In this document: one piece after another, positions 1-64,000 of the stretch
How the letters are laid out: each line of letters opens with the position of its first letter
Numbering within the stretch: the stretch's first letter is position 1
Source: Promethearchaeota archaeon
GTDB taxonomy: Archaea > Asgardarchaeota > Hermodarchaeia > Hermodarchaeales > Hermodarchaeaceae
Direction: 5' to 3'
NCBI GenBank assembly: GCA_048938385.1
Contig: JBHLMG010000001.1
Span: 64,001 to 128,000, forward strand
Length of the DNA stretch: 64,000 nt
Made by a program: the position numbers and the translations under genes
The notes under the pieces: generated by a model
What the model saw: the letters and a program-made list of their open reading frames with translations, nothing else
Databases searched by the model: none
What the model was told of the DNA's origin: nothing

Positions 1-49
1 AACTTGAAAATTAACAAGCTTATGTACCATTTCATAACGAAATTTTTGA

Positions 50-1048
50 TTGCTGATGTCCTCATCCACAATGCAAGAGCATATCTCAATTCTAATACAT
101 GGATTGAATAATCGCGGTATCGATTTCGTCGTATCTGATGCGGCACTAGGCTGCTCATTAACTGAGGTATACATTACCCAAGCTCAAGAGCTAATCCTGT
201 TTCCGCAAAACAGAATCGATACCCCAACTCTTCAATTGATATTAGAGGTTCGGACGCCTCTCAAGGTTCGGTTGACATTCTTTTCTCATGATGTGCCAAG
301 CTTCAAGGCTAATCTAACGCGCGCAATTTCTGCAGTCCAAGACAATGGCTTAGAAATTCCCAATATTGAAAATACAATTTTTGTCCACGAATTAACTGAG
401 CACAACATCTATCGGCTACTTGATTCGTTGGAAAATTACGCCACGCTCAGGACCAATGACACCTCGCGTCCTCCTCTTCAGTCAGCATTACCCTCCCAAA
501 GGGAAAGTGTTGCCCACTCTCCGGCGGCATTAGAAAATTTCCATCTGCACCTCCGAAGGGCAATCAAAACCTATTGGACGGAACGCTACTTCGCAAGATA
601 CCTCAATACGCCAATAGAAAATATGAAAAAAATCGCTTCAAGATTAGGTATTCAACAAGAAACTTGTGGTCAGGAAACGCTATATTTTTTTGAGAGGGCT
701 AAAGCCTTGAGAACCTATTTTTCTCACATCATCAAGGGCATCTTGGCTGAACTCAATCTTCAATATCGCGAAACATTAACTCAGGGATTCTATGTCCTTG
801 ATCTCAAATTAGGGATCTACTTTTTCGATGGAGAAATAGACCAATTGCGAATTTTGGCAGGGGAGTACAAAAACAACCACGAATTAATTATCGTCGTCCC
901 CGAAGCACTACGAAGAAAGATTGGCCAAATCCAAGAACGCTTCTTCCAAGTTTTACCGCTAAATCAGGATAAAATAAAGACTCTGCTCATTCGGACTATT
1001 CAACAACGAATTCAATACCTTCCTGCCCATTCCTCAGGTATTAAATAA
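50..1048 (+). CDS. hypothetical protein (332 aa)
   Basis: Long ORF co-oriented with downstream genes; no recognisable motif. Confidence 0.6.
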   Translation: MLMSSSTMQEHISILIHGLNNRGIDFVVSDAALGCSLTEVYITQAQELILFPQNRIDTPTLQLILEVRTPLKVRLTFFSHDVPSFKANLTRAISAVQDNGLEIPNIENTIFVHELTEHNIYRLLDSLENYATLRTNDTSRPPLQSALPSQRESVAHSPAALENFHLHLRRAIKTYWTERYFARYLNTPIENMKKIASRLGIQQETCGQETLYFFERAKALRTYFSHIIKGILAELNLQYRETLTQGFYVLDLKLGIYFFDGEIDQLRILAGEYKNNHELIIVVPEALRRKIGQIQERFFQVLPLNQDKIKTLLIRTIQQRIQYLPAHSSGIK

Positions 1049-1139
1049 CTTGAATGAAGTGTTCTATCAAGAAAGCAAACACTGACATAAAGTTTAAATC
1101 CAATCTTCCGGAAGCCTTAACGCCCTGTAGGGACTTGCC

Positions 1140-1913
1140 ATGATTGAAGTAATTTGGCTCCAAGAAATCAGCGACCTTCGTGCTCCAATAGCACTCGTTG
1201 GTATGCCAGGGATTGCCAGTGTAGGAAAACTTGCTATCGAAGTGTTAATTCGAAGCCTAAATGCTAAACCTTTGGTGCAAGTGCTCTCTGACGACTTTCC
1301 CCCGCATGTAATGATCGATGAACAAGGAATGATGAAAATACCTGAATGCCAAATTTTCCTACATCGATCAAAAAACTTGAAACATGACATTCTCATGGTT
1401 TCAGGAGATTTCCAGCCCTCAACCTCTCAGGGAATATATGAATTTTCAAATCGTATAGCCGAGACTTTCCAGAAATTAAAAGTATCCAAAGTTGTAGCAA
1501 CAGGGGCTTATGTTCCAGGAGAGTATCCTGAAACACCTAAGGTTTTTGTTTCTTCAACGGGCCCTGAATTCCAAGATTTCTTCACTGAGTTAGATTATGT
1601 TGTTCCAATGTCAGATGGAGTAATTAACGGCGCAAACGGGGTGATACCTGCTTGGGCTTATCTAAAATATGGAATTGAGGGAGTCTGTCTACTAGCCGAG
1701 ACTATTCCATTATTAAGATTAGATCCACGCGCATCAAAGTTAATCGTTGAGGTTCTAAATAACCGGTTCAAGATACAGGCAGATGTTTCAGAGCTAGAAC
1801 AAAAAATTGATGAAATGAAGGGAATTTTCGAACAGGTTAGAGATCATCTACTTCAACAGAGAGTACAACAAGAACCTCGGGATGAATCGGAAAGCGCCAG
1901 TTACATAGGATAG
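1140..1913 (+). CDS. PAC2-family proteasome assembly chaperone-like protein
   Basis: GMPGIASVGKLA N-terminal motif, GDFQP, GANG, CLLAET, DPRASK typical of archaeal PAC2/PbaA-B. Confidence 0.85.
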   Translation: MIEVIWLQEISDLRAPIALVGMPGIASVGKLAIEVLIRSLNAKPLVQVLSDDFPPHVMIDEQGMMKIPECQIFLHRSKNLKHDILMVSGDFQPSTSQGIYEFSNRIAETFQKLKVSKVVATGAYVPGEYPETPKVFVSSTGPEFQDFFTELDYVVPMSDGVINGANGVIPAWAYLKYGIEGVCLLAETIPLLRLDPRASKLIVEVLNNRFKIQADVSELEQKIDEMKGIFEQVRDHLLQQRVQQEPRDESESASYIG

Positions 1914-1944
1914 CTCCAACCACCTTGTGTTTTGAGGGTAGTTT

Positions 1945-2550
1945 ATGGTCTTGCAATCTAAGCCCGCAAAAATACTACTCGCAGTAGTAGGAATTACAAT
2001 TATACTGATTATTATTGATCTCTTACTCTTTCAATGGGAAAACACAACGGCACTCCTTCAGGGAATTCTAACCGCGTTTTCAGTCAACCCAATGTTGAGT
2101 TATGGTGTAGTCATTTTTGTGGGTGGGCTCGGATTTGTTATCGCTAGTTCTCTTTTCTATCGTCGAAGACGCTTTAAGAGTAGTCTACGACATGAATTAG
2201 CTGAAGCCGAACGAATTACACTTCTTGATTTAGCTCAACAATTAGAAGTAACGCCAGCGAGAATTGAAGTTGAACTGAATCGCATGGCAAGTTCAAAAGT
2301 GACGAAGTTTCCTGGGTTATTTATGATTTCACAAGGAAAACATGTCTACCTCGGTCAAAAACTACTAGATCGAATTGTTGATTCTTACAACGATGGTGAA
2401 TCACGAGGTGATATCGCAAGCGCAAACCAGATCAGTCGCGTTGAATTAGACAAAGCGATTGCTCAACTCGTTGATTCTGGGCTAATAGAAGAGCGGGAAG
2501 AAAAAATCACAAGGAAAGTTCGTCCAAGTTATCGTCGCGGAAGTAGGTGA
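1945..2550 (+). CDS. membrane protein with two TM helices and C-terminal winged-helix (PCI-like) domains
   Basis: Two hydrophobic segments followed by RRRR; RITLLDLAQQLEVTPARIEVELNRM and a second HTH-like segment. Confidence 0.55.
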   Translation: MVLQSKPAKILLAVVGITIILIIIDLLLFQWENTTALLQGILTAFSVNPMLSYGVVIFVGGLGFVIASSLFYRRRRFKSSLRHELAEAERITLLDLAQQLEVTPARIEVELNRMASSKVTKFPGLFMISQGKHVYLGQKLLDRIVDSYNDGESRGDIASANQISRVELDKAIAQLVDSGLIEEREEKITRKVRPSYRRGSR

Positions 2551-2575
2551 ATAAGCCGTCCCAGAAGGTGGCAGT

Positions 2576-3409
2576 ATGGGTAAATGGGATTCTGCTAGTC
2601 GGCCCCAAACCAAGGAGAAGATACAGTACCATATCGGATTACAACCTGGTGACATCGCGTCTACAGTTTTGTTACCTGGTGATCCAGCTCGTGCGAAGCT
2701 GATTTCTGAGTTATGGCATTCAGCTACGCATATGGCGAGTAAGCGGGGGTATATTACCTACACGGGACTATACGAAAAAATACCCATTTCAACCACTTCC
2801 ACCGGAATCGGATGCCCCGCTGCTGCAATAGCAATTGAAGAACTCGCTTCAATTGGGGCGAAAACCTTCATTCGCGTTGGTAGTTCTGGTGCACTCCTAA
2901 AAGAAATTAGGTGTGGAGACCTAGTAATTTCTACAGGTGCTGTTCGTTACGATGGAACAAGCCATCAATATGTTACCCAACGATATCCTGCTATTGCGCA
3001 CTACCAAGTGGTGCTAGCTCTGATTGAAGCCGCTGAAAATTTGGGATATCGCTATCATGTCGGTGTAACATGTAGCACTGATAGTTTTTACACTGGGCAA
3101 GGCCGTCCTGGTTATAACGGTTTTAAGCAATCCTTCATGGACACCATTATCCCTGATTTACAAGCTGCTCAGGTTTTGAACTTTGAAATGGAATGTGCTA
3201 CCATTTTCACTCTCTCATCCTTGTTCGGGTTACGAAGCGGAGCGGTATGTGCAGTATTCGCTAATCGTGTAACAAACGAATTTTCTACCCTAGGTGAAAA
3301 AGAAGCCAGCAAAACGGCCTGCGAAGCCGCAAAGATTCTTGCTGAATGGGACGAACAGAAAAAAACAGCTAAAAAGCACTACTGGTCTCCAGGTCTAGCT
3401 TTAAAATAA
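2576..3409 (+). CDS. udp: uridine phosphorylase
   Basis: QYHIGL, LLPGDPAR, STGIGCP, IRVGSSG, FEME motifs. Confidence 0.9.
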   Translation: MGKWDSASRPQTKEKIQYHIGLQPGDIASTVLLPGDPARAKLISELWHSATHMASKRGYITYTGLYEKIPISTTSTGIGCPAAAIAIEELASIGAKTFIRVGSSGALLKEIRCGDLVISTGAVRYDGTSHQYVTQRYPAIAHYQVVLALIEAAENLGYRYHVGVTCSTDSFYTGQGRPGYNGFKQSFMDTIIPDLQAAQVLNFEMECATIFTLSSLFGLRSGAVCAVFANRVTNEFSTLGEKEASKTACEAAKILAEWDEQKKTAKKHYWSPGLALK

Positions 3410-3411
3410 AA

Positions 3412-3570
3412 TGGTAGCCCGGCGCGGATTCGAACCGCGGTCCCGGGGTGACTTCGCTGTTTAACAGTGAACAGCACCAAAGCCCCGGATGAATAGTCAC
3501 GAGTTCCTATGTGGGTAACCCGTTTGACCACTTCATTACCTCAGTAGCGAGGCAACTACACTACCGGGCT
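3412..3570 (-). tRNA. tRNA-Gln(UUG) with three introns (approx. 3531-3555 in D-arm, 3493-3523 at 21/22, 3450-3476 at 37/38); CCA encoded
   Basis: Removing 25+31+27 nt gives a 76-nt cloverleaf AGCCCGG-TA-GTGT-AGTGGTCAA-TCAT-C-CGGGG-CT-TTG-GA-CCCCG-GGAC-CGCGG-TTCGAAT-CCGCG-CCGGGCT-ACCA; A1-U72 is typical of archaeal tRNA-Gln; clean BHB at 37/38 (CTTT/GAAG). Confidence 0.9.
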
Positions 3571-3626
3571 ACGCGATATCTGACTCGAACTTTTTTCGTT
3601 AGTACTTCTTGAGTCTTTCGGCGTGT

Positions 3627-5360
3627 TTATTTTGATAAATCTTCACGTAAGCTAAGAAGGATGCGATCCATTCTAGATACAGCCCTGTCTCGCCGTTTTT
3701 CGATGTCTTTACTTAGCTTCTGATATGCCGCAGCGGTGATCCGTTTTTGGCGATATCTTTGTTCGAGGGCGTGGAGGGCTTCAATTGCACTAACACGCTC
3801 CGCCTCGAGAATTTCGAGTTGTCGACAATTAGATTCGTACTTTCCTCCCGCATCAATTAGGGCTTGTGTTCGTGTAGATAGCTCAGTGTTAAGCGTACGA
3901 AGCTTGCGTTCGAAATTCTTCTTCTCCTTACGATAACGAGGCTTCGAGATTTTTCCTTGAAGCATAGACTGTTCGAGGCGTTCAGTTTGTAAGAGTATAG
4001 CAATTTTTTCGCCGTATAATGAACAAAATTCTCCCAATACTGCCGTATCAATTTCAGCAAGAGGGCTAATAATGTCCTCTTCTTCTCGGAAAATTGGAGT
4101 CCGTCGAAAAGCAGCATAAGCTAGACACATTATTCCAATGACGAGAAAGAGGAGGGTTGGCCTCGCAAGAACTGGCTGGATTGGGTATACATAATAGAAG
4201 GCGATTTCAGCTTGGTGTAAAGATGTAACATTCGAATTATGAAAACGAACTAGATACTGTCCAGTTGGTGAGATAGTTACTTGGGAATCGGTGGGAATTC
4301 CTTGAAGCCAACTGCCAATTGGAAGATGGAATTCGGTAACCTGATTTTGAATAAACCACGGATCTCCAGAAAATAGATTGAAATGGAAAAATAAACCAGT
4401 CTGTAAAACTTGTTGGTGATAATCCAGCGGAATTCGGTACTCGACAAAAAACTGGTACACATCGCCTTCTTGAAGATGGTATTGCAGTCCGACTCTAAGC
4501 GTTCCTGGATGGGTTGCATTAGTGGGGGTTGCAATCTGGCTGGTGAGATTAGACACGCTATCAAAGACCCTTAGAAATTCACTCCCTGGGGGAAGGGTTA
4601 CTGAGATATCTGTCCACCGGCGATTGGGAGTTGAGGAGAAAAGAGGATTAGGACTATCAACCCGAAATGTATGGACTTCATGAGCGAAGATATAGCCCCA
4701 CCCATCTAGAGATAAAACGCGCTTCAATTCTAAATAAGTGATTACGGGTAAAAAGGAACTACTGGCATGATTAAGAATTACGGTCCGTTCCTCAAAGTAA
4801 TAGGGGTGAATGTTGGTCCCTGTCCATAAATCCTGTGTAGGCGAAGTAACAGCACGATGGTGAGTAAAGGTAGTCGAGAAGCTTTTGATGAAATATGGAC
4901 TAGTTGGGAAGGGAGAGAAGGTCACACTGGCAGTGAGTGTATCTTGGACTGTTAATCCTGCCAAAGCCATCGATGCAACGAAAGAAACATTATGGTCGGG
5001 CATTAAAGGTTCTGGTAGAAAGATTCGCCAACCAGTACAATTTGGACCAATTAACGGTACTCTCTGAAAGAATAGGCTATTCTCATCTACGGTTTCAACA
5101 TGGAATTCTTTGACGCTCTCTATCGCAGAAAGGGGATAAGCTACCAACAGATGGAAAGCTGGGCTTGTAGTAGGATTGAACACTGTAATTGTATCTGTGA
5201 TAATGAGCATTCCATACTGCTGAAGATCTGCATTGCGTTGAAAATCTGTGATTACCAGTTGTGATTGATCCGCAGATGCCGTTGGAACAACTGCATAAAT
5301 CACTGGTAAACAGATCAACATGAGTAAGAGTAGGACCCGAGCCTTCACGAAGACACACAC
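3627..5360 (-). CDS. ribophorin I (OST1/RPN1)-like oligosaccharyltransferase subunit
   Basis: Signal peptide, beta-rich luminal domain with LKRVLSLDGWGYIFAHE resembling the ribophorin I LxRxIEVSHWGxIxxEE motif, single TM helix, helical cytosolic tail. Confidence 0.7.
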   Translation of the reverse strand: MCVFVKARVLLLLMLICLPVIYAVVPTASADQSQLVITDFQRNADLQQYGMLIITDTITVFNPTTSPAFHLLVAYPLSAIESVKEFHVETVDENSLFFQRVPLIGPNCTGWRIFLPEPLMPDHNVSFVASMALAGLTVQDTLTASVTFSPFPTSPYFIKSFSTTFTHHRAVTSPTQDLWTGTNIHPYYFEERTVILNHASSSFLPVITYLELKRVLSLDGWGYIFAHEVHTFRVDSPNPLFSSTPNRRWTDISVTLPPGSEFLRVFDSVSNLTSQIATPTNATHPGTLRVGLQYHLQEGDVYQFFVEYRIPLDYHQQVLQTGLFFHFNLFSGDPWFIQNQVTEFHLPIGSWLQGIPTDSQVTISPTGQYLVRFHNSNVTSLHQAEIAFYYVYPIQPVLARPTLLFLVIGIMCLAYAAFRRTPIFREEEDIISPLAEIDTAVLGEFCSLYGEKIAILLQTERLEQSMLQGKISKPRYRKEKKNFERKLRTLNTELSTRTQALIDAGGKYESNCRQLEILEAERVSAIEALHALEQRYRQKRITAAAYQKLSKDIEKRRDRAVSRMDRILLSLREDLSK

Positions 5361-5500
5361 CGTTTCCGGGTTTCGTGATGTCGATTCTTTTCGCGTATTT
5401 AAGCGTTCTCTTAATTACAATACACGAAGCAATAATCTTCAACCCCAGCTCTCTCATGCTTAAAGAGTAAATAAATAATCTAAGGCATGCACTGTTATTG

Positions 5501-6274
5501 CTACTCTAATGGGATTTTCCAAGAATCCGGCACCGTTGCGTATACCTGAGCGGGCACACCATAGACAATAGTTTTTGGAGGTACATCCTTTGTAACGACG
5601 GCTCCTGCCCCCACAACGGATTCAGCTCCAATTTCTACAGATGGTAGGATCACTGCACCTGCACCAATGCTGGCTCCCTTTCGAATAATGGGACCATGTA
5701 ATTCATATGGCGCCCTCATGGCGTATTTGTCATTGGTTAAAATGCAATGAGGCCCTAGGAAGACATTATCCTCAATGTGCGTACGCCAAGGGATGTATAC
5801 GTTTGTTTGGATTGATACCTTTGATCCAATCACCGAGTTTCCATCAATAGTAGCACTTGTTCCTATCATCGAGTCATTTCCGATTTTAACCTGCTCGCGT
5901 ATCAATACATTATGACCAATACGAACATTATCTCCCAGTACTATACCGGCGTATAATACCGATCCTGGTCGGACAATGCACTGGTTACCGATTTCAGTCT
6001 TTTCCGTATTCTGCCAAGGAACATCAATCTCCCCGCTTTGAAACTGAAAAATCTGCTGTTGATTAGGAAAACCCACAATCACTCTTTCACCAATAAAGAC
6101 CTGATTCCCTATCTTCGCTGGTCCCTGAATTTTACAACTAGCACCAAAAAAACAACGAGTCCCCGTTTGCACCCTACCGCGCAACACGGCAAAGGCTTCA
6201 ACAACACATCCTTCACCGAGACGAACTTCATCTTCAATTACAGAATTCTGTTGACTCTCTGATTCCCCCACCAA
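5501..6274 (-). CDS. hexapeptide-repeat sugar N-acetyltransferase (WbpD/WlbB-like)
   Basis: LbH repeats, FLGPHCILTND, IGAGAVILP, VGAGAVVTKDVP, GVPA. Confidence 0.85.
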   Translation of the reverse strand: MVGESESQQNSVIEDEVRLGEGCVVEAFAVLRGRVQTGTRCFFGASCKIQGPAKIGNQVFIGERVIVGFPNQQQIFQFQSGEIDVPWQNTEKTEIGNQCIVRPGSVLYAGIVLGDNVRIGHNVLIREQVKIGNDSMIGTSATIDGNSVIGSKVSIQTNVYIPWRTHIEDNVFLGPHCILTNDKYAMRAPYELHGPIIRKGASIGAGAVILPSVEIGAESVVGAGAVVTKDVPPKTIVYGVPAQVYATVPDSWKIPLE

Positions 6275-7282
6275 CTAGAACTCCTCCTCTAAGTAAATTA
6301 TTTTTTTACTTTGCGCGCTGACTAACGCTGCTTCTGCGATTTTTAATGCCTCTAACCCATCACGACCTGAAGTGAGGGGTTCTTGTTGCTGGGCAACGCT
6401 CTGAATGAAATGAGTAAGCTCATGTTTAAGGGGTTCATCCCATGAAGCCGTGGACTTTTGTATCCATTGATTTGTGCCCAGGGAAACCTCTTGGGATATA
6501 TAATCCAAGGACAAAACCCCTCGGGATCCTGTGATGTTCAAGCCTCTGAGTTTGTGCGGGGTCAACCAATTGCACTCTATGAAAAATGTAGGCTTGTCAT
6601 CAAAACGGATGACCAGGTTTGCATGGTCTTCATACTTATGATAAAGGCTCCCTGCTATGGCATATACTGAAGTCGCTTCCTGTTTTACCATGTATCTTGC
6701 AATATCAATATCATGGATTGCTAAATCCTTGATGATGCCAATGTCTGCTACCCGCTCTGGTACGAAGGGTCCCAGTCTGCGTGCAGAACCCAACACCAGT
6801 TCTCCAATATTTCCCTCATCAATGACCTCTACAGCCGTTTGCACAGATGGATTGAAGCGTTCCACAAAACCCACCATAAGAATGCTCTTAGCGGATTTCG
6901 CAGCGTCAATGATACGATGGGCTTGTTGAACCGTATCCGTCATCGGTTTTTCAACGAGTATGTGTTTACCGGCTTCGATGGCTTGTAACGCAATATCTGC
7001 ATGAGTGACAGTAGGTGTACAAATTGTAATGGCATCGACATCTTCGAGACGCAACAAATCGTCGACATCTGAAAAGTGCTGTGTGTTAAACCTTTTTGCA
7101 AGGGTCCTTGCTCGGTCGTTGTCACGATCAACTATAGCAATCAGGTTTGCTTTGTCTAATTCAGAGAAAACTCTAGCATGGTTTTTACCCCATGCTCCAA
7201 CTCCGACAACACCTACCCCAACGGGCTTCAATGGATTCACCACGCCTACAGAACCTGTTAGACCTTTAAAACTTACCGTCAT
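6275..7282 (-). CDS. Gfo/Idh/MocA oxidoreductase (UDP-GlcNAc/GlcNAcA 3-dehydrogenase-like)
   Basis: GVGAWG Rossmann motif, EKP, VGFVERFNP, DLAIHDID. Confidence 0.85.
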   Translation of the reverse strand: MTVSFKGLTGSVGVVNPLKPVGVGVVGVGAWGKNHARVFSELDKANLIAIVDRDNDRARTLAKRFNTQHFSDVDDLLRLEDVDAITICTPTVTHADIALQAIEAGKHILVEKPMTDTVQQAHRIIDAAKSAKSILMVGFVERFNPSVQTAVEVIDEGNIGELVLGSARRLGPFVPERVADIGIIKDLAIHDIDIARYMVKQEATSVYAIAGSLYHKYEDHANLVIRFDDKPTFFIECNWLTPHKLRGLNITGSRGVLSLDYISQEVSLGTNQWIQKSTASWDEPLKHELTHFIQSVAQQQEPLTSGRDGLEALKIAEAALVSAQSKKIIYLEEEF

Positions 7283-7337
7283 TTCGTTTAAACCAGTTTA
7301 TTCGAAACGATAATTTAGGAGAATGCTCAAACACTGA

Positions 7338-8159
7338 GTGATCACCATGAATCTAAACGAACCCGCAGAAAAGCTCAGACAACTTGGTCTCACTGAGTAC
7401 GAGAGTCAGGCGTACTTAGTACTTGTCGAAGGGTCGCAAATGAGTGCTGAGAAAATCGCGCGAAAAGCTAACATTCCAATACCGCGGGTATATGGTGTTC
7501 TTGATAATCTAAGGGATCTAGGGTTAATAGTGATAATTGAGGGTAGACCAAAGAAATTTGAAATCATCAGTCCTGAGGAAGGGTTGCAGAATCTCCTCAA
7601 AATTCGTAAGAAATCTGCTGAAGAAGCGTTAAATCAGCTAGAAGCTACAAGCGTGGAAGTAAAAGAGGTTCTTTCACCCATTTTCTGGCGTGAGCGGTTA
7701 CGAATACGACCAGAAGACCTCCTTGAGCCTTTGGAGAATTTAGCGTTGACTGAGAAACAAACGAAACTTTTGATTAACGAAGCGAAAACCTCTATTGATA
7801 TCTTTACGGACATTTTCAATTGGTTCGATGCTGTCGAAGCTAATCTCGTCAAGGCAAAAAAACGCGGCGTCAAAATTCGCATCCTCATGAACATGGAACA
7901 TGCTGAAACCAGATCTACGGTCGAAAAACTTCAACCGATGGGTATCAGTGTCCGACAGCCTACAGATCTACGATTTCCTGTCCGTGGAACCCTCATCGAT
8001 GGATCTAAAGTAATTTTTCTGATTTGGGCCTCACCGAATACAAAAAGAGATCATCCACGCTATGTCTACCGACCAAGCTATTCAGCCAACGAAGGCATTG
8101 TAGCGATATTCAAACAAAGCTTTGAATATAGGTGGCAAAAGGCACGAACTAAGTCCTAG
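7338..8159 (+). CDS. TrmB-family transcriptional regulator
   Basis: LGLTEYESQAY...IPRVYGVL...GRPKKF N-terminal wHTH plus PLD-like effector domain. Confidence 0.9.
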   Translation: MITMNLNEPAEKLRQLGLTEYESQAYLVLVEGSQMSAEKIARKANIPIPRVYGVLDNLRDLGLIVIIEGRPKKFEIISPEEGLQNLLKIRKKSAEEALNQLEATSVEVKEVLSPIFWRERLRIRPEDLLEPLENLALTEKQTKLLINEAKTSIDIFTDIFNWFDAVEANLVKAKKRGVKIRILMNMEHAETRSTVEKLQPMGISVRQPTDLRFPVRGTLIDGSKVIFLIWASPNTKRDHPRYVYRPSYSANEGIVAIFKQSFEYRWQKARTKS

Positions 8160-8167
8160 CTATTTGT

Positions 8168-9544
8168 CTAACTGGCATTAGCCATTTGGTATCGGAAATA
8201 CAACCTTGTCGAATAATGCCAGAGTGTTAACCATCCAAAGACGAATAGAATACCAGCGATCGGCCAAAGATCGCTCTGCACGATTACAATCAGGAAGTCC
8301 AATAACCAGAATCCTAGCATGCCAATACCCCAAACAACGATCATAATTGAAATTAAACCAGCGAGTCGTATTCCAAGATGATCTACATTTCGAAGGGCTA
8401 CAAATACTCCCAAGATGAGACAGATAGGTACAATGAGAATCCACACATTAGCTGGCCAGTTGAGTAAAAATCCAGTATCGAATGGAATCAGAAATAAGGT
8501 TAGGATGGCGAGTATGCTGCTTGCTAGAGTAAGGAGGGCTAACGAAAGAATTATTCGTGGCTCGGACATCGGTCCACGTCCTAGTACCAAGCGAGTCAAA
8601 GTAAGGGGGGCATCCGCATCCCGAGAAGCCGCTAATTTTCCGTCGTCCTGAAAAATAGTTGGTCGACTTCGCATTTGTCGTCGTTCTAACAATCCACCAA
8701 TACTTACCAAACTATAAAACGCATTCATAATTGCAGGAAGAAGTGCGACAATCGCTAAAATTTCAACTCGCCCTAATATAGCGATAGCCCCAACTGCTGC
8801 CCCAATTGTCAATGATCCTGAATCTCCGGCAAAGGTTCGAGCAGGATACCGATTATAATACAAGTACGCGAGAAGAGCACCAAGCATTACACCGGACAGT
8901 AATACCCCCAGCTCTGCTCCAGGAATTCCGACAAAGAGCATTAACAAAGACACTACAAATATCGCTACGAACATGAAAATAGCAGTGAAAGGCATTACAC
9001 CATTAAAAACATCAATCATGTTTATCGCGTTTGCAGGAACCGCAATTGCCAGCGGAATTAACAAGGGATAAATAATCGTTAATCGCGTTCTACCAAGAAA
9101 AGGTAAAAACGGACCAGAATTATATGCGGGGATGAGGGGGGGAACCAACCCAAACGCCATAACCGTCCAGCTATAGATGAGAATTGGCAAACAAGCAATC
9201 GCGGTTAAAAGCGGTTTCACTTTGGGTCCAAGGGTCTTTAGGTCATCAACAATCCCGATCAAACCTGCTAAGAGGATTACAGACAAAAACACTAAAATTC
9301 GGAGGTCGAAAAAACCGCCCCCGATGATTCCAAGGCTGATAAAGAGAATAATACACCCAATAGTCAGCCCAAAGATTATCCCTACTCCGCCCATTTCAGC
9401 AACTTCGGGTTTATCCAGCTTGTGCACATCGATGCCTACAATATTACGGCTTCGCATTTTCTTGATCACAAATGGAAGAACAACGAAAGTGACAACGAGG
9501 GTTGAGAAAAATCCGATGATCGTTGAAAGAATGATGTGAATCAC
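8168..9544 (-). CDS. UDP-GlcNAc:dolichyl-phosphate GlcNAc-1-phosphotransferase (AglH/Alg7, MraY superfamily)
   Basis: GIDVHK, EMGG, GIVDD, NAINMIDVFNG, NRYPARTFAGDSG; multi-TM. Confidence 0.85.
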   Translation of the reverse strand: MIHIILSTIIGFFSTLVVTFVVLPFVIKKMRSRNIVGIDVHKLDKPEVAEMGGVGIIFGLTIGCIILFISLGIIGGGFFDLRILVFLSVILLAGLIGIVDDLKTLGPKVKPLLTAIACLPILIYSWTVMAFGLVPPLIPAYNSGPFLPFLGRTRLTIIYPLLIPLAIAVPANAINMIDVFNGVMPFTAIFMFVAIFVVSLLMLFVGIPGAELGVLLSGVMLGALLAYLYYNRYPARTFAGDSGSLTIGAAVGAIAILGRVEILAIVALLPAIMNAFYSLVSIGGLLERRQMRSRPTIFQDDGKLAASRDADAPLTLTRLVLGRGPMSEPRIILSLALLTLASSILAILTLFLIPFDTGFLLNWPANVWILIVPICLILGVFVALRNVDHLGIRLAGLISIMIVVWGIGMLGFWLLDFLIVIVQSDLWPIAGILFVFGWLTLWHYSTRLYFRYQMANAS

Positions 9545-9675
9545 AATACTGCAGCCTCATAAACTGCTGAAGGATTTAAAGCCAGTCAAAATCCATTGTA
9601 CCTTATAAAGGCATTCCTCCAGTTGTATGTAGGGGGGAGAAGGTTAAATATTGAATATGAACTTGCTGTGTATCA

Positions 9676-11883
9676 TTGGGAGGATACTGCGTGCCGGAGC
9701 TTGAACGACTCGACCAGATTCCAGGAATAGGTCCTCGTCTTGCGCAAAAACTAGTGGAGCTTTTCGGCTCAGAAGACGAGGCTCTTGATATTATTAAAAA
9801 CGCTCAAGTGGCAACATTAGCGAGTATCCCTGGGGTGGGCAAGAAAAAAGCTCTAGACTTAGTTCAAGAAGCTTATACGATCCGTGAGGGGATCAGCGCC
9901 TTTGAAGTGCTTAAAACTGCTGATATCCAAGAAATCTATCACCGTATTTTGGCCATAATTCAATCCTATGCACACAGTGTTTTTGCCAAAGACAAACTCA
10001 CCCTTTACTACCCTCTCCCTTCTTCTAAAGTTGACGCTATTCAAAAACGGCTAAACTGGTTTCAACAAGCAGCTGAATTGGTGGAAAAAAGTTCAGCGGA
10101 GCAATTGCAGAATCTGGGTCACCTTTTAGCAAAAGCGCGACCCCTTAGGAGTGGAATAGCACTCTCGCTAGCAACCTGGAGGGTAATCCTAACAGATAAT
10201 GATGAGGCACATCATCGCCTAAAAGATTTCAAAGCTGACAAAACATCGAGACTCATTCGTCTAAAACCTGGTGAACGACTCGACGAGTACATCAAATCAT
10301 ACGACTATATCATTGCAGCTCTTGAAATGGGCGGAATTGGTGGAGCAGCAGAGCATGCAGGAAACTTGGAATTAGTAAAGAACGATTTCACTTTAGCTGA
10401 TGTTTCTCCCGAATCCATTATTTCATTTTATGCAACTAATTACGAAACAATTGTAGCAATCTGTGACGCGGCAGACGCCTTGACACAACTTCCTGAAACT
10501 CCTGCTATAAAGCGTTTTACTGAAAGGCTCGACCTCGCAGCCATCAAAGAATTAACCTCCATCGTGGAAAAAATTACAAGTTCGGGGGATATATCACTAG
10601 GCGCTGATACTGAGTACGATCGACTTCGATTAGCCACACAAAAATTCGAGACCATTATTAGTGAAACTGAAATTTGGGCCAATGATAACATTCGTGAACA
10701 AATCTCAACAAGCCAAGTGGTTCTTGAAGGCGATCAGATAATCAATATTCTAGAGGCTTCAGCACAAGAAGCTATTGGGGCCGAACAACTTCGTCAATAT
10801 TTACCCCCCCAAGTCTTTGACATTCTAGTTTCAGCGTTACAAAGTTCAGAGGATCACCTTGCAGGATTATTGAAATTAAAACGGGATGAACTTGAATGGG
10901 TTGACGGTCTGTTTTCCCAGACTGTAGCATTACCTATCCAAGCTAATCGTCAATATGCAAGTAAATTACAAAATAACTTGCGACGATCTATGCATGCACG
11001 AGAGCATCAACTCAAAGTTGAGTATGCCTCAAAACTCATTAACTTTGAAAAAGCTATCAAAGATGCCGTCCAAACACTGCTAGATTTTGATGTTTTTCAA
11101 GCGATTGGGCAGTTTGCAAAACACTATCATCTATCTGTTCCTATTATCAAAGTGGATGGTGTTGGGCTATCCTTTCGTGAAGGTCGAAATATCTTCTTAT
11201 CGCAAATGGAGCGTTCTGGAAAATTAGAAGTCGTTCCCGTCTCGTACTCAATCGGAGGCAACAGCACTGCTTCTGAGCTTACAAAAGGAGAGCGAGTTGT
11301 ACTGCTCTCAGGAGCCAATAGTGGTGGTAAAAGTTGTTTACTCCAAAACATCGCTCAAATAGCCATTCTCGCACAAATGGGAATGCTGGTTCCAGCAAAA
11401 CAAGCAGAAGTGGGTATCTTCGATGAGCTTTATTATTACGCCAAAGCAACGGGCATGTTATCTGCAGGCGCATTTGAATCTTCATTGACTAATCTAGCGA
11501 ATATTGTGCTTAGTGATGCTTCGAAGTTGGCATGCTTTGATGAATGGGAAGCAAGTACAGAACCAGGTGCTGCTGCCAAAGTGGTCGCGGCGGTTCTTGA
11601 GCTTTTTTCCGAGAACCCTAACTCCTGCGTTATCTTTGTATCACACCTCGCTGAGGATATCACCAAACTCACTCGTACCCCCATTCGAGTCGACGGTATC
11701 GAGGCAACGGGATTAGATTCGCAACTCAATCTAATCGTTACTCGTTCACCCCAATTTGGAAAAATTGCGAAATCAACCCCTGAACTTATCGTAGAAAGGC
11801 TTTATCGTTCTTCTCGGGATCGAAAACAAGAAGTCTTTAAGCGTATCTTAGAACTTGTCCGAGGTCAAGAGGTTAGTAATTAA
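9676..11883 (+). CDS. archaeal MutS-family ATPase with N-terminal HhH motifs (MutS5-like)
   Basis: IPGIGP and IPGVGK HhH motifs; SGANSGGKS Walker A; AGAFES, DEWEASTEPGAA, VSH. Confidence 0.8.
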   Translation: MGGYCVPELERLDQIPGIGPRLAQKLVELFGSEDEALDIIKNAQVATLASIPGVGKKKALDLVQEAYTIREGISAFEVLKTADIQEIYHRILAIIQSYAHSVFAKDKLTLYYPLPSSKVDAIQKRLNWFQQAAELVEKSSAEQLQNLGHLLAKARPLRSGIALSLATWRVILTDNDEAHHRLKDFKADKTSRLIRLKPGERLDEYIKSYDYIIAALEMGGIGGAAEHAGNLELVKNDFTLADVSPESIISFYATNYETIVAICDAADALTQLPETPAIKRFTERLDLAAIKELTSIVEKITSSGDISLGADTEYDRLRLATQKFETIISETEIWANDNIREQISTSQVVLEGDQIINILEASAQEAIGAEQLRQYLPPQVFDILVSALQSSEDHLAGLLKLKRDELEWVDGLFSQTVALPIQANRQYASKLQNNLRRSMHAREHQLKVEYASKLINFEKAIKDAVQTLLDFDVFQAIGQFAKHYHLSVPIIKVDGVGLSFREGRNIFLSQMERSGKLEVVPVSYSIGGNSTASELTKGERVVLLSGANSGGKSCLLQNIAQIAILAQMGMLVPAKQAEVGIFDELYYYAKATGMLSAGAFESSLTNLANIVLSDASKLACFDEWEASTEPGAAAKVVAAVLELFSENPNSCVIFVSHLAEDITKLTRTPIRVDGIEATGLDSQLNLIVTRSPQFGKIAKSTPELIVERLYRSSRDRKQEVFKRILELVRGQEVSN

Positions 11884-12385
11884 GAGCTTTTACTCGGTTG
11901 ACTCCATCAAATTTGTTTACCAACGCTACGATTGTTTCTGGCACTAGGGTTTTCCAATCCTCACCAGTAATCATCCTACGGCGAACTTCATTTCCTTGGT
12001 ACTTGTCTTTTTTATACAAAGAGATGCGTTTTACAGAAATTCCGTGCTTTGAGAATAATTGCTCACTAGTATCTGAACCCGTATAGACCGTTCCAAAGGG
12101 TGGAACATAGGATCTAACATGGTCCACCCATTTTGGATAGTTATCGATATCAGGCACTGGGATAATCAGGAATCGAGAACATGGTATCTGCAATTCATCA
12201 AGAACGCTTTGCATCATCAGAAGGCGTTCACTAGTGGTGAATGGATTTTTTGGCGTGAAACCCGCTTGCGCGCTTCCGATTACAATGAAGACTTTTTCTT
12301 CTTTTCCAAAGACCTCATTCAATGCATGGACATGACCTTTATGAAGTGGTTGGAATCTTCCTAGGAAGAGGCCTGGGTTTTTCAT
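11873..12385 (-). CDS. nadM: nicotinamide-nucleotide adenylyltransferase
   Basis: GRFQPLHKGH, IGSAQ, NPFTTSER. Confidence 0.92.
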   Translation of the reverse strand: MKNPGLFLGRFQPLHKGHVHALNEVFGKEEKVFIVIGSAQAGFTPKNPFTTSERLLMMQSVLDELQIPCSRFLIIPVPDIDNYPKWVDHVRSYVPPFGTVYTGSDTSEQLFSKHGISVKRISLYKKDKYQGNEVRRRMITGEDWKTLVPETIVALVNKFDGVNRVKALNY

Positions 12386-12400
12386 AGTTCACCAGCGTTC

Positions 12401-12979
12401 TTAAAGGAGAATAGCTGTTTCATTAACTCTTCCATCTGCGTTAATCGGAACTCCCTCAGCCCGTAGAATTCTTGCCTTTTCTATTGTGCCTTCGTCAGTT
12501 CCTCCCAGTTTACCTAGCCGTCCATCAGAATGAATTACTCTATGACACGGTACTGCCCAAGGAACAGGGTTGCTTCGCATAACTGAACCAACACCGCGAG
12601 GCGATGAGTTGGTTCTTTTTGCCAGGCCTCCATACGAAATAACACTCCCTTTTGGTACTTGCATCAAATGATGGGAAATTTCAATACGGGTCGTGGACCA
12701 ATGTCGTTGTGAAATCTCTTCAGGAACAAATGGACGACCCTTTCCTTGAATTAACTGAGCAAGCCTTTGAGTTACTATAGCAAGATGAGGAGAGTGCGAT
12801 GACTCATTTAACTCGGTTTCTCGGTTCAACCGATTTAAAACGGTTTTGAGATTTATGGTGGCTGCTTGGCGTGTTGTGTTTGATGTGCAAGCAACTAATT
12901 TATTCTCTTTATCTTCCAAGGCTACTGCTAGCCACCGGTTTGGCTCTACTTTAACTGTGTCCGTGTAAATTATTGTCAT
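12401..12979 (-). CDS. ogt: methylated-DNA--protein-cysteine methyltransferase
   Basis: VPKGSVISYG, SPRGVG, NPVPWAVPCHRV active site. Confidence 0.9.
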   Translation of the reverse strand: MTIIYTDTVKVEPNRWLAVALEDKENKLVACTSNTTRQAATINLKTVLNRLNRETELNESSHSPHLAIVTQRLAQLIQGKGRPFVPEEISQRHWSTTRIEISHHLMQVPKGSVISYGGLAKRTNSSPRGVGSVMRSNPVPWAVPCHRVIHSDGRLGKLGGTDEGTIEKARILRAEGVPINADGRVNETAILL

Positions 12980-13029
12980 CGTGTAAGCACTTTAATTACA
13001 CTTGTATAAAGCAATTTCAGTGAAGGCAA

Positions 13030-14115
13030 ATGGTAGTCACTATTGATGGTTCCGTACTTGAAGGTGGAGGACAGATCCTTCGATCCGCAATTGCCTTTGC
13101 TGGAGTCTTAGGTACAGGAGTGATAGTAACAAAAATCCGGGCAAAACGAACGACTTCTGGACTTCGTCCTCAGCACCTTCATGGTATTTTAGCTATGAAG
13201 CAGTTAACTGAAGCTGTCGTAAAAGGTGCACATGTAGGATCAGAACGAGTTGAGTTTATACCTCAAAACCGTCGAGGTGGAAATATTACAGTAGATGTTG
13301 GCACAGCTGGAGCGATTACCTTGATTTTACAAGTTGTAATGGTTATCGCACCCTATTGTGACCAACCAGTAGTCGCTAAACTTGTGGGTGGTACAAATGT
13401 TGCCTGGAGCCCACCGATTGATTATATGCAGCATGTCTTATTACCGCGTTTACATCAAATGGGTTATTCAGGTACTTTAGAACTTGTGAAGCGTGGTTAT
13501 TATCCACGCGGGGGTGGTCAGGTGAACGCGGTGTTAAATCCAGTACACCAGCTAACAGGACTCCAGCTTTCCGAAGCTCAAGATAAGCCTACGATTTCTG
13601 GAATCTCATACTGCGGGTCACTACCTCGGCATGTAGCTGAAAGACAAGCTCACGCTGCAATTAGCAAGTTATCTCAAACTGGGGTTCTCGTGGAGAATAT
13701 TGCCATAGAAGAAGTCAAAGACACTCTTTCACCTGGAAGTGGCGTCTCATTATGGACTGAAAATAATAAAAATCGCCTTATAGGTTCTGATGGGTTAGGT
13801 CGTCGAGGGCTCAAGGCAGAAAAGGTAGGAGAACAAGTGGCATCGCGCTTTCTTCAGGAACTTACGACAAAGGCTCCTGTCGATTTACATCAAGCAGATA
13901 TGTTGGTTCCTTACTTGGCTCTCGCGAAAGGGACTTCCTTCATACCTGTTTCTGAACTTACTCTACACACCGTCACTAACATACATGTAGTGGAACAATT
14001 CGTTGATGCTAAATTTGAAGTGAAAGGGAAGGTTGGTTCTCCTGCATTAATTACCGTCAGGGGGATTGGTTTAACCGGAGCCGCAGCTTCTCTTGGATCT
14101 TCACCGAATCAGTAA
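13030..14115 (+). CDS. rtcA: RNA 3'-terminal phosphate cyclase
   Basis: EGGGQILR, GLRPQH, RGYYPRGGG, DLHQAD, TLHTVTN. Confidence 0.93.
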   Translation: MVVTIDGSVLEGGGQILRSAIAFAGVLGTGVIVTKIRAKRTTSGLRPQHLHGILAMKQLTEAVVKGAHVGSERVEFIPQNRRGGNITVDVGTAGAITLILQVVMVIAPYCDQPVVAKLVGGTNVAWSPPIDYMQHVLLPRLHQMGYSGTLELVKRGYYPRGGGQVNAVLNPVHQLTGLQLSEAQDKPTISGISYCGSLPRHVAERQAHAAISKLSQTGVLVENIAIEEVKDTLSPGSGVSLWTENNKNRLIGSDGLGRRGLKAEKVGEQVASRFLQELTTKAPVDLHQADMLVPYLALAKGTSFIPVSELTLHTVTNIHVVEQFVDAKFEVKGKVGSPALITVRGIGLTGAAASLGSSPNQ

Positions 14116-15115
14116 TAATCTCATGAAAAACAGTTTCAAGGTTCTCACCGGTCAGAGTACTAATAATAGGGATTTTTGCTCTGCTAGTTAACGAGCGTGC
14201 TTTTTGTATCTCCTCTTCTGACGCAATATCACTCTTGTTTATCACCGGGATGATTTCAATTCCTTCAAAAGTTTGGACAATTTCTTCAAATAGCGTGACC
14301 TGGTTTGAAACCTCAAATCCGCAAGTAAGTGTTGGGTCAATGAGGAACACAATGACATCCGCCAAGTACTGAATTGCGGCTATTGCTCTTCGCTCAATGA
14401 TATTCCTCTCCTTCATGGGGCGGTCTAAAAGTCCTGGGAGATCCAAAATTTGTCCTTCACCAGAATTCACGGTCAGATGACCCACGCTGATGGTTTTGGT
14501 TGTGAATGGGTACTCTGCAATTTCAAGGGTAGCAGATGAAAGTAAGGAAACAAGCGAACTTTTTCCGACATTGGGAAATCCTGCGACGACAATAACAGGC
14601 AATTCAAGGTTAACTGAAGGAAATCGTCGATATTCTTTGGCTGCTTGTTGAATAACGATCAAGCGTGATTCGATTCGGTTAATAACAGAAGAAATCCGTC
14701 CATACGCAGCGCTTCGGATTCGGCGTGCTTCATCAGGGGTTTGTACGCGCTTTAGCTTTTGGATATTTTCGCGAACTATCTTCCTGATAATACGAACTGC
14801 AGATGTTACTGAAGCGAGAGCCTGACGAAGGTTATCAATTGGTACAGTGGTGTCCGCCAAGGTTCGGTAAAATGGGTGAATCTCATCGAAATTCGGGAAG
14901 CGCTTTACGACTTCTTGAAGACGATCTGTGAGTATATCTTCAACTTTACTTAATTTTGCTATCTCCTTTGTTCGGACGCGGATATGGGCTGGTTTTTTCG
15001 ATTTTGGCAAGGTGAGTTTCGATGCACGCGCAAAAGCGATGTCCAATAACTCGCTACTATGAGGGATATACTTCAAATCAGTAAATGGATTCACGGAACG
15101 ACACAGCTCAAACAA
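14057..15115 (-). CDS. NOG1-family GTPase
   Basis: IHPFY, GFPNVGKS, YPFTT, DLPGLLDRP, ERNIIE, NKSD. Confidence 0.9.
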   Translation of the reverse strand: MFELCRSVNPFTDLKYIPHSSELLDIAFARASKLTLPKSKKPAHIRVRTKEIAKLSKVEDILTDRLQEVVKRFPNFDEIHPFYRTLADTTVPIDNLRQALASVTSAVRIIRKIVRENIQKLKRVQTPDEARRIRSAAYGRISSVINRIESRLIVIQQAAKEYRRFPSVNLELPVIVVAGFPNVGKSSLVSLLSSATLEIAEYPFTTKTISVGHLTVNSGEGQILDLPGLLDRPMKERNIIERRAIAAIQYLADVIVFLIDPTLTCGFEVSNQVTLFEEIVQTFEGIEIIPVINKSDIASEEEIQKARSLTSRAKIPIISTLTGENLETVFHEIITDSVKIQEKLRLRLNQSP

Positions 15116-15126
15116 GAAGCAAGTTG

Positions 15127-15140
15127 AAAAGGTTTAATAA
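15127..15140 (+). promoter_or_regulatory. putative BRE/TATA promoter of the proteasome beta gene
   Basis: AAAAGG-TTTAATAA about 35-45 nt upstream of the ATG at 15176. Confidence 0.5.
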
Positions 15141-15175
15141 CGCTTCCCTACGATAGCTCAGGCAGGTTATCAATA

Positions 15176-15793
15176 ATGAGTGGTCAACAAGATCTAACAC
15201 CCTTCTTTGGAGCCGCCACGGTCGGTATTACCTTTAGCAACGGTGTTGTTATTGGCGCTGAAAAACGGATTCTTTGGGGGTACACCGTCGTTAGTAAGAC
15301 AGGGAAAAAAATCTTCTCGGTTACTGATAACATCATCATCGGTAGTGCAGGTGTCAGCGGAGACTACCAAATGCTATCCTCGTTTCTGACTGCTGAATCC
15401 AATCTTTTCAAGCTAGAAAATCGTCGACCTATTACTGTAAACGGTGCTGCCCAGTTGTTATCAAACATCCTTTTCAGCAGAAAATACATGCCCTATCTAA
15501 CTCAAACGCTGATTGGAGGAGTTGATCAAGAGGGGTCTCATCTGTACAGCCTTGACCTCGCGGGTTCTCTAATAAAAGAAGAATACGCAGCCGTTGGAAC
15601 AGCTACTTCACTTGTCTTGGGAGTACTTGAAGCAAATTACCGTAAGGATCTTTCTAAAAAAGAGGCTATCGAACTGGCTGTAAAAGCTATAAGATCCGCC
15701 ACTCGTCGAGACGCAATGTCTGGAGACGGTATCGATCTTCTCATAGTAACCCCTGAGGGGATTGAGGCAAAAGAATTTGAACTCAACGAATAA
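15176..15793 (+). CDS. psmB: 20S proteasome beta subunit, predicted non-catalytic
   Basis: Ntn-hydrolase beta pattern (TVGI...GVVIGAEKR, KKIF, GGVD, RDAMSG) but GAATVG in place of GTTTVG. Confidence 0.88.
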   Translation: MSGQQDLTPFFGAATVGITFSNGVVIGAEKRILWGYTVVSKTGKKIFSVTDNIIIGSAGVSGDYQMLSSFLTAESNLFKLENRRPITVNGAAQLLSNILFSRKYMPYLTQTLIGGVDQEGSHLYSLDLAGSLIKEEYAAVGTATSLVLGVLEANYRKDLSKKEAIELAVKAIRSATRRDAMSGDGIDLLIVTPEGIEAKEFELNE

Positions 15794-15804
15794 ATGCCTC
15801 TCAT

Positions 15805-16788
15805 TCATTGGGTTTGGGATAGTAGGACAACTCGACTAACAACATCTTCTTGGGAAATCGTATAACCTGTTTTTTCAGCTAGACTCTGGGCAAAATCCCG
15901 AATTGCCTTCATACTGGGCATATTCTCACGGGAAAGGCGATGCATACTACCACCTACATGCATGTAAGCCTTACACTCGATAAAATCTGGATTGGCTTGC
16001 TCTAACCACTTTGCATATCCTGGAATTCCTTGCATGTTATGTGGAGAAACAAGCGTCATACGAATAACGGTCGGACAGGAAAAAGTGGAAAGTAAGCTTA
16101 AGGATTCTTGTAATCGTTCCCAAGCCTTAGGAATTTTAGGACGACAAAGTTTTTGGTGTATTGATTGTTCCGGTGCTACAAAAGAAATGTAGAGTTGTGT
16201 AGGTTCTTCTATTTCCTGTAAGATGTGTGGGTTTGTGCCATTACTTACTAAATAACTCGTCCAGTCTCTTCGATGGCATTCTCGGATAAGTTCTGAAAGG
16301 TGTTCATATAAGGTAGGTTCGCCTACTAGACTGATTGCGACATTGCGAGGGTTTCGTGCCTCTTGGTACATCTGAGGATTAACTTTCGGATGACACACAG
16401 GATTGTAGCCATCAAGTATTTTACGCTGCTCAATAACTGCGTTGTCTAGAATGGTAGAGGGTTCGTCTGGTATTTCCGGGTCAAGAGCCTTAGGAAACTG
16501 ATCATCTCCGGGCATTGTCCGCCAACAAAAGAGGCACTCTTGAGTGCATTGTAATGTTGGCGATAGTTGCATGCACTGGTGTGTTTTAATGGTCTTATAG
16601 AATGACTGTTTGTAACAGGGCCGTTGCTGAGTCAAGACCTTATGAAGGTGGTAGCATTTTTTTAATACACTATTTCTACCGATGAACCGGTATCGCTGCT
16701 TGCGATAAATTTTAGCTAACTCATTAGAGACCACAGCATCATCCATGAATTCAGCCAAAAGCCAATGATTTAAGTATTGTTTATTCAC
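15805..16788 (-). CDS. taw1: 4-demethylwyosine synthase TYW1/Taw1 (radical SAM)
   Basis: CYKQSFY, HQCMQLSP, CTQECLFCWR, AISLVGEP, ECKAYMHVG. Confidence 0.92.
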   Translation of the reverse strand: MNKQYLNHWLLAEFMDDAVVSNELAKIYRKQRYRFIGRNSVLKKCYHLHKVLTQQRPCYKQSFYKTIKTHQCMQLSPTLQCTQECLFCWRTMPGDDQFPKALDPEIPDEPSTILDNAVIEQRKILDGYNPVCHPKVNPQMYQEARNPRNVAISLVGEPTLYEHLSELIRECHRRDWTSYLVSNGTNPHILQEIEEPTQLYISFVAPEQSIHQKLCRPKIPKAWERLQESLSLLSTFSCPTVIRMTLVSPHNMQGIPGYAKWLEQANPDFIECKAYMHVGGSMHRLSRENMPSMKAIRDFAQSLAEKTGYTISQEDVVSRVVLLSQTQ

Positions 16789-16816
16789 TGCTCCAACACC
16801 GAATCAAGTCATTCTA

Positions 16817-17461
16817 ATGGAGCTGAATGGAATGGCCCTCGAAGAAATTACCCAAGCAATTTATTCAAAACTCGCTATCCAAAACGAAGCGAGGGATTTT
16901 CTCATTAACGAAATGCATCAAATCCTGAAAGTAACACGAGAAGCAATTTCTGCTATTCATCGGAATGAACTGACCAAGGCCGGCGAGTCTATTAGGAATG
17001 TCCAATCCATGCTAAAGGGTGCTCAAACGCATTTGAAGAAACTCGGTCAAATCCCTGTCATTAATTTAATTCATGATGCTGAAGGTGAGGTTGCAGAGGC
17101 AGTGTTTTTGCTAGCCTTTCGTCAAAAAAAGCCTCTTCCATCTCCAGAAAAAATCGGTGTAAAAGAAATAGGATATCTCCAAGGGCTTGGAGATTTTGTT
17201 GGTGAATTGCGAAGGCATTCACTTGATTCTCTAACTAATGATAACTTGGAAGAAGCGAAGAGGGCTTTTACCCAGATGGAAGAGGTGTATGCTACTTTGA
17301 AAACCTTTGATTTTCCTCGCGGACTTACACAGGGAGTGAGAAAGAAAACAGATATTGCACGGGGAATAATCGAAAAAACTCGTGCGGATCTAAGTTCCGC
17401 TATTGAAAATCGACGGTTGCTAGCTGGGATAGCTTCCTTACGAAAAGCACTTGGAGAATAG
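16817..17461 (+). CDS. translin/TRAX (C3PO)-family protein
   Basis: AISAIHR, EVAEA, YLQGLGDFVGELRR, RKKTDIAR. Confidence 0.88.
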   Translation: MELNGMALEEITQAIYSKLAIQNEARDFLINEMHQILKVTREAISAIHRNELTKAGESIRNVQSMLKGAQTHLKKLGQIPVINLIHDAEGEVAEAVFLLAFRQKKPLPSPEKIGVKEIGYLQGLGDFVGELRRHSLDSLTNDNLEEAKRAFTQMEEVYATLKTFDFPRGLTQGVRKKTDIARGIIEKTRADLSSAIENRRLLAGIASLRKALGE

Positions 17462-18140
17462 GGGGCCAATTGGTCTGACGAGAAAATTCTCTACAAAGAA
17501 AGCTCGTCAAGTTCAACTGCGTTTAGCTCAATGTGTGAACGATACCGATCATTTTCTCAATCCTCCTCGAACCATTTGCGGATTGGATGTGGCTTACCTT
17601 CCCTCTGAAGCAATTGGAGCTGCAGTCGTGTTGACTTTCCCGGATCTGCAAGTAATTGAAAAAAGGCTCGTTCGCTGCCAGGTTCCAGTACCCTATATTC
17701 CAACCTTTCTCTCCTTTCGTGAATACGCTCCTCTCTCAATGGTTTTCAACACCATTCAACATCAACCTGATCTGTGTTTCGTTGATGCACATGGACAAGC
17801 GCATCCTTACAAGCTAGGCGCTGCAAGCCATTTTGGGGTGTTAAAGAATGTTCCAACCATCGGAGTAGCAAAAAAACTCTTATGCGGTGAAGTTCAGAAA
17901 AAAACTGCCTTCTTCGACGATATTTATCTTAACAATGAAGTGATTGGAGCAAGGGTAAATACCAAGAAGGGGTGCAACCCAATTTTTGTAAGTGTAGGTC
18001 ACCGAATCTCTCTTCCTTCTGCTGTCCAAATAACTCTATCCTGTACGACGAAATATCGGCTTCCTGAACCCACGCGGCTGGCACATAACTTAGCTAAAGA
18101 AACCCAACAAAAAATAAAAGACGGTGATATTGTTGAATGA
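17451..18140 (+). CDS. nfi: endonuclease V
   Basis: GLDVAY, PYIPTFLSFRE, VDAHGQAHP, IGVAKK, VSVGH, RLPEPTRLAH. Confidence 0.93.
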   Translation: MENRGPIGLTRKFSTKKARQVQLRLAQCVNDTDHFLNPPRTICGLDVAYLPSEAIGAAVVLTFPDLQVIEKRLVRCQVPVPYIPTFLSFREYAPLSMVFNTIQHQPDLCFVDAHGQAHPYKLGAASHFGVLKNVPTIGVAKKLLCGEVQKKTAFFDDIYLNNEVIGARVNTKKGCNPIFVSVGHRISLPSAVQITLSCTTKYRLPEPTRLAHNLAKETQQKIKDGDIVE

Positions 18141-18822
18141 ACAGCTCTGGTTTACTCTTCTCGCATTAGCTCAACTAGGAGCTGTTGGCAACAGTATCAG
18201 AACATCGACCTCTCGACTCGCACGGCTTCTCAAGACCAGTCAACAGACAGCATCCCGAAGGTTATCAACACTCGAAAAACAGGGTTGGATTCACCGAACT
18301 TTGAATAATCGGGGACAGCTAATTCGAATCAAACCAAAAGGTGTTGATAAGTTAATTCAGGTTAAGTCTGTTTTAGAGATGGCTATGACGAAGAAACGAT
18401 CCATAATGCTTCGCGGTCGAATATTTACGGGATTAGGTGAAGGTGCATACTATGTATGTCTGGAAGGGTATCGAAAACAGTTTCGAAAAAAACTAGGATT
18501 CGATCCCTATCCTGGGACACTCAATATTCAACTTTTAACAGATTCGGATGTAAATGAGTTTCAATTACTCAAAGCAACAATTGGTATAGAAATTCATGGA
18601 TTTGAAAGTGGTGGTCGAAGCTTTGGACCGGTTACTTGCTATCCTGCTACTGTTAATGAACAAAAGACAGCGGCTATTCTATTAATCGAACGGACTCACC
18701 ACCACCCTAATGTGATTGAAATAATAGCACCAAAAAATCTACGGCAGCAACTCGGGGTCTCAGACAATGATATTATTGAGGTGAATGCGGATCTTGCCGA
18801 TTCGCATATGCCTTCTCGATAA
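18124..18822 (+). CDS. ribK: CTP-dependent riboflavin kinase with N-terminal wHTH (RbkR)
   Basis: SQQTASRRL HTH; GLGEGAYY, PYPGTLN, ERTHH, IEIIAP. Confidence 0.92.
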   Translation: MILLNEQLWFTLLALAQLGAVGNSIRTSTSRLARLLKTSQQTASRRLSTLEKQGWIHRTLNNRGQLIRIKPKGVDKLIQVKSVLEMAMTKKRSIMLRGRIFTGLGEGAYYVCLEGYRKQFRKKLGFDPYPGTLNIQLLTDSDVNEFQLLKATIGIEIHGFESGGRSFGPVTCYPATVNEQKTAAILLIERTHHHPNVIEIIAPKNLRQQLGVSDNDIIEVNADLADSHMPSR

Positions 18823-19225
18823 TCTTCGTCGTACTATTCAATGGATATTCATTAAATAATCGCTCTAACCGCATTACTCTCGTCTTTAATCCACGACGCT
18901 TTACTTCCTCTTGTACCTGTTCTGTCGACATTTGTTGGTTTGGACCTAACAGTAGAATGTCTGGCTTCAACTCTTCAATGATTGATAAAAAGTCAAGTCC
19001 TTGTTTCCCAAGAACCGCGTTTTTAACGCCCTTTATGGCTTGAACCATAAAGAGGCGCTGTTGTTCGGGAACAATAACCGCGCGACCCTTTGCATGAACC
19101 ACATTTTCATCCCGTGCAACAACAACAATAACTTCACCTAACTTTGCAGCTTCCGTAATTAGAAAAACATGTCCTGGGTGGAGAATATCAAAGGTTCCTG
19201 CAACCACAATACGCTTCGTCGTCAT
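18773..19225 (-). CDS. ribL: archaeal FAD synthetase (cytidylyltransferase family)
   Basis: GTFDILHPGH, VVVARD, STTKII; adjacent to riboflavin kinase. Confidence 0.85.
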   Translation of the reverse strand: MTTKRIVVAGTFDILHPGHVFLITEAAKLGEVIVVVARDENVVHAKGRAVIVPEQQRLFMVQAIKGVKNAVLGKQGLDFLSIIEELKPDILLLGPNQQMSTEQVQEEVKRRGLKTRVMRLERLFNEYPLNSTTKIIEKAYANRQDPHSPQ

Positions 19226-19282
19226 CCTATATCGCCATGTAACACTTGCCGGTATTAAATACTAGGGCTTGAAACATCTTTA

Positions 19283-19294
19283 GAAAGGTTTAAA
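19283..19294 (+). promoter_or_regulatory. putative BRE/TATA promoter of tRNA-Lys
   Basis: GAAAGG-TTTAAA about 30 nt upstream of the tRNA 5' end. Confidence 0.55.
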
Positions 19295-19322
19295 GTCTGT
19301 GTTAGAAAAACTGGTCAAACGC

Positions 19323-19442
19323 GGGCTCGTAGCTTAGCCAGGCAGAGCGTCGGGCTCTTAAGCATTCATTATGGAGACACCCGATTGTCGGGGGTTCGAA
19401 AGAACGCAGTTAGCGTCGCCGAAACTCCCCCCGAGCCCGCCA
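19323..19442 (+). tRNA. tRNA-Lys(CUU) with two introns (19361-19378 at 37/38; 19401-19425 at 59/60); CCA encoded
   Basis: Acceptor GGGCTCG/CGAGCCC, anticodon stem TCGGG/CCCGA, T-stem GGGGG/CCCCC; splice-motif helices CTCT/GGAG and TTCG/CGAA. Confidence 0.93.
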
Positions 19443-19451
19443 TCTCTCCTT

Positions 19452-20453
19452 CTAGGTGAAGTGCTCATAACCTTTAGGCTCAATTACTCGTTCTTCTCCA
19501 CTGATTATTAGTCTCTTTTCCTGCTCTTCGACCACTTTCCCTATCGGAATCAACTGACCACCAACGCTTTCAACGCTGTGATGAGCGTTCTTCCATTTCG
19601 CTGAGGGAATAGTGACAACCAGTTCAAATTCCTCGCCCCCATAAAGTGCTAAATCAGCTGTGTCCAGATCATTTGCTGCGGCGAATTGGGTACAAATTAA
19701 AGGGACAGGAAGCGACTCGATGTAAAAGCCTACTTGACTAGCTGCTGCGAGTTCGTGCAGAGACCATGCCAGTCCATCGCTGCTGTCAATAGCAGCAGAG
19801 ACCACCCCTTTTTGGGCGAGAATTCGCCCTTCTCGTAATCGAGCATGAGGTCGTAACGCCTTTTCACGAATTTGTGCTAGAAGCTGGCGTGGCTCTTGGA
19901 GATCGTGATAAATGGCTTTCAACAATGTTCCTGTGTATCCAAACTCACCAGTAACTGCGATTACATCTCCAAGTGCAGCTCCTTTTCTTCTAACGAGCTG
20001 AGTTTTGGGAGCTGTACCAAATGCCGTACAATTGATGACCAACTCTATGCACTGGTTTGTATCCCCACCTAAATAGTAGGTGTCATGTTCTCGACTTACA
20101 CGGTTGAGTCCACTAACAACAGCTGCAGCAAAATTCGCTTCTGTACTTTCGGGAAACCCTAAGGATGCGACAATGCCTAATGGTAGAACCCCCTTGGCTG
20201 CTAGATCACTTAATCCCATAACCCCTGCTTTCCAGGCAATCTCACCTGCTGACATTCCTGGTAATACATCAGTTGAGGCAACGAGCATATCGGTATTTAC
20301 AACAAGGGCCTGTTTATCTAGAGGAACAGCGACGGCATCCTCCATTCCACTAAGTAATGCTTCATTAAATGGCGTTATTAGTTCTTGAAACCAACGAATT
20401 AAACCCCGTTCCCCAAGACCACGAACTGTTTGATCCTTCTTTATCAAATCCAA
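19452..20453 (-). CDS. thiL: thiamine-monophosphate kinase
   Basis: GERGLI, EDAVA, NTDMLV, SDLAAKG, GGDT, DSSDGL, GGEEFEL. Confidence 0.92.
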   Translation of the reverse strand: MDLIKKDQTVRGLGERGLIRWFQELITPFNEALLSGMEDAVAVPLDKQALVVNTDMLVASTDVLPGMSAGEIAWKAGVMGLSDLAAKGVLPLGIVASLGFPESTEANFAAAVVSGLNRVSREHDTYYLGGDTNQCIELVINCTAFGTAPKTQLVRRKGAALGDVIAVTGEFGYTGTLLKAIYHDLQEPRQLLAQIREKALRPHARLREGRILAQKGVVSAAIDSSDGLAWSLHELAAASQVGFYIESLPVPLICTQFAAANDLDTADLALYGGEEFELVVTIPSAKWKNAHHSVESVGGQLIPIGKVVEEQEKRLIISGEERVIEPKGYEHFT

Positions 20454-20523
20454 CCCCTTCGATTTCTACTACTGCCTGACTGGTCGAAATATTTTTTGGC
20501 TCTCTCATTTATTCTTTTACCAC

Positions 20524-20622
20524 GCCTCGATAGCTCAGTGGTAGAGCGACAGCCTCGTAAACTCTTAGATAAATAGTCGAGTAAGCTGCTGGTCGCGGGT
20601 TCAATCCCCGCTCGAGGCTCCA
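20524..20622 (+). tRNA. tRNA-Thr(CGU) with canonical intron (20560-20583, 37/38); CCA encoded
   Basis: GCCTCGA/TCGAGGC acceptor, U73, BHB helix CTCG/CGAG with TAA bulges; A27-C43 mismatch. Confidence 0.93.
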
Positions 20623-20633
20623 TTTCTTTTTGG

Positions 20634-22220
20634 TCAACTAGGTTGAACTCTTGAATCGACGATTTCTTGGAATTTCAGGCCCCCTGCCTGTTCGAGGAAG
20701 GTATCTAAATCCATGATGTGAATTACTGGAGTGATTTCCGTCGCAGTTTTTGTTAACTTGTGAATTGCCCTTTGATTTTGTGTATTATCTGCACCAGGTT
20801 TTAGTACTACATTCAATGTGAGAACATCCATTGAATATGGATCCTTAGGATTCGATTTGCTTACAATGATTTGTGTTTCGTGAACATCATTCATAGCTAA
20901 CAGGGATTCTCGTAACGCTGTCAGGTTTACAGTTGCACCTTTGATTTTTTCTTCGGCGATTCCCATTACTCGCAGTTGAGCACCGATTTCTGACTCGCGT
21001 GAAATATTGAAGAAACACGGCATCTCAAGACCACAATGAGGGCACTTGCCTATAGTGACTTTGTCAACATGGTCGCCCATCAGGTAACCTTCGTACATTG
21101 TGGCTCGTCCATCTACATGAAAGATTGTGATATAACCTCCCTCTTCAGGGCTTGTAAACTCGTAGCTTCCTGCGTCATCTGTGAATTTCACAAACCTTAC
21201 TGCAAAGGCAAGAGGTGATAAGTTATGGTATCCACCTTTTTCGGTACATTGACAGGCCACACCAATCTTGGTTTCACTGGCTGCCCAACCACCAATGACG
21301 CGTGTCTCTGTCATTCCTACTTCTGCAAAATGCTCTTTGATGTCATCGATTACAGCATCGTAGATTCGTTCGCCTGCTAAGAGGATGATTCCACGCTTTT
21401 CTAATTGTGGCTTTTGGATTAGTAATTCGCGACAAAAGATGTTCCGTAAATACCCTGGCATTGCCGCAAATCCTGTTACCTTGAACAACTCTGCTAGCTG
21501 AACTAATTTATCAGTAGAAATAGCTCCCCCGGCTGTTGAGCGCACGACGAAATCTGCCATCTGTAATAATCCGCCATCAACGCCAAAAAATCCGAGGTGT
21601 GGCGCGCTTGGGAACAGGTTCATGGCACGAAGTTCAAAGCCGTCTTTGACGAACGGATCAATTGCCATCTTGCCAGATTTAGCCATGTTATTTAGCATAA
21701 GTTCGTTGTCGTAGTGAGTTAAAAACACGGGGGATGGAAGCCCTGACGCTCGTCCTGATGAAAACCAGAAAAAGCGAGGTGTATATTGATATTTAATATG
21801 GTCAAGGAGTTCTTGGGTTGCTCGTTTTTTCCCAATGCGAAGTTTAACTTTTAGTCCTCGATTGAAAACATAGCTTCTTTCTTCATTGTAACCTGCTTCC
21901 TTATAGTATCGCAAAATGCTTCCAATAATTGCAGCGGGTTCTCGTTCTCCTCCATCGACTTGTTGTGGATTGAGGACGAACTCCCGAAGATTATCTTTAT
22001 AATCAGCTTTCTTAACGAGCGGAAGCCCATATTTCGACCAATCTGTGGGTCGTTCGAGTTTGAAGGGATCCACATTGTAGTCTTTGAACAGTCGACGGTA
22101 GAAGGGATGATTAGGGTAAACTTGGTATCGAATGAATGCACGAAACTTGCGTTCCTGCATGGCCTCTATGTCTTCGTATTTAGTTGATTTGAGCTCATCA
22201 AAGGTTAGAAATCTTTTCAT
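20634..22220 (-). CDS. phenylacetate-CoA ligase / coenzyme F390 synthetase-like adenylate-forming enzyme
   Basis: HPFYRRLF, LPLVKK, SSGRASG P-loop, AGE, WAASE, YLMGD, CPHCG, KIKGATV. Confidence 0.75.
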   Translation of the reverse strand: MKRFLTFDELKSTKYEDIEAMQERKFRAFIRYQVYPNHPFYRRLFKDYNVDPFKLERPTDWSKYGLPLVKKADYKDNLREFVLNPQQVDGGEREPAAIIGSILRYYKEAGYNEERSYVFNRGLKVKLRIGKKRATQELLDHIKYQYTPRFFWFSSGRASGLPSPVFLTHYDNELMLNNMAKSGKMAIDPFVKDGFELRAMNLFPSAPHLGFFGVDGGLLQMADFVVRSTAGGAISTDKLVQLAELFKVTGFAAMPGYLRNIFCRELLIQKPQLEKRGIILLAGERIYDAVIDDIKEHFAEVGMTETRVIGGWAASETKIGVACQCTEKGGYHNLSPLAFAVRFVKFTDDAGSYEFTSPEEGGYITIFHVDGRATMYEGYLMGDHVDKVTIGKCPHCGLEMPCFFNISRESEIGAQLRVMGIAEEKIKGATVNLTALRESLLAMNDVHETQIIVSKSNPKDPYSMDVLTLNVVLKPGADNTQNQRAIHKLTKTATEITPVIHIMDLDTFLEQAGGLKFQEIVDSRVQPS

Positions 22221-22378
22221 CAGGTAACACCCTGCAACCCTTTCATCGGTTCGTAAACCATTGCAGGGCTAAATTATCCAAAAAGCGTTTCGATAGTTTG
22301 AGACTAGCATTCCTTTTACTGTCTTGTTGTGTGGTAAAGCAAATATTACCGAGAGTAAGAAGAAAAGAGCGGAGAATG

Positions 22379-22627
22379 TCAGTTGACAAGATCGATCAAA
22401 GCGACATCTTCGAATGCCCCGGAAGGTAACTTGCGTCGTATTGTCAGGGGCAAAACTCGTTTCTGCAGTTCTAATTCCGCAATCCGGATAGGGTCGTGAA
22501 GTTCGGGGTCGATGCGAACAAGAATTGGAGCGCCCATAGAAATCTGAAGGGCACGGGCTCCTACGACTCGGGATTTTTCGTATCGAGTCATTCGTTTAGG
22601 ACCAATTTCAGGTCCTTTCTTTGGCAC
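22379..22627 (-). CDS. rpo6: RNA polymerase subunit Rpo6 (K)
   Basis: TRYEKSRVVGARALQISMGAP, PLTIRRKLP. Confidence 0.95.
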   Translation of the reverse strand: MPKKGPEIGPKRMTRYEKSRVVGARALQISMGAPILVRIDPELHDPIRIAELELQKRVLPLTIRRKLPSGAFEDVALIDLVN

Positions 22628-22656
22628 ATTCTCCGCCTCTTAGAGTTGTTGATTTT

Positions 22657-24297
22657 TTAGTCTTCGAAGTCTTCGCCGCCAGGTGGGCCACCAGGGCCTC
22701 CTGGACCTTCCATGCCCTTCGATGCGATGACATCATCGATCCGAAGTAGCATTTGTGCGACTTCACTTGCTGATTTGATAGCTTGGCGTTTGACGATAAG
22801 GGGCTCCCAAACATTTGCCTTTGCTAAATCGGTAACCTTCCCTTTAAGTCCATCAACACCAGCTGTAACCCGACCTTTTTCGTGTTGAGTCTTAAGGTCG
22901 GCTAAAATGTCGATGGGATCAAGTCCAGCGTTCTCAGCGAGGGTTTTGGGAATAATCTCCATTGCCTCTGCGAAAGCGAGGACCGCTAGTTGTTCGCGTC
23001 CAGGAAGGGTTTCAGCATAGTCTTGTAGTTGTCGCGCTACCTGGATTTCAGGAGCACCTCCACCTGCTACAACTCGTCCATCCTCAACGACATTACGGAT
23101 AACACAGAGGGCATCGTGTAAGGCTCTTTCTGCCTCGTCAACTGCCAAGTCTGTGCTTCCTCGGAGAAGGATACTAACGGCTTTCGGATTCTTGCAACCT
23201 TCGACAAATACCATTTTGTCATCAGCAATTTTCCGTTCTTCGAGGTTCTCAGCCATTCCTAAATCCTTCTTAGTTAAATCATCAAGATTGGATACGAGCT
23301 TTCCACCAGTAGCACGGGCGAGTTTTTCCATATCACTTTCTTTTATTCGGCGTACAGCTACAATGCCCTCTTGAGCCATAAAGTGCTGGGCTACATCATC
23401 AATGCCTTTCTGGCAAAGAACTACATTTGCTCCGCTCTTTTTGATTTTGTCAACCATATCACGAAGCATCCGTTCCTCTTCGTCAAGGAATGCTTGCATC
23501 TGAGATACTTCACGAATGTCGATTTTAGCCGTAAATTCAGTCTTTTCCACCTCAAATGCAGATTGAACAAGCGCGATTTTTGGTTGTTTTACGGCCTTGG
23601 ACATACCAGGGTGAACAATTTCCTTATCAAGAACGATTCCTTCGATAAACATCGTATCGCGAATCGTTCCGCCTTGCTTCTTTTCGATTTTTACATTATC
23701 GATGTCAGATCGATTTTTACCATCGACTGAATCGGTGATGCGTTTGATAGCCTTCACGCCTAGATCAGCTAAGAACTGGCGATATTCTGAGACGACCTTG
23801 GATTGCATTGCAGTCATAGCGACTTTTTTCAACATCATGTCACTAGAGTCGGCTACGGCAATTGAGTCCAACGCGCTCAGTGCTTTTTCATTTGCCTTAC
23901 GATACCCTTCAACAATGACTGTAGGATGAATTTTCTGATCAATAAGCAATTCAGCCTGTTTTAAGAGTTCACCTGCTAGCACAACTGCTGATGTAGTTCC
24001 ATCGCCCACTTCATCATCTTGGGTTTTTGCTACTTCAACAATCATTTTTGCTGCAGGGTGTTCAACATCGATTTCCTTCAGAATGGTTGCTCCATCATTG
24101 GTAATTGTAACATCACCGAAGCTGTCGACGAGCATCTTATCTTGACCCTTGGGACCAAGCGCTGTTCGAATAGCTTCAGCGATTGCGACCGCTGCTGTTA
24201 TATTATTATGTTGTGCATCGCGGCCACGTTCGCGTTTTGTACCTTCTTTTAACAATAGAATTGGTGTACCTCCAAGTGACACCTGCAGTACCTCCAA
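22657..24297 (-). CDS. ths: thermosome (group II chaperonin) subunit
   Basis: [33 protein letters not shown], Gly/Pro-rich tail. Confidence 0.96.
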
Positions 24298-24359
24298 GTG
24301 GAGTGATAGGGCAGTTGCACCTTACTCTTCCATATAAAAATTTCGCTATATCTTATATT

Positions 24360-25481
24360 CTAGAGTCGTAATTTCCCTGCAAGTAATCCAAGATTACCCA
24401 CATGTGGACGTTTACCGAGTTCACTTTTTGCTGCATCATAACAGCGTTGGGCTTGGTGAAGGGGAGTTACAGGGAGGTCTTTCATTAAATGTTGAGGATG
24501 AAAAATTAGGAGACTATATTCAATTGACGGTTGATTAAGTTCTTTGATGAATCGGGCAATTTGCCTAACCTCTACTTCATCAATGTAATGTGGAACAAGC
24601 AGCGTGGTCGCCATCAACGGAGGATACTCCCGCTGTTCAAACTCAAGCTGATCTGCTAACATTTGAAAATTTGCAAAACTGGGTCGTTTCGATCTTCCAC
24701 AAAGGGCTTGATAAATGGATTCTGAATATGCCTTGAGATCAAATTTGATAATTCCTCCTGTTTGTTCTGTGAGTCTTCCCATCTTTTTAATAAGCGAAGG
24801 ATTCCCTTGACCATTCATTTCAAAGCATTGACGAAGTAATCGATCTTTGAACAAAGTTTGACATGCTTCTAATACCTTTATTGTGAATGGAAGTTGTGGT
24901 TCTGGAGACCCCCCGAAATAACAAACGCAAGTAATTTTTTCGTTCTGTGAAATTACATTCAAAAAGGAGTCAATTTCGACGGTTGTACCCTGTGATATTT
25001 TTTTATGGGACACATTCTGACAGAACAAGCAATCTAATCCACAACCATAAAAGAAAACAGCCAGATTGGTAAAGCCATATTCGGGTCTGGGGGTTTTCGC
25101 CCATTCGGGGTAACCGACTCCCGTCCCGCCAGGGCAAAAATACGATCCACAGCAATTAGTGATGTGTGGATCGAAATAATAATGCATTAAAGCCTTCGAG
25201 GCAGTAACCTTTCCTTCTAAGCGTCCATTAACATTGGCTCGTAAGCCACAGTAACCAAGTTCGCTAGGAGGAATGACACATTCGTTTGCACAAATTTTAC
25301 ATCCTACACCATTCCTTGTCTGGGGAACAGTATCGGGTAACTCGAATAAGAACTGCCGCCATTGATGGGCAGTTTGGGTAACTTGTTTTACCATATCTGA
25401 ATCCTGGCGAAGGCAATTAATACAAATCGGGAGCACTTTTGCGAGGTTCAATTCTTGGTTGCAGACAACACATCGCGGCAT
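24360..25481 (-). CDS. radical SAM protein, PFL-activating-enzyme-like (related to AmmeMemoRadiSam RS)
   Basis: N-terminal Cys pairs, CKICANEC...GYCGLR, CGLDCLFCQN, FGGSPEPQ, FDLKA. Confidence 0.8.
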   Translation of the reverse strand: MPRCVVCNQELNLAKVLPICINCLRQDSDMVKQVTQTAHQWRQFLFELPDTVPQTRNGVGCKICANECVIPPSELGYCGLRANVNGRLEGKVTASKALMHYYFDPHITNCCGSYFCPGGTGVGYPEWAKTPRPEYGFTNLAVFFYGCGLDCLFCQNVSHKKISQGTTVEIDSFLNVISQNEKITCVCYFGGSPEPQLPFTIKVLEACQTLFKDRLLRQCFEMNGQGNPSLIKKMGRLTEQTGGIIKFDLKAYSESIYQALCGRSKRPSFANFQMLADQLEFEQREYPPLMATTLLVPHYIDEVEVRQIARFIKELNQPSIEYSLLIFHPQHLMKDLPVTPLHQAQRCYDAAKSELGKRPHVGNLGLLAGKLRL

Positions 25482-25600
25482 TCTGACAAACGACTCTTTT
25501 TGAACTTGATACTTATTTGAGCATTAAGACTTCCGATTCCTCCTACTCAACAAGAATATCTTTTTGTTCTTGAAAGCCGTTTCACTATTGGCGAAGTTAA

Positions 25601-27376
25601 TTGCAGTACAGAGAAGTGTCACAATTCTATAATCGCTTAGAAAACACTGCTAAACGGTTAGAAATGATAGCCATCCTAGCCGAGCTCTTTGCGCAACTTC
25701 GTAAAACCGAAAACGCTGATACCATCAGTAAAGTTGCCTATCTCACTGAGGGGAAGCTCTATCCAAGTTGGATGGACAAACCAGAAATCGGTATTGCAGA
25801 GAAAATGGCGATTAACGCAATTGCTATCGCTTTAGGTATCAATTCTTCACAAGTAGTAAAATTTGTCAACCGAACCGGAGACATAGGTACGGCGTGTGAA
25901 GAACTACTGAAAGAGAAAAGGCAAACAACTCTTTTTGACACTCCTCTTACGATCCAACATGTCTATGATTCATTGGTAAAAATCGCATCAGCCCAAGGAT
26001 CAGGTAGCGCTGAGCTCAAAGTTCGTACACTTGCAGGTCTCATCAATGTAGCAACTCCCCTTGAAGCTCGCTATCTACTCCGAACAGTGACAGGTGCGTT
26101 ACGGCTTGGTATAGCTGAAATGACAGTCCTTGATGCGTTGGCAGTTGCCTTTGCAGATGGAAAAGAAAATCGCGACCAACTTGAACGAGCCTATAACATC
26201 ACAAGCGATTTGGGGCAAATTGCAGGGTTGGTCGCATTCAAAGGATTACGAGGTATTGAGAATGTAACCGTAACCCTCGGAAAACCAATTCGAATGATGG
26301 CCGCTCAAAAATTATCAACACCCGAGGAAATTGTAGAAAAACTAGAAGGGCAGTTGGCTGGCGAATGGAAATTAGATGGAGAGCGAATGCAGATCCATAA
26401 GAACCAGGAAATTATCACCATATTTTCACGAAGGCTAGAACCAATTGCCTCAATGTATCCAGATGTTGTTCGAATTGCGAAAACCCAGCTGAAAACGAAA
26501 AGGTGCATAGTCGAAGGCGAAGCCGTCGCAATAGATAAGCAGAATCCTCAAAAACTACTCCCTTTCCAAGTTCTAATGCGCCGACGGCGTAAATATAAGA
26601 TTGATGAAATGGTAAAAGAGATACCTGTTGCGATCTTCCTTTTTGATTGTCTTTATGTGGATGGTACAGATTTTACTCGTAAACCCTACACAAAACGACG
26701 AGCCAAACTTGAAAATATTGTTAAACCGAGTGATTATGCGCGTTTGGTCCCATCAAAAGAACTCGCTTCTGCATCTGAAGTTAATGCCATGTTTCGTGAA
26801 GCCCTCGATCATGGCAGTGAAGGTCTCATTGTTAAATCTACCACATCGGATTCGATTTACCGAGCTGGTGCCCGAAGCTGGTTATGGGTAAAACTCAAGG
26901 AATCGTACCAAGCTCAAGCTGTGGGTCCTGTAGATCTCGTTGTTGTCGGTGCCTTTTGGGGTCGCGGAAGACGAGCAAAAACTTACGGTGCGCTATTAGC
27001 TGCAGTCCGTGACGAAGAAAGTGGCGAATTTAAGACGGTGTGTAAAGTGGGAACAGGGTTCAGTGATGAGGAACTCGAAAAACTTCCTAGTCGCCTCAAA
27101 CCCCATCTAATTTCTAAAAAAGATCCATTAGTTGATTCAAAAATGAAAGCCGATGTTTGGTTCCAACCTGCAATTGTCTTCCAGGTATTTGGCGACGAAA
27201 TAACACGCAGTCCTATTCATACCTGCGCCTTTGATCAAGTTGGACCGAATGAAGGTCTTGCCATTAGATTTCCACGGTTTGATGGAACCTGGCGATACGA
27301 CAAATCTCCTGAGGAAGCTACAACCGTGAATGATATAATCATCGCCTACGAAACTCAAACAAAAACCGGAAAGTAA
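25601..27376 (+). CDS. lig: ATP-dependent DNA ligase
   Basis: EWKLDGER motif I, EGLIVK, KVGTGFSDE, AIRFPRF. Confidence 0.95.
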   Translation: MQYREVSQFYNRLENTAKRLEMIAILAELFAQLRKTENADTISKVAYLTEGKLYPSWMDKPEIGIAEKMAINAIAIALGINSSQVVKFVNRTGDIGTACEELLKEKRQTTLFDTPLTIQHVYDSLVKIASAQGSGSAELKVRTLAGLINVATPLEARYLLRTVTGALRLGIAEMTVLDALAVAFADGKENRDQLERAYNITSDLGQIAGLVAFKGLRGIENVTVTLGKPIRMMAAQKLSTPEEIVEKLEGQLAGEWKLDGERMQIHKNQEIITIFSRRLEPIASMYPDVVRIAKTQLKTKRCIVEGEAVAIDKQNPQKLLPFQVLMRRRRKYKIDEMVKEIPVAIFLFDCLYVDGTDFTRKPYTKRRAKLENIVKPSDYARLVPSKELASASEVNAMFREALDHGSEGLIVKSTTSDSIYRAGARSWLWVKLKESYQAQAVGPVDLVVVGAFWGRGRRAKTYGALLAAVRDEESGEFKTVCKVGTGFSDEELEKLPSRLKPHLISKKDPLVDSKMKADVWFQPAIVFQVFGDEITRSPIHTCAFDQVGPNEGLAIRFPRFDGTWRYDKSPEEATTVNDIIIAYETQTKTGK

Positions 27377-27379
27377 TCA

Positions 27380-27658
27380 TCAGTTCTGTAAAGACTCCAA
27401 AACTAGTTCGGGCTTCATTCCTTCAATTAACAAGATCTTATTCTTTGACTTCGCACCCGCCATAATATGTACGCGTTGAGAGGAGACCCTAAGCTTCTTA
27501 GCTACAAGCCGAATTACTTCTTGGTTCGCCTGTCCCCTTGTGGGTGGAGCCTTTACAAATACTTGGCAGGAACCCTCTCGTACATGGATAGTAGCCGTCT
27601 TAGAACGCGCATGGATTTGAACATGCAATAAGGTTCCCTTATCATGAGATTCAATCAT
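27380..27658 (-). CDS. DUF167/YggU family protein (start reassigned to ATG at 27658)
   Basis: VKAPPTRGQANQE, GAKSKNK; the longer ORF call overlaps the profilin gene. Confidence 0.85.
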   Translation of the reverse strand: MIESHDKGTLLHVQIHARSKTATIHVREGSCQVFVKAPPTRGQANQEVIRLVAKKLRVSSQRVHIMAGAKSKNKILLIEGMKPELVLESLQN

Positions 27659-27745
27659 AATGGGTCTGCCAGAACCTTTTAGTAAGGATATCAAAAAGGT
27701 GTTATTATACTCATTTGCACATCGAGGAAGAGGTGTAGGCACATA

Positions 27746-28117
27746 ATGTCCGAAAATATCCAAGCCTGGGTAAACTACATGCAACAGGTGGACAGCACTA
27801 TCATGGCCGTTTCTGTCATACGAAATGATGGAACAGTAGTGTTTACCACGCCAAACTGGACGGTCGCAGGTGCAGAGATTCTCTCAGCAGTTCAAAATAA
27901 ACCACCGAGCATCACAATTCAAGGAGTGAAATATAGTACAATACAAGCCACAGATCATCATCTCGTCGCTACGAATGTTCGTGGTCAGGGTTCTATCGTC
28001 ATCACTGCGGCACGCGATAGGGGATATGTTATTGCCTATGTGTCTCCTCAAGGTGATGTGCAAGGCGCCTATGTCGAAATTGCCAAGGCATCAGCCAATA
28101 TTGGAGGATTCATGTAA
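27746..28117 (+). CDS. profilin (Asgard type)
   Basis: 123 aa; N-helix, AVSVIRNDG, PNW, SITIQGVKYS, LVATNVRGQG pattern of Asgard profilins. Confidence 0.85.
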   Translation: MSENIQAWVNYMQQVDSTIMAVSVIRNDGTVVFTTPNWTVAGAEILSAVQNKPPSITIQGVKYSTIQATDHHLVATNVRGQGSIVITAARDRGYVIAYVSPQGDVQGAYVEIAKASANIGGFM

Positions 28118-28186
28118 CAAAGGTTGCCAAATTGATCATTCAAAGGCTTTTCCCTGTTTAGTCGTCTACAAAGAACTCTTCCAGGA

Positions 28187-28612
28187 GTGTGTACTTCTAT
28201 CACTTCCCCTAGAGGCTCTACAAAACGGTCAAAAGAGTCTGATAATTCGCGAATTGAACAATGGATGCGTGAACTACGACTGAGACGGGATCTTCAAGTC
28301 ACGGGTAAACCCAAACCAACTCAGAGTCGCAACCTTGAACGCCTCAAGCAACTACTGGCTTCCGAGGGCTTCAAGATTAGGGCGAATCGGCTTCAAATTA
28401 AACGACAAGAAGCGACTTTTGAAATCGATCTCAAGATGGGAAATGTAACAGCGTTGCAAGAGGGGAAGGATCCAATAGCGCTATGTGTTACACTTGAAAC
28501 CACTCCTTGGGCTAGTTTAGAGGATTTATCTGATTTTGACCTCTTCCTCCTCTCAATCGTGTATGTCTTAGCACGAGAAGCGCTACCTGCTAGCATCAAA
28601 GAACAACTTTGA
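28187..28612 (+). CDS. hypothetical protein
   Basis: ORF between profilin and gap with plausible composition. Confidence 0.5.
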   Translation: MCTSITSPRGSTKRSKESDNSRIEQWMRELRLRRDLQVTGKPKPTQSRNLERLKQLLASEGFKIRANRLQIKRQEATFEIDLKMGNVTALQEGKDPIALCVTLETTPWASLEDLSDFDLFLLSIVYVLAREALPASIKEQL

Positions 28613-28728
28613 TGTTTGCTCGTGAAATTCACTATGGGTTCTTGTTTTGAGTGGTGTGACCTAAAATGAGCGGAAACACTTAAAGCCAGAATACATCGAT
28701 TCGTCCCCTGTCCCGTGGAGGGTATTTT

Positions 28729-29733
28729 ATGGCGGTAAAAGTTGCTATAAACGGACTTGGCCGAATTGGACGAAACTTTCTACGTGGAGCGCTGAACGCA
28801 AAGAATTTCGAAATCGTTGCAGCCAACGATTTAGGTGATCCCTCGATTGTAGCATACCTTCTTCGCTACGATTCAATATATGGGGAATTTCCAGGAACAA
28901 TAAAGCCTTCTGAGGGCGCACTAGTTATCGATAATCATACCGTAAGAATGTTCCAGGAACGAGACCCTGCGAAGCTTCCATGGAAGAAATTAGAGATTGA
29001 CATTGTTATTGAAGCCACAGGAATATTTCGGGACCGTGAACAAGCAGCCTTACATCAACAAGCGGGCGCACAAAAGGTAATCATATCCGCACCTGGGCGT
29101 GGTGAAGACGCCATGTTTGTACTGGGTGTGAATGGCGACACCTACGATCCGGACAAACACCACATCATCTCCAATGCCTCATGTACCACCAACTGCTTTG
29201 CACCAGTCATCAAGGTATTAATGGAGAACTTTGGAATCGAATATGGCTACATGTCAACGATCCATGGTTATACTCTTGATCAACGGCTACTTGATGCTAT
29301 TCACAAAGACTACCGGCGTGCTCGAGGCGCTGCTATCAACATCATACCAACTACTACGGGCGCCGCAAAGGCGATTTTCCGCCTTTTCCCTGAGCTTGAA
29401 GGTAAACTTGCTGCCATGTCTTACCGTGTACCTGTTCCTGACGGCTCGGTCATCGATTTCAGTGTCAAGCTCGCAAAATCAACGACAGGGAGCGCGCTCA
29501 ACCAGGCTTTCCAAAAAGCGGCGCAATCCTCTCTTAAAGGAATCCTCCAATACAATGAAGAACCAATCGTATCAACAGATATCATCGGAAACCCCCACTC
29601 ATCCATCTTTGATAGTCAACTTACAGAAGTATTGGGCGATAGATTCGCTCATATAGTTTCATGGTATGACAACGAAGCAGGATTTAGCACTCGGTTAATC
29701 GAGCTCACTCAACTCGTTGCTTCGAGATTATAG
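28729..29733 (+). CDS. gap: class I (bacterial/eukaryotic-type) glyceraldehyde-3-phosphate dehydrogenase
   Basis: INGLGRIGR, NASCTTNC, IIPTTTGAAKA, RVPVPDGS, WYDNE; SD GGAGG upstream. Confidence 0.95.
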   Translation: MAVKVAINGLGRIGRNFLRGALNAKNFEIVAANDLGDPSIVAYLLRYDSIYGEFPGTIKPSEGALVIDNHTVRMFQERDPAKLPWKKLEIDIVIEATGIFRDREQAALHQQAGAQKVIISAPGRGEDAMFVLGVNGDTYDPDKHHIISNASCTTNCFAPVIKVLMENFGIEYGYMSTIHGYTLDQRLLDAIHKDYRRARGAAINIIPTTTGAAKAIFRLFPELEGKLAAMSYRVPVPDGSVIDFSVKLAKSTTGSALNQAFQKAAQSSLKGILQYNEEPIVSTDIIGNPHSSIFDSQLTEVLGDRFAHIVSWYDNEAGFSTRLIELTQLVASRL

Positions 29734-29749
29734 AATGAAAAAGAGGAAC

Positions 29750-29776
29750 GAGGACTATTAAAAGCAAATAGTCCTC
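29750..29776. terminator. hairpin between convergent genes; putative terminator
   Basis: Perfect 10-bp inverted repeat GAGGACTATT/AATAGTCCTC with 7-nt loop; pyrimidine/T-rich tract follows on the minus strand. Confidence 0.5.
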
Positions 29777-29799
29777 AAAGCTCGTTAATTTACTTACAC

Positions 29800-30186
29800 T
29801 TATTTCATATCAGAATTGGACAGCAGTTGTGTGAGAAGTTGGCCACCGTAAGAAAGTTTTGCTGTAGTCCGTAGTTTACTTGTTTGTTTGGTTTCCAAGA
29901 GGCCTGCATTTTTTAGAACTTGTAGGTTAAATTTTGTTGTACTAAGTGGCATACCCAATTTGCGAGCTAGGCAGTCAGCTAAAGCCGTTGGCGAGAGATG
30001 CGGGTGATGGCGGAGTGTCTGGCGGGCGGTAAAAAGTAAACAAAGTTGTTTCTGGGTTAATCGTGTTTTCGCTAATTTGGCAAAAGCCAAGGCAAGATTG
30101 AGAAGAAGCTCGCTAAAGGATAGCGTCAAACTCGGCTCATCAAAGAAGTAACCTTCGGTGGAGGATTTCGCAGCCAACCCCATCAT
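29800..30186 (-). CDS. winged-helix DNA-binding protein
   Basis: LARKLGMPLSTTKFNLQVLKNAGLL...LSYGG. Confidence 0.7.
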   Translation of the reverse strand: MMGLAAKSSTEGYFFDEPSLTLSFSELLLNLALAFAKLAKTRLTQKQLCLLFTARQTLRHHPHLSPTALADCLARKLGMPLSTTKFNLQVLKNAGLLETKQTSKLRTTAKLSYGGQLLTQLLSNSDMK

Positions 30187-30359
30187 GATTAGTTGCCATG
30201 CATGTCACCTCCATAGTTATAGCCTAAGGAGCACCTTGACAGTATCACCCCCTCGTATTAACAGTTTTGGTCAATAATAGTTGACTATGCGTTCCATAAT
30301 GGGTGAACAGTGAATCCTTTTATTCAGATTTTATCTGAGTAATCTTAGGTGAACATTCT

Positions 30360-30533
30360 TTGAAAGAAGTTGAATTCGAATATATTTGCGTCCAAGTAAA
30401 CCATCACAAAGACATCGCCAATGTTATTGCAAAGTATAACAAAGAGGGCTGGAGTCTACATACCTATACAACTGCGGGAGATCCAAACTGGATTAATCAT
30501 TATCTTCTCTTTCAACGGGAAATAATTTGGTAG
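30360..30533 (+). CDS. small protein, DUF4177-like (57 aa; absent from ORF track)
   Basis: TTG start with AGGTGA SD; MKEVEFEYICVQV...KYNKEGWSLHTY...HYLLFQREIIW matches the EY...GW...FxR pattern. Confidence 0.7.
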   Translation: MKEVEFEYICVQVNHHKDIANVIAKYNKEGWSLHTYTTAGDPNWINHYLLFQREIIW

Positions 30534-30617
30534 CTATGTTCACTCACAAACTGTCCTACTCTTCACTATCTGTTTTGTCACAAAACGTTCTTATAACGGT
30601 TAATAGGGTTATGAAGT

Positions 30618-31829
30618 TTGTCAATAGCATTGGGGACAATGAAAATGGTCTACTTAGTAGGAGAAGCCCTCGTGGGTAAGGGTGTCGAATTAGCCCACAT
30701 TGATCTTATTATTGGTGAGAAGTCAGGTCCTGTCGGTACAGCCTTTGCTCAGGGTATGACAAATGTGTCCCATGGTCATTCTCCACTCTTGGCTGTGATA
30801 CGACCCAATTTACCACCTAAACCCCATACGCTCATTATACCCAAGGTAACAGTCAAAGACATGGGTGATGCTGAGAAAATCTTTGGACCCGCTCAAGCTG
30901 CAGTAGCCAAAGCGGTGGCTGATTCTTTAGAGGAGGGGGTTATTCCGAAGGATAAGGTTGACGATTGGGTTATCATTTGCAGTGTTTTCATCCATCCGGA
31001 AGCAAAAGACTATCGCCGTATTTACCACTACAACTATGCAGCAACAAAACTCTCGATTCAACGCGCGCTCTCTAGCTATCCTCCTGTGGATAAGATCATG
31101 TACGACAAAGACCGAGCTACGCATCCTGTCATGGGCTTTCGCGTTCCAAGACTTTGGCGTCCCCCATACCTTCAAATTGCGTTGGATATTCCAAGTCTTG
31201 AAAAAACGAAGAAAATCATCGCGGCGCTCCCACAGAGTGATAACATCGTCTTAGAAGCGGGTACGCCTCTAATCAAGCGCTATGGAACGACCGTCATAGG
31301 TGACCTTCGCGAAGTTGCCCAAGACAAATTCATTGTTGCAGATCTGAAAACTTTGGATGTTGGTAAAGTTGAAGTAGATTTAGCCTTTGACGAATCCGCC
31401 GACGCTGTTGTCGTATCAGGTCTCGCATCTATAGAAACAATTGATCAATTCATCTACGAGACGAATCGACTTGGTATCTATTCGTTTGTTGATATGATGA
31501 ATGTCCCCGATCCGATCGCAAAACTTCAGACTCTAAAAATGCCTCCCAACGTGATAATCATGCATCGGGGTATTGATACAGAAGGTCGCGCAGACCACAA
31601 ATGGGAAATCGTGAAAGAAGTCAAAGCGGCGTTTAAGGGCAAAAGACTGCTCGTATCGGTAGCAGGAGGAATTCGACCAGATAATATCCAAGCTGCTTTG
31701 AAAGCAAAAGCAGACATCATAACAGTTGGTCGATACATCACCCAATCTCATGATGTAGAACGGTCTACAAGAGAATTCCTCACCCAAATGCAAGGCGATA
31801 TCGACCTCTTCCGTGTACACACCGAGTAA
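30618..31829 (+). CDS. fae-hps: bifunctional formaldehyde-activating enzyme / 3-hexulose-6-phosphate synthase
   Basis: GEALVG, AHIDLIIG, FGPAQAAVAKAV (Fae); PPYLQIALD, EAGTPLIK, DLKTLD, VAGGI (Hps); true start probably a few codons later. Confidence 0.93.
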   Translation: MSIALGTMKMVYLVGEALVGKGVELAHIDLIIGEKSGPVGTAFAQGMTNVSHGHSPLLAVIRPNLPPKPHTLIIPKVTVKDMGDAEKIFGPAQAAVAKAVADSLEEGVIPKDKVDDWVIICSVFIHPEAKDYRRIYHYNYAATKLSIQRALSSYPPVDKIMYDKDRATHPVMGFRVPRLWRPPYLQIALDIPSLEKTKKIIAALPQSDNIVLEAGTPLIKRYGTTVIGDLREVAQDKFIVADLKTLDVGKVEVDLAFDESADAVVVSGLASIETIDQFIYETNRLGIYSFVDMMNVPDPIAKLQTLKMPPNVIIMHRGIDTEGRADHKWEIVKEVKAAFKGKRLLVSVAGGIRPDNIQAALKAKADIITVGRYITQSHDVERSTREFLTQMQGDIDLFRVHTE

Positions 31830-31961
31830 GTCAATGTTTTCATACCAGAAAAGTCGCTGATATGGGCAATCCTTCCCCTAATAGAAAAGTTCAAGAGCTT
31901 TTATGAACCAAACAAAAGAGGTTACAACGAATACGCATTCTGTTGGAAGTGAATTCCGAAG

Positions 31962-32261
31962 ATGCCTTCGGGTATCAAACGCTTAGTTCTCGATGTTCTC
32001 AAGCCACATGTACCGAACCTTGTTGATATCGCAACATTGGTAGGACAACTAGACGGGGTCGTTGGAGTCAATGTCGCCCTCGTTGAAGTCGACTCGCATA
32101 CAGAGTCCATAAAAGTGACAGTTGAAGGTGAAAACCTCAACTTTGGAGAGGTAAAAGACGCCCTCGAAGCCTGTGGTGCCTCGGTTCACTCAATCGATCA
32201 GGTCGTGGCTGGTCGAACAGTAGTTGAAGAGGTTAAAACACACATGGAAAACGGGGGCTAA
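31962..32261 (+). CDS. DUF211 family protein
   Basis: IKRLVLDVLKPH, GASVHSIDQVVAG. Confidence 0.88.
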   Translation: MPSGIKRLVLDVLKPHVPNLVDIATLVGQLDGVVGVNVALVEVDSHTESIKVTVEGENLNFGEVKDALEACGASVHSIDQVVAGRTVVEEVKTHMENGG

Positions 32262-32956
32262 AGGCCCAACACCCACTTAGAATTCTCAATCAACGCTTCT
32301 ACATGAGGTGCTAAATGGTCATACAACGAATTATAGAAAACCTTGGGAAGTAACCGTAGAGTATCGAAGATTCGGTTTAACAAACCACTTAGAATAGGTT
32401 CAAGAAGTTCGCGACGATTAACAATGTAAGAAGTTAGTACGGCATCGACTGCTATTTCTTCTGCTAGGGCGTCAATCAATCGGTAGATTGGTCCCGTTCT
32501 TTCCAAGAAATAAGGAAGTCCTCGTTCGTCGTAAAGCACGATAATCCCTAATTTCTCAACGACTCGTTTAGTGTACCAATCAATGCTGGAATCTCCAGCC
32601 GCAAATCCTTTCTTAAAGAGTGTTTCGGCTGGATGTCGTTTGGTGTTTTTCGAATCCTTCTGGGAAAAGAAACTTCGGGGAACTAAATTGGGATAGGTTT
32701 TCGGATGACGGAAAGCGATGTAAAGCGCGGCTGCGTAAAGAGCTTCGGGTTCACGCCCTACCTCTTGAGCTCCTAGATGGCTTGCTAGAATACGCAGTGT
32801 GGGCAGGATCAAATCCTGTCGTACTTGTTTTTCCTTATAGATCTTGTACGCCTGTTTGAGATAGAAAGTCGGAGCCCTTTGATCCGACTGAACAGTTCTA
32901 CTCTCTCCTGCCTTCAACGACAATGTAAGTAGCTCCTCAGGCGATAATATCTTCAA
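32258..32956 (-). CDS. hypothetical protein with TFB/cyclin-box-like segment
   Basis: GREPEALYAAALYIAFR and KRVVEKLGI resemble the TFIIB cyclin repeat. Confidence 0.5.
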   Translation of the reverse strand: MKILSPEELLTLSLKAGESRTVQSDQRAPTFYLKQAYKIYKEKQVRQDLILPTLRILASHLGAQEVGREPEALYAAALYIAFRHPKTYPNLVPRSFFSQKDSKNTKRHPAETLFKKGFAAGDSSIDWYTKRVVEKLGIIVLYDERGLPYFLERTGPIYRLIDALAEEIAVDAVLTSYIVNRRELLEPILSGLLNRIFDTLRLLPKVFYNSLYDHLAPHVEALIENSKWVLGL

Positions 32957-33147
32957 ATAAGATAATTAGTCCTAAATATATGTTAGGCGTCGCTTTCTAT
33001 CTCTTTGATTGTAACCTTAACCTCTAAACCAATAGTTCTTTGATTCATTAACTCAGTTTTTTGTTTGGTTTTCCTCTATCCTTTCCAATATCTAGTTGTT
33101 TTTACTAGAAGAGAAGTCTTTGATTTTTCATTCGTCAAGCAAATGTA

Positions 33148-33525
33148 TTATGTGATGTGACCAGAATTTTCCAAAAAAAGTAAAGATTCCTCATTAAGTT
33201 CCGTTTGGATGAATTCTATCCCATTTTCAGTTAGCGCAACCTGCGCATCGTACCGATCCTGTGAATAAATGGAGACCATGCCCTGATCTTTCAAACGCTG
33301 AAGCGCCCCTACGACAATCTGGTTGAGCTCTTCTTCTGTGACATTGAGTTTTCCATCGGGTCTTTGAAACTCTGGCGTGTGCTTTAAGACATGACATAAA
33401 GAAGCCAAAGATCGACGATAGGTTTCATGTGGATTAGAATAAAGCCAAAGCAACAGAATATAATCTATGAGCTCTCCCGAAAGACGCCGGTGAAGTTGAC
33501 GCGCAAAATAATAGACTACTGGCAT
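33148..33525 (-). CDS. winged-helix protein
   Basis: ALQRLKDQGMV...LTENG wing signature. Confidence 0.6.
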   Translation of the reverse strand: MPVVYYFARQLHRRLSGELIDYILLLWLYSNPHETYRRSLASLCHVLKHTPEFQRPDGKLNVTEEELNQIVVGALQRLKDQGMVSIYSQDRYDAQVALTENGIEFIQTELNEESLLFLENSGHIT

Positions 33526-33581
33526 GATTTATTCCAGCTAATTCAAGAAGTTAGTATAAACATGTCAATTGGGTTTACGGT

Positions 33582-34331
33582 TTAATCAGATGTCCATCGG
33601 TACGAGCCCGTAGGAGTCTTGAGAATATATCCCTGCGCACTAAGTAAATTTAGTGCCTTTTCAACATCTATGCTTAATATCGACTCTTGGTCCAATTGTT
33701 CACGAAGCTGAACGAGATCTAATGGTATAGACGACTCGCGCAAAATCTGACCAATTCTCCGGGCTAGGGTAGAAAGATTTACGGGTTTTGATGCCTTTTC
33801 ACCGGTTTTAAAATCCTCTGCGACTAACTTAATTTGCCATGGTTTAGGCGCAATAAGGTGTCCTGATCGGATGAGCATTTGAATTTGCGTAACTGCCCAG
33901 CTCCAAGGAATACCCGCCTTTTCACAAGCTTCTTCAATTACATGCAAATCAACAGGTTTGCTTCGTGCTTGTTGAAAAAGAACCCGCTCTAATTCCCGAC
34001 GCCGGGATGATAATGTTAATCGTTCTGGCTTTGGCTCTTGGAGTCGTTCAATATCAACCACATTTTCAGGAATCATTGAGCGTATCTTCTCTCGTGATTT
34101 TTCAACTGCTGTAAAAAATTCCTTATGGTGTTTTCCCGTTTGATATAATTTCACACGGGTTCTTGCTGTCTCGGGATCCTCGACAAAAACAGCGTTTAAC
34201 GGATCTATCTTAAAGATTCGTTGGCAAAACACACATAGGCGCGTCTTCTGCGGGGTTGGTGCATATGTGTAACGACCACACTGTGGGCATCGAATAATGT
34301 AAAATCCTTCTCGAGGCATCGAATCCATCAC
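33582..34331 (-). CDS. Zn-ribbon (DUF1922-like) plus two winged-helix domains
   Basis: CPQCGR...KTRLCVFC; IQMLIRSGHLIAPKP and ALNLLSAQGYILKTP. Confidence 0.6.
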   Translation of the reverse strand: MMDSMPREGFYIIRCPQCGRYTYAPTPQKTRLCVFCQRIFKIDPLNAVFVEDPETARTRVKLYQTGKHHKEFFTAVEKSREKIRSMIPENVVDIERLQEPKPERLTLSSRRRELERVLFQQARSKPVDLHVIEEACEKAGIPWSWAVTQIQMLIRSGHLIAPKPWQIKLVAEDFKTGEKASKPVNLSTLARRIGQILRESSIPLDLVQLREQLDQESILSIDVEKALNLLSAQGYILKTPTGSYRWTSD

Positions 34332-34370
34332 TGCCGCAAGCCTAATTTAGCCTTTCGTGTCAATCACCCA

Positions 34371-34697
34371 ATGGGACTGTTCATGAGTTTTGGTTTAGAT
34401 CAGTATTTCAAGAAGGAAAAAACCAAAAAAACACAAGAGGAGAAACCCAAAACTGAGAAAGTCGTTAAGATATCCGAATCTGGCGACTTGGAAGAGCGTG
34501 ATTGGCCATTGATTTTAGAAGAGACCGTTAAATCGATGATTCTTTATCCGCATCTTCTCGATTACACACGCACCAACATTCTCCCCCAAAATCCATCAAT
34601 TAATCCAGAAGAACTTGCTATTCAGCTTCATACACCATTAGGAGTTGCGATCGTTCTTCTCGAACGCCTAAAGCGTGAAGCCGAAGAAACCGAATAA
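34371..34697 (+). CDS. hypothetical protein, possible C-terminal HTH
   Basis: Lys/Glu-rich N-terminus; PEELAIQLHTPLGVAIVLL. Confidence 0.55.
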   Translation: MGLFMSFGLDQYFKKEKTKKTQEEKPKTEKVVKISESGDLEERDWPLILEETVKSMILYPHLLDYTRTNILPQNPSINPEELAIQLHTPLGVAIVLLERLKREAEETE

Positions 34698-34704
34698 ACT
34701 CTAC

Positions 34705-35484
34705 TCATGTCAATGGTTGAGCAGAATTATACAAATAGAGAAAGTAAATTTTAGCGAGTTCTGCAAGCTCTGTATGCCTAGACCAAATAGCTAAGGATTC
34801 TGCGGGTTTTGTACTAAGTACGATGATGGCTTGTTTTTCATCAATGATTGCTCCACCACCGTAGATTTCTTTCCGCTTTTTGCCTTCACCAACAGCTGTA
34901 ATCAAACGCTGCACTTTATCAGTCAACATTTGTTCCGATACTAAGATTTTAAGATTCACACCCCGATCACGAAGATGGAGCAGAGTCGGGCTAATAAACT
35001 CGATATCCTCCTCCTTTATGATTCCCCAGGAAAGTAAGACGCTGCGTTCGGCCTGACCCAAGGCGACATTAAGTTTGGCGCGAACATTATTCGATCCATG
35101 GAGAATGTGAACTTCAGGGGCAGAAATTTTAGTTTTTTCATCAAATAAGGGCTGTAATCCCTCGATAACCTGTTGCTCCCATTCTGTTAGTCGTTCTTGG
35201 GCAGTTAATACTGCTGCCTTCGAAGTCTCTCGTGGACTTTTAGGAATGTAGCGTTTAGGGCGTCCTTGTTCAACAGTAATCCATCCGCCTTGTTCTAGTG
35301 CAGCTAAGACATCATAGACCCTACTAAACGGAATTCGTGAGTGAGAACTCACTTCGCTAGCTGTTAACGCACCGTTACGAACTAAAGAGATATAGACTCG
35401 AGCCTCATAGCTACTTAACCCAAGGTTCCTTAAGGCACGCATTATACCTTCATTCAAACGCTCACTCATACCAATCACACTCAC
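34705..35484 (-). CDS. TrmB-family transcriptional regulator
   Basis: LGLSSYEARVY, IPFSRVYDVL, GRPKRY. Confidence 0.9.
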   Translation of the reverse strand: MSVIGMSERLNEGIMRALRNLGLSSYEARVYISLVRNGALTASEVSSHSRIPFSRVYDVLAALEQGGWITVEQGRPKRYIPKSPRETSKAAVLTAQERLTEWEQQVIEGLQPLFDEKTKISAPEVHILHGSNNVRAKLNVALGQAERSVLLSWGIIKEEDIEFISPTLLHLRDRGVNLKILVSEQMLTDKVQRLITAVGEGKKRKEIYGGGAIIDEKQAIIVLSTKPAESLAIWSRHTELAELAKIYFLYLYNSAQPLT

Positions 35485-35524
35485 GACCCTCCAATGAGCG
35501 ACAAAACCTTTTTGGTCCCATGAA

Positions 35525-36469
35525 ATGTATGATACAAGTGAGAAAATGGATTATATCAGACAACCTGTTGCAATCGGCTTTTACCCGCCTGAAAAAACCG
35601 CGCTTGAGAAAGCACTCCAAGCTGCCTTTGCAGATGCTCATGGTGCCGGGGATATTCCTGAAGTAAGTTCTGACAGAAAAGGACAATTAGTTGCTGGCAT
35701 AGCACCGCATGCTGGTTTCATTTACTCTGGACCTATTGCCTCACATCTCTACAAAACTATTGCACAAGACGGCTTTCCTGATACCTTTATTCTCATTGGT
35801 CCTAAACACGGTGCAATGCGGTTTCAAGGTGCAGTTGTGATGACGAAGGGTGTATGGGAGACGCCACTTGGCAAATGTCCTATCGATACAATGTTAGCTC
35901 AACTTTTGCTTGAACGCGGTCAAAAAACAGGAGTTGAATGCATCTCGGAAAATACCCACGCTCATGATAATGAACACTCACTCGAAGTGCAGTTACCCTT
36001 CCTTCAATTTTTAGGCGGAGAAGATATATTCAAAATTGTACCCCTGGTAATCTCTTCACCAAAATATTCCATGTGTGAAAAAGTAGGGACAATCATCGCC
36101 GAAGCAATTCAACAAAGTAAACGCGATGTTATCCTCATTGCAAGTACAGACTTCACTCATTATGGTCAATATTTCTATGGCTATGCCCCTGTCGGAAACG
36201 GCCCAGTCGAAAAAGTCGTTCAATGGGTATATGCAACTGATGCTGATTTGATTCAAAAAATTGAGCAACTTGATGGTAAGACCCTGTTGGATACGGTTGT
36301 CAATGAACATCGGACAATGTGTGGGGCAAGTGCTGTAGCAACGACTATCGTAGCGGCTCAGAAACTTGGTGCAGTAAAGGGAAACCTCCTCAAATATGCT
36401 ACAAGCTATGATGTTCGAGGAAGCTCTGATGCCATTGTAGGCTACGCGGCTGTTGCTATCCAGCGTTAG
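35525..36469 (+). CDS. MEMO1-family protein (AmmeMemoRadiSam protein B)
   Basis: RQPVAIGFYP, PHAGFIYSG, EHSLEVQLPFLQ, ASTDFTHYG, TMCG, VGYAA. Confidence 0.93.
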   Translation: MYDTSEKMDYIRQPVAIGFYPPEKTALEKALQAAFADAHGAGDIPEVSSDRKGQLVAGIAPHAGFIYSGPIASHLYKTIAQDGFPDTFILIGPKHGAMRFQGAVVMTKGVWETPLGKCPIDTMLAQLLLERGQKTGVECISENTHAHDNEHSLEVQLPFLQFLGGEDIFKIVPLVISSPKYSMCEKVGTIIAEAIQQSKRDVILIASTDFTHYGQYFYGYAPVGNGPVEKVVQWVYATDADLIQKIEQLDGKTLLDTVVNEHRTMCGASAVATTIVAAQKLGAVKGNLLKYATSYDVRGSSDAIVGYAAVAIQR

Positions 36470-37064
36470 TAACGGTTCTTTTTGGTGCCTTGATCCCTTT
36501 TTCCAGAGCTTTAATGTTCATGGCGCGATATCTTGAGGGTAAAATCTCTTTGATCGCTGAAATCACCGATTTTTTTTCGATAGGTAAAACATGGAGTCCA
36601 ATAGCCGCCCCAATCAAAACCGTGTTCAGGGTCATAATACTCCCTGCTTCTTGAGCAGATTGCACTGCATTAATAGTGACAACCTTCGCAAACTTACTCA
36701 AATCTTCTAGAATGACCTCATCCCTCGGATATTCAGCGCGTCCAAGTAATACGGCTGTGGGGATGATTCGATTCTCTCCAACAATGATAGTACCTAAGGG
36801 GTTTACTCGGTCTACTTGGCGTAGAGCCTCAACCGGTTCACCGCTTAGAAGTACATCAGCTTGTCCGGTTGGGATAATAGGTCCATATACCTTTTCTCCA
36901 ATTCGAACCGTACAATTCACCGCCCCTCCTCGCTGGGCCATTCCATGGATTTCACCCATTCGAACCTTGTTTCCCTCAACTAGCGCGGCTGTTGCTAAAA
37001 TCCTGGCAGCTGTTAAAACGCCCGTTCCTCCAACCCCCGTAAACATAATATTGAATGCCTTCAT
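36456..37064 (-). CDS. iorB: indolepyruvate:ferredoxin oxidoreductase beta subunit
   Basis: GVGGTG, EIHGMAQRGGAV, EPVEALR. Confidence 0.93.
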   Translation of the reverse strand: MKAFNIMFTGVGGTGVLTAARILATAALVEGNKVRMGEIHGMAQRGGAVNCTVRIGEKVYGPIIPTGQADVLLSGEPVEALRQVDRVNPLGTIIVGENRIIPTAVLLGRAEYPRDEVILEDLSKFAKVVTINAVQSAQEAGSIMTLNTVLIGAAIGLHVLPIEKKSVISAIKEILPSRYRAMNIKALEKGIKAPKRTVTNAG

Positions 37065-37085
37065 CGTAATCGTCCTATCATGGGT

Positions 37086-38963
37086 TCATGAAATTTGCTT
37101 TATTGCTTTATACGGGCAGATTTGGGCACAGACACCACATCCTGAACAGAGGGCCTGATCGATGGCTGCGTGGTCTTCCTCCCATATGGCTGCAGCACAT
37201 CCTAACTTATCAGTGCATACCCTACAACCTTGGCAAACTTCGGGGTCTACTTCGTAAGGAATTATCTCCTCATTTTCTTGCCGTTTCCGTGCAAGCTCAA
37301 TAAGAGCACAGGGGCTTCTTGAAATGACCACTGCAGGTCCCTCAAAAGCGACTGCTTCACGAATAGTGCGTATTGATTCTTTGACTTTAAGGGGGTCTAT
37401 AATTTTTACAAAAGGTATACCGATTCCACGAACAATATTTTCTATGCTGACTTGTGTGCCCTTGGTGCCCATGCCTGTGATCCCAGTACCTGGGTGTGGT
37501 TGATGGCCAGTCATGGCAGTTGTTTGGTTATCAACAACGATAATTTTTACTGGATGGTTATTGTAAACGGCATTAACTAAGCCAGGGATCCCTGAGTGAA
37601 AGAAGGTAGAATCTCCAATAGCTCCTACAATGGGTTTATCCAAGACAGCTGTTAAACCACAGGCAGTACCGATACTCGAACCCATACATAACAACAAATC
37701 AGCCATTTCCAGTGGCGGTTGGATTGCTAATGTATAACAACCGATGTCTGTCGGGTAAACACCCTTTCTCGCAGTTGCGGTGGCTACCTCATAGAAGGTA
37801 GCGCGATGAGGACAACCCGCACAGAGAATTGGTGGTCGAGGGGGTGGTTCAGCAAGTTTGGTAGAGAGCTTCTTATCCACCTTTCCGAAATATTCTGGAA
37901 CCTTAAGATCCAAAGCTTTCGCTATGCCCTCAATAACAGCTCTTGGGTTCAATTCCCCAATCTCTGAGAAGCACTCTTGACTCTTACCTAGAATTGGCGT
38001 TACAATGCCTTGTTCTTGGGCAAAGGCGCGGGCATGATTTTCCAAATATGGCTTGAGCTCCTCAACGATGATGATTTTTTCTTTGGATGTAATAAATTCT
38101 TGAATGCGTTTCTTTGGAAGCGGGTAACTCATTCCGATCTTAAATACAGCTGCATTGATTTGCAATGCATCCAAGGCTTCTAGAACATAATTATAACTAA
38201 CTCCTGAAGTGATAATTCCAAGGGGCCCTTCTCCTTGAATCTTGTTCCATTTGCTTTTTTCTGAAATTGTAGTTGCTTGTTTTACTTTCTCCACTAGAAT
38301 AGGATGGCGCATGCGCGCAACAGTGGGGACGGTGACGAATCGAAATGGGTCTCGTTCAAAACGCGCCTTTTTACGGGGAGGTTTTATGGGTCCAAGTTTC
38401 ACACCTGCTCTGGTATGACTGACCCGTGTTGTAACCCGGAGGAGTACGGGCTGTTCTAGCTTTTCTGACAACTCGAAGGCTGCAATAGTCATGTCTTTAG
38501 ATTCTTGGGGGTCTGCTGGTTCTAGCATTGGTGTATCGCCGAGCATTGCATACAAACGGTTATCTTGTTCATTCTGAGAACTCCAACACCCTGGATCATC
38601 AGCAGTGACGATGACTAAACCTGCACGAACACCAATATAATTCAATGTCATGAACGCGTCGGAAGCTACATTCAATCCCACATGTTTCATTACCGCTAAC
38701 GCACGCGCATTGGCTATTGCTGCGGCACCGGCAACCTCCATTGCTACTTTCTCGTTTGTGCAGTATTCAAAATAGTATTTCCCATGCTTAACCGCCTGAA
38801 ACAAGCTATCGCCAATTTCCGATGCTGGAGTCCCTGGATATGTTGAGGCAAGTTCGAGTCCTGCTTCAATGGCTCCGCGTGCAATGGCTTCATTCCCTAG
38901 AAGCAGGTAGTGCTTCCCAGGTTCATCTCTTGTAAGAATTTTAGCAATATTCATTGGTTTCAC
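37086..38963 (-). CDS. iorA: indolepyruvate:ferredoxin oxidoreductase alpha subunit
   Basis: GNEAIARG, YPGTPASE, KHVGLNVA, SSQNEQD, CAGCPH, GDSTFFH, C-terminal 2x[4Fe-4S]. Confidence 0.95.
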   Translation of the reverse strand: MKPMNIAKILTRDEPGKHYLLLGNEAIARGAIEAGLELASTYPGTPASEIGDSLFQAVKHGKYYFEYCTNEKVAMEVAGAAAIANARALAVMKHVGLNVASDAFMTLNYIGVRAGLVIVTADDPGCWSSQNEQDNRLYAMLGDTPMLEPADPQESKDMTIAAFELSEKLEQPVLLRVTTRVSHTRAGVKLGPIKPPRKKARFERDPFRFVTVPTVARMRHPILVEKVKQATTISEKSKWNKIQGEGPLGIITSGVSYNYVLEALDALQINAAVFKIGMSYPLPKKRIQEFITSKEKIIIVEELKPYLENHARAFAQEQGIVTPILGKSQECFSEIGELNPRAVIEGIAKALDLKVPEYFGKVDKKLSTKLAEPPPRPPILCAGCPHRATFYEVATATARKGVYPTDIGCYTLAIQPPLEMADLLLCMGSSIGTACGLTAVLDKPIVGAIGDSTFFHSGIPGLVNAVYNNHPVKIIVVDNQTTAMTGHQPHPGTGITGMGTKGTQVSIENIVRGIGIPFVKIIDPLKVKESIRTIREAVAFEGPAVVISRSPCALIELARKRQENEEIIPYEVDPEVCQGCRVCTDKLGCAAAIWEEDHAAIDQALCSGCGVCAQICPYKAIKQIS

Positions 38964-39013
38964 CGTTGTGCCAAACCGTTTAAACGGAGTTACTCTACAC
39001 TATTTTACAGTTT

Positions 39014-39439
39014 GTGATTTGTACAAATTTGGTGAAGCTAGTGGACGAATGGCAAATCACCATTAAAACATCTAAGCGTGTACTTCGGGATATACTTAAC
39101 AAAACTGGATCGAAGCTAATTCGACCAAGGTTTATTAACGAACTGAAGGGAATTTCGAGGACGCATCGCGTTAATTTTCAAGTGCGTTCTCCTCAAGGTA
39201 TCAATAAGCTTTCTTCGAGCTTTTTTGTAGTCAAGCTCTTTCTTCCAGAAAACAATACAAGAACTGTAACGGGGTTATTTGAATACGCATACGGTGCGAT
39301 TCGACTCGTTGCCATTGATGATGAAGAGCTGGCTAATAGAGATGGAGATACTATTATTGCGTTCTTCGAAGAGCCCTTGCAAAAAAACACAAGCACCATC
39401 ATTCATGTCTACGAACCTTCTTCTCTTCTTCGCCCCTGA
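39014..39439 (+). CDS. hypothetical protein
   Basis: ORF filling the gap between iorA and cca. Confidence 0.55.
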   Translation: MICTNLVKLVDEWQITIKTSKRVLRDILNKTGSKLIRPRFINELKGISRTHRVNFQVRSPQGINKLSSSFFVVKLFLPENNTRTVTGLFEYAYGAIRLVAIDDEELANRDGDTIIAFFEEPLQKNTSTIIHVYEPSSLLRP

Positions 39440-39447
39440 TTGTTCCC

Positions 39448-40872
39448 TTAGGTAGGAAGTGGGGATTCAAAGGGTTGCACCGCACGAGTTAGAATCCAAA
39501 GGGCTTGCTGTCCCACCTTTGTGCTTCCACGGTGCGTGATTTCTATTAGGGATAATTTGTCGGATAATGGGTTTTCTGTTAGAAAGTATCGCAGGGCATG
39601 TTCAGCGTTCGTGAAATTTCGATGGAGGCTAACCTGGTACCGTCCATCTTTTTGGAAAGCGTCAGGGTGTTTTTTCCTGAATTCTTCAACGCCTTTTGCA
39701 AACTTGGCTCGCGGTCCTTCTCTTACAAAAATCGGGCTGATATCGGTTTTTTCTATATAAAGTGCAATTGCGAAAATTTGTTGGTCAAAAACCTCTTCGA
39801 AAATAACAGTACCAAACCGGAGTTCGCCTGTTGGCTCATGGCTAAGGAACTTTCCTAATTTCGTGGAATACCGATATAACTTATCTCGCGTTTTAGTGTA
39901 ATGCCATCCGGTTTCATCTTGGAACTCGATGATAAAATAGTTTGGACCTAATGATTTCAAATCCACTGGTTTTATGACAGGAATTGGTTGCATCGAGAAA
40001 AAGGATGCATGTGGTCTCTGTAGGAGGGTCTGTGCGTTATCAGTGGTGTACCGGTGTGCGCGAATTGATATGCTGGAAGCGATGTTTCGGTTTGGGTCCG
40101 TTGGGTCCACGATGATGAGTGGCTCATTGAATAATTGTTTTAACTCTTGGGCGGGTCGAGTGAAATAATCAAGCGGAGTAGGTGCTGGGTGGGTGAGAAA
40201 TTTTAGAGCGGATTTAAAGCTCTGTTTGTGGTAAATCAGCATTTCCGTGCTGAAACCAGTAAAGCCGCTTCGTCCAACGGGACTGGCATCTCCATATACG
40301 AACGTGGATGTTAGGAATGCTTTCAGCAATCGGACATGATCTCGTTGGTTAGGAGATAGATGGGAATCGACAAAACGCGAATGGTGGGGAGTTCGATCCA
40401 CAGCCGTGATTGGTCCCTTTTCTAATAGGTATTCAGGTGTTAAATCAAAGCAAAAAACGATGTCCAAATTATAATTATCCAGGCTAGCTGAAACATAGGG
40501 ATGTTCTGCATACGCAATACTCGGGAACTGACTTCCTGCCTCTGTGACAGCTTCAAGGGCGATCTCTTTTACGAGTTTACGGAAAAACTTCCTTAAAGCC
40601 GACTTCGATAGGCTTTCAGGTCTACTTAGGGCTAAAACGGATAGTGGTAAACCAATGAAAACATCTAGTTCTTTCTTATTACGAAGTTGTGTCTGTTTAG
40701 GTCCAGATGATCCTTCTAATTCAATGAAAGCAATTTCCAGTCTCTTTTCGTCAGCTTTTTGTTGAAGCCGCTCTTTGACTTTTAGAAACACTCGGTAGCT
40801 TTCTTCGATTTCAGATCGAGTTGGTCTAATCTCGTCCAATACATTTTCGCAAATTTGTTGGAGGCTAAGCAT
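39448..40872 (-). CDS. cca: class I (archaeal) CCA-adding tRNA nucleotidyltransferase
   Basis: GS...T.L...ELDVF, YAEHPYV, ITAVDRTPHH, VRLLKAF, GFTGF, DPTDPNRN. Confidence 0.88.
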   Translation of the reverse strand: MLSLQQICENVLDEIRPTRSEIEESYRVFLKVKERLQQKADEKRLEIAFIELEGSSGPKQTQLRNKKELDVFIGLPLSVLALSRPESLSKSALRKFFRKLVKEIALEAVTEAGSQFPSIAYAEHPYVSASLDNYNLDIVFCFDLTPEYLLEKGPITAVDRTPHHSRFVDSHLSPNQRDHVRLLKAFLTSTFVYGDASPVGRSGFTGFSTEMLIYHKQSFKSALKFLTHPAPTPLDYFTRPAQELKQLFNEPLIIVDPTDPNRNIASSISIRAHRYTTDNAQTLLQRPHASFFSMQPIPVIKPVDLKSLGPNYFIIEFQDETGWHYTKTRDKLYRYSTKLGKFLSHEPTGELRFGTVIFEEVFDQQIFAIALYIEKTDISPIFVREGPRAKFAKGVEEFRKKHPDAFQKDGRYQVSLHRNFTNAEHALRYFLTENPLSDKLSLIEITHRGSTKVGQQALWILTRAVQPFESPLPT

Positions 40873-40944
40873 TGATTGATTTGTAAGCGAACAGGCTTTT
40901 AAGTCATGAAGACTTAGCCCTAGTTCGAGGGAGCCTGAAGCAGA

Positions 40945-41400
40945 ATGCTAGATAAAGTAGATCTCCAAATACTCGAAGTGTTACAAAGGAATTCTCGAAT
41001 ATCCTTTTCAGAACTAGGTCGAAGTGTAGGGCTTAGTGCAACCGCGGCCAGAAATAGAATCAATAGTTTACTCACGCGTGGAATAATTACTAGACTAGGT
41101 GTGGAGCTTGATTGGTCTAAAATTGGTTGGCAACTTCAATCACTTCTACTTGTAAGGACCGAACATGGTAAGACAGAGACGGTAACCAAACAGCTTCACA
41201 AAATCCCTCAAATTCTATCGGTTACGAAAACTGCTGGTACTGTTGACTTGGTAGTTCGCCTTTTAGCGAGTGATGTGTCTGATTTTAATAATCTAATCCA
41301 CCGGGCGTTTTCAAAAATTCCTGGGATTGTAAGTATCAATACCCTGATGGTTTTAGATGAAGTGAGTAACACTCCACCTTTGCCTATCCAAAAAGAATAA
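40945..41400 (+). CDS. Lrp/AsnC-family regulator
   Basis: LDKVDLQILEVLQRNSRISFSELG HTH plus RAM domain. Confidence 0.9.
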   Translation: MLDKVDLQILEVLQRNSRISFSELGRSVGLSATAARNRINSLLTRGIITRLGVELDWSKIGWQLQSLLLVRTEHGKTETVTKQLHKIPQILSVTKTAGTVDLVVRLLASDVSDFNNLIHRAFSKIPGIVSINTLMVLDEVSNTPPLPIQKE

Positions 41401-41402
41401 GC

Positions 41403-42038
41403 TCAAAATGTCCGTTCAACGATCTTTCCTCTCACATGCTCTTCAGCAAAAATTTGAGCCTGGAAAGTAAAGACTCTGACATCAGGGTCCATATAACAAC
41501 TAACACCTAAACCAGCCTTCTGGCAACAGCCCTTTAAGAACTCCTCGGCATTCCATCCTTGTTCAGGAGCCACTTGGGGTAGCAAGAGACCACGATGCCA
41601 TCCTTTTCCTTCGATGATGAGTCCATGTTTTCCCACAACAATGTGGTTTGGTAATTCCAAGCGATTTTCTACATCAAGTTCTTCGGGAATTGTGAGAACG
41701 CTAACTTCAACCAAAATCGTATCTAGTTCAGTCTCTTGAACAGGTGGAAATCGAGGATCCTTAAACGCTGAGCTTAGTGCAGCTTGCTGAGTAGCTTGGA
41801 GAAGGGGGAGAGGGCTCTGTTTACTATTCGGGCTCGGTTGTAAAAAGCCAATGCAACCCCGTAAATCTCTTGGGTGTTGGGTTTTCAGCGTCACAAAAAC
41901 CCCTCGATTTTCGGATAAAACTTTCGAATCAGAAGCAGGGATTTTCGGTACTTTGTGTTTCCGAATAGAGTCCTCAATGGACTTTCGGGCAAATTTAGTA
42001 AGAATTGTGCCCTCTTGGAGGGTGAGTAATGTGGTCAT
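41403..42038 (-). CDS. AMMECR1-family protein (AmmeMemoRadiSam protein A)
   Basis: GVFVTL, LRGCIG, DPRFPPV, EVSVLT, GLLLPQVA, KAGL. Confidence 0.93.
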   Translation of the reverse strand: MTTLLTLQEGTILTKFARKSIEDSIRKHKVPKIPASDSKVLSENRGVFVTLKTQHPRDLRGCIGFLQPSPNSKQSPLPLLQATQQAALSSAFKDPRFPPVQETELDTILVEVSVLTIPEELDVENRLELPNHIVVGKHGLIIEGKGWHRGLLLPQVAPEQGWNAEEFLKGCCQKAGLGVSCYMDPDVRVFTFQAQIFAEEHVRGKIVERTF

Positions 42039-42056
42039 CAGCTGAGCTCCCGTTTC

Positions 42057-42869
42057 TCATTTTTGAGGAATAAATTGATTGGCAACTAAATCAACCAGAT
42101 TTCGCCGAATAAGCATGTGTTCCATCTGATTCTTACTCATAACTGGGAGGAGATGTTGATGTTCTCGTAGAAGTAAATCCGCTGCTTCTCCAACTGTTGC
42201 ATCATGGCTAATTGTCAACTCCGTTCGTATTAGAATGTTCGAAACGAGAAAATCACGAAGCCTAGTACTCTGGTACTTAGCTGGAGTTTCGCGTCTGAAC
42301 GCTGCGAAACCTAAGGCAAGGCGTTTTTTCGTCACCAAGCCAATGACCTGACCCCTTTCAAACACGGGGAGACCTGGTAAACCTTCAGCTAATAATACTT
42401 GGCGGGCGTGTACTACACGATCAGTTGGGCTCACACTGATTGGCTTTTCTAGTTTTAAATTATGGACATATGTGTCCGAGATATTCCGACATTGATTAAC
42501 AAAGTGCGTGTTTGTAATTATCCCCACAATTTCTTCATTACTCACAACTGGTAGTGCCCGTTCTTTGCGTTTAATCAAAAGTTTTGCTGCGTCGAACATA
42601 TTCATGGAGGGCTCGATGGTTATTGGGTTATACTCCATAACTGAGCTTACATGAATGCTCGCTGGCGTCAATTTTCCTACACGAGCAGAACCTAATCGAT
42701 CGACGATATCCAATTCAGTGATTAGTCCGATTAACTTGTCGCTATCTGTGACAGGAATAGCTGAAATTCCTAACTTCTCCATAACATCTAAGGCCACTGT
42801 CACACCTTGATCCTTATCGATGGTTTTTACAGGACTTTTCATAATTTCTTCTACGATCAGTCTCCACAC
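42057..42869 (-). CDS. CBS-domain protein (four CBS repeats)
   Basis: Repeated M-x-P...LPV...GIIT pattern. Confidence 0.88.
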   Translation of the reverse strand: MWRLIVEEIMKSPVKTIDKDQGVTVALDVMEKLGISAIPVTDSDKLIGLITELDIVDRLGSARVGKLTPASIHVSSVMEYNPITIEPSMNMFDAAKLLIKRKERALPVVSNEEIVGIITNTHFVNQCRNISDTYVHNLKLEKPISVSPTDRVVHARQVLLAEGLPGLPVFERGQVIGLVTKKRLALGFAAFRRETPAKYQSTRLRDFLVSNILIRTELTISHDATVGEAADLLLREHQHLLPVMSKNQMEHMLIRRNLVDLVANQFIPQK

Positions 42870-42938
42870 CTCTTCTTACAATAGTGGGTATTTTCTTCAA
42901 AATACTTGTCCATTTTTTAATCAACTTCATTGAATCTC

Positions 42939-44948
42939 TTAATCTTTTACAAAATCTACTGGACCAGGAGGTAGGACAGATATGATTTCATCAACACTCA
43001 AAGCTTGCACTTGTTTCTGTAGTTCTGGGGCTACTTGTTCAGAAAACAACATTCGAATTTTTTTGGCCGCGTCTGACATTTTAGTTTTTCCTGGGATTAA
43101 AGTAGTCAAGATGTTAGTTCTCTGACGAATCGTTGATTCTGGTCCTGAGATTACTAAGGGAAATCCATTTTCCAGGACAATTCCGATAGCGATACGAAGC
43201 GGCACACCACGCAAGTAGTTTCGCTCACCTCGAACCATGACCGAACCCTTTGCTAAGAATTCCCCCGACGGCGCGCTCAAAGAGACTTGGTTACTGTGTA
43301 CCCAATATGCATCTGCTCCACTCCAACTGGATTTCCACGCTCGCGAATTACAAACAGCGAAAATGGCTATCTCCTGTAACTCCTCTTTTGAAACGGGTTT
43401 TCCCTCGGTTTTCACAATGACTACTGGAGCACCTGAAAAATCCGCATGAAAAAATAGATCAGATTCCTCGAGATATCTGCGAACTAGTTGCTGGTTACTC
43501 GTTGCGTCTCGCCCACCTAGAACTAAAAAATCCTTTGAGGTGCGAAACCATCGGAATTTTTCATACCATCTTTTCTTTCGTCGACTACCTAGTCTAGCGG
43601 CTTCGGCCTGAACCAGCGACTCTTCATGCTTTTCCTCAAGGGAGGCGATTTTCCGTTTTGTATCTTCAATCGCAATTTTTGCGCCTTTAACTTTCTTCTC
43701 AAGTTGCTTACTTCGTTGAAAAATTCGATTTGCGTTTTCAGCCACTGAATAACGAATATCAAGTGAAATTGAGTGCTCATTCAAATTAACTTGAATCTGC
43801 CCGGTCTTTGCTAAGATTTTTTCGAAAACAACCGCTGCAGCGAGTTCTTTTGATTTTCCGTTTTCAAGGCGTTCAATGATTTCATCCCACGAAATGCCCC
43901 GTTGTCGCGCATCCTTAATTGTAGATAGTAATTCCTCTAACACGGGAAGATGTTGATAGATGCTATTCGCAGCAGATCGACTTTGCTCCGCGCGTTTTCG
44001 CATGGTTTCCAAATGCTCACACTGCTGACTGTGTAAACGCTGGAGTTTTGCTAAATCCTTCTGATAAGCCTCATCAATCTCATCAACAGCGAGGTCTTCG
44101 TGAAAAGTCGAGTAGAAGTTATCCAAGGCCTCATTAAAAGTTGAAAACTCTCGCTTTTTCATATCTGCAAAGCGCGAACTATCCGTAGGCAGAACTTGAA
44201 ACGGTTCTCCATCCTGATCTAAAATTATCTGGGGCTTCAACTCCCCTGTTGTCAGCGTATCAAAATGAGCTCTCAGGGTCTGATGCAATTTTTGTCTTTG
44301 TTTATCGGTTAGGTTTGGAGTAATAATGTCCTGTTGGATTTGAATCTTGGAAAGAATTTCTTCAGCAGTAGCCCCACTCATATTTAATCCTCGAACTAAA
44401 GTCGGGACAATCGCCCGTTCTGAGCTATTAAGGATCTCGTTTAGATCCTCAACTGACACTGTTTTCGGATCCATGGCTCTCAATGGAGGAAATTGAAAAG
44501 GCGCCCCTCGTACGACATCGCGGTCTCGCATCCGACGGTAAGTCATCGCTGAGACAATACGGTTCTCAGGGTCTAGTAAGACCGCGTTTCCGCCTCCGAA
44601 GAGCTCGATCACGAGTGTGAATCGTTTTTCCGGGGGACCTGCTCTCAAATAGATAACGCGATCAAAATCGTGCTGCTCAAGATCCGAAATCTTATGGTTT
44701 CGAAGATGCTTTCGGAGAGTCTTACAAAATGCCCGAAGTTTAGCTTCTCGCTCATAGGTATGTGAAGTTAGGTGCATCCGTCGACCGGGTTCTATTAACA
44801 ACCAGATTTTATTAGGTGATTCGTGACTAAGCTTGAAAAGCAGTGTACCATTAAGTTGATAAATATTAAGAATCCATCTCCCGATTGCTACATCCTTGAC
44901 TTCGCGTAACATCACATAAATATCGGACGCGGTCATAGCAGTACTCAC
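42939..44948 (-). CDS. rqcH: ribosome quality-control factor Rqc2/NEMF (aRqcH)
   Basis: LRKHL, QHDFDR, ELFGGGN, WYEKFRWF, GGRDATSN, FHAD, APSGEFL. Confidence 0.92.
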   Translation of the reverse strand: MSTAMTASDIYVMLREVKDVAIGRWILNIYQLNGTLLFKLSHESPNKIWLLIEPGRRMHLTSHTYEREAKLRAFCKTLRKHLRNHKISDLEQHDFDRVIYLRAGPPEKRFTLVIELFGGGNAVLLDPENRIVSAMTYRRMRDRDVVRGAPFQFPPLRAMDPKTVSVEDLNEILNSSERAIVPTLVRGLNMSGATAEEILSKIQIQQDIITPNLTDKQRQKLHQTLRAHFDTLTTGELKPQIILDQDGEPFQVLPTDSSRFADMKKREFSTFNEALDNFYSTFHEDLAVDEIDEAYQKDLAKLQRLHSQQCEHLETMRKRAEQSRSAANSIYQHLPVLEELLSTIKDARQRGISWDEIIERLENGKSKELAAAVVFEKILAKTGQIQVNLNEHSISLDIRYSVAENANRIFQRSKQLEKKVKGAKIAIEDTKRKIASLEEKHEESLVQAEAARLGSRRKKRWYEKFRWFRTSKDFLVLGGRDATSNQQLVRRYLEESDLFFHADFSGAPVVIVKTEGKPVSKEELQEIAIFAVCNSRAWKSSWSGADAYWVHSNQVSLSAPSGEFLAKGSVMVRGERNYLRGVPLRIAIGIVLENGFPLVISGPESTIRQRTNILTTLIPGKTKMSDAAKKIRMLFSEQVAPELQKQVQALSVDEIISVLPPGPVDFVKD

Positions 44949-44960
44949 GGTGATTCACCA

Positions 44961-45281
44961 TTGTTAGAGAAAACTCAATCCTGGCGTACTCGCCTCAGTC
45001 CAGAAGACATGATCTATTATACGCGTCTTCTTTTTTCAATTATTTCTGCAGCTATTGCCCTAGGTTTTAACCTTTGGGGTCTATTGGGGGTATTCGGGTT
45101 CTTAATCGGCATAGTGCTCATTGTTAGTTCCTATCTCATCCCTGTCTACATTCTCGGCGTGAACCCCAAAGAAGTGGGGGGTCATGTAAGGGGAATAATG
45201 AAGGGGTTAGGTACAAGTATATTATTATTCTTAGTAATTTGGTTATTAGGATTTAATTTCATTTACGCGGCTTCTTTATAG
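44961..45281 (+). CDS. EMC6/Rab5ip-like three-TM membrane protein
   Basis: YYTR..SIISAAIALG, G..GF, GLGTSILLFLVIWLLGFN align by eye with the EMC6 pattern YCR..S..SG..AG / GL.....FWT..Y. Confidence 0.6.
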   Translation: MLEKTQSWRTRLSPEDMIYYTRLLFSIISAAIALGFNLWGLLGVFGFLIGIVLIVSSYLIPVYILGVNPKEVGGHVRGIMKGLGTSILLFLVIWLLGFNFIYAASL

Positions 45282-45391
45282 ATTCCTTGAATGTGATTGC
45301 AGAATTCTGCGCCAAACTGTCTTTATTTTGAAGAAACCTTAAAAGGCGACCTGCCCTCTATCGTTTAGGATAACTGCACTGAGGGAGTTCA

Positions 45392-45919
45392 GTGAAACTT
45401 GACGATAAGGATTTGCAAATCCTCTCCCTACTGCAAGAGGATGGGCGAGCGAAGTATACACAAATCGCACGAACTCTATCCAAAGCGATGAACCAAAACA
45501 TCCCTGACACTACAATCCTGTTTCGGATCCGGAAGCTGCAACAGGCAGGGGTGATTAAACGGTTCACTGTAAGTATCGATCAGGAAATGTTAGGGTATAC
45601 AATTTATGGTGTACTCTTCATTGAAATCGGTGGGCATATCCTGCGCGATATTACTATAGAGCATACCAGGAAAATCAGAGCGGAACTCGAAAGCCGATCG
45701 AAGGTCATTTTTCTAGCGCTAAACGAGGACGAAACCGGCATCTTTGCGATTATCCTTGGAAAAGAAAAGACAGAAATTCAAGGAATTTTTGACCAACTTA
45801 AGGACAATCCAGATGTTGTTGACGCAAGGTTGTGGTTCCTGAGACCACCAACAAGGGGTGATAGCCTGATAGGGACAGGCTTGCCCATTCATCAAACGGA
45901 GGAAAATGATGGTGTCTGA
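45392..45919 (+). CDS. Lrp/AsnC-family regulator
   Basis: LDDKDLQILSLLQEDGR...RIRKLQQAGVI. Confidence 0.85.
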   Translation: MKLDDKDLQILSLLQEDGRAKYTQIARTLSKAMNQNIPDTTILFRIRKLQQAGVIKRFTVSIDQEMLGYTIYGVLFIEIGGHILRDITIEHTRKIRAELESRSKVIFLALNEDETGIFAIILGKEKTEIQGIFDQLKDNPDVVDARLWFLRPPTRGDSLIGTGLPIHQTEENDGV

Positions 45920-46649
45920 GACATCGGAACGGGTGAAAACGGGAATTCCCGGATTAGATGGAATCCTTCACGGGGGGTTTATTCCGGGCAGCAATGTACT
46001 CGTCTCTGGAGGGGCGGGTACTGGTAAAACTATCTTTTGTATGCAGTTTCTTTTATCAGGGGCAATGAAATACGGCGATAACGGTGTGTTTGTAACCCTT
46101 GAAGAACGACCCAAAGAGCTGAGGCGTGAAGCAACACGATTCGGGTGGAACTTTGAAAAACTGCAAGAAGAAGAAAAACTCATCATAGTTGATGCAGCTT
46201 CAAGCAAAGCAGGTTTACCAACAACCGAACCACATGCGATTCGAACAGGCCTGGACATTAATGCACTTGCACAAGAAATCTATCGAGTGACAAAACGAAT
46301 CAACGCCCGACGCATAGTAATTGACTCTGTATCAGGATTGGGAATTCGCTTCGAAGGAATAGCTGCAGTAAGAAACGCAATCTTTAAGCTTTCTAGCCTT
46401 CTTCGCGAACTCGGGGCGACATCTATTATGACTTCTGAGGTTGCCGAAGGAACAACCGGATTTAGCCGTTATGGGGTTGAGGAATTCATAGCTCAAGGAT
46501 TAATCATCCTCTCTCTTACCGAGCAAGATCGCGAACTTCGTCGTAGCCTAGTAGTGCGAAAGATGCGTCAAACAGGTCACAGCCTGAAACGCTTCCCCTT
46601 CGAAATAAGTAGCTCTGGACTAGTTGTGATGCCAGGTGGCGAACTCTAA
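45906..46649 (+). CDS. single-domain KaiC-like (RAD55) ATPase
   Basis: TGIPGLD, GGAGTGKT, VTLEE, VIDS, GVEEF, KMR. Confidence 0.9.
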   Translation: MMVSETSERVKTGIPGLDGILHGGFIPGSNVLVSGGAGTGKTIFCMQFLLSGAMKYGDNGVFVTLEERPKELRREATRFGWNFEKLQEEEKLIIVDAASSKAGLPTTEPHAIRTGLDINALAQEIYRVTKRINARRIVIDSVSGLGIRFEGIAAVRNAIFKLSSLLRELGATSIMTSEVAEGTTGFSRYGVEEFIAQGLIILSLTEQDRELRRSLVVRKMRQTGHSLKRFPFEISSSGLVVMPGGEL

Positions 46650-47243
46650 CTAGACGAACACTACTAACGAAGTGGCCATCAAACCCAACATCACCGTGTA
46701 AGCCACTAGAATGTAAACTACTAACGGCACATTTTCGATTGCCCACACGGTTTTAGAACCTTCAGCCGGTGACTGTATCAACCTTCGAGTTAACCAAAAG
46801 ATGCGTTTTGGGGGCTTTTCATCTTGGCAACTTGGCCTGCGTCGCCAGCGTACTACATTCAGAATTAGTAGAATGATGCTATGGATACCTACAATCAGAA
46901 ACCCTCCAATCAAGACCCCAATTGAAGCAAATAACATCCATGTACTTTCAAGGGTTATCCATGGGTGAGTCAATGAAATAAGAAGAATCGCTTTTCCATC
47001 TGCTCCCCCTAATACACCAAATCGAAATCCTAGAATCACTAAAATGAAGTTTGCAAAGATTTCTACACCATAGAACACGAAGAGCCCTGAAAAATAAACA
47101 CGAATCAAAGTGAGGGGAAGAATGAACAAGGCAACAACCCATACCCAATTTGTCACCTCTCTAGTTTTCCAATCTCGAATGGCTGCATAAAGGAGGAGAA
47201 TGAATACCCAAAATATGATGATTAAACTGAGCAAGTTATCCAC
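46650..47243 (-). CDS. prepilin/preflagellin peptidase (A24, FlaK/PibD-like)
   Basis: Two catalytic Asp motifs (RDWKTREV and GGADGK); multi-TM. Confidence 0.82.
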   Translation of the reverse strand: MDNLLSLIIIFWVFILLLYAAIRDWKTREVTNWVWVVALFILPLTLIRVYFSGLFVFYGVEIFANFILVILGFRFGVLGGADGKAILLISLTHPWITLESTWMLFASIGVLIGGFLIVGIHSIILLILNVVRWRRRPSCQDEKPPKRIFWLTRRLIQSPAEGSKTVWAIENVPLVVYILVAYTVMLGLMATSLVVFV

Positions 47244-47319
47244 TAAGCACCCTCAACTATTTCCAGTCATTCTGCTATTTAGCCTTCGCTCATTAAGGAA
47301 GCGACTAGATCGTTTCAAT

Positions 47320-47565
47320 CTATCTTTCTCGCAGGAACCTCAAATACACATAAATGCCAATAATAAAAAGTGCAAAAACCTCAACGGCTATACCTAGTAA
47401 AATTAAGGATGTAACTGGAATTAACTGGTCAGTCATTTTATTTACAAAAACGAAGCCTACGCCACTCAATAGTAGAACAAGAATAACTACCGCTTCAAGG
47501 AATGTCCCAAAACGGCTTAAGCTTCTTCTCATCTGGGATGTTTCAGGTGACATTTTTCTCATCAC
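47320..47565 (-). CDS. small two-TM membrane protein
   Basis: Two hydrophobic helices; AGGAG SD upstream. Confidence 0.55.
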   Translation of the reverse strand: MMRKMSPETSQMRRSLSRFGTFLEAVVILVLLLSGVGFVFVNKMTDQLIPVTSLILLGIAVEVFALFIIGIYVYLRFLRER

Positions 47566-47703
47566 ATGCTCCTAATTTGAAATTCAAAAGGCTCCTTGAG
47601 GGAAATGTTCAGTGGGTTGTTTGAAATATAAATGTGTGTACAACTGCTAGAATCTACCCAGCACCAGTAAGGTATAGCACGCCTAGGAAATCCACCCATT
47701 TGA

Positions 47704-48003
47704 TTATGGGACAGCGTTGATAATTACCTGTTTCACTGCTGGTTCACAAACTTTTCTCACACCATGATCGCCAGGCTCATAGTGGCTTTTGATAAGTCCC
47801 GCGGTCTCAAGGATTTTAACTTGTGCACTTATGTTAGCCTCAGTTTGTTTCAAGGCTTCAGCAATCCGGCTAACATCCATGTTTTTTTCACGAAGAAGAG
47901 AGATGATTTTCCACCGAGTTGGGCTGGAGAGGGCTTTAGCCACATCAGGAACCTCGTCATTTGGCACTTCAAACCGTTCTTTCAACTCTAGGGATCCCGC
48001 CAT
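47704..48003 (-). CDS. ArsR-family HTH regulator
   Basis: KALSSPTRWKII, SAQVKILETAGLI, PGDHGVRKVC. Confidence 0.88.
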   Translation of the reverse strand: MAGSLELKERFEVPNDEVPDVAKALSSPTRWKIISLLREKNMDVSRIAEALKQTEANISAQVKILETAGLIKSHYEPGDHGVRKVCEPAVKQVIINAVP

Positions 48004-48262
48004 AAGATTTCGACTAGGTAGCCCCCTTCATCGGCTCTCCTTAATATACATTTCCCAGTTTATGTTATAAGCAGGTTGTCCAACTTTCTAATACTCATAT
48101 AACGGTTTTTTTAATTAGATTCGGGCGCAATCAAAAAGTGCGTAATAGGGTCGCTAGATTTTTAGTCAAAATGCATCTGATGATGTGAAAAACATCTTTT
48201 GTTCTTCGTTCAATGTTTTCTCAGTTCCCAATAGGTTTTTTCGACACGATATCTCAGTTCAG

Positions 48263-49171
48263 ATGATTGATTTGCATCGACTGGCTAATATTCTGCGCGA
48301 AATCACGGTAGAGGAAATTCAAGTTTTGACGACTCTTGAGGAAGTGGCGCCTCGATTCGAATATGTTCCACTTCCAATAGTGGAGAAACGGTTGGATTTG
48401 TCAGTCGATGATTCGCTCTTCTTTCTTACACGGCTTAACAAAGAAAAACTAGTACAACGCCAAACCGAACCATATCTTGGGTATCGGATATCCCGAGCAG
48501 GTTATGATATCTTAGCCCTTCACACCCTCGCTACCAAGGACATCATCCTTTCCTTAGGTCAAAAATATGGAGTAGGTAAAGAAGCTACTGTTTATCGTGC
48601 ACTAGATGCTAATGGAAACGAAGTGGCTGTCAAATTTCTCCGATGGGGGCGGTCTAGCTTCAAAAGTGTTCGACGATTACGGAGTTTAAAAACGGAGATA
48701 TTACAATCTTGGGCTGAATTCAGTAAACGAGCTGCTGATCGGGAATTCACCGCTTTACGAGTGATGTACCGGAATAAAGGAAAAGTGCCCAAACCAATAG
48801 CGCTTAATCGGCATGTTATTGTTATGTCAAAGATGGACGGCGTTCTACTTCGGTTCGCTGCTGAACTAAATGATCCTCACGCAGTACTAACCCAAATACT
48901 TCAACAACTGCACCTTGCATACCATCAGGCGAAGATCATCCATGGAGATCTTAGCGAGTACAATGTTTTCGTCAATGAAAAGGAACAGATTACTCTCTTT
49001 GACTGGCCTCAGTGGCAACCCATTACGCACCCAAACGCGTTGTGGTTACTAAAACGCGACATTGCAAATGTTCTGAAATACTTTAAACGAAAATTCCGTA
49101 TAATCACTGATGTTCAAAAAACGCTAGAGATGATAACAGGTACGAACAAAAGGAAATACGATTATGACTAA
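48263..49171 (+). CDS. rio2: RIO2 serine/threonine kinase (start likely ATG 48263)
   Basis: N-terminal wHTH with GYDILAL, GVGKE, VKF, IHGDLSEYN, FDWPQ. Confidence 0.92.
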   Translation: MIDLHRLANILREITVEEIQVLTTLEEVAPRFEYVPLPIVEKRLDLSVDDSLFFLTRLNKEKLVQRQTEPYLGYRISRAGYDILALHTLATKDIILSLGQKYGVGKEATVYRALDANGNEVAVKFLRWGRSSFKSVRRLRSLKTEILQSWAEFSKRAADREFTALRVMYRNKGKVPKPIALNRHVIVMSKMDGVLLRFAAELNDPHAVLTQILQQLHLAYHQAKIIHGDLSEYNVFVNEKEQITLFDWPQWQPITHPNALWLLKRDIANVLKYFKRKFRIITDVQKTLEMITGTNKRKYDYD

Positions 49172-51227
49172 ATCCCCTGCTCCGCTCATAATGGGGTTCG
49201 ATATTCTTCCTCAAAGTTCCCCATCTTCTCTGAGGTCACCGCTATACGCAATGGCATTGAAGAAAGGGGATGTAATACGAACTTGGGATGCGCTTCGCCG
49301 AAATGAACTAATTTCAATGATTCGTCGAGAGAAACCTGACATTGTTGCCACAGACAACATCCTCGAACTAGCACCCACGGAAAAAGGTGTAATTGATCTG
49401 TTATCGAAAATCCCTTCGAAGACTCGCATAGTGCAAATTACTGGATCTCCTCTTCATGGAATGACTCCGTTGACAAAACTGGCAAAAAAACACGGATTTC
49501 GCGTTCACAGTCACCCAACACCCGTTGAAACAGCTAGTCTTATCACGGAATTGACAGCACAAGGTATTGGTACAGAAATCTCTGTCTTAGCTCGGGAAAC
49601 GCGAATTACTATTTCCCGAGCGCGTAATATTGGTCCGGGCGGGTTTTCGCAGGCGCGATACCAAAGACGCATGCATGGGGCTATCCAACAGGTTGCCCGG
49701 AGAGTCTTGGAGAAACTGTCCAAGAAAGGAATGGATTATGACCAATTCGATACAAAAACTTCTCATGGCTTATCACGTTGTGTAATTCATGTTTACGACT
49801 CCTTAGAGAATGTATGTCAAATTATCCAATCAGAAGTGAATCGAATTGCGGGTGTATCCATTCAAATCAATCCGGTTAAACATCGGTCGATACTCTATCT
49901 TGTAAGAGGAGATAGGAAGGAACAACAGAGTCCACGAAGACTACTAGTCGTTGGAATTGATGCTGGAACAACTATCGGTATTGCCATCGCTGATATCAAT
50001 GGAAATCTCTTGGCGCTTCGAAGTGGACGAGGGTTATCACGAGGGGATGTAATTCGGTACCTTGTTGATTTTGGCCGACCAATCCTAATTGCTACAGATG
50101 TCGCGCCTGCACCTAATTTTGTGGAGAAATTAAGCGCTTCTCTTCAAACTCATCTCTTTTTCCCTGATCGACTAATATCGGTAGCAGAAAAACGAGAGTT
50201 GGCAAAAACCTTTGATCTTGAGTCTAAGCTTCGTCCAACCAATTCACATCAACGGGATGCCCTAGCCGCAATTTCAAAAGTATTTCAAATTCATGGCAAC
50301 AAGTTCAAACTGCTCAATAAACGCCTAAAAGAAAGTGAACATCACCATCTAGTTTCGAAGGTTGTTTCATTAATGCTGCAAGGGGTTTCACTTACTGATG
50401 CACTCAATCAGTCAATTTTACCATTAGACACTGAAACTCTCAAAACTGAGATAACAGATCAAAGTCAACGCATTCCAGCCACACCTTCTAAAGACGAGCT
50501 TCTTCATTTGATAAAACGCCTTGAACGGCAGGTTGAATCATTACAGCGCCAACTTCATTATGAAAGTAGCAAACATCGTCAAAGTCTTGAAACCTTAGTT
50601 CAATCCAAGAATGAGCTAGAACAAACTCAACGAAAACTTGAGCGGATTCAAGATAGAGAACAGCGTGAACAACGACTTGATGAACGAATAAGCAGAAAGG
50701 ATGCACAAATTCAAAGGCTGAAAGACCAAATCAAATTGCAAAGAAACGAATTAGAAAAAACCAAACGAACACTGACGAACCTTAAACTAATGCGCCGTCT
50801 GGAAATTCGGGGTGAAGTGCAACCTATTCTCGTGCTCCCACAGTTCTCGCAAGATGAAATACGACGGTTTGCTGAAAGATACCCCAAAAAGAAGGGGATG
50901 GTTATCTACATCTTGAATCCGAGCGGGGGCGGTAGTTCTACTGCGGAGCAACTAATTCAGCTGGGAGTTCAAGTGGTAATTACTCATGGAACAATGTCAC
51001 ATCTAGCCCTTGAACAGTTTCATTCTGTAAAAATTCCTGTGCTAAATGCTGAATCGTTGGAAATCACCAGTGTAGATGAATTTGCAGTAGTCGATGCTAA
51101 TCAACTAGGCAAAGAACTCGCAAAATGGGAGAAGAAGTATCTTACGACCGAACGAGAAGCTACAGCCGAAGCCCTAGAACGGATTATTCAAGAATATCGT
51201 CAAGAACGAAGAAATGGAACCTCTTAA
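49164..51227 (+). CDS. DUF460 family protein (RNase H-like domain plus coiled coil)
   Basis: ATDNILEL, GGFSQARY, GIDAGTT, ATDVAP, HQRDALAA, long coiled coil, EYRQER. Confidence 0.88.
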   Translation: MTKSPAPLIMGFDILPQSSPSSLRSPLYAMALKKGDVIRTWDALRRNELISMIRREKPDIVATDNILELAPTEKGVIDLLSKIPSKTRIVQITGSPLHGMTPLTKLAKKHGFRVHSHPTPVETASLITELTAQGIGTEISVLARETRITISRARNIGPGGFSQARYQRRMHGAIQQVARRVLEKLSKKGMDYDQFDTKTSHGLSRCVIHVYDSLENVCQIIQSEVNRIAGVSIQINPVKHRSILYLVRGDRKEQQSPRRLLVVGIDAGTTIGIAIADINGNLLALRSGRGLSRGDVIRYLVDFGRPILIATDVAPAPNFVEKLSASLQTHLFFPDRLISVAEKRELAKTFDLESKLRPTNSHQRDALAAISKVFQIHGNKFKLLNKRLKESEHHHLVSKVVSLMLQGVSLTDALNQSILPLDTETLKTEITDQSQRIPATPSKDELLHLIKRLERQVESLQRQLHYESSKHRQSLETLVQSKNELEQTQRKLERIQDREQREQRLDERISRKDAQIQRLKDQIKLQRNELEKTKRTLTNLKLMRRLEIRGEVQPILVLPQFSQDEIRRFAERYPKKKGMVIYILNPSGGGSSTAEQLIQLGVQVVITHGTMSHLALEQFHSVKIPVLNAESLEITSVDEFAVVDANQLGKELAKWEKKYLTTEREATAEALERIIQEYRQERRNGTS

Positions 51228-51282
51228 TTATAATAAGCATGCCCTTAAAGCGAAAACGGTGGTTAGAGTGTTGGGGGGGGGG

Positions 51283-51534
51283 CTATCCCTTATTTTCCCA
51301 AATAATCTGGGTGAGGTCTGGTTTGATGTACAAAATATTGTTACCACGAATAAGGACTTCACCAAATTTTGCTGTGGGGGTTCCATTCCTTAGCTCTTCA
51401 GCGCCTTCCAGCACGAGGTTCATATACACATCAATTTCTTTAAGACGGCCTTGATATTCCGTTCCATCTTTGAGTTTGATTAGTACTAGGTTGCTAGTGG
51501 CTTTCTGCAGGATTTTAATGGGCTGGTTTTCCAC
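51283..51534 (-). CDS. Sm-like archaeal protein (SmAP/LSm)
   Basis: Sm1 KLKDG.EYQGRL...DVYMNLVL; Sm2 IRGNNI. Confidence 0.93.
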   Translation of the reverse strand: MENQPIKILQKATSNLVLIKLKDGTEYQGRLKEIDVYMNLVLEGAEELRNGTPTAKFGEVLIRGNNILYIKPDLTQIIWENKG

Positions 51535-51591
51535 GGTGTTCGACTCCCAGAGTAACCCTGCTAACCGTAAGCTTATCTTTAAAATTAACGG

Positions 51592-52158
51592 TTAAAGGGA
51601 ATGTGTGATAGAACTGTTCTTTTTCTGAATAACTCTAAGGATTAGTCCCACATCTTCATTTGAAAGCGATTCCAGCTCTGCAAGATTAATGACTGATGAA
51701 TTGAACCTCGTTTTAAGATCGCGGAGTGAAAGAACTTTTGCTAAAGCTGTTACTGCTACTAATCCGTTGATCTGCGTAATTCTAAGTAGTTCGTTAATTC
51801 CCGCATCGATATTTGCAAGGTTCTGCAATACCGTTATACTGACAGCAATTGGAAACGCACTGGTTCGGAGAGGTAGGGTTTCAGCTGAACCACAAACTAG
51901 GTGAATCGGTTCTTGGCGATTACTCGGATTTTGGGCTTGTGCCTGCGCAATTCGAAGCATTTCAATTGCTCCATCAATACCAATCACAGGAGCAAAATCA
52001 ATGAGGATTGGCAAACCAATCCCAGTACCAATTCCTACATCCACAACTGGGCCTGCTTGAAGATAATTAGCGATTGCTCGGTATTTTATTTGTTGAATCT
52101 GTTGGTATCTCCGATGGTATGCTGCTGCTGACTCGTCATACAAACGAACCTTTCGCAC
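51592..52158 (-). CDS. class I SAM-dependent methyltransferase
   Basis: VVDVGIGTG motif I, IGID, AETLPLR, SITVLQN. Confidence 0.85.
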   Translation of the reverse strand: MRKVRLYDESAAAYHRRYQQIQQIKYRAIANYLQAGPVVDVGIGTGIGLPILIDFAPVIGIDGAIEMLRIAQAQAQNPSNRQEPIHLVCGSAETLPLRTSAFPIAVSITVLQNLANIDAGINELLRITQINGLVAVTALAKVLSLRDLKTRFNSSVINLAELESLSNEDVGLILRVIQKKNSSITHSL

Positions 52159-52194
52159 AAAAAATCTTCAACTGGTCAAGACTTAATTAGGCTT

Positions 52195-53037
52195 ATGGAA
52201 GGAACTCAGAGGGAAGAAACATTGCCTGACTACGAGCTTATTACAAACGAAAAAACTTGGATTCTCCAATCACCAACCCTCAACCAAGCACATACTTTAA
52301 TTACGGCTGCTCTCGCTCAAAAACGTCTAATTCAAATCATAGGGCAGTGCCATGTTGAGTATAAAGGGCGAGCGCGGTCTATCCTGACAAAAGGCGAACG
52401 CCTTGTTATTATTAAACGGGATGGAGCTATTCTGGTTCACCAAGAAAGTGGTGTTGAACCAGTCAACTGGCAACCACCTGGGGCTACAATAAAACTTACC
52501 CACAAAGCTAATCTTCTTCTCTTACAAGCTACTCGCTCGAAACCTAGAGAAAAAGTACATGTCGAATTCTCTTCTCTAGCGATGGTTTCTGCGAGCCTCA
52601 TTGACGACGCCGGTGAGTTCAGTATGTACCTAACTGAAGAAGAAATGCAGCGAATCCTGAGTGCTCACCCTGAACTTATCGAGCCTGGTCTGCGTACAAT
52701 TCGCCGAGAACGCCCTGTCACTCCTGGGTTCATCGATATCTTAGCACATGATGCAAACGGGCAGCTAGTCGTGATCGAACTAAAACGGCGCCGAGCGAAT
52801 AGTGAAGCAGTGTTACAGCTCCATAACTACCTTAAAAGCTTCCAAACAGGAAGTGCTACTCAAATTCGTGGCATTCTCGTCGCTCCCAGTTTAGCTAAAG
52901 GAACTCAGGCACTTCTCGAACAGCTTGGTCTCGAGTTTCGTAAGATCGAGCCACAGCAATGTGCTCAGTACTTACGGGAGTCTAAATCACAGAAACTTAC
53001 TGATTTTGTCAAAGACTCGTTAAAGAACCCAACCTAA
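52195..53037 (+). CDS. nucS: mismatch-specific endonuclease NucS/EndoMS
   Basis: YKGRA, IKRDGA.LVH, PVNWQPP, IDIL, IELKR, QL..Y, RGILVAP. Confidence 0.93.
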   Translation: MEGTQREETLPDYELITNEKTWILQSPTLNQAHTLITAALAQKRLIQIIGQCHVEYKGRARSILTKGERLVIIKRDGAILVHQESGVEPVNWQPPGATIKLTHKANLLLLQATRSKPREKVHVEFSSLAMVSASLIDDAGEFSMYLTEEEMQRILSAHPELIEPGLRTIRRERPVTPGFIDILAHDANGQLVVIELKRRRANSEAVLQLHNYLKSFQTGSATQIRGILVAPSLAKGTQALLEQLGLEFRKIEPQQCAQYLRESKSQKLTDFVKDSLKNPT

Positions 53038-53549
53038 CTGATACAGGTCCATGCAATTTGTCGGAAGCCGTCAGTGACGCCTTGGCCTTCCTTTGCGCTA
53101 GTCTCAAAGTATCCCCATCCCACTTGTTGTGCATAAGCCATCCCCTCTTCTGTTGATACCTGTCGTTGGTCAACCAAGTCTACTTTGTTAGCGATTAGAA
53201 CAGATGGAACTGCTCCTGTTACACCTGAAACCTCGCTATACCACCCAGGAATATTATCAAAAGTTTGTCTGCGTGTCACATCAAACACCAAGATCACACC
53301 CGCAGCCCCTCGATAAAATACAGGGCGCACAGAGCTAAAGTGGGGTTGGCCCGCTAAGTCCCATAATTGCAATCGTACTAGCGTGTCTCCAAAATTCAGC
53401 TCTTTAACAGCAAAACTGGTGCCGACCGTCATGATATAAGACTCACGAAAATGCCCTTCTGTATAGCGAATGATAAGACTTGTTTTTCCAACGGCCCCGT
53501 CACCGACGACGCAAACTTTTAGGACATATTGGCGTTGATGTGTACTCAT
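53034..53549 (-). CDS. Rab-like small GTPase (Ras superfamily)
   Basis: GDGAVGKT, YxxTVG, WDLAGQ, FYRGA, VFDVT, NKVD, ETSAK. Confidence 0.92.
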   Translation of the reverse strand: MSTHQRQYVLKVCVVGDGAVGKTSLIIRYTEGHFRESYIMTVGTSFAVKELNFGDTLVRLQLWDLAGQPHFSSVRPVFYRGAAGVILVFDVTRRQTFDNIPGWYSEVSGVTGAVPSVLIANKVDLVDQRQVSTEEGMAYAQQVGWGYFETSAKEGQGVTDGFRQIAWTCIS

Positions 53550-53717
53550 GAAGCCTTGCTCCTTGTGAGGGCTCGGTTTGTCTGACTTACGCCTGTGTGC
53601 ATATATTGGTTTCGTTCCTCAGGAAGTTTTCTGCTTGGTTCATTAATTTCGCCCAATGATTTTTATGGAGCTGAAGGTTGTAAGGTGCAAGCTAATTCAC
53701 TCGGAGTGCTAACAGAA

Positions 53718-56690
53718 ATGCCAGTTTCCGAAATTCCCAAACAATTCGATTTACCCTCCTTAGAAGAGGATGTACTTCAGTTTTGGCAAGAAAACCAGGT
53801 ATATGAGAAGATCACCGAACAACTCCTTGATCGTCCAATCTTCCAATTCCTTGACGGCCCTCCTTACACCACAGGTTCCATTCATCTCGGAACCGCTTGG
53901 AACAAAATTATGAAAGACTTGGTTTTACGGTTTCACCGGATGCAGGGCTTCCGTGTAATAGATACTCCGGGTTTTGATATGCACGGGTTACCAATTGAAG
54001 TCCATGTAGAAAAAGCTCTGAAAGTTAAATCGAAGCTAGACATTGAAAACAACATTGGCGTAGACAAGTTTATTGAACGATGTCAGGATTTTGCCCTCTT
54101 AAATTTGAATGAGATGACGCAGCAATTCAAACGCTTAGGCGTTTGGATGGACTGGGACCGACCGTATCGGACAATTGACAACCCCTACATTGAGGGCACT
54201 TGGTATTTGATGAAAAGGGCTTCGGAGAAGGGCTTTCTATACCGTGGGCTCCGATCTATAGACTGTTGCATACGATGTGAGACCGCCCTCGCCAAACGCG
54301 AGCATGAATACAAGACAATTGAAGATTATTCGATTTGGGTTAAGTTTCCTGTTTCAGGAAAACCCAACGAGTTTATTGTGATTTGGACTACAACTCCTTG
54401 GACACTACCCGCAAATATGGCTGTAATGGTCAACCCCGAATTCGAATACATCCGAGTAAAGGTTGACGATGAAATATGGATACTAGCGAAGGGGCTAGCT
54501 AACATCATATTACAGGGTCTGTTAAACAAACAATACGAGGTTATAGAGGAGGTCAAGGGAAAGGCGCTTTTAGGGCTTCGTTACGAACATCCCCTGTTAA
54601 AGGAGGTTCCCAAACAAGCAGACTTCCATAACACCTCAAAGAAAGTACATTCCATTGTATTAAGTGAAGAATATGTGACGCTTGAACAAGGGACTGGACT
54701 CGTCCATATGGCTCCTGGACATGGTCCCGAAGACTTCGAGGTGGGCCAGCGTGAAGAAATACCTATCTTCTGCCCTGTGACATTCTCAGGGACTTTCACC
54801 GAAGCGGGTGGAAAATACTCAGGAATGAAAGTTCAAGATGCTAGCGAAGTTATTCTGACCGACCTACGCAAAAAGAACCTCTTAGTTCATCAGGATACGA
54901 TTGAGCATGAATACGCGCACTGTTGGCGTTGCGGCTCACCCTTAGTATACCTTGCTACTGATCAGTGGTTTCTTCGTGTAAGTGATTTACGAGAAGAAAT
55001 CATAAAAAAGAACGAAGGGATTTACTGGGTTCCAGATTGGGCTGGTCACACTTGGTTTCGTAACTGGGTTCAGAATCTTCGAGATTGGTGCATTTCAAGA
55101 CAACGGTATTGGGGGGCTCCTCTCCCAATCTGGATTTGCGATAAGTGTGAGCAAATTGAGGTCGTTGGTAGCGTAGCTGAGTTAAAAGAGAAAGGAGAAA
55201 AAGTCCCTGAGAACCTCCATCGACCTTGGATTGACAATATCATGTGGCCTTGCTCAAAATGTGAGGGCACAATGAAGCGAGTGAATGATGTCTTAGATGT
55301 GTGGTTAGATAGTGGTGTTGCACCCTGGGCAACTCGTTGGGCCACCTATGGCACGACGGACTTTGACAATTGGGTAACGGCTGACTTTGTAATTGAAGGG
55401 AAAGATCAGATCAGTAACTGGTTTAACACTCTCTTTAACTCGACAATGCTTGTTGATAATAGAGAACCATACAAGCGAGTCTACATGCATGGATTTACAG
55501 CCGATGAATTCGGTCGACCTATGTCAAAATCAAAAGGAATTGGCGTCATGCCCGAAGAGGTGGTGGCGAAATTTGGTGCTGAGACGCTACGAATGTACTG
55601 CATTAAAAGCACTGGACCGGGTGAAGACATGACTTTTCTCTGGAAAGATGTAGAAGATACTCGTCGATCTCTCTCCATTCTTTGGAATGTTTATGTCTTT
55701 GCTACGACATTCATGAAAGCCGCAGGTTTCGTTCCTAAAATTCAAACAATTTCAACCAAGGCGTTGCAGAACGAAGACCGTTGGATTCTTTCGCGATTGC
55801 ACCAAATGCTTCAAGAAGTTACCAATCGCTTTGAGAAATACGAACTGCCCTTTGTTCCACGCCTAATGGACGATTTTGTTGTCCGCGACCTTAGTAGGTG
55901 GTATATTAAACTTATCCGATCACGAACATGGGTTAGCTCTACCGACGATACAAAAACACAAGCCTTTAACACCCTCTATTATGTGTTGAGAAGCCTTCTT
56001 GCGATACTTGCTCCAGTTCTTCCCTTCCAAACAGAAAGAATGTACCAAGCTCTCGTTCGCTCCGTTGAACCTGATGCCCCTCTGAGTGTTCACATGCTTC
56101 CTTGGCCGAAGGTCGATACAACGCTAATAGATGTCCAATTAAACCAGGAAATGGATTGGGTTTCAGAAATCGTAGATGCTGTACAATTCATCCGACAAGA
56201 AGAGGGATTGAAACTTCGTTGGCCGTGTAGCCGTCTTGTGATAGTTCCCTCGAAGAAAGAATTCTCCTTGGAGAATTTCAGCGAAGTGGTTGCTAGTCAA
56301 ACTAATGTGAAGCTGGTTGAAATTAAAAATAGAGTGAAAGGTGACAATCTAAAAGAAAAGGAACTTTCCTTTGCTACGGTATACCTTGATGTTTCTGAAA
56401 CAACTGAACTTCGCGCAGAGCGCTTATCTCGTGACCTTATTCGTAGAATTCAAGCAACTCGTAAGAAAGAAGGTTTACATGTTACTCAGCGAATAACGCT
56501 CTATATAGCGGCGCGCCCTCAAAAACTACGAGAAGCCATAGAAGAAACAAGGGCGGCTATAGCATCAAAGGTTGGTGCAACAAAATTAGAAGTGAGCGAT
56601 AAATTACCTCTCCTAGACGGACTCGCTAAGGGTAAGCTTGATTTTGACAACGAGAACATTGAATTCGGTATTTTGCGCAATTCCAAGTAG
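53718..56690 (+). CDS. ileS: isoleucine--tRNA ligase, archaeal/eukaryotic type (start likely ATG 53718)
   Basis: DGPPYTTGSIHLG, DMHGLPIE, WTTTPWTLP, GTGLVH, DWCISRQRYWG, PMSKS; SD GGAGTG before 53718. Confidence 0.96.
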   Translation: MPVSEIPKQFDLPSLEEDVLQFWQENQVYEKITEQLLDRPIFQFLDGPPYTTGSIHLGTAWNKIMKDLVLRFHRMQGFRVIDTPGFDMHGLPIEVHVEKALKVKSKLDIENNIGVDKFIERCQDFALLNLNEMTQQFKRLGVWMDWDRPYRTIDNPYIEGTWYLMKRASEKGFLYRGLRSIDCCIRCETALAKREHEYKTIEDYSIWVKFPVSGKPNEFIVIWTTTPWTLPANMAVMVNPEFEYIRVKVDDEIWILAKGLANIILQGLLNKQYEVIEEVKGKALLGLRYEHPLLKEVPKQADFHNTSKKVHSIVLSEEYVTLEQGTGLVHMAPGHGPEDFEVGQREEIPIFCPVTFSGTFTEAGGKYSGMKVQDASEVILTDLRKKNLLVHQDTIEHEYAHCWRCGSPLVYLATDQWFLRVSDLREEIIKKNEGIYWVPDWAGHTWFRNWVQNLRDWCISRQRYWGAPLPIWICDKCEQIEVVGSVAELKEKGEKVPENLHRPWIDNIMWPCSKCEGTMKRVNDVLDVWLDSGVAPWATRWATYGTTDFDNWVTADFVIEGKDQISNWFNTLFNSTMLVDNREPYKRVYMHGFTADEFGRPMSKSKGIGVMPEEVVAKFGAETLRMYCIKSTGPGEDMTFLWKDVEDTRRSLSILWNVYVFATTFMKAAGFVPKIQTISTKALQNEDRWILSRLHQMLQEVTNRFEKYELPFVPRLMDDFVVRDLSRWYIKLIRSRTWVSSTDDTKTQAFNTLYYVLRSLLAILAPVLPFQTERMYQALVRSVEPDAPLSVHMLPWPKVDTTLIDVQLNQEMDWVSEIVDAVQFIRQEEGLKLRWPCSRLVIVPSKKEFSLENFSEVVASQTNVKLVEIKNRVKGDNLKEKELSFATVYLDVSETTELRAERLSRDLIRRIQATRKKEGLHVTQRITLYIAARPQKLREAIEETRAAIASKVGATKLEVSDKLPLLDGLAKGKLDFDNENIEFGILRNSK

Positions 56691-56700
56691 TTCTCCCAAC

Positions 56701-56710
56701 ACATTTAAAC
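56701..56710 (+). promoter_or_regulatory. putative TATA box of tRNA-Ile
   Basis: TTTAAA at 56704-56709, 30 nt upstream of the tRNA 5' end. Confidence 0.5.
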
Positions 56711-56738
56711 CCAAATGAAACACGACCCTGTAATTAAT

Positions 56739-56884
56739 GGGCACGTGGCTTAGCCTGATGGAGCGCCGAACTACTACGCATACTGCGTGGTGTGTGTATG
56801 CCTTATATGGTGTCGCTCCGAACATTCAAATGCGAAACCTAGGTAAGCCGGAGGTCGCGGGTTTGAATCCCGCCGTGCCCACCA
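56739..56884 (+). tRNA. tRNA-Ile(UAU) with two introns (56769-56799 at 29/30; 56808-56845 at 37/38); CCA encoded
   Basis: Spliced: GGGCACG-TG-GCTT-AGCCTGATG-GAGC-G-CCGGC-CT-TAT-AA-GCCGG-AGGTC-GCGGG-TTTGAAT-CCCGC-CGTGCCC-ACCA; both introns have BHB-type motifs (helices GCGC/GTGT and CTTA/TAGG) with paired intron stems. Confidence 0.88.
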
Positions 56885-56892
56885 TCTTGCTT

Positions 56893-58434
56893 TTAAGCGG
56901 CTCTGCGTTTTCCTTCGAAATCCTTAGCCATGGTTTCAAAGTCTGTACCGAAAGCCGTTTCTTTAGTAAGACGCTTTCTCACCTTGAGAAAAACGGGAAA
57001 ACGTGTGGCTTGACCAACAACAAGCGCCTCTCCAACACTAAGGCTTGAAATAGAAGTTAAGGTGGCTTTGGTGATTTTTTCAGATGTAGCGCGAATATGG
57101 TCTAGATCGTAAGGATTGGTAATTCGGAGAAACACATTGGTCCCACATTGCGATAACACCGTTGTTGAGAGACGAACCGGTCGTTGCGAAATTACGCACA
57201 GAGATAAATTGTACTTTCGACCTTCGCGCGCAACCGTTTCAAGAATACCTTTCGAAAATGCCAAGGCACGACGGGCTTCAGGGCAGAATTGATGGCTCTC
57301 CTCGAGAAAGACAATTGTTGGTGGGATAACTGAATCACGTCGAAGGTCGAATAATCGGCGAAGTACGGCATCGACGATGATCTGTTTTTTCTGCAGATTT
57401 ACAGTGTCACTCATGTCGAGAATCACGGCATGACCAGGTTTCATCATCTTTTCCCAAATGGGTGTGGGGGTCTTACCGAAAAGCCGAAGGTTCTGAAGAT
57501 TGTCCAACCATCCTAAAAGGGCTTCTCGCGTTCGGGTGTTGATTGACGGGTCTTTTTCCAGTGCAGTGATGAGGTCACTAATATCATAAGGTTGCCCTTT
57601 GCGTGCACTTCGCATGGTATGGATTATTCGTGTGAGTTCACGAACCTGGATTGTCCCCATTTCGGGAGAGTAGGTGGCAAACGCTTTGGCGCTCATTTGA
57701 GGGGTAGCTATTTCGATAAGGGGACTCTTGATCATCGAGATTTGGTTCTCGAAGTTGCTTCCATGCTCCTCTATGGGTTCAGCTAGACTAGTGTACTCCC
57801 CGTGTACATCAATTACCAGAATGGCTGGTCGACCTTGGCTAGGTTTTCTCGAAAGTAATTCTTCGAGCATCACTGTCGCAGTGTAGCTTTTACCTGCCCC
57901 GCTCATTGCGAGTAAAGCAACATGCTTTTGAAACATTTTTGTTAAATCAAAGGTTGCAGGGATTCCGTGAAACATGAGTTGACCGAGAAGAACCCCGCCA
58001 GGCGTGAATCCAAGAAACTTCGACAAAATTTTAGGATCCGGTGTAGCTACAATGGCCCCGGGTGAGGGGGGAAATGTTACTCGTTGAACTTCTCCCTTGT
58101 TGTATATGCCAAGCGGCTTAGCCTCAGCAACCACATACTCCCACCGATCAATCGGAAAAATCGCTCCAAAAGCCTTGCCAGAACGAGTGAACTCGTGGAC
58201 CGCATCGATTTGAGCGAAGTAGCGATTGGTTTTGTAAACCTGCTCAATGTGGGCAATGACTAATCCTTCTTCGGTTTCCGTCGAGACATATTGTCCAACA
58301 TGAACTGGAATTCCATCCCTAATTGTTGGGTCATCCTGTTTTCCAATGACAAATACAACATTCTCCGTAGAAGGACCATTTTCTGTACAGACAACAGTTC
58401 CAAGGGGATTGGGATTCATTGTCAAGTTCAACAC
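56893..58434 (-). CDS. herA: HerA bipolar DNA helicase/translocase
   Basis: HAS barrel, HVALLAMSGAGKS, DVHGEY, EESH, AREGRKY, SQRP. Confidence 0.9.
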   Translation of the reverse strand: MLNLTMNPNPLGTVVCTENGPSTENVVFVIGKQDDPTIRDGIPVHVGQYVSTETEEGLVIAHIEQVYKTNRYFAQIDAVHEFTRSGKAFGAIFPIDRWEYVVAEAKPLGIYNKGEVQRVTFPPSPGAIVATPDPKILSKFLGFTPGGVLLGQLMFHGIPATFDLTKMFQKHVALLAMSGAGKSYTATVMLEELLSRKPSQGRPAILVIDVHGEYTSLAEPIEEHGSNFENQISMIKSPLIEIATPQMSAKAFATYSPEMGTIQVRELTRIIHTMRSARKGQPYDISDLITALEKDPSINTRTREALLGWLDNLQNLRLFGKTPTPIWEKMMKPGHAVILDMSDTVNLQKKQIIVDAVLRRLFDLRRDSVIPPTIVFLEESHQFCPEARRALAFSKGILETVAREGRKYNLSLCVISQRPVRLSTTVLSQCGTNVFLRITNPYDLDHIRATSEKITKATLTSISSLSVGEALVVGQATRFPVFLKVRKRLTKETAFGTDFETMAKDFEGKRRAA

Positions 58435-58443
58435 ATTAACTAA

Positions 58444-59619
58444 TTATTTTGAATGAAAGGGCATTCGCTCGCGTCGTAATTTCAACAAGCTCTGTGGATA
58501 ACCAATACGGTTTGAAAGTTGATTAAATAAAAAGTCAAGATCTCGTTCGATAAGTCGGGCTTGAGAATCTGCATCTATTAGAACAGTGGGAAGTGCGAAT
58601 TCGTCGTTATTTGACGCCATTGGAAGTAACATGGCTCCTACTTTCTCAATAATTCTACTCGGGTTATATGAACCTGTGTAGACTTCAATGCGTAATGGAT
58701 AGTCGTATTTTGCTGTGCGTAAGTAGAAACATACAAGGTCAGCATCTTGAGTGGCGCCGTCGTTCAAGGCATCCGAATTGTTATCGCTAAATCCGTTCAG
58801 TCGAAGAATTGGTGAGCGTTCACCCACTTCGAGAATTCGGTAAAAAAAGTCGGAATCGTAACTAATTTTCAACACGGATCGGTAATCCATGTCTAATAAT
58901 GGTTTCAACTCAGGAAAACGGGGAATTAGGTGAGGTAGAACTTCTCCTAGAATGTGCATGAAATGTTGGCTTCGACTATCTTTGACGACTCCTGCTAAAA
59001 GTGTGCCCGTTTTCTTTGTCTTTGTGTACAACTCTTCATAAAGAGAGAGAATTTCTTGATATTTTGCAGTATTCACTGAATGGTTCGATGGACGAACACT
59101 GATGTGAGGTCTAAGGGAACCATCAAGAAGAAGTAACTCAGATGGATGGTGATCCTGTACACGAATTGCCAATTCTAACTCTGCTTTTAGCCGTTCTAAG
59201 GATGCGCTCAGCTCCGCGTCTCGCCAAGATATTGGGGTAAGTTCAGCCTTTACCATTGGAGGTGTTGTTTTTTCAGGAAAGTAGATGGCAGAAACTCGGT
59301 TTGCAGGTGTATATTCAAAGATGGTTGCAACTGCACGTGTAATGACTAGTTCGATACCTCGTAGCGTCTTCTTTAATAATCCGCCATCAATCCCACACAC
59401 TCTCAGACCGTTCAGGTTAGTAGGTTCAACTCGGTGGGCTAGTTTACCATCAATCAAGGCTTTTTGAGCAAGCGGGATATCTAATCGTAGATCGATGTTG
59501 TGTCGGTGGCTATGCAAAATAGCAGCGAAGGCACTCCTTTTCTTTTCAAATAATTGAATTTGCTCGGCGATTTTTTGGATTTCAGCATCCAACGCCCAGA
59601 GCTCTCGAATCGTCTTCAT
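58444..59619 (-). CDS. nurA: NurA nuclease
   Basis: GIDGG, ELELA, LLDGSL, GVVKDS, P.VLIDAD; upstream of herA. Confidence 0.88.
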   Translation of the reverse strand: MKTIRELWALDAEIQKIAEQIQLFEKKRSAFAAILHSHRHNIDLRLDIPLAQKALIDGKLAHRVEPTNLNGLRVCGIDGGLLKKTLRGIELVITRAVATIFEYTPANRVSAIYFPEKTTPPMVKAELTPISWRDAELSASLERLKAELELAIRVQDHHPSELLLLDGSLRPHISVRPSNHSVNTAKYQEILSLYEELYTKTKKTGTLLAGVVKDSRSQHFMHILGEVLPHLIPRFPELKPLLDMDYRSVLKISYDSDFFYRILEVGERSPILRLNGFSDNNSDALNDGATQDADLVCFYLRTAKYDYPLRIEVYTGSYNPSRIIEKVGAMLLPMASNNDEFALPTVLIDADSQARLIERDLDFLFNQLSNRIGYPQSLLKLRRERMPFHSK

Positions 59620-59698
59620 TCAAATCGTCCAGAGGAGCTTTCTTAGCTTAACACGGTGCTTAAAATTAAAACTTGGTATAACGCTATAAACGCAACCA

Positions 59699-60265
59699 AT
59701 GAACACTAATAATCCCATGTTGCTCAAGGCTCAGGCTCTTCTTAGCCAATACATCGAGGATGTTGAAATTCTGAACCATTGCGAGGCCACACGCCAGAAG
59801 GCGCTCCAAATCGCAGAGATCCTTTCAGCTAAAATAAGTGTTGACTTCAATATAGTAGGTCTTGGAGCAGTATTACACGACATCGGTCGTGCGCGAATCC
59901 ATGATGTAACACATGGCTATGTTGGCGGGCAAATCTTGGAACTTTATGATTACCCTTCGAGCGTTGTAAGAATAGTTGAGCGGCATGTATTAGGCGGGTT
60001 TACAGCAGATGAGGCGATTTTAGTCGGTCTTCCCCCACGGAGTTTCGTCCCAGAAAGCTGGGAAGAAAAAATTGTGTGTGTTGCAGATAAATTGGGGGTA
60101 TACGCTTGGACAGGAATAGATCGACCTGATTTGTGGCTCGAGAAGATGGAAAGTCGGTTTGCTGAATTACAGCAACGATATGGGGTTGTCGAACCGTATT
60201 TAACTTCAATGGAACGCGCTAAACACTTTGCCATAGCAATGAAACGACTTGCGACAATGCAATAG
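59699..60265 (+). CDS. HD-domain phosphohydrolase (HDIG type)
   Basis: H...LHDIGR...H...ERH...EEKIVCVAD. Confidence 0.88.
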   Translation: MNTNNPMLLKAQALLSQYIEDVEILNHCEATRQKALQIAEILSAKISVDFNIVGLGAVLHDIGRARIHDVTHGYVGGQILELYDYPSSVVRIVERHVLGGFTADEAILVGLPPRSFVPESWEEKIVCVADKLGVYAWTGIDRPDLWLEKMESRFAELQQRYGVVEPYLTSMERAKHFAIAMKRLATMQ

Positions 60266-60284
60266 AGCATTCATCAACGAGTAC

Positions 60285-61067
60285 TTATGGACAACACATA
60301 GGATAAATGAGCAATCCAGTAAATACTAGGATGATTGTAGCGAGAAGTGGAACAGAGAGATTATCCCAACCTGCGGGGGATAACCCTTCGAGTAGCATAG
60401 CAGAACTAGCACACATCAGGCTAATAGTGATAATCTGAAGTAAACTAAAAACTGGAAGCCCATTCGTAGAAAAGACATCTAAGAAGAGCCAACATATCCA
60501 CGATCCGATGAAGGAGGCTGCAAACACTGAAAGTGACCCCTCAATGCTCCGAGTCGCTTTTCCAATTCTATACCAATGCTTTCCGTATTTTGCTCCTATG
60601 AAGGGAGCTATACCATCACCGAGATACATTGCAGTGAGACCCATTGCGGGTAAGGGGTAGAGGGGAGTTAACGAAGGAATTAATGTAAAAACCGAAACCA
60701 GAAGTGTAATCGACACTGCGTAAAAGAAAGGACCCCAAATGTGCCCTGAAAGGTAATCCTCCTCCCGTGCCATAACTTCAAACATACTTCTTAAACCCTT
60801 TACAGGGCTCTTTGGCGATGCAAGATAGATGAGCACTAAAAAGGATACTGCTACGATTATCGCAGCCCAAGAATGCGTGTAGAAGGGAACTGTGAACACA
60901 GAAAAACCTGCACCAAGATGAATAAACTTCCTAGTCATCGCAGGATGGTAGTTACGCCAACGCCGGAGTCCCTCCCCGATAACGAGAATAGCAACAACCC
61001 AAGTATAAGCAATAGCCAAAACAAGAAGATCTGTTAAGGTAGGAAACGGAAGTTGCATGGTGTTCAC
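60285..61067 (-). CDS. dolichol/phytol kinase-like CTP-dependent polyprenol kinase
   Basis: RKFIH, GDGIAPFIG, RSIEGS, DNLSVP; multi-TM. Confidence 0.85.
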   Translation of the reverse strand: MNTMQLPFPTLTDLLVLAIAYTWVVAILVIGEGLRRWRNYHPAMTRKFIHLGAGFSVFTVPFYTHSWAAIIVAVSFLVLIYLASPKSPVKGLRSMFEVMAREEDYLSGHIWGPFFYAVSITLLVSVFTLIPSLTPLYPLPAMGLTAMYLGDGIAPFIGAKYGKHWYRIGKATRSIEGSLSVFAASFIGSWICWLFLDVFSTNGLPVFSLLQIITISLMCASSAMLLEGLSPAGWDNLSVPLLATIILVFTGLLIYPMCCP

Positions 61068-61182
61068 CCATCTAGTAATTGTCGTGTCTTGTACTAAGAT
61101 GTATTTAGGTTATCGGAAATAGTGAATAATGATTATTTCCATTGAATTCGGTAAATGATGTGGTAAGGTAGGCGCGTCGTTA

Positions 61183-61929
61183 ATGAATTTAATCAATCAC
61201 AGCGCTCGTGATAATTTACTTAGAACGATTGCCGGTGAAATCACCCTCGCAGAAAACCCAGGAAGGGCTATGCGAAAATGGCGGGAACAGTTTGGAGTAG
61301 CTCAACACGACCTTGCCCTCCAGCTGGGCATTTCTCCTTCGGTAATTAGTGATTATGAAAGTGGGCGCAGAAAATCACCCCGAGTTGAAACAATTCGTAA
61401 ATTCGCTGAATGCCTTCTGGAAATAGACGAAAAGCGTGGTGGGCACTTTGTTAGAGCCTTTCTTCGTTTGATAGGATCGGACATACCTTCTGATATTCTC
61501 CTTGATATTCGAGAATTTCCTACTGCGATTTTAGCCACACAATTAACTGAATTTCTCGAATGCAAAACCATCGTAGACGACGAAATACCCAACCGAGAGC
61601 TATTTGGCTACACAACAATTGATAGCCTAAAGGCTATTCTACAACTCACCCCAGAGCAAATGTTAAAACTATACGGCGCAACGCCCAATCGTGCAGCTAT
61701 ATTCACCCATGTCAGCACGGGGCGTTCACCGATGGTGGCTATTCGAACCTCGCAAATGGGTTTAGGCTCTTCAGTTCGACCTTCTATCGTCATTCTTCAC
61801 GGCCCAACGAAAGTTGATCCGGTTGCTACCAAAATCGCTGAGGTCGAAAAAATTCCTCTATATCTCTCTACAATCAAAGAGACAGACGCCCTAGTCAAAA
61901 AACTTCGTAATTTTAATCCAGAGGTGTAA
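61183..61929 (+). CDS. XRE-HTH archaeal transcriptional regulator (COG1709-like)
   Basis: IAGEITL, SVISDYESGRRKSP, GYTTIDS, VSTGRSPMVAIR. Confidence 0.88.
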   Translation: MNLINHSARDNLLRTIAGEITLAENPGRAMRKWREQFGVAQHDLALQLGISPSVISDYESGRRKSPRVETIRKFAECLLEIDEKRGGHFVRAFLRLIGSDIPSDILLDIREFPTAILATQLTEFLECKTIVDDEIPNRELFGYTTIDSLKAILQLTPEQMLKLYGATPNRAAIFTHVSTGRSPMVAIRTSQMGLGSSVRPSIVILHGPTKVDPVATKIAEVEKIPLYLSTIKETDALVKKLRNFNPEV

Positions 61930-61937
61930 CAAAAACA

Positions 61938-62705
61938 GTGCATGCAATCTACTTTGTTGGTACAGCAGGGTCAGGGAAGTCAACCCTCACTCATATCTTC
62001 GCCAAATGGCTTGCAGATGCAAAGTTAAGCGTGGGAACCGTGAATTTAGATCCTGGAGTACTGCACCTTCCTTATGGACCAGATATCGATGTTCGGGATT
62101 TTGTTTCTCTTCAAGGAGTGATGGAAAAATACAATCTCGGCCCTAATGGTGGGCTGGTTGCCGCTATTGATCTCATAAGCACACATCTTGGTACTTTGCA
62201 GGAGGAAATTAAGGATCTGGCTGTAGATTTCTTACTATTAGACGCTCCTGGTCAAATTGAATTGTTCGCCTTTAGACAAACAGGACCGATTATTGTATCA
62301 AGCCTTGGGGGAGAAAGCAAAATGATCGCATACTTAGTTGACTCAACGTTAAGCAAAACTCCTGCAGGATTTATCTCCTCCTTGTTCCTTTCTGCATCAG
62401 TCTTAGTTCGATTTCAACTTCCTCAACTCAATGTTCTTTCACGAGCTGATTTGCTTGACCAAGAAGAACTTGAACGGATTCAAAGCTGGCTTGACGATCC
62501 CGATCAACTTATTTTCGCCTTACAAGAGTTGCGAAATGAACTACAAACGGAACTTTCCAGTGAGCTATGTCGTTCCATTCAACAACTTTTTTCAGGGCTT
62601 GATGTTGTTCCACTTTCAGCTGAAAAAATGTCTAACTTAGACCTTCTCTATTCCCATATATCCTATACTCTGACAGGTGGCGAAGGTTTCGAAATCTTTC
62701 GCTAA
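61938..62705 (+). CDS. GPN-loop GTPase
   Basis: GTAGSGKS, NLDPG, LGPNG, DAPGQIE. Confidence 0.93.
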   Translation: MHAIYFVGTAGSGKSTLTHIFAKWLADAKLSVGTVNLDPGVLHLPYGPDIDVRDFVSLQGVMEKYNLGPNGGLVAAIDLISTHLGTLQEEIKDLAVDFLLLDAPGQIELFAFRQTGPIIVSSLGGESKMIAYLVDSTLSKTPAGFISSLFLSASVLVRFQLPQLNVLSRADLLDQEELERIQSWLDDPDQLIFALQELRNELQTELSSELCRSIQQLFSGLDVVPLSAEKMSNLDLLYSHISYTLTGGEGFEIFR

Positions 62706-62759
62706 TTTCGTCTTCCTAAAAGGTTTTAATTCAGACAATAATGTTGTATGAAGCGCTAG

Positions 62760-63482
62760 GTGAATTTAATGCCGAAGATTGATGACATAATTGCAACGGC
62801 GCGTTCAGAGAATCGGACATATCTCTTGGAACACGAGTCTAAAACCATAATGAAGAGTTACGATATACCCGTAACGGAGTTCCAGGTTGCGGAAACTGAA
62901 GAAGCCGCAGTGAAGGCGGCAGAAAAGATCGGTTTTCCCGTTGTACTCAAAATCTTAAGCCCCGATGTAATACACAAAAGCGATGTCGGTGGCGTACTCA
63001 TAAATCTGAAAGATAGTGAAGCCGTGCGAGAGGGCTATCAAACAATTATTTCAAAAGTAAAGAAACACAAAGCTAAAGCTGATATTAGGGGTATTTTTGT
63101 TGAAGAATTCGCCCCCAAGGGGGTCGAAGTGATCATTGGAGCAATTAAAGACCCCCAATTTGGCCCTGCTCTAATGTTTGGGTTAGGTGGGGTCTTCGTT
63201 GAAGTACTTAAAGATGTTAGTTTTCGTGTAGCTCCAATTACAAAGTATGATGCCCAGGAAATGATTCGAGAAATAAAGGGGTATCCCATTCTAACCGGAA
63301 TTCGCGGACAGGAGGCTTCTGATACTACGGCATTAACGCATATACTCCTTCAGGTTTCAAAGTTAGTGATCGACTACCCGAGCATCAACCAACTCGATCT
63401 TAACCCTGTATTTTCATATCCTAAGGGGGCAAAATGCGTGGATGCTCGTATCATTCTAGAAGAAAAGGCTAAAACTCAATAG
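62760..63482 (+). CDS. acdB: acetate--CoA ligase (ADP-forming) beta subunit (ATP-grasp)
   Basis: GFPVVLKI.SPDVIHKSDVGGV, DPQFGP, FGLGG, LDLNP, VDAR. Confidence 0.9.
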   Translation: MNLMPKIDDIIATARSENRTYLLEHESKTIMKSYDIPVTEFQVAETEEAAVKAAEKIGFPVVLKILSPDVIHKSDVGGVLINLKDSEAVREGYQTIISKVKKHKAKADIRGIFVEEFAPKGVEVIIGAIKDPQFGPALMFGLGGVFVEVLKDVSFRVAPITKYDAQEMIREIKGYPILTGIRGQEASDTTALTHILLQVSKLVIDYPSINQLDLNPVFSYPKGAKCVDARIILEEKAKTQ

Positions 63483-63607
63483 GCTCTTTGTGTTTTGAGA
63501 AATCTTCCTGCAAAGGTGTTGAGTTCCGTTAGTTTTAAAAAACCTTTTTCCATACCCCTTTCACTCTTGAAACCCTCATCAGTTGTAGTTTAGAATAAGG
63601 TGGTATA

Positions 63608-64000
63608 GTGGCCGAGGAATCTGTTCTTAAGCTGGCCGAAATAAACCGGCTAACCACTTCATTACGAGAAAAACGTGATGAATTGAATACAGAAGCTAAA
63701 AGGCTAATGAAGGAAAGGGATAGCCTTAACGCACAAGTGGCTGAACGACTACAAAAAGCACGTGAACACCGAGAACAACGCGACGAATATAACCAAAAAG
63801 TCGCTGAATTCAAGGTGAAGCGAGACGAAATCTATGCCAAACTGAAAGATAAGGTAGAAGAACGACAGGATACTGAAGAAGAAGTTCAAGAAATCCAAAA
63901 CAAAACCTCGGTACCTGCTCATGTCCTGCGTCGGAAAATTCGTGAACTAGATTGGTCACTTCAAACACAGGTTTTAGATCTTAAACATGAACGCGAAATA
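63608..64000 (+). CDS. archaeal coiled-coil protein (COG1340-like), truncated by window end
   Basis: GTG start, open to the end of the window: MAEESVLKLAEINRL...EKRDELN...ERDSLN...QRDEYN...LDWSLQT. Confidence 0.75.
   Translation, partial: MAEESVLKLAEINRLTTSLREKRDELNTEAKRLMKERDSLNAQVAERLQKAREHREQRDEYNQKVAEFKVKRDEIYAKLKDKVEERQDTEEEVQEIQNKTSVPAHVLRRKIRELDWSLQTQVLDLKHEREI

Follow-up and report, generated by a model that had tools for sequence, protein, structure and literature searches.

A tRNA-Ile(UAU) gene with two introns directly behind ileS in a Hermodarchaeia archaeon

Most archaea read the AUA codon by way of TiaS, the enzyme of the agmatidine route. In eukaryotes, the gene for tRNA-Ile(UAU) has an intron at position 37/38, as does the gene described here, and Pus1 acts on the intron-containing precursor to form the pseudouridines at positions 34 and 36. 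The mature anticodon of the cytoplasmic eukaryotic tRNA-Ile(UAU) is psi-A-psi (PMC11685878, PMC6000648). Decoding of AUA by a UAU anticodon has already been published for eukaryotes, for the archaea ARMAN, Korarchaeum and Nanoarchaeum, and for Mycoplasma mobile. In ARMAN-2, -4 and -5 (DPANN) the tRNA-Ile(UAU) is interrupted at 37/38 by an intron with a strict hBHBh' motif, and both TiaS and tRNA-Ile(CAU) are absent; the ARMAN endonuclease, an enzyme of broad specificity, cuts pre-tRNA-Ile(UAU) in vitro (PMC3239211). Candidatus Korarchaeum cryptofilum and Nanoarchaeum equitans were the only two of 167 surveyed genomes to encode a tRNA-Ile(UAU), and the Korarchaeum gene also bears an intron (PMC6000648; PMC3575796). 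M. mobile has a tRNA-Ile2(UAU) and an IleRS with Arg865 (Taniguchi et al. 2013, PMC3575796). Asgard tRNA genes, for their part, have been reported to contain multiple BHB-type intervening sequences, many of them missed by standard annotation (bioRxiv 10.64898/2026.10.13.758758); that preprint gives Jordiarchaeia and Atabeyarchaeia as the richest classes, and its text is silent on Hermodarchaeia, isoleucine, UAU, TiaS and agmatidine. Our literature search found no paper joining Asgard archaea to tRNA-Ile(UAU) or to the loss of TiaS.

Here we describe a tRNA-Ile(UAU) gene that lies behind ileS, the isoleucyl-tRNA synthetase (IleRS) gene, in a 64,000-nt stretch of archaeal DNA (the window, to which coordinates refer unless a contig is named). 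The initial annotation had tentatively placed the DNA in an Asgard lineage, and the relatives of its IleRS do carry the name Hermodarchaeota. Like the ARMAN genes, this one combines a UAU anticodon with a strict hBHBh' motif at its 37/38 intron, in a genome where no TiaS was found. Unlike them, it has an Asgard host, a second intron at 29/30 and a fixed place directly behind ileS, and some of its relatives have D-loop or T-loop introns; splicing has been demonstrated in vitro for ARMAN and is predicted from the sequence for the Hermodarchaeia gene. With Korarchaeum and Nanoarchaeum it shares a genomically encoded archaeal UAU, but these belong to different phyla, have no reported ileS linkage and were described as species-specific gains, whereas the Asgard trait covers whole families. 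The likeness to eukaryotes extends to the UAU anticodon, the 37/38 intron, an IleRS of the archaeal/eukaryotic type and a C-terminal C domain that binds N34 via a conserved Arg, although eukaryotes additionally read AUA with IAU. The term "eukaryote-like", used in the initial annotation, holds as a statement of resemblance by analogy, and ancestry is not part of our result.

Gene structure, introns and conservation

The Rfam tRNA model (cut-off, 29 bits) matched the window at 56739-56881 (+) with 39.6 bits and an 80-nt insertion in the anticodon arm. ARAGORN, with or without its intron mode, made no call of the gene in either the window or the whole genome, in keeping with the earlier expectation that the double intron would hide it from standard tRNA finders or lead to mis-calls. 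A whole-genome Rfam search also lost the locus, at its first filter. Our own exhaustive intron solver, which excises BHB-bounded segments, three at most, and scores the cloverleaf that is left, returned a single best product that agrees with a manual reading of region 56600-57000. The three exons, the two introns and the neighboring ileS are listed in Table 1. The ileS ORF opens at a GTG, but most IleRS homologues align starting at Met42 of the ORF, so the ATG at 53718 is likely to be the true start; 48 nt separate the ileS stop from the tRNA gene.

Table 1. Features of the ileS-tRNA-Ile(UAU) locus in window coordinates.
Feature	Position	Strand	Basis or remark
ileS ORF, 1031 codons, archaeal/eukaryotic-type isoleucyl-tRNA synthetase	53595..56690	+	opens at GTG 53595
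IleRS Leu1015 codon	56637..56639	+	column Trp/non-Trp splits by TiaS
tRNA-Ile(UAU) gene, including CCA	56739..56884	+	Rfam, manual reading, solver
Exon 1, tRNA positions 1-29 (acceptor 5' strand, D arm, start of anticodon stem)	56739..56768	+	invariant in 12 aligned genomes
Intron 1, 31 nt, position 29/30	56769..56799	+	relaxed BHB, covarying internal hairpin, invariant 3' end GTGTGTA
Exon 2 (GCCTTATA), 8 nt, tRNA positions 30-37	56800..56807	+	invariant in all relatives; both flanking intron bases vary
Anticodon TAT (UAU)	56804..56806	+	manual reading, solver; no variant in contigs of four runs
Intron 2, 38 nt, canonical position 37/38	56808..56845	+	strict hBHBh' motif; homologue in every ileS-linked tRNA-Ile(UAU) found
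Intron-2 nucleotides 7-12 (CGCTCC)	56814..56819	+	complementary to tRNA positions 21-26 (GGAGCG, 56760-56765)
Exon 3, tRNA positions 38-76 (anticodon-stem 3' strand, variable loop, T arm, acceptor 3' strand, A73, CCA)	56846..56884	+	manual reading, Rfam, alignment

The spliced product is 77 nt long and forms a canonical cloverleaf in which U8, A14, U33, a purine at 37 and the T-loop residues U54, U55 and A58 are all present. The seven pairs of its acceptor stem (GGGCACG/CGTGCCC) and the anticodon stem (CCGGC/GCCGG) are complete, the D arm (GCTT-AGCCTGATG-GAGC) has a 4-bp stem that includes one G-U pair, and the T arm (GCGGG-TTTGAAT-CCCGC) has a 5-bp stem. The anticodon loop reads CUUAUAA, with U33 and A37, and is accompanied by A73 and by a CCA encoded at 56882-56884. 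The paired cloverleaf, its anticodon, A37, A73 and CCA, the two-intron structure and its coordinates, and the 48-nt gap had all been read in the initial annotation, and all prove correct; the sequence confirms a real isoleucine tRNA gene with anticodon UAU. The tertiary pair 19-56 is A19-U56 (window 56757 and 56864) and not the usual G19-C56, a pair that has been swapped and not lost, with A19 coming from the D loop AGCCTGATG and U56 from the T loop TTTGAAT. In yeast, the C-terminal B domain of IleRS contacts G19 and U20 of the tRNA (PMC11685878).

Both introns had been described as bounded by BHB motifs, and the two differ in how well they fit that description. With the register set so that the third-last intron base is the partner of position 32, the motif around the 37/38 intron is a strict hBHBh': C32, U33, U34 and A35 pair with TAGG (56840-56843), both bulges are 3 nt (U36-A37|U and U-A|A38), the inner helix has seven of eight pairs, and the anticodon stem serves as the outer helix. 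The 29/30 intron has a relaxed motif only, with a central 4-bp helix between GCGC (positions 24-27) and GUGU that contains two G-U pairs, no outer helix, and an inner hairpin with a one-base bulge. It is in competition with the D stem and does not appear in the minimum-energy fold of the unspliced precursor.

The weakness of the 29/30 motif, together with its absence from the minimum-energy fold, could suggest that the gene is a relic, either a pseudogene or one that is never correctly spliced, with AUA being read in some other way. The conservation of the locus argues otherwise. Of the 19 genomes of the family that were sampled, including the source genome, 17 have the tRNA-Ile(UAU) gene, and it lies behind ileS with identical exons in 15 named relatives, namely those with an available ileS 3' flank. 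In an alignment of 12 genomes with the same intron layout, whose IleRS proteins are 75-82% identical, exon columns are 100% invariant while the bases on either side of the 8-nt exon vary. In this alignment both partners have changed at six pairs of the intron-1 hairpin, and 96.9% of the hairpin cells are paired, as opposed to 29-50% with slid partners. A relic would not be expected to keep its exons identical while IleRS differs by about 20%, nor to have introns that drift yet stay paired, and the encoded CCA and every stem are intact.

Relatives with a different intron layout provide a further view of the 29/30 site. In one of them, L014, the 29/30 intron is absent and CGCCGGCCTTATA is read without interruption, the gene being split by D-loop and T-loop introns instead; we take this as direct evidence, at the sequence level, of the predicted 29|30 exon junction. 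The junction is likewise uninterrupted in L019, L020, L021, L024 and L079, and in two other relatives, L016 and L022, the T loop is split by a third intron. Because of the identical exons, the covariation of the hairpin and the uninterrupted junction of L014, the 29/30 intron motif is more than a product of chance. Metagenome contigs from four sediment runs, which may include the source sample, differ from the window solely inside the introns and in a compensatory pattern. Position 56804, the first base of the anticodon and the one on which the UAU reading turns, never varies among them.

The genome also has the genes that splicing would call on. Two EndA-family splicing endonuclease genes (PF01974) lie at C23:325049-325303 and C23:190407-190667, in frames of 188 and 219 aa, and an RtcB ligase gene lies at C23:204997-206307. 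Two-subunit splicing endonucleases have a broad substrate specificity and accept relaxed motifs. Most of the decoded tRNA genes of the genome have one to three introns, T-loop introns among them, and in most the non-canonical introns are comparable to that at 29/30; this agrees with the heavily interrupted Asgard tRNA genes described previously (bioRxiv 10.64898/2026.10.13.758758). The presence of both EndA-family genes, the intron content of the other tRNA genes, and the failure to find any other AUA reader among 44 located tRNA genes, even though AUA makes up 1% of codons, all weigh against a relic, which we consider very improbable. The gene is almost certainly functional.

Several other tRNA genes came to light in the course of this analysis. 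ARAGORN mis-calls several of the others: its "tRNA-Ile(aat)", for example, is false and lies inside coding sequence, and its intron-mode "tRNA-Stop(tta)" is actually a three-intron tRNA-Gln(UUG) at window 3415-3570 (-). A tRNA-Lys(CUU) with two introns (37/38 and T loop) at window 19323-19439 (+) was found by acceptor-stem scan only, being missed by ARAGORN and by Rfam at the gathering threshold. CCA is encoded after all 44 of the listed tRNA genes except two Leu genes, which have CCT.

AUA codons and the agmatidine route

That AUA is decoded independently of TiaS in this lineage had been proposed from the tRNA gene, and the wider genomic data uphold the proposal. The TiaS FLD model (PF08489) has no match in the source genome, which is 89.8% complete, in any of 18 genomes of the family, or in 14 named Hermodarchaeia genomes. 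The same search was positive in each of four archaeal controls, and it gave a match in 111 of the 201 genomes sampled across the phylum. With a full-length TiaS from a Baldrarchaeum genome as query, which carries all four TiaS Pfam domains, the source genome again gave nothing at E<=1. The family-wide absence (0/18) is a stronger argument than absence from a single genome that is 89.8% complete.

The AUA codon itself is in regular use. In 977 long ORFs its frequency is 10.65 per 1000 codons, which corresponds to 14% of Ile codons. Beyond residue 45, ileS contains 16 AUA codons, which across 75 homologues align with I (45%), L and V; their columns resemble those of AUU and AUC, not those of AUG, and Met is rare in them. 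Because the AUA codons align with Ile, Leu and Val in the same manner as AUU and AUC do, the alignment indicates that AUA specifies a branched aliphatic residue and not Met.

This bears on a possible reassignment of the codon. AUA is read as Met in many mitochondria, and UAU differs from the Met anticodon by one base, so one could imagine that the UAU tRNA carries Met or some other amino acid in place of isoleucine. The placement of the ileS AUA codons at Ile, Leu and Val positions is hard to reconcile with this, as is the linkage of the gene to ileS in six lineages. A73 and A37 are conserved in the tRNA, as are the N34-binding Gln and Arg in IleRS, and modeling indicates that this Arg can bond the 4-carbonyl of U34 (PMC11685878). 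We regard a different identity as extremely unlikely, the most improbable of the alternatives weighed here.

Of the 44 tRNA genes located in the genome, only two have a CAU anticodon. One, at C23:25226-25365, has an A1:U72 pair and a GGG/CCC anticodon stem and looks like an initiator Met tRNA; the other, at C23:189153-189301, has an ordinary G1:C72 acceptor end and is assigned to elongator Met by elimination. Both look like Met tRNAs, and the inventory holds no further CAU tRNA that might serve as tRNA-Ile2. This same inventory, from an 89.8%-complete genome, also lacks tRNA-Ile(GAU), Leu(CAA) and Arg(CCU); for tRNA-Ile(GAU), searches with anticodon-loop motifs (the first of which was far too permissive) and with T-arm motifs gave nothing convincing. 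Since three expected tRNAs were not located, the inventory is incomplete, and the statement that there is no third CAU tRNA applies within these 44 genes.

It could therefore be argued that TiaS and tRNA-Ile2(CAU) are encoded in the unassembled tenth of the genome and that tRNA-Ile(UAU) is a second, redundant reader of AUA, much as some bacteria carry both tilS and a TAT gene (PMC3575796). However, TiaS was found in 0/18 genomes of the family and in none of the 14 named Hermodarchaeia MAGs, compared with 40/43, 17/21 and 10/10 genomes in other families, and its independent loss by chance from more than 30 assemblies is implausible. In addition, the adjacent IleRS lacks the Trp that is found in the primary IleRS of every TiaS-containing genome. 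We consider a redundant decoder to be improbable, if the least improbable of the three alternatives, and tRNA-Ile(UAU) most likely reads AUA without agmatidine, as the genomic evidence suggests.

IleRS, linkage and a possible intron-2/D-arm helix

Absence of TiaS is widespread among Asgard archaea. Ninety of the 201 genomes sampled in the phylum are TiaS-negative, and seven families have no TiaS match at all: f1 (0/18), f2 (0/4), f9 (0/41), f12 (0/3), f15 (0/5), f20 (0/3) and f23 (0/3). Families f6 (40/43), f4 (17/21) and f21 (10/10) are TiaS-rich. The view that UAU anticodons are rare exceptions in prokaryotes thus needs to be modified within Asgard archaea, given 90 TiaS-less genomes. A tRNA-Ile(UAU) gene with a 37/38 intron was found directly behind ileS in five Asgard families, namely Hermodarchaeia, LC30 and Atabeyarchaeum (f12), Odinarchaeia (f2, a one-contig genome among them), Borr/Sif-type genomes (f15) and f20, as well as in one Undinarchaeota MAG. 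The synteny suspected from the single locus accordingly extends well beyond it. In an f23 genome (L148) a tRNA-Ile(UAU) is present and unlinked to ileS, and a search with the pattern RGCGCCGGCCTTATA recovered no tRNA-Ile(UAU) in the large TiaS-less family f9. Odin genomes also contain second loci that resemble the anticodon arm of tRNA-Ile(UAU) (AGCGCCGG[G/T]CTTATA), at G001:C1:119077-119091 and G013:C1:25040-25054; these lie apart from the ileS-linked gene and could represent either another tRNA of the UAU type or a relic.

An alignment of 82 IleRS proteins from genomes of known TiaS status revealed a signature that follows the presence of the enzyme. The Leu1015 column is Trp in 25/25 primary IleRS of TiaS-containing genomes, which span many Asgard families, Bathyarchaeia, methanogens, Hadarchaeota and Culexarchaeum, whereas 53 TiaS-less genomes have L, I, V, F or K there. 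One 1.2-Mb MAG that has no TiaS match retains the Trp. This Trp lies near the IleRS C-terminus in the motif [DE]W[DK]I[DE] (L086-L104 and L071-L082 compared). Of four Thermoproteota MAGs without a TiaS match, three retain Trp and one has Tyr; the TiaS misses in the three that keep Trp are probably assembly gaps. Four TiaS-containing Asgard genomes have a second, divergent IleRS paralogue without the Trp (L105-L108, in G123, G138, G003 and G015); these paralogues form a clade of their own, and no tRNA(UAU) adjoins any of them.

In total, 12 of 1353 columns separate the IleRS of TiaS-containing and TiaS-less genomes. Thr955, beside Arg956, is Met where TiaS is present and Thr or Ser in TiaS-less IleRS, and Lys992 is Glu in TiaS-containing genomes, while Gln953 and Arg956 are invariant with and without TiaS. 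In alignment to yeast IleRS, Gln953, Arg956 and Leu961 correspond to Gln996, Arg999 and Leu1004, which contact N34 from the C-terminal C domain (PMC11685878). The Leu1015 column falls in the same domain, which recognizes the wobble base; as our alignment to solved IleRS structures ends before this column, Leu1015 is placed by domain and not by distance to N34. An excess of group-specific columns after the KMSKS motif was not significant (P = 0.12).

A possible parallel is provided by M. mobile, where, as appears to be the case in Hermodarchaeia, the C34-modifying enzyme has been lost, a UAU tRNA is used instead, and IleRS is without a Trp that is conserved where the enzyme is kept. In TilS-less Mycoplasma it is the wobble-stacking Trp that is replaced (PMC3575796), which by analogy may parallel the archaeal Trp column. 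Unlike the Hermodarchaeia case, however, M. mobile is bacterial and its tRNA is intronless, and its wobble-stacking Trp belongs to a zinc-binding domain, one that archaeal IleRS do not have.

The IleRS tree places the TiaS-less proteins in a single 52-row clade with a support of 100, and the Trp and TiaS traits each need about two changes on it, giving two independent pairs only. The association between Trp and TiaS therefore rests on about two events, for which no statistical test is possible. The suggestion that IleRS is co-adapted with the UAU tRNA gains some support from the linkage across classes and from the group-specific positions in the wobble-recognizing domain, and we treat it as a supported hypothesis.

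Within the tRNA gene, a second helix can be drawn between intron 2 and the D arm. Intron-2 nucleotides 7-12 are complementary to GGAGCG at positions 21-26, a stretch made up of the D stem's 3' strand and position 26. Among 20 distinct rows, this register is paired in 98% of cells, as opposed to 15-59% in other registers; some rows were retrieved with a pattern that favors pyrimidines at nucleotides 7-12, and the first seven lineages were found without it. Compensatory changes occur at three of the six pairs, with AAAGCG/CGCUUU in Atabeyarchaeum, AGAGCG/CGCUCU in Odin and GGGGCG/CGUCCC in f15, and the register is identical in all ileS-linked tRNA-Ile(UAU) lineages (L019, L020, L021, L024, L079 and L116-L138). 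Such a helix would compete with the D stem.

Proposed role of the ileS-tRNA pair

We think it highly likely that this gene encodes the AUA-reading isoleucine tRNA of a Hermodarchaeia archaeon and that it replaces the tRNA-Ile2(CAU)/TiaS route. According to this proposal, the precursor would be transcribed with both introns, the two-subunit endonuclease would cleave at the strict 37/38 BHB as well as at the relaxed 29/30 one, and RtcB would ligate the three exons. The resulting 77-nt tRNA, with its UAU anticodon and A37, would receive isoleucine from the IleRS whose gene ends 48 nt upstream and would then pair with AUA, standing in for tRNA-Ile2(CAU) and the agmatidine made through TiaS, both apparently lost family-wide. 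If U34 were unmodified, or carried an xm5 modification, one would expect it to read AUG too. Misreading of AUG might be avoided with a bare U34, as in M. mobile, or with pseudouridine, as in eukaryotes. In this scheme we infer transcription, the order of splicing, charging with isoleucine and the avoidance of AUG misreading.

We also put forward, tentatively and with some doubt, a broader reading, in which ileS and tRNA-Ile(UAU) form an old, co-adapted two-gene module that replaced TiaS and tRNA-Ile2(CAU), and in which the conserved 37/38 intron pairs with the D arm for some step of maturation, such as an intron-dependent treatment of U34. It draws on the adjacency of the two genes in five Asgard families and an Undinarchaeote, on the single IleRS clade, and on remodeled columns of the wobble-base pocket in that clade, where Trp has given way to Leu, Ile, Val or Phe (1015), Met to Thr or Ser by the N34-binding Arg, and Glu to Lys (992).

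Discrimination between AUA (Ile) and AUG (Met) is one of the few points at which the chemistry of the three domains differs. What is new here is the ileS-tRNA(UAU) linkage in five Asgard families and an Undinarchaeote, the TiaS-less IleRS clade without Trp, and the covariation of intron nucleotides 7-12 with the D arm. The gene very probably brings an entire Asgard class into the small published set of archaea that use a UAU tRNA, and not agmatidine, to read AUA, and, with 90 of 201 genomes being TiaS-less, the UAU "exception" appears to be common among the archaeal relatives of eukaryotes. The locus offers a natural side-by-side pair of IleRS and tRNA-Ile(UAU), along with a short list of IleRS residues that split agmatidine users from UAU users, and the intron adjoining the anticodon has been retained in every ileS-linked lineage. 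Multi-intron tRNAs that escape the common finders can make a genome seem unable to read AUA.
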